Source: a virus
DNA: 10,964 nt
IMG/VR virus record: IMGVR_UViG_3300002461_000870
Coordinates: 1-10,964 of that record
Reading direction: 5' to 3' (one strand)
Shown here: positions 1-10,964 of the stretch, piece by piece
Position numbering within the stretch: position 1 is the first letter of the stretch
Layout of the letters: the number at the start of each line of letters is the position of its first letter
The notes under the pieces: model-generated
The model's database searches: none
What the model was told of the DNA's origin: nothing
Seen by the model: the letters and a program-made list of their open reading frames with translations, nothing else
Translations under genes and position numbers: made by a program

Positions 1-94
1 ATCTCAAAGACCAAGCGGTGCGCATCCAAGCCGAAACAGACCGCGCGCACGCGCGCATCGATCAATTCGTCATGAGGGAGTCGAGGCAATGAAG
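1..94. repeat. Terminal redundancy, copy 1 (identical to 10871-10964). It contains the 3' end of the 61-aa ORF (stop 90-92).
   Basis: Base-by-base comparison of 1-94 with 10871-10964 shows identity. This is typical of the end overlap of a circular contig. Confidence 0.95.
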
Positions 95-370
95 CAACAT
101 CACGCATTCACGTTTGACCGCAAGCCGGTCCCCGGGGCCGTGCCGATCATGGTGACGTCGACCTTCGAAGCGTCGGACGATGGCCAGCTGCGCCATTACA
201 CCGACGGGCGCCTTCGCGCCGAAGTGCCGCCCGAGGGCTGGGATGCCTACGCGGAGCAATGGCCCGATTCGCGCGCCATGGTGAACGAGCTCAAAGGCAA
301 GCCGGTCGTAGAGCAGACGATTTTCATCGGGGCGGACGCGCTCGCCAAGCAAGCCGAACTGGTGAAGTAA
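89..370 (+). CDS. Hypothetical soluble protein, 93 aa
   Basis: The ATG at 89 overlaps the TGA of the upstream 61-aa ORF (ATGA). GAGGGAG lies at 74-80. Third codon positions are strongly G/C. No TM segment or recognisable motif. Confidence 0.7.
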   Translation: MKQHHAFTFDRKPVPGAVPIMVTSTFEASDDGQLRHYTDGRLRAEVPPEGWDAYAEQWPDSRAMVNELKGKPVVEQTIFIGADALAKQAELVK

Positions 371-510
371 TGAGTCCGTACATCCCAAGCCTGCCGCAAG
401 TCTCTCGCGAGGTAATCGCGATACTGATCGCCACCGTTGCGGCGGCCTGGATCATCTCTCGCATCCCTGCCGTGCGCCAGCTGGTGCGCGAAAACTCCCT
501 GAACGGCTGA
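370..510 (+). CDS. Small single-pass membrane protein, 46 aa
   Basis: The ATG at 370 overlaps the upstream TAA (TAATG). The hydrophobic helix is VIAILIATVAAAWII. This is the C-terminal part of track ORF 259-510. Third positions are G/C-rich. Confidence 0.6.
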   Translation: MSPYIPSLPQVSREVIAILIATVAAAWIISRIPAVRQLVRENSLNG

Positions 511-513
511 TCC

Positions 514-687
514 ATGCTCGATCGTCTGAAAGCGCGCGCGCATGAGCCGTCGACGTGGGCGGGGCTCGCGGTGCTCGCGTCGATCCTAGGCGTGGACGGG
601 GCCGAACAATTCACGGCGCCAGACATTGCCGGGGCACTCGCGGCCGTGGCGGCCATCCTGATGAAAGAAGCAAACAATGCGCGATGA
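514..687 (+). CDS. Small membrane protein with two hydrophobic segments, 57 aa (hand-translated, below the ORF-track cutoff)
   Basis: The ATG at 514 lies 3 nt after the previous stop. Translation: MLDRLKARAHEPSTWAGLAVLASILGVDGAEQFTAPDIAGALAAVAAILMKEANNAR, with TGA at 685-687. Third positions are G/C-rich. It overlaps the next ORF by 11 nt. Confidence 0.55.
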   Translation: MLDRLKARAHEPSTWAGLAVLASILGVDGAEQFTAPDIAGALAAVAAILMKEANNAR

Positions 688-1144
688 TCTACTCGAAGAT
701 GGCGTTTCGTCGTTGTGTTTGGCGGTCGGTAGTTCGCCGGTTTTGCTGACAGGGACGCTAGTCGAGCAGGCGCTCGCTACCATTTCCGTTCCGCCGTCGG
801 CCGTTCGCCCAAATTCATTGTTTCGGATTTGGACGATGTGGTCGGTCACCAACAACGCCAACGTGAAAACCGTTCGCCTTCGTGCCAATGGTGTCGTCTG
901 GCATGTCTCCGCGCTGACCAGCGTCGCAACCGGATCGATCATGGGGCTGACTCCAATGCGAGGTCTGTCGGGTCAGGCGCACAATCCAGCGATGACTGCG
1001 CCGTTCATCACTGGCGTCGCGCCCGTCGCCTTGACGAGCGTCGATTGTTCGACCGGCTTCGAATTGACTGTGACCGCTCAGTTGACCAACATCGCCGACT
1101 CGATGACGCTAGAGGCTTACTGCGTCGAAGTGCTCGGGCGATGA
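677..1144 (+). CDS. Beta-rich soluble protein, 155 aa. Candidate minor capsid/vertex (single jelly-roll-like) protein.
   Basis: ATG at 677 with high GC3. The sequence has alternating hydrophobic and Thr/Ser/Val-rich stretches (VKTVRLRANGVVWHVSALTSV, FELTVTAQLTNIADSMTLEAYCVEVL) and no TM. The function is inference only. Confidence 0.7.
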   Translation: MRDDLLEDGVSSLCLAVGSSPVLLTGTLVEQALATISVPPSAVRPNSLFRIWTMWSVTNNANVKTVRLRANGVVWHVSALTSVATGSIMGLTPMRGLSGQAHNPAMTAPFITGVAPVALTSVDCSTGFELTVTAQLTNIADSMTLEAYCVEVLGR

Positions 1145-1236
1145 ACTCCAGCGATTGGGTGCTGCTCGGCGTGGGCCTGTGGCTGGTGTGGGAACTGCGC
1201 CGGCAGACTCAACCCGCGCGCGCCATCAGGGTATAA
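1141..1236 (+). CDS. Tiny membrane peptide, 31 aa; last gene of the late operon
   Basis: ATGA overlap with the previous stop. Translation: MNSSDWVLLGVGLWLVWELRRQTQPARAIRV, with TAA at 1234-1236. It has a Trp-flanked TM helix followed by a basic tail. Confidence 0.5.
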   Translation: MNSSDWVLLGVGLWLVWELRRQTQPARAIRV

Positions 1237-1544
1237 GCGTCGCCAGCTCGGGCGCCCGATGCCCGCAGCAGCATGTAGGCGCGCAGCTCGCGCGCGTCGA
1301 TCGCGTTGCGCATGTCGGGCGGGCGCAATAGCCCGTCCACGTCGAACCACCAACCCCGCCAGGCGTCACCCGCGCGCGGCCCCACGTGCCCCCCGTGATA
1401 CATCTCGAGCAGTCGATGCACCGACAGAGGTGCTGGCCGATCGCCACGGCGCCAGCGCATCGCGGTTGTGCGATCGACGCCGGCCAGGTCGGCCAGCTGG
1501 GGCGTCGTCACCCAATCGAGCAGGAGTAGCGTGCCAGTGCGCAT
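1209..1544 (-). CDS. Putative HTH DNA-binding regulator, 111 aa; second gene of the leftward operon
   Basis: An internal ATG at 1544 avoids overlap with the upstream gene (8-nt gap). The HTH-like segment is TTPQLADLAGVDRTTAMRWRRG. The Trp/Arg-rich C-terminal half (AWRGWWFDVDGLLRPPD) recalls small phage regulators. The family name is not asserted. Confidence 0.65.
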   Translation of the reverse strand: MRTGTLLLLDWVTTPQLADLAGVDRTTAMRWRRGDRPAPLSVHRLLEMYHGGHVGPRAGDAWRGWWFDVDGLLRPPDMRNAIDARELRAYMLLRASGARAGDAYTLMARAG

Positions 1545-1552
1545 AGCCGGCT

Positions 1553-1987
1553 TTACGGCCAGGCGCGGGCGATTTTGAGGGCGAAGTGAAGCGCGATCGC
1601 GATCGCCGGCCATTGCGCATAATGTGTAGCCTGTAGGTCAAAAAAACCCGCAACCGCGGGGCCGGGCAGCGTCCCGGCAAGGGCCACGATTCCCACGGCC
1701 AAACAAAGGCATGCGGCCTGCGCCATCCGGCGCGCAACGCGCTCCCAAACCCGTTTTTCATCTGTGCGTTTTGCACGCTCGGCGCTCATGCACGCCAGCA
1801 CATAGCCCGGATCGAGGCGCAATTCAGCGGCGACCCGCAGCGCGATTTCCGGGCTCATGGCCGTAGTGCCCGCTCGATAGTGGGATAGCGTCTGCTTCGT
1901 GATGCCGAGATGCTTTGCGATGCCGTAGTCCGACTCGATGCCGGTGCGATCTTTCAAAGCTCGTACGAGTGCCGCCGTGGTGTGCAT
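1553..1987 (-). CDS. XRE-family HTH transcriptional regulator with hydrophobic (membrane-anchoring) C-terminal region, 144 aa
   Basis: The ATG at 1987 is preceded by GGGAGA (plus-strand 1993-1998). The HTH is GIAKHLGITKQTLSHYRAGTTAMSPEIALRVAAEL. The C-terminus has two hydrophobic stretches (AACLCLAVGIVALAGTLPGPAVAGFF and WPAIAIALHFALKIA). The TTG at 2026 given in the ORF track lies upstream of the predicted -10 and is rejected. Confidence 0.8.
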   Translation of the reverse strand: MHTTAALVRALKDRTGIESDYGIAKHLGITKQTLSHYRAGTTAMSPEIALRVAAELRLDPGYVLACMSAERAKRTDEKRVWERVARRMAQAACLCLAVGIVALAGTLPGPAVAGFFDLQATHYAQWPAIAIALHFALKIARAWP

Positions 1988-2014
1988 GCCTGTCTCCCGC
2001 CAAGGATCGATCGA

Positions 2015-2043
2015 AAAATAGTCCAACGCCGTTCGACGTTCAA
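2015..2043 (-). promoter_or_regulatory. Leftward sigma70-like promoter for the regulator operon
   Basis: The minus strand reads TTGAAC-17 nt-TATTTT (-35 at 2038-2043, -10 at 2015-2020). The predicted transcription start near 2008, the SD at 1998-1993 and the ATG at 1987 fit together geometrically. Confidence 0.55.
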
Positions 2044-2055
2044 GGTCAGGGACAT

Positions 2056-2084
2056 TTGACCGTCTAAGGGGACTGGACTACTAT
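2056..2084 (+). promoter_or_regulatory. Rightward sigma70-like early promoter
   Basis: TTGACC (2056-2061), a 17-nt spacer, then TACTAT (2079-2084). It is a 21/29 mirror copy of the leftward promoter. Confidence 0.6.
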
Positions 2085-2113
2085 GCACGTGCCGCGCCCG
2101 GTGTCGGTCCTCC

Positions 2114-2152
2114 GCCAAGGGTCCGCGCCGGCCGGCACCCAACCCCCTTGGC
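2114..2152 (+). promoter_or_regulatory. Leader stem-loop in the early-right 5' UTR
   Basis: GCCAAGGG (2114-2121) pairs with CCCTTGGC (2145-2152). The loop contains the palindrome GCCGGCCGGC (2127-2136). The stem ends 1 nt before the SD AAGGAAA (2154-2160). Confidence 0.3.
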
Positions 2153-2165
2153 AAAGGAAACGACT

Positions 2166-2453
2166 ATGTACGGCACTCCCAAAGCGGCGCCCCCAGCGCC
2201 CGAAACGCTCGAAAACCCGATCGGCTGGAAATGTACCGGCTACACCCATGGCTGTTTTTGCCCGGCATGCGGTGCGCGAGACATCGCACGGGCGGAGCAT
2301 CTAAACCGGCTTCGCGCGGCGCCAGTCGATCAAGCGGCGCTCGAATACGCGCGTGAACTCAATCGGGAACTCGCCAAACAGCACGCGCTGGATATGGCCA
2401 ACGCGCTGAGTGAATTGTTCTCGGCTCCGACGAGGGGGGGGCGCCATGGCTGA
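2166..2453 (+). CDS. Small Cys/His-cluster (putative zinc-binding) protein, 95 aa; first gene of the early-right operon
   Basis: The ATG at 2166 follows AAGGAAA by 5 nt (7 nt after its GGA core). The motif is WKCTGYTHGCFCPAC (C-x4-H-x-C-x-C-x2-C), followed by a helical tail. The TTG at 2148 in the ORF track has no SD. Confidence 0.7.
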   Translation: MYGTPKAAPPAPETLENPIGWKCTGYTHGCFCPACGARDIARAEHLNRLRAAPVDQAALEYARELNRELAKQHALDMANALSELFSAPTRGGRHG

Positions 2454-2649
2454 CCCGTTCATTGTGTCGGTCGATCCGGCGAATACGGGCCTGATCGAGC
2501 AAGCGGTGCACGCGGCCAAGGCGGCCGGCTCACTTCAGACGAATGACGCGATCCTGGGCGAACTGCTGGCGCTCGGAGCGTTCGAGGTCGTGCTACGGGC
2601 CAAGGCGGCCGGCTCAGTGCTCAACGCGGTCCGGGGGGCGCTCAATTGA
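2446..2649 (+). CDS. Hypothetical protein, 67 aa, with internal AKAAGS repeat
   Basis: The ATG at 2446 is preceded by GAGGGGGG. There is an 8-nt overlap with the upstream gene. GC3 is high. It contains an exact 19-bp in-frame direct repeat (2514-2532 and 2598-2616). Confidence 0.65.
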   Translation: MADPFIVSVDPANTGLIEQAVHAAKAAGSLQTNDAILGELLALGAFEVVLRAKAAGSVLNAVRGALN

Positions 2650-2903
2650 TCGACGAACGCGCCCGCGCGCTCGCGGAAATCCTCCCCGCGTTGCAGCAGT
2701 ACATAGAGCTAGGGGAAGCGATCAACTCGGCTCTCAAATCCAACCAGCTGCCCGCATCCCTGCCGCAAGTCGCCGCCCGCAGCGTCCACACGGCGCTCGT
2801 GGCGCTCGCGGCGCAGGAAATCCTAGCCCGTGCCCCACAAACGGCCGACGGCGTCGCCAAGCGGCTTGCAGGGCTCACGGCGCCGGCCAGGGCGGCGGCA
2901 TGA
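2646..2903 (+). CDS. Hypothetical helical protein, 85 aa
   Basis: The TTG start overlaps the upstream TGA (TTGA). GC3 is high. It fills the operon without gaps. The non-ATG start lowers confidence. Confidence 0.55.
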   Translation: MIDERARALAEILPALQQYIELGEAINSALKSNQLPASLPQVAARSVHTALVALAAQEILARAPQTADGVAKRLAGLTAPARAAA

Positions 2904-3103
2904 TCGAGCGAGGCTACATTTTCCGTATTGACGGCCTTGAACTCGAGGGCTTCGAACGTCTGCTCGGAGTCGGGCTCAGTGAAACCTGCGGCGTTTGGCC
3001 AGCTGATGAGACGAGAGCGGCCGAAGAACTGCAAATTGCGATCGACGGGGCGGTGCGGATCGAGGTGCGTGTTTACCGTATCACGGGGCGGCCTCTCGAA
3101 TGA
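2900..3103 (+). CDS. Hypothetical protein, 67 aa
   Basis: There are ATGA overlaps at both ends (2900 and 3100). GC3 is high. This is the only part of track ORF 2543-3103 that looks coding. Confidence 0.65.
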   Translation: MIERGYIFRIDGLELEGFERLLGVGLSETCGVWPADETRAAEELQIAIDGAVRIEVRVYRITGRPLE

Positions 3104-4410
3104 TCGCCGCCCCCCGTTCGATCGAGGGGGCTGGACCCCTTCTAGGTATAATTGCGAAATCCATACACGCGGCCCGGCCGAAGCGGTCGAATTCTCAGCC
3201 GAAAGCGGCGGCCGGGGCGCAGCGTATGCGATTCGAACTCCAGCGCGCGGCGCAATCCCTGCTCTACGTTCGAGACGCGCCGCACGCGAACCAGCATCGG
3301 ACGTGCTGGTGCCACCGTCGGATCAAGGACCGCGACGAAACATTGACGGTTTACAGGTCGGTTGACGGCGGCCGATCGCGCATCCAGGGCATCGGGACAT
3401 GCGGCAACGTCTGGACGTGCCCGGTGTGCTCGTCGAAGGTGTGCGAGGTTCGCCGCGATGAACTGGCGACGGCCATGATCGTGGCGCAGTCGCTCGGGCA
3501 CCATGCGTACCTGCTCACGCTCACGTCGCCGCATCGAGCCGAAGATGCGCTCGATCCGCTGCTCGATCGCCAGAAAAAGGCGCTTCAATCGTTCCGCAAC
3601 TCTCGCGGCTTCAAGGCGATCGCCGCGCGCTATTCCCGGCTCGGCGCGATTCACGCCAGTGAATGCACATGGGGCATCAACGGATGGCATCCGCACGCGC
3701 ACGATCTTTGGCTAGCCGCGCCCGGCCTGGAAGGGGATTTTTCGACGCTGCGCCGGTTGAAAGGTTTATGGCTACGCGCGCAGCTGAAAGCGGGCCTATT
3801 GCGTTTGGATGGAACCCTCAAGCCGCTGCGCGATGCTTGGCGGCATGGGCTCGATCTGCGCGGCGGTCAATACGCGGCCGAGTACATCGCCAAATTCGGC
3901 CACGATTCCGCCTGGGGGCTCTCGTCAGAGGTCACACGACCGCACGCGAAGGTGGGGCTTAGGAGAGAGGCGGGCGATGGCCAGCATTTCACGCCGTTCG
4001 CTCTGCTCGAATGGGCGATGGGCGGCGACTCGACCGCGCGCGCCGCGTTCCAGGAATACGCGCGCGCCTACTCGGGGCGAAGGATGCTCGTCTGGTCGCG
4101 GGGCTTGAAAGCGGCGCTCGGGATCGCAGAAATCAACGATGAACTCGCGGCTGAACGCGAAATGGGCGAGGAAGTGAAAGTTGGGATCCTGCACGCGGAC
4201 GCATACGCGGTCGTGATGAAGGCGCGCGCGCTGGGCGAGTTCATGGAGTACGCATCGCAGTCTTGCATCGACCCGGATACCTCGCAGCGCGATCTGGACG
4301 ACTTTATCGATTACCTGCGCGCACGGCTGCGCGATCGGGCGCCCCCCGGTCGGCCGGATCTGGTTTCACCGAGGGGCGCTCTGTGGTCTTACCCGGGGAG
4401 CGTGCAGTGA
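3100..4410 (+). CDS. rep: Rolling-circle replication initiator, HUH endonuclease superfamily I (two-tyrosine, phiX174 A / P2 A / PM2 P12-like class), 436 aa
   Basis: Motif 1 is YLLTLT (LLTLT at 3511-3525). Motif 2 is WHPHAHDLWL, with HPHAH at 3688-3702. Motif 3 is YAAEYIAKF, with Tyr codons at 3871 and 3883. There is an N-terminal Cys cluster, TCGNVWTCPVC (3400-3429). The start is uncertain: the ATGA-coupled ATG at 3100 or the ATG at 3226. Confidence 0.9.
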   Translation: MIAAPRSIEGAGPLLGIIAKSIHAARPKRSNSQPKAAAGAQRMRFELQRAAQSLLYVRDAPHANQHRTCWCHRRIKDRDETLTVYRSVDGGRSRIQGIGTCGNVWTCPVCSSKVCEVRRDELATAMIVAQSLGHHAYLLTLTSPHRAEDALDPLLDRQKKALQSFRNSRGFKAIAARYSRLGAIHASECTWGINGWHPHAHDLWLAAPGLEGDFSTLRRLKGLWLRAQLKAGLLRLDGTLKPLRDAWRHGLDLRGGQYAAEYIAKFGHDSAWGLSSEVTRPHAKVGLRREAGDGQHFTPFALLEWAMGGDSTARAAFQEYARAYSGRRMLVWSRGLKAALGIAEINDELAAEREMGEEVKVGILHADAYAVVMKARALGEFMEYASQSCIDPDTSQRDLDDFIDYLRARLRDRAPPGRPDLVSPRGALWSYPGSVQ

Positions 4411-4564
4411 CAACGTTTCAACGCATCAATGCCTTAACTCCAAAAGCATCTCGACTGCTCGATAGCCCGTTCGTTACTGCTGAAATGCGCTCGACGGTGC
4501 ATGAGATAATTCTGATCTTGGCGGATCTGGACCAGCGAATCACCCAACTGGAAAGGGAACGCCA
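4411..4564 (+). promoter_or_regulatory. Low-GC intergenic control region; candidate late promoter with extended -10
   Basis: About 47 percent GC over 4411-4520 by hand count, against the mid-60s elsewhere. TGAGATAAT at 4502-4510 fits the extended -10 pattern TGnTATAAT, and no good -35 is present. The SD GGAAAGGGAA lies at 4550-4559. Confidence 0.45.
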
Positions 4565-4849
4565 ATGGCCACAGGTGACAAACTCGGGCGGCTAGTGTGC
4601 CCGTGCTGCTCGGGCGCGTGGGAAGCGACCGAGATGAAAGGCGGCGGCACGTCGTTCAAGTGCCCGAATGGGTTTGTCGGCTGGGCCAAGGGACCGCGCG
4701 CCAATGCCGGCATACTCGCCAAGCTCAAGCCGGCAGCGCCGGCCGCAAAGGTACCCGCTGCGCCAGCTGCTGCACCAGCTGCGAAACCCGCACCGACACC
4801 CGCCAAGCGCGGCGGCTTCATGGCCTTTCTCGCGGGGGATGACGAATGA
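4565..4849 (+). CDS. Cys-cluster protein with Lys/Ala/Pro-rich low-complexity tail, 94 aa
   Basis: ATG at 4565 with a strong SD. The Cys cluster is CPCC-x17-C. The tail is AKLKPAAPAAKVPAAPAAAPAAKPAPTPAKR (about 4718-4810). The C-terminus is GGFMAFLAGDDE. Confidence 0.75.
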   Translation: MATGDKLGRLVCPCCSGAWEATEMKGGGTSFKCPNGFVGWAKGPRANAGILAKLKPAAPAAKVPAAPAAAPAAKPAPTPAKRGGFMAFLAGDDE

Positions 4850-10962: not shown

Positions 10963-10964
10963 AG
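10871..10964. repeat. Terminal redundancy, copy 2 (identical to 1-94)
   Basis: Same comparison as copy 1. The window ends at the ATG/AAG of the next gene, exactly as at 89-94. Confidence 0.95.

Follow-up and report, generated by a model that had tools for sequence, protein, structure and literature searches.

The stretch of DNA analysed here (10,964 nucleotides, hereafter the window) is, as judged from its sequence, a complete circular corticovirus-like phage genome (PM2-like, Vinavirales-type), and its early control region is of an ordinary kind, seen before in PM2. The best explanation overall, and a probable one, is that this region is a PM2-like early control region in which two back-to-back promoters carry, in their spacers, operators for dimers of an Xre-type helix-turn-helix (HTH) protein. 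A predicted RNA element that matches the ribosome-binding sites (RBSs) of both diverging genes is a new and unexpected observation.

An exact terminal overlap of 94 bp closes the window into a circle of 10,870 bp with a GC content of 64%. The genome encodes (i) a P9-type (FtsK/HerA-like) packaging ATPase that matches phrog_2666 and shares 31.6% identity with PM2 P9 over 94% coverage (tblastn, E 5e-18), (ii) a Rep protein with a weak Rep_1 match and without similarity to PM2 P12, and (iii) a capsid protein without detectable similarity to PM2 P2 (BLASTP, E 0.46), whose gene is placed after the ATPase gene and a 28-aa P7-like ORF, a position that fits the double-jelly-roll capsid gene of PM2 P2. 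The gene order is common to relatives with a length of ~11 kb. When the whole genome was compared with deposited phages by Megablast, no DNA similarity appeared; a Rep-based scan of IMG/VR gave no relatives, and a repressor-pattern scan of GTDB genomes no match; a repressor-based scan of IMG/VR retrieved two distant loci only. A scan of GTDB genomes with the capsid protein retrieved a single contig of 10.5 kb from the bin of a Thiobacillus MAG; with 52% GC and no homologue of the regulators, Rep or the ATPase, it gives no indication of the host.

The first leftward gene (1553-1987, minus strand) codes for a 144-aa Xre/cI-type HTH regulator (Pfam HTH_3/DUF3693; phrog_638) that is homologous to PM2 Orf c (BLASTP E 7e-10, 31% identity over 86 aa; hhalign 97%, E 1e-10) and has a hydrophobic C-terminal segment at residues ~88-107 (Kyte-Doolittle 19-residue maximum of 2.05 at residue 89). 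In Pfam it matches HTH_3, DUF3693 and related families only, and an S24 peptidase/cleavage domain is absent. The second leftward gene (1209-1544, minus strand), also found in 6 relatives, codes for a 111-aa protein with a Pfam HTH_17 match (E 0.0012) below the family cut-off and a weak match to PM2 Orf a (hhalign 64.6%, E 6e-5 over 52 columns; BLASTP E 0.005); the Pfam family DUF3653 was not found in it, and PM2 Orf a itself reaches E 2.5e-4, just under the cut-off. The first rightward gene (ORF at 2166-2453, plus strand) codes for a 95-aa Cys/His-rich protein that has no Pfam or PHROG match and resembles no known family; its motif GWKCTGYTHGCFCPAC is conserved in the relatives L013, L003, L004, L006 and L011. 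The initial annotation, which had been made from the window alone, described two HTH proteins, of 144 and 111 aa, as products of the leftward genes, and both are borne out, the HTH match of the second being weak. Its analogy with PM2 proved to be real homology, as seen in the pairs 144-aa regulator/Orf c, ATPase/P9 and, more weakly, 111-aa protein/Orf a, together with the same back-to-back promoter layout. The "genetic switch" that it also proposed is not supported in the lysis-lysogeny sense: no integrase was found in the genome, and the regulator has no S24-type cleavage domain.

The divergent intergenic region measures 178 bp, and the core of the promoter region is an AT-rich island (48.6% GC versus 64% genome-wide). 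Two sigma-70-type promoters, placed back to back and both of the -35/17/-10 form, are well supported here by positional conservation. The leftward promoter P_L (minus strand) has the -35 hexamer TTGAAC at 2043-2038 and the -10 hexamer TATTTT at 2020-2015; from a start inferred near 2008, it would transcribe the two-regulator leftward operon. The rightward promoter P_R (plus strand) has the -35 hexamer TTGACC at 2056-2061 and the -10 hexamer TACTAT at 2079-2084, with a start predicted near 2091; it would drive the rightward early operon, which encodes small proteins, the rolling-circle Rep and the packaging ATPase. In 22 lineages, the best-scoring promoter candidates of both strands lie at homologous positions, so that the divergent pair already described in the initial annotation is well supported. 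At P_R, the -35 reads TTGAC in 21 of 22 lineages (columns T72, T73 and G74 invariant) and the -10 reads TAnnnT in 21 of 22 (T1 in 21, A2 and T6 in all 22), with TAGCAT at this position in most close relatives; at P_L, the -35 reads TTG in 21 of 22 lineages (columns A58 and A59 invariant) and the -10 begins with TA in 20 of 22 (T1 in 20, A2 in all 22); these counts are biased upward, the best candidate having been chosen in each relative. In a MAFFT alignment of the relatives, the TTG and CAA columns of the -35 boxes are invariant. The case for the promoters rests on conservation and not on consensus score, since a generic promoter scan of the window found 2 sites versus 2.1 in shuffles (no enrichment), with P_R passing at 9/12 and P_L failing at only 8/12. 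The two -35 boxes are 12 bp apart (2044-2055), as first annotated, and this gap is 12-17 bp in most lineages and longer in L006, L018 and L032.

Each promoter spacer is filled by a 17-bp element of the pattern GTCNA-N7-TNGAC, and these spacer dyads are the likeliest candidate operators for the Xre-type HTH protein. The pattern has two copies in the genome, both of them spacers, whereas 0.09 are expected and none of 200 shuffles reaches two. O_L (GTCCAACGCCGTTCGAC, 2021-2037), which fills the leftward spacer, is a candidate autoregulatory operator; it is self-complementary at 14 of 17 positions and identical in L013. O_R (GTCTAAGGGGACTGGAC, 2062-2078), which fills the rightward spacer, is a candidate for the operator through which the early-right operon would be repressed; it is self-complementary at just 8 of 17 positions. 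Without the hexamers, the spacers share 12 of 17 positions (binomial p = 2e-4). A search of the rest of the genome found neither the O_L palindrome nor GTCCA-N7-TGGAC again above chance level. In L003, the rightward spacer carries, at the position of O_R, a palindrome (GTCCAGAAAACCTGGAC) with perfect 5-bp ends, and GTC-N11-GAC fills spacers in L004, L012, L001, L029/L031 and L024/L025. Furthermore, the blocks TAGTCCA, CGACGTTCAA, TTGACCGTC and CTGGA(C/A)TA are kept in the window, L013 and L003, whose HTH helices are nearly identical and whose inner spacer bases differ. A possible middle site of 16 bp (GTCAGGGACATTTGAC, 2045-2060) ends in the rightward -35 and is weakly supported, as the -35 hexamer itself makes up its right half; its counterpart is a 17-bp GTC-N11-GAC in L013, L012, L006, L031, L024 and L025, and a 1-bp deletion in this site, at 2048, distinguishes the window from L013. 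Dimers of the Xre-type HTH protein, the presumed binding protein, would bind both spacer dyads and block RNA polymerase; the presumed sign of regulation is negative, in that binding would switch off the early-right operon and keep the regulator's own production in check, in the manner of the PM2 early-left regulators.

An RNA layer could add to such a switch or even dominate it. Three elements are concerned: (i) element A (1987-2008, minus strand), the whole predicted 5' leader and RBS of the leftward mRNA, with the Shine-Dalgarno (SD) sequence GGGAGA and the start codon at 1987-1985; (ii) element B (2103-2121, plus strand), the anti-SD arm of the rightward leader (GUCG, UCCU, GCCAAGGG), an inverted repeat that pairs with 2145-2164 in the minimum free energy (MFE) structure; and (iii) element C (2145-2164, plus strand), the SD arm (CCCUUGGC..AGGA..CGAC), with the SD AAGGA at 2154-2158, just ahead of the ATG at 2166. 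On the plus strand, A and B form a direct repeat (1987-2008 versus 2102-2123, 77%). In the predicted hairpin of the rightward leader, B pairs with C and sequesters the Shine-Dalgarno; in trans, B would pair with the regulator-mRNA leader and RBS (A', 2008-1987). Early-right transcription would thereby lower translation of the regulator, as an RNA counterpart of Cro, which is compatible with spacer operators bound by the HTH protein. Such a role is possible, if somewhat doubtful.

In the window, A' and the rightward leader form a predicted duplex of -31.5 kcal/mol (z = -4.3; none of 1000 shuffles as strong), and C and the leader one of -27.5 kcal/mol (z = -5.2); apart from its own antisense strand, the left RBS has no better partner in the genome than the leader. 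Across 20 lineages, A'-leader duplexes average -27.3 kcal/mol within genomes versus -20.5 across genomes, C-leader duplexes -24.3 versus -17.8, and the longest exact run common to A' and C 7.65 versus 4.76 nt (permutation p < 5e-5 for each), all in favour of the RNA layer. All 20 of the 20 lineages have a stretch of 8-15 nt in which A and B agree exactly, its sequence differing between lineages, and in 15 of the 20 the predicted A'-B pairing exceeds C-B pairing in strength. The B-C helix is 88.6% paired, with compensatory changes in 8 of 10 pairs, and the A'-B helix has changes on both sides in 8 of 10 pairs; none of 500 shuffles reaches the observed values for either, although both alignments were registered by hand, guided by complementarity. 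A and B lie anywhere from 110 to 159 bp apart, and this spacing shows no helical phasing; it thus speaks against DNA repeats that serve as fixed protein-binding sites, and DNA looping between A and B was rejected on the same grounds.

Other points weigh against an RNA layer. The lineages behind the covariation and permutation counts are not phylogenetically independent; G-U versus A-C asymmetry does not discriminate between strands, or between RNA and DNA (5 versus 2 transitions, with a mixed MFE strand preference); PM2 has the cis pairing without the trans complementarity; and a shared translational regulator, or a DNA-binding protein for all three copies, could mimic the covariation. No match at the gathering score was obtained in Rfam 15, region 1950-2250 giving chance-level matches only (E > 1), and no terminator-like site was found on the plus strand in 2085-2165. 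The conserved leader, used as an exact pattern, hit 35 loci in IMG/VR, which are regarded as chance matches because none encodes a homologue. RNAalifold on the MAFFT alignment, in which B was misaligned, gave a 5' hairpin at 2089-2138 that may be an alternative fold. The most specific form of the idea is a Cro-less switch in which the anti-RBS segment of the 75-nt early-right leader toggles between its own SD in cis and the regulator leader and RBS in trans; on the present comparisons it is a tentative and rather doubtful proposal.

A further reading accepts the promoters and attributes their left-right likeness to promoter architecture for the host polymerase (TTGAnC followed by GTC, and GGAC followed by TA), and it places the true operators at other positions, such as the interval between the -35 boxes together with the rightward spacer, or the palindrome TCGATCGA (2007-2014) at the predicted leftward transcription start. 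It bears on the proposal of the initial annotation that the blocks shared by the two promoters are operator half-sites. This proposal stands in so far as the blocks form the two ends of the dyad occupying each spacer, which fits operators; it is weakened in so far as the GAC and TA of TGGACTA and the leftward GTC recur despite different recognition helices. Indeed, most lineages have GTC after the leftward -35 irrespective of their recognition helix, and GAC ahead of the -10 is a promoter-proximal feature seen family-wide, "GAC/TA" being present in many relatives and in the PM2 rightward promoter; GTC and GAC may thus be promoter-proximal constants rather than specificity determinants or operator ends. 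Left-right spacer similarity that is specific to each genome would favour shared operators, but the result was negative overall (6.0 of 16 positions shared within genomes versus 5.6 across genomes family-wide; p = 0.11). In the L014-L023 group and L034, which are distant relatives, a 9-12-bp inverted repeat brackets the rightward -35 instead, which shows that operator geometry is not uniform across the family, and PM2 has a 19-nt direct repeat (1186-1204/1205-1223). The palindrome TCGATCGA, correctly placed in the initial annotation, is conserved in L013, L003 and L011 and, in two copies, in L006, whereas L004 and L007 have degenerate versions; the window has 3 copies versus 0.56 expected. Nevertheless, polymerase contacts do not explain a palindrome as good as O_L, and the 12 positions shared by the spacers, the perfect ends of the L003 palindrome and the confinement of the complete GTCNA-N7-TNGAC pattern to the two spacers also speak against operators elsewhere. 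The architectural reading is therefore considered unlikely.

The initial annotation had presented the whole of 2015-2084 as a 70-bp imperfect palindrome, and the sequences, coordinates and match that it quoted were all correct on recheck: the reverse complement of 2015-2043 (TTGAACGTCGAACGGCGTTGGACTATTTT) and 2056-2084 (TTGACCGTCTAAGGGGACTGGACTACTAT) are identical at 21 of 29 positions. A repeat finder recovers an inverted repeat with arms of 25 nt at 2019-2043 and 2056-2080 (76% complementary, 19/25; gap 12), located exactly in the divergent intergenic region and unique in the 10,870-bp genome at its strength (at least 19/25, gap up to 30). The match is above chance: after dinucleotide shuffling, the whole genome contains 0.16 such repeats on average, and 15% of the shuffles have at least one. 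TGGACTA has two genomic copies only, both in the palindrome. The pair formed by GGTCA (2044-2048) and TGACC (2057-2061), although correctly located, has no particular meaning, as each 5-mer has 27 copies in the genome and the pair is lost in the closest relatives; this mini-repeat was rejected as chance. From its sequence, the palindrome is best described as a by-product of two similar promoter-plus-operator units set head to head and not as a single binding unit: the spacer similarity is not kept family-wide, and the spacing of the two dyads is not fixed, with values of 41 to 45 bp in different relatives. Moreover, the earlier idea of one dimer controlling both operons does not hold, since a single dimer cannot span two 17-bp sites with centres 41 bp apart. 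That the palindrome acts as one unit, be it as a cruciform, as the rolling-circle origin of Rep or as a long operator for one complex or loop, is highly improbable, for although it is the only inverted repeat of such strength in the genome and lies about 1 kb upstream of rep, its arms diverge independently in relatives, the -35 gap is variable, 6 of 25 positions are mismatched, conservation falls on the hexamers rather than on the palindrome, and the PM2 nick site is annotated within gene XII, outside the intergenic region.

The closest known counterpart of this control region is the early regulatory region of Pseudoalteromonas phage PM2 (Corticoviridae), which consists of promoters P1193 and P1207 and of the leftward genes Orf c - Orf b - Orf a (genes XVI/XV, P16/P15) and is common to plasmid pAS28. 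According to secondary sources, the PM2 leftward operon encodes the repressors P15 and P16 (PMC1950889), and P15, described as the cI-like one, has an effect on both divergent promoters (PMC10589892); the gene for the replication initiator belongs to the rightward operon (PMC1950889). The assignment of the PM2 ORFs to P15 and P16 is inferred from secondary sources (PMC1950889, PMC9502842). Both phages have a circular genome of ~10-11 kb with a P9-type ATPase and a leftward operon of two regulators in the same order, the promoter-proximal one homologous to Orf c and the distal one weakly homologous to Orf a. The -35 boxes of the back-to-back promoters are ~12-13 bp apart in both (the published PM2 names place P1193 and P1207 ~13 bp apart), and the rightward -35 is TTGACC in both, the predicted PM2 promoters being TTGACC-18-TATCAT (1206-1235) rightward and TGCAAT-16-TATAAT leftward. 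The outer inverted repeat of PM2 (TAGTCAAC.../...GACTA) resembles that of the window (TAGTCCAAC.../...GGACTA), and in PM2 too the SD region of the rightward leader pairs with an upstream leader segment. Unlike PM2, the window has 64% GC and no DNA similarity to deposited phages, an extra hydrophobic C-terminal part of ~55 residues in its regulator, no Orf b between the two leftward genes, a Rep of another type (weak Rep_1, not P12-like) and a capsid protein without detectable BLASTP similarity. In addition, the promoter-region repeats of PM2 are direct (TAGTGCGGAG) whereas those of the window are GTC-N11-GAC dyads, and the complementarity between leader and regulator RBS is absent from PM2.

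In the right operator region of phage lambda, the divergent promoters PRM and PR start 82 bp apart and are controlled by CI and Cro at OR1-OR3. The window likewise has back-to-back divergent promoters, with predicted starts ~83 bp apart, 17-bp dyad sites that overlap both promoters, perhaps with a third one in the middle, and a cI/Xre-type HTH regulator transcribed leftward. Compared with the tripartite operator of lambda, there are two full GTCNA-N7-TNGAC sites and a degenerate middle one of 16 bp, half of which is a -35 hexamer, and the sites fill the spacers exactly, whereas those of lambda overlap the hexamers in a staggered manner. In contrast to lambda, the regulator has neither S24 autocleavage nor a CI-type C-terminal domain and ends in a hydrophobic C-terminus, the first rightward gene product is Cys/His-rich without a Cro-type HTH, and no integrase was found in the window.

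RNA-based phage immunity is known from the c4 RNA of P1 and P7. It is also known from the CI RNA of P4, with seqA and seqC (PMC4825925). As in P4, one segment (B) is complementary to two others (A' and C), and the three copies co-vary between relatives. In P4, regulator and targets are parts of one transcript, and the regulator works by premature termination; in the window, one target (A') is on the divergent transcript, and the targets are RBSs whereas those of P4 are termination-control sites. Unlike in the P4, P1 and P7 systems, no processed small RNA or terminator is evident in the window, nor is there an Rfam match. Finally, Rhodobacter phage Jorvik (Vinavirales) has two oppositely facing promoters upstream of its P15-like repressor Gp7, and its divergent-promoter intergenic region has been proposed as the main regulatory hub (PMC10589892). 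Neither the ATPase nor the DNA search of the phage collection returned Jorvik, which is compared by description: it resembles the window in its high-GC, small, circular genome of membrane-phage type and in a repressor-like HTH gene beside divergent promoters, and it differs in having its repressor in the packaging operon and a proposed CtrA site.

In summary, a previously undescribed high-GC clade of PM2-like phages, with genomes of ~11 kb represented by metagenomes only, joins the PM2/pAS28 regulatory scheme, which has so far been studied in a single virus, and GTCNA-N7-TNGAC in both spacers provides concrete operator candidates for the P16-family HTH regulators, which are encoded by conserved Vinavirales genes. 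The lock-step change, in 20 lineages, of the RBSs of both divergent first genes and of the anti-SD segment of the leader could matter more. If the Cro-less switch were true, early-right transcription would silence repressor translation, and immunity specificity would come in part from a short RNA-RNA match co-evolved in three places in each lineage; RNA-RNA cross-talk between divergent transcripts, if this is what the match reflects, would be an unusual design for a bistable circuit.

The initial annotation described a 70-bp palindromic divergent promoter pair at 2015-2084, and its quoted sequences and coordinates all proved correct on re-reading of the window. Read on its own strand, the leftward arm (2015-2043, minus strand) is TTGAACGTCGAACGGCGTTGGACTATTTT and the rightward arm (2056-2084, plus strand) is TTGACCGTCTAAGGGGACTGGACTACTAT; the claimed agreement of the arms at 21 of 29 positions, the 12-bp gap separating both -35 hexamers (2044-2055) and the presence of TCGATCGA at 2007-2014 were likewise confirmed. 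A repeat finder recovered the same element as an inverted repeat whose 25-nt arms are 76% complementary across a gap of 12. It is the single inverted repeat of at least 19/25 with a gap of at most 30 across the whole genome (mean of 0.16 loci of that strength in whole-genome dinucleotide shuffles), and it falls exactly inside the 178-bp intergenic region between the diverging genes. Even when the hexamers are left out, 12 of the 17 spacer positions agree (p = 2e-4), TGGACTA does not occur in the genome outside this repeat, and the GC content of the core is 48.6%, against 64% for the genome. Three copies of TCGATCGA are present in the window (0.56 expected; three reached by 3/200 shuffles), namely at 2007-2014, at the predicted leftward start, at 3118-3125, inside the rep gene and 18 nt from its start, and at 5951-5958, directly past the ATPase stop and beside TTGACA at 5942-5947, in an intergenic region which corresponds to the late-promoter position of PM2.

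A protein search with the 144-aa leftward regulator returned 12 clusters, on contigs several of which are about 11 kb long and share the gene order of the window, and a metagenome scan added 21 further loci; removal of near-duplicates left 22 lineages, whose regulators are 36-96% identical to that of the window. Among close relatives, capsid proteins are about 80% and regulators about 55% identical, the usual contrast between conserved structural and fast-evolving control genes. Judged on consensus alone, the promoters are unremarkable: only the rightward one passes the scan (9/12), and the number of sites is no higher than in shuffles. Their position is conserved, the best candidate on each strand lying at the homologous place in almost every lineage. 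In most lineages the start of the rightward -35 is 72-83 nt away from the regulator start codon; this hexamer is directly preceded by the leftward -35, with 12-17 bp between the two in most lineages. The rightward -35 is TTGAC and the rightward -10 is TAnnnT in 21/22 lineages each, while the leftward -35 starts with TTG in 21/22 and the leftward -10 with TA in 20/22. For the eight closest sequences, an unbiased MAFFT alignment gave the rightward -35 TTG and the leftward -35 CAA as invariant columns, with variable spacers; the rightward -10 is TACTAT in the window versus TAGCAT in its closest relative (L013). The PM2 intergenic region has the same promoter geometry, with TTGACC-18-TATCAT at 1206-1235 and, by our own reading, a leftward TGCAAT-16-TATAAT, and about 13 bp separate the promoters published as P1193 and P1207. 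Positional conservation over 22 lineages and the PM2 geometry thus make the predicted divergent pair well supported and highly probable.

The resemblance to PM2 noted in the initial annotation reflects real homology. The window encodes two leftward genes only: a 144-aa Xre/cI-type HTH protein (1553-1987, minus strand), whose PM2 homologue is Orf c (BLASTP E 7e-10; hhalign 97%), and a 111-aa protein (1209-1544, minus strand), a weak homologue of Orf a (hhalign 64.6%), in the same order as in the PM2 leftward early operon, which codes for the repressors P15 and P16 and whose origin, with its promoter region, is thought to be plasmid pAS28 (PMC1950889). The closest solved relatives of the regulator are HigA and lambda-repressor-like proteins. 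Past its DNA-binding/DUF3693 part, the regulator has, as do its relatives, a conserved hydrophobic stretch (residues ~88-107; Kyte-Doolittle 19-residue maximum 2.05), which may be a membrane anchor and which is lacking in the 92-aa PM2 Orf c.

The first 94 bases of the window are identical to the last 94 (1-94 and 10871-10964), which indicates a complete genome, circular and 10,870 bp long; a hairpin at 42-57 accordingly recurs at 10912-10927 within this terminal overlap. The genome encodes a packaging ATPase (31.6% identity with PM2 P9, E 5e-18), an SLT lytic transglycosylase and a Rep protein (3100-4410, plus strand) which weakly matches Rep_1/HUH rolling-circle initiators, carries an HPHAHD (HUH-like) motif and bears no resemblance to PM2 P12. 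Relative to PM2, the replication module has been swapped while the regulator module is common to both, which fits the frequent replacement of replication genes reported in Vinavirales (PMC9502842). A terminator-like hairpin (5971-5985) with an added T run lies 3' of the ATPase gene, followed by a 28-aa hydrophobic ORF (6021-6107), P7-like by position, and by a probable capsid gene, the order of PM2 genes IX, VII and II (5946-6147 in the window). A 94-aa protein (4565-4849, plus strand), with a zinc-ribbon-like motif, CPCC...CP, at its N-terminus and an F..FL..DDE tail at its C-terminus, weakly resembles the PM2 late activator P14 at its two ends (E 0.006 and 0.05) and shares its position before an Orf h-like gene and the ATPase. 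No deposited phage was similar to the window at the DNA level.

The TTGAnCGTC and TGGACTA blocks correspond to the hexamers and both ends of a 17-bp element filling each spacer: GTCCAACGCCGTTCGAC on the left (2021-2037), palindromic at 14/17 positions, and GTCTAAGGGGACTGGAC on the right (2062-2078), weakly symmetric (8/17). The motif GTCNA-N7-TNGAC has two genome copies, the two spacers (0.09 expected; two reached by 0/200 shuffles). The HTH helices are almost identical in the window, L013 and a further relative, L003, and all three retain TAGTCCA, CGACGTTCAA, TTGACCGTC and CTGGA(C/A)TA, with varying inner bases; the L003 rightward spacer is GTCCAGAAAACCTGGAC, with perfect inverted 5-bp ends, and the whole left half is identical between the window and L013. 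GTC-N11-GAC also fills spacers in L004, L012, L001, L029/L031 and L024/L025, and several relatives have a third copy ending in the rightward -35. In the window this copy (2045-2060, a possible middle operator) measures 16 bp versus 17 in L013, owing to a 1-bp deletion. The simplest reading is that an Xre-type HTH dimer would bind the candidate 17-bp dyad in each spacer and would thereby block both promoters. A GAC preceding the -10 and a GTC following the leftward -35 are also seen in lineages with other recognition helices, and the GAC/TA junction is found in PM2 too, so that the shared sequence may partly be a promoter-proximal constant; distant relatives have another repeat geometry, with 9-12-bp inverted repeats around the rightward -35.

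The fuller interpretation of the repeat held only in part. The palindrome is not preserved as one unit, spacer similarity being 6.0 of 16 within genomes and 5.6 between them (p = 0.11), and high left-right similarity is limited to the small clade of the window and three others. Control of both promoters by one dimer is excluded by the spacing of the dyad centres (41 bp in the window, 41-45 bp among relatives), whose helical phasing is not conserved, and the GGTCA/TGACC pair is common in the genome and lost in L013 and L003. A genetic switch in the lysis-lysogeny sense is unproven: neither an integrase in the window nor an S24 domain of the regulator was found, and the homologous module of PM2 belongs to a virulent phage (PMC1950889). 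The region is a PM2/pAS28-type early control region, whose geometry is similar to that of lambda but which lacks CI-type and Cro-type proteins.

The predicted rightward transcript leader is 75 nt long. In its minimum free energy fold, element B (2103-2121, plus strand; GUCG, UCCU, GCCAAGGG) pairs with element C (2145-2164, plus strand; CCCUUGGC, AGGA, CGAC), burying the Shine-Dalgarno sequence (SD) located two bases before the ATG (2166). In a hand-registered alignment of eight close relatives, 8 of 10 core pairs of this helix show compensatory double changes, as in GCCAAGG/CCUUGGC (window), GCCGAGG/CCUCGGC (L006), GCCAGAG/CUCUGGC (L007) and UCCGAAGG/CCUUCGGA (L012); pairing is kept in 88.6% of cells, and the observed values were reached by 0/500 shuffles. 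RNAalifold also gave an alternative 5' hairpin (2089-2138, plus strand; GUGCCG...CGGCAC; CCGGUG.CGG/UCCGCGCCGG, with U-G pairs), which carries the anti-SD arm at its apex and leaves the SD free, and the leader may be two-state in these models. No Rfam family matched. In the PM2 leader, the SD region is likewise paired with sequence further upstream; this leader contains (1275-1313) a perfect 10-bp hairpin, GCGGTTACTG...CAGTAACCGC, then TTTTTT, which looks like an attenuator within the long-range pairing. The first rightward gene (2166-2453, plus strand) encodes a small protein with variable ends and the motif GW(K/Q)CTGY(T/M)HGCFCPxC..RDI(A/S)RA, kept in L003 (7891-8091), L004 (499-717), L006 (5938-6120), L011 (2401-2583) and L013 (24-302). 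It matched no known family and may be a zinc-binding regulator in the position of Cro.

Element A (1987-2008) is a direct repeat of B (17/22 identical) and the complement of A', which spans the whole predicted 5' leader of the regulator mRNA together with its SD and start codon. A and B have an exact stretch of 8-15 nt in common in 20/20 lineages, with a lineage-specific sequence. Across the window and 20 related loci, three segments covary in a lineage-specific way: the regulator ribosome-binding site (RBS) region, the anti-SD segment and the rightward SD region. Predicted pairing with the leader is stronger within than across genomes for (i) the regulator RBS (-27.3 versus -20.5 kcal/mol) and (ii) the rightward RBS (-24.3 versus -17.8 kcal/mol), and (iii) the longest exact run common to both RBSs is 7.65 versus 4.76 nt (permutation p < 5e-5 in each case). 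The A'-B helix shows both-sided changes in 8/10 pairs and has a predicted strength above that of B-C in 15/20 lineages; its own antisense strand aside, the best partner of the window's regulator RBS genome-wide is the leader (-31.5 kcal/mol, z = -4.3). The spacing of A and B ranges from 110 to 159 bp, which speaks against a looping protein bound at fixed DNA positions, and the A'-B match is absent from PM2. The three-way covariation could also come from a common factor that binds RNA or DNA. Since this factor is possible, the lineages are not independent and strand-asymmetry tests gave no decision, action of the early-right leader in trans on the regulator RBS is considered a tentative and rather unlikely reading of these sequences; its logic, with A' and C as targets, would be similar to that of the P4 CI RNA, which has two complementary targets (PMC4825925). 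The three-way RBS/anti-RBS covariation would matter more if it turned out to be an RNA-level arm of the switch.

Follow-up and report, generated by a model that had tools for sequence, protein, structure and literature searches.

Proteins of the HUH superfamily are recognised by a metal-binding HUH motif carried on a beta-strand and a catalytic tyrosine, in a Y-x-x-K/H context, on an alpha-helix (PMC5714925). Superfamily I has as its signature a motif 3 with two catalytic tyrosines that do not vary (PMC3091885), and in the class formed by PM2 P12, P2 A and phiX174 A both residues are invariant and catalytic (PMC3091885, PMC5714925). According to the genome records of phiX174, P2 and PM2, the nick sites of these phages are annotated inside the rep gene. 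The pUB110 family is said to have been placed within superfamily I as well, by Ilyina and Koonin in 1992. In plasmids of the pC194 family a catalytic triad of Tyr214, Glu142 and Glu210 is universal, and the role of Glu142 is metal coordination (PMC5703833). Divergent Rep_1-family Reps have also been published for the Vinavirales, whose prophages often swap their replication modules (Yutin et al. 2022, PMC9502842), and the protein described here is a further case.

The stretch of DNA under analysis (the window; 10,964 nucleotides) carries a rep gene at positions 3100..4410 on the plus strand that encodes a protein of 436 aa, which Pfam, PHROG and HH comparisons identify as a divergent Rep_1-family HUH rolling-circle initiator. 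Its ATG overlaps the stop codon of a small ORF upstream (ATGA), and M1 as the start is backed by the conservation of Rep residues 14-23 in the homologue alignment. A check of the ORF and its translation found the reading frame and all four motifs of the preliminary description exactly as described and in the order given there. The motifs are not a product of chance, because their key residues are invariant and the protein has 211 close homologues and 10,286 representative clusters of homologues at E<=1e-3. Our reading, to which we give a probability of about 85%, is that this Rep is a divergent Rep_1 (pC194/pUB110) HUH initiator of a complete circular tailless phage of the double jelly-roll (DJR) type, and that Y262 is the only nucleophile used across the family.

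Family assignment of the Rep

Rep_1 (PF01446) is the only Pfam family matched by the window Rep, at 25.9 bits and E=8e-6 over aa 104-205; this score lies below the gathering score of 33.2, and the match spans only the region from the Cys cluster to the HUH motif. Relatives of the protein score above the gathering score (P0070 42.8, P0110 36.9 and P0040 35.2 bits), and Rep_1 is matched at E<=0.01 by 39 of 39 family members, none of which matches Phage_GPA (PF05840). The latter profile gave no match to the window Rep even at E<=10, whereas the controls PM2 P12 and P2 A reach 413-415 bits. When the family profile is used in HH comparisons, pC194 RepA is matched with a probability of 96.4% (E=1.1e-9, 111 columns) and pUB110 RepU with 91.4%, as against 8.9% for PM2 P12; the family HMM orders the proteins similarly, with 38.6 bits for pC194 RepA, 34.5 for pUB110, 3.9 for PM2 P12, 0.7 for P2 A and -2.3 for phiX174 A. 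Homology to the last three, sought by BLASTP, family HMM, HH and Pfam, amounted to motif-level similarity only. The preliminary description had placed the protein in the class of phiX174 A, P2 A and PM2 P12; the profile searches that it proposed do recover a HUH family, so that this part stands, but the family is Rep_1 and not the Phage_GPA class, and the class assignment has to be given up. Beyond Pfam, the window Rep matches PHROG 11698 at 9.8e-60. This family, which comprises thousands of metagenomic clusters, is mostly unannotated, and annotators may wish to name its members Rep_1-like RCR initiators.

The AF2 model of the Rep (pLDDT 82.5, pTM 0.80) places H199-A-H201 on a predicted strand (195-206) and Y262-x-x-K265 on a predicted helix (257-265), which is the hallmark arrangement of HUH proteins. 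When the PDB was searched by sequence, neither the single protein nor the family profile returned anything relevant, and a Foldseek search of the model against the PDB gave no match at E<=1e-3; the weak best matches are HUH proteins, namely MVM NS1 (3wrn, E=0.043), ISDra2 TnpA (2xm3) and AAV Rep (5byg). The matches of the protein in the viral library are RCR Reps. The identification as an HUH rolling-circle initiator is borne out, with all catalytic motifs intact, and since these motifs are intact, it is also sound to infer that the replicon replicates by rolling circle, as had been proposed.

Conserved residues and the variable position 258

The N-terminal part of the protein contains a putative Cys4 metal site. 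Three of its cysteines form the cluster C101-x5-C107-P-x-C110 (CGNVWTCPVC, aa 101-110; 3400..3429, plus strand), a putative zinc-binding module that is invariant across three samples of homologues; the fourth, C71 (3310..3312, plus strand), is identified by family conservation (120/120, 158/162 and 132/134 in the three samples) and matches Cys37, the equivalent upstream cysteine of pC194. The cluster aligns with CKNRFCPVC of pC194 and CKSRLCPMC of pUB110, an N-terminal C-x4/5-C-P-x-C being common to all, and Pfam finds a weak match between the Cys cluster of pC194 RepA and Zn_Tnp_IS91. The cluster, which the preliminary description had noted upstream of the other motifs, is by alignment a Rep_1 trait; PM2 P12, P2 A and phiX174 A lack it. 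Motif 1, LLTLTSPH (T140, T142, P144, H145; 3511..3531, plus strand), in which LLTLT occupies aa 138-142 and nt 3511-3525, aligns with FIFLTLTTPN of pC194 and lies on a predicted beta-strand (135-142, AF2); T142 and H145 are invariant among homologues. The alignment also identifies E188 (3661..3663, plus strand) as the equivalent of pC194 Glu142, with a putative role in metal coordination, and this residue is invariant in 162/162 loci and 146/146 representatives. All three histidines of motif 2, H197-P-H199-A-H201 (HPHAH, aa 197-201; 3688..3702, plus strand), located on the strand 195-206, are invariant in the three samples. The HUH proper is assigned to H199-A-H201, because PHFHV of pC194, aligned at this site, puts HFH on H199 and H201; on this alignment H197 is an extra invariant histidine.

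Motif 3, Y258-AAE-Y262-IAK265-F (YAAEYIAKF, aa 258-266; 3871..3897, plus strand), lies on the helix 257-265 and has its two tyrosines spaced three residues apart. These two residues differ sharply in their conservation. Y262 is invariant in 161/161 loci and in 146/146 independent representatives, making it the sole conserved tyrosine of the Rep family, and K265 is essentially invariant (160/161). Position 258 is Tyr in 52 of the 161 loci (32%) and in 35 of the 146 representatives (24%), and is otherwise K, S, F, D, Q, R or another residue. Fitch parsimony on the Rep tree requires at least 49 changes at position 258 (at least 16 when Tyr is set against non-Tyr) and 0 at Y262; Phe takes the place of Tyr in close relatives whose motifs are otherwise identical. 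In the inovirus loci with a Zot context the position is never Tyr (19/19), being occupied by Ser, Lys, Asn and similar residues. A comparison of motif registers equates Y258 with Glu210 of pC194 and Y343 of phiX174, the equivalence with pC194 resting on the register of motif 3, where the alignment is discontinuous. Glu occupies this position rarely (2/161 loci, 9/146 representatives), so that the triad of the pC194 family is represented by invariant equivalents of Tyr214 (Y262) and Glu142 (E188) and a variable equivalent of Glu210. The preliminary description had read the two tyrosines as a catalytic pair and had named poor conservation of the Tyr motifs among homologues as the observation that would speak against it; this is what is observed for Y258. 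A Y-x3-Y in one sequence is insufficient to define a two-tyrosine initiator; it is conservation that decides, and here it corrects a plausible misclassification based on motifs.

Two further regions deserve mention. The loop after motif 3 carries an invariant pair, E277...K284 (3928..3951, plus strand), with E277 present in 161/161 loci and 146/146 representatives and K284 in 145/146; the loop is predicted with low confidence (residues 269-290, pLDDT <50) and may serve in substrate binding or in the chemistry of termination. The C-terminal helical domain (aa ~295-412; 3983..4335, plus strand), with predicted helices at 299-412 (AF2), has the conserved consensus FTPFxLL...GKRMLxWSxGLK and a weak match to the C-terminal KRLISYGGLLK of pUB110.

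We infer a course of the reaction from the motifs and how they are conserved, from the family to which the protein belongs and from its genomic setting. The N-terminal Cys4 module (C71, C101, C107, C110) would probably bind zinc and aid DNA positioning, while a divalent metal would be held by H199 and H201, together with the extra invariant H197, and by E188. Y262, presented on the helix in Y-x-x-K, would attack the nick site on the plus strand and become covalently linked to the 5' phosphate, leaving a free 3'-OH that could serve as the primer for rolling-circle synthesis by the host polymerase. Because position 258 is evolutionarily free, termination in the Rep family would not depend on Y258, and would more likely proceed via a second subunit or an activated water. 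Y262, E188, H199 and H201 are singled out as residues for mutation.

Element context and candidate origins

A 94-nt terminal repeat closes the genome into a complete circle of 10,870 bp, which is circular and syntenic across several samples. Its major capsid protein (MCP) is a divergent DJR type of 327 aa, whose model (pLDDT 86) matches PRD1 P3 at 8.6e-18 and PM2 P2 at 5.4e-14 in structure comparisons; structure prediction was needed to find the gene, because searches by sequence with Pfam (including P2_N/P2_C), PHROGs, NCBIfam, tblastn and BLASTP against a PM2-type MCP gave no capsid gene. The packaging ATPase matches phrog_2666 at 5.9e-28 and PM2 P9 at 86 bits, and a P9-like ATPase is found in 50 Rep-bearing loci. 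The element thus presents the Vinavirales-like combination of a 9-12 kb circle, a double jelly-roll MCP and a packaging ATPase of the FtsK/HerA type. Within the early operon, rep is found where PM2-like genomes also have it; ORF, PHROG and Pfam/NCBIfam searches detected no other replication gene in the 10.87-kb circle, and the same profile searches detected no integrase in the window. A dif-like site (1612-1639), a candidate for integration that depends on XerCD, and an XafT-like gene are present in the element. The Rep belongs to a very large clade, which occurs both in filamentous phages and in the tailless phages and prophages of Betaproteobacteria.

The origin had been suggested to lie inside or next to rep, as in the phages of the phiX174 A class; the background to this is correct, PM2 P12, P2 A and phiX174 A having Y-x3-Y and nick sites inside rep. 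The most nucleotide-conserved stretch of the window genome does lie within rep, over the codons of motif 3 (3819..3948, plus strand); it contains two runs that are perfect three ways, one of 23 nt (3838-3860) and one of 20 nt (3898-3917). Synonymous identity in this stretch is 23/41 against 90/241 elsewhere, a weak, post-hoc difference (p=0.019) among three genomes, and peaks of similar height occur at aa 13-41 and aa 94-113 of rep; the stretch is a weak candidate for a cis-element. A candidate for an origin or a leader structure is found upstream, at 2095..2152 (plus strand), downstream of a promoter-like site (2056-2084). It consists of an invariant block, CGCCCGGTGTCGGT (2095-2108), followed by a candidate hairpin with a stem formed by GCCAAGGG (2114-2121) and CCCTTGGC (2145-2152) and a 23-nt loop that begins with TCCGCGCCGGCCGG. 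Within 2095..2152 there are runs identical three ways, and perfect stems of 8-10 bp are kept by compensatory changes in the window and in three related loci (L007, L008 and L090); the DNA fold z-score of the hairpin, -1.17, is not significant. The conserved blocks of the leader hairpin occur in the window's own syntenic clade only, and so cannot be attributed to Rep rather than to a regulator.

The double-strand origin of pC194 and pUB110 carries a nick sequence of the CTTGATA type, a core of the pC194/phiX kind. The window contains no exact copy of CTTGATA, and its 13 copies with one mismatch, against 11 expected, are at chance level; across 99 loci of element size the rep strand shows no excess of the sequence (34 on the plus strand, 46 on the minus strand). 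The k-mers common to 163 Rep-bearing loci are only GC-rich low-complexity words and codons of the Rep motifs. The 154-nt gap after rep (4411-4564) was considered as an intergenic origin and set aside, as it may instead hold a small ORF; the candidate ORF starts from GTG 4407, overlaps the rep stop codon and is found by tblastn in L090 only.

Alternative readings and comparison with known systems

The strongest case against our reading is that of a two-tyrosine initiator of the phiX174 A, P2 A and PM2 P12 class, in which Y258 and Y262 would flip-flop in processive nicking and rejoining from an origin inside rep. The Y-x3-Y is exactly in register with phiX174 Y343/Y347, P2 Y450/Y454 and PM2 Y410/Y414, both tyrosines would lie on one face of the predicted helix, the element is PM2-like, and the strongest nucleotide conservation of the genome falls inside rep; set against this are the silence of Phage_GPA on the window Rep and 39 relatives at ~414 bits for the controls, the loss of Tyr at position 258 in most of the family and in every Zot-context locus, the lack of a Cys cluster in the phiX174, P2 and PM2 proteins, and the weak, post-hoc nature of the synonymous constraint in rep, and we hold this reading to be improbable. 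A role of Y258 specific to the window's lineage is conceivable, because two neighbouring subclades keep the Tyr, the window's own (window, L007, L008) and that of Burkholderia/Undibacterium. The window's lineage might even have converged on a functional two-tyrosine centre like that of phiX174, built on a scaffold of the pC194 (Rep_1) type, once the residue four positions before the catalytic Tyr had been freed, which strikes us as unlikely; if true, the family would form a natural series of related initiators with different termination chemistries (second Tyr, hydrolysis, second subunit) that could be compared directly through single-residue swaps.

Other readings question the function of the protein rather than its active site. 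Rep_1 proteins can serve as relaxases (PMC5714925), the zinc domain of IS91 transposases bears a weak resemblance to the Cys cluster of pC194 RepA, and the window lacks an integrase, all of which would suit a relaxase-like or IS91/Helitron-like strand-transfer enzyme for mobilisation or integration instead of a vegetative initiator. We consider this very improbable: the circle has no other replication gene, rep occupies its early-operon position, the relatives are annotated inovirus Reps, IS91-type enzymes use two tyrosines where one is conserved here, and the dif-like site together with the XafT-like gene gives a better account of integration. That the gene is a decaying, inactive remnant in a defective element, as the sub-threshold Pfam score might hint, is hardly credible in view of the intact ORF, the full set of catalytic residues, the complete and circular genome and the strong purifying conservation.

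As a divergent Rep_1 initiator, the window Rep shares with pC194 RepA and pUB110 RepU the upstream Cys, FLTLT, the metal-binding Glu (Glu142 = E188), the HUH and the Y-x-x-K (Tyr214 = Y262). It differs from them in being ~200 aa longer, with an insertion of ~50 aa between HUH and motif 3, in its extra invariant H197 and conserved E277/K284 loop, and in having a freely variable position, Tyr in the window, in place of the termination residue Glu210 of pC194; it also belongs to a proteobacterial phage without a CTTGATA-type nick site, not to a Firmicute plasmid. With PM2 P12, P2 A and phiX174 A, likewise HUH initiators, it shares the order of the three motifs and the motif-3 register Y-x3-Y-x2-K, and with PM2 the tailless DJR virion type, whereas these proteins are devoid of the Cys cluster and of detectable family-level homology to it.

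The nearest phage Reps are inoviral. Full-length homologues are encoded by the filamentous phages Pseudomonas phage PMBT54 (ORF1), Propionibacterium phage B5 (ORF9, Bifilivirus) and blackswan219-6, with 31% identity over 87% for PMBT54 and 231 bits against the family HMM, and they carry the same invariant residues; these phages are ssDNA inoviruses with Zot-type morphogenesis, and their Reps fall on separate branches of the Rep tree. The published Vinavirales prophages resemble the window in having an HUH Rep_1 gene after short variable ORFs in a PM2-like tailless (pro)phage of 9-12 kb (PMC9502842), a likeness of arrangement; the examples are alphaproteobacterial (Paremcibacter). Tailless DJR phages and filamentous phages thus share a Rep_1 lineage, a further case of the exchange of replication modules in the Vinavirales.

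The replication initiator and its family

The rep gene (3100-4410, plus strand) encodes a 436-aa protein that carries, in this order, the Cys cluster CGNVWTCPVC (aa 101-110), LLTLT (aa 138-142), HPHAH (aa 197-201) and YAAEYIAKF (aa 258-266), and on the ORF and all its motifs the preliminary description was borne out by the sequence. The annotated start is supported by the conservation of residues 14-23 in homologues; it is overlapped (ATGA) by the stop of a small upstream ORF (2900-3103, plus strand). This ORF is conserved only in L090, the closest relative in the genome collections, while at that place the related loci L007 and L008 carry other small ORFs, a pattern that fits the variable short ORFs reported upstream of rep in Vinavirales.

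The same description assigned Rep to the two-tyrosine class of phiX174 A, P2 A and PM2 P12; its identification as an HUH rolling-circle initiator holds, but the class does not. The single Pfam match of Rep is Rep_1 (PF01446, the pC194/pUB110 family), at a sub-threshold 25.9 bits over aa 104-205 (cutoff 33.2 bits; positive controls pC194 RepA and pUB110 RepU, 199 and 293 bits). Phage_GPA (PF05840), which recovers PM2 P12 and P2 A with 413-415 bits, does not match Rep even at E<=10. Among 39 diverse Rep relatives, all matched Rep_1 and none Phage_GPA. On a family HMM built from 120 Rep homologues, pC194 RepA reaches 38.6 bits and pUB110 34.5 bits, as against 3.9 for PM2 P12, 0.7 for P2 A and -2.3 bits for phiX174 A, and HH comparison gives probabilities of 96.4% for pC194 (over 111 columns, Cys cluster through HUH), 91.4% for pUB110 and 8.9% for PM2 P12. 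Both pC194 (CKNRFCPVC) and pUB110 (CKSRLCPMC) have the Cys cluster too, whereas PM2 P12, P2 A and phiX174 A lack it. Judging from these scores and the Cys cluster, Rep can be classified as a divergent Rep_1-type HUH initiator outside the phiX174 A / P2 A / PM2 P12 class. It matches the unannotated PHROGs family phrog_11698 strongly and has no match in NCBIfam or among PDB sequences. With 10,286 representative clusters in the family (E<=1e-3), Rep is a further member of a known and abundant kind of initiator.

The AlphaFold2 model of Rep (pLDDT 82.5, pTM 0.80, from 39 sequences) puts motif 1 and HUH on neighbouring strands and motif 3 within a helix (257-265), in agreement with the HUH-bearing strand and the helix-borne catalytic Tyr expected of HUH enzymes (PMC5714925). 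Foldseek returned no significant solved relative; its best matches, all weak, are the HUH nucleases MVM NS1, ISDra2 and IS200 TnpA, and AAV Rep, and the named matches in a viral structure library are rolling-circle initiators. E188 is invariant and aligns with the pC194 metal ligand Glu142. A low-confidence loop directly after motif 3 (E277...K284; 3928-3951) contains an invariant Glu and Lys for which no pC194 counterpart was noted.

The tyrosines of motif 3

The motif-3 register aligns across all comparators: Y343-VAK-Y347 in phiX174 A, Y450-IAK-Y454 in P2 A, Y410-IAK-Y414 in PM2 P12, E210-MAK-Y214 in pC194 RepA, E237-TAK-Y241 in pUB110 RepU and Y258-AAE-Y262 in Rep. Y262 is therefore the counterpart of the nucleophile, and by motif register Y258 is the counterpart of the termination residue in both model systems. 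In phiX174 that residue is a second Tyr (PMC5714925); in pC194 it is Glu210, acting as a general base (PMC5703833).

Whether Rep works with one tyrosine or, as the preliminary description had it, with a catalytic pair is decided by the conservation of the two positions. Y262 is present in 120/120 close homologues, in 161/161 loci from viral and genome collections and in 146/146 representatives less than 50% identical to each other. Position 258 is Tyr in 46 of the 120 and 35 of the 146, and across the 161 loci it reads Y52 K26 S22 F16 D9 Q9 R5 G4 H4 T4 N4 A2 W2 E2. On a neighbour-joining tree it changes at least 49 times, including at least 16 changes between Tyr and non-Tyr; Y262, H197, H199, H201, C101, C107, C110, T142 and H145 do not change at all. 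Conservation of the paired tyrosines thus fails for Y258, while Y262 and the His motif are kept. Two nearly identical motifs, RGGQYAAEYIAKF and RGGQFAAEYIAKF, differ solely by Y/F at position 258, which points to a role in packing rather than to an essential hydroxyl. The family has no further conserved tyrosine, the runner-up being Y320 (53%, with Phe as the alternative). On residue conservation, the Rep family is a single-tyrosine HUH lineage. Y258 is kept throughout the window's own subclade, so that a lineage-specific role is conceivable there, albeit improbable.

Candidate origins of replication

The origin was not located in the window. The window has no exact copy of a CTTGATA-type core, this core shows no enrichment on the rep strand across Rep-bearing loci, and k-mer sharing across these loci was uninformative. 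No intergenic space is free on the 5' side of rep; downstream lies a 154-nt gap, which might encode the candidate coding sequence 4407-4595 (plus strand), an ORF overlapping the rep stop (GTGA). Two candidates are left. The stretch 3819-3948 (plus strand), inside rep, is the most nucleotide-conserved of the genome, with the longest three-way identical runs (23 nt, 3838-3860; 20 nt, 3898-3917) on either side of the motif-3 codons; synonymous conservation is modestly raised (23/41 vs 90/241), a weak constraint. The other candidate, the early-operon leader hairpin (2114-2152), belongs to the most conserved noncoding block (2095-2152, plus strand), which has a promoter-like site (2056-2084) on its 5' side and the first early gene (SD AAGGA, ATG 2163) on its 3' side. 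Here an invariant CGCCCGGTGTCGGT precedes a hairpin (stems 2114-2121 / 2145-2152). Compensatory changes maintain its 8-10 bp stem across four genomes, and its loop is invariant over the 5' half. The block could be an origin, but equally an operator or an RNA leader/5'-UTR structure. L090 carries the invariant leader block GCCCGGTGTCGGT in two copies (5763-5775 and 7880-7892), the second of them without the hairpin; the block may be a repeated protein-binding site.

Virion genes, relatives and known systems

A 94-nt perfect direct repeat at both ends (1-94 and 10871-10964) shows the window to be a whole genome, a circle of 10,870 bp. The packaging ATPase gene (5322-5945) matches phrog_2666 and PM2 P9. 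A terminator-like hairpin with a T-run (5971-5985, plus strand) lies 3' of it, in the gap before the major capsid protein (MCP) gene, the counterpart of the late-promoter region in PM2. The MCP gene (6151-7134, plus strand, GTG start) escaped detection by Pfam, PHROGs, NCBIfam and tblastn; its highly conserved family, found on contigs of 9-11 kb, comprises at least 478 members, only two of them matching Pfam P2_N. The predicted fold is a double jelly-roll (DJR; pLDDT 86) matching PRD1 P3 (8.6e-18), the STIV MCP and PM2 P2 (5.4e-14); of the three, PM2 P2 is structurally the most distant from it.

Both L007 and L008 are complete as circles (30-nt overlaps) and syntenic with the window, at ~70% nucleotide identity. 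A P9-like ATPase occurs in 50/163 Rep-bearing loci; these 50 come mainly from Betaproteobacteria, many of them chromosomally integrated, and eight carry the window-type MCP and most others the PM2 type. Lower-scoring Reps lie on 5.5-8 kb contigs, 19 with a Zot ATPase, which marks these contigs as inoviruses. One Rep family is found with two kinds of virion that are unrelated to each other, those of filamentous phages encoding Zot (L002, L023-L089) and those of tailless phages whose DJR capsid has an MCP of one type or the other (L007-L022, L090-L140), their Reps occupying separate parts of the Rep tree. L090 (CAYYVB010000096.1), whose Rep is 80% identical, falls in the bin of an Opitutaceae MAG, as opposed to Betaproteobacteria for nearly all other relatives, which leaves the host of the window's clade in doubt; the contig may be mis-binned.

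The window contains no integrase. A dif-like site (1612-1639, plus strand; ATTGCGCATAA-TGTGTA-GCCTGTAGGTC), good in its XerC arm and degenerate in its XerD arm, adjoins an ORF (1209-1613, minus strand) that weakly matches the Xer-activation factors of the VC1465/XafT family (27.9 bits, cutoff 70). In L009, dif-like repeats 11,366 bp apart (8840-8889 and 20206-20255) flank a related Undibacterium prophage. Together these features suggest XerCD-dependent integration at dif, similar to that of TLCphi. Rep_1 Reps in Vinavirales prophages and the frequent exchange of replication modules have already been published (PMC9502842; PMC1950889), and the closest Reps among annotated phages are those of PMBT54 and B5, both filamentous.
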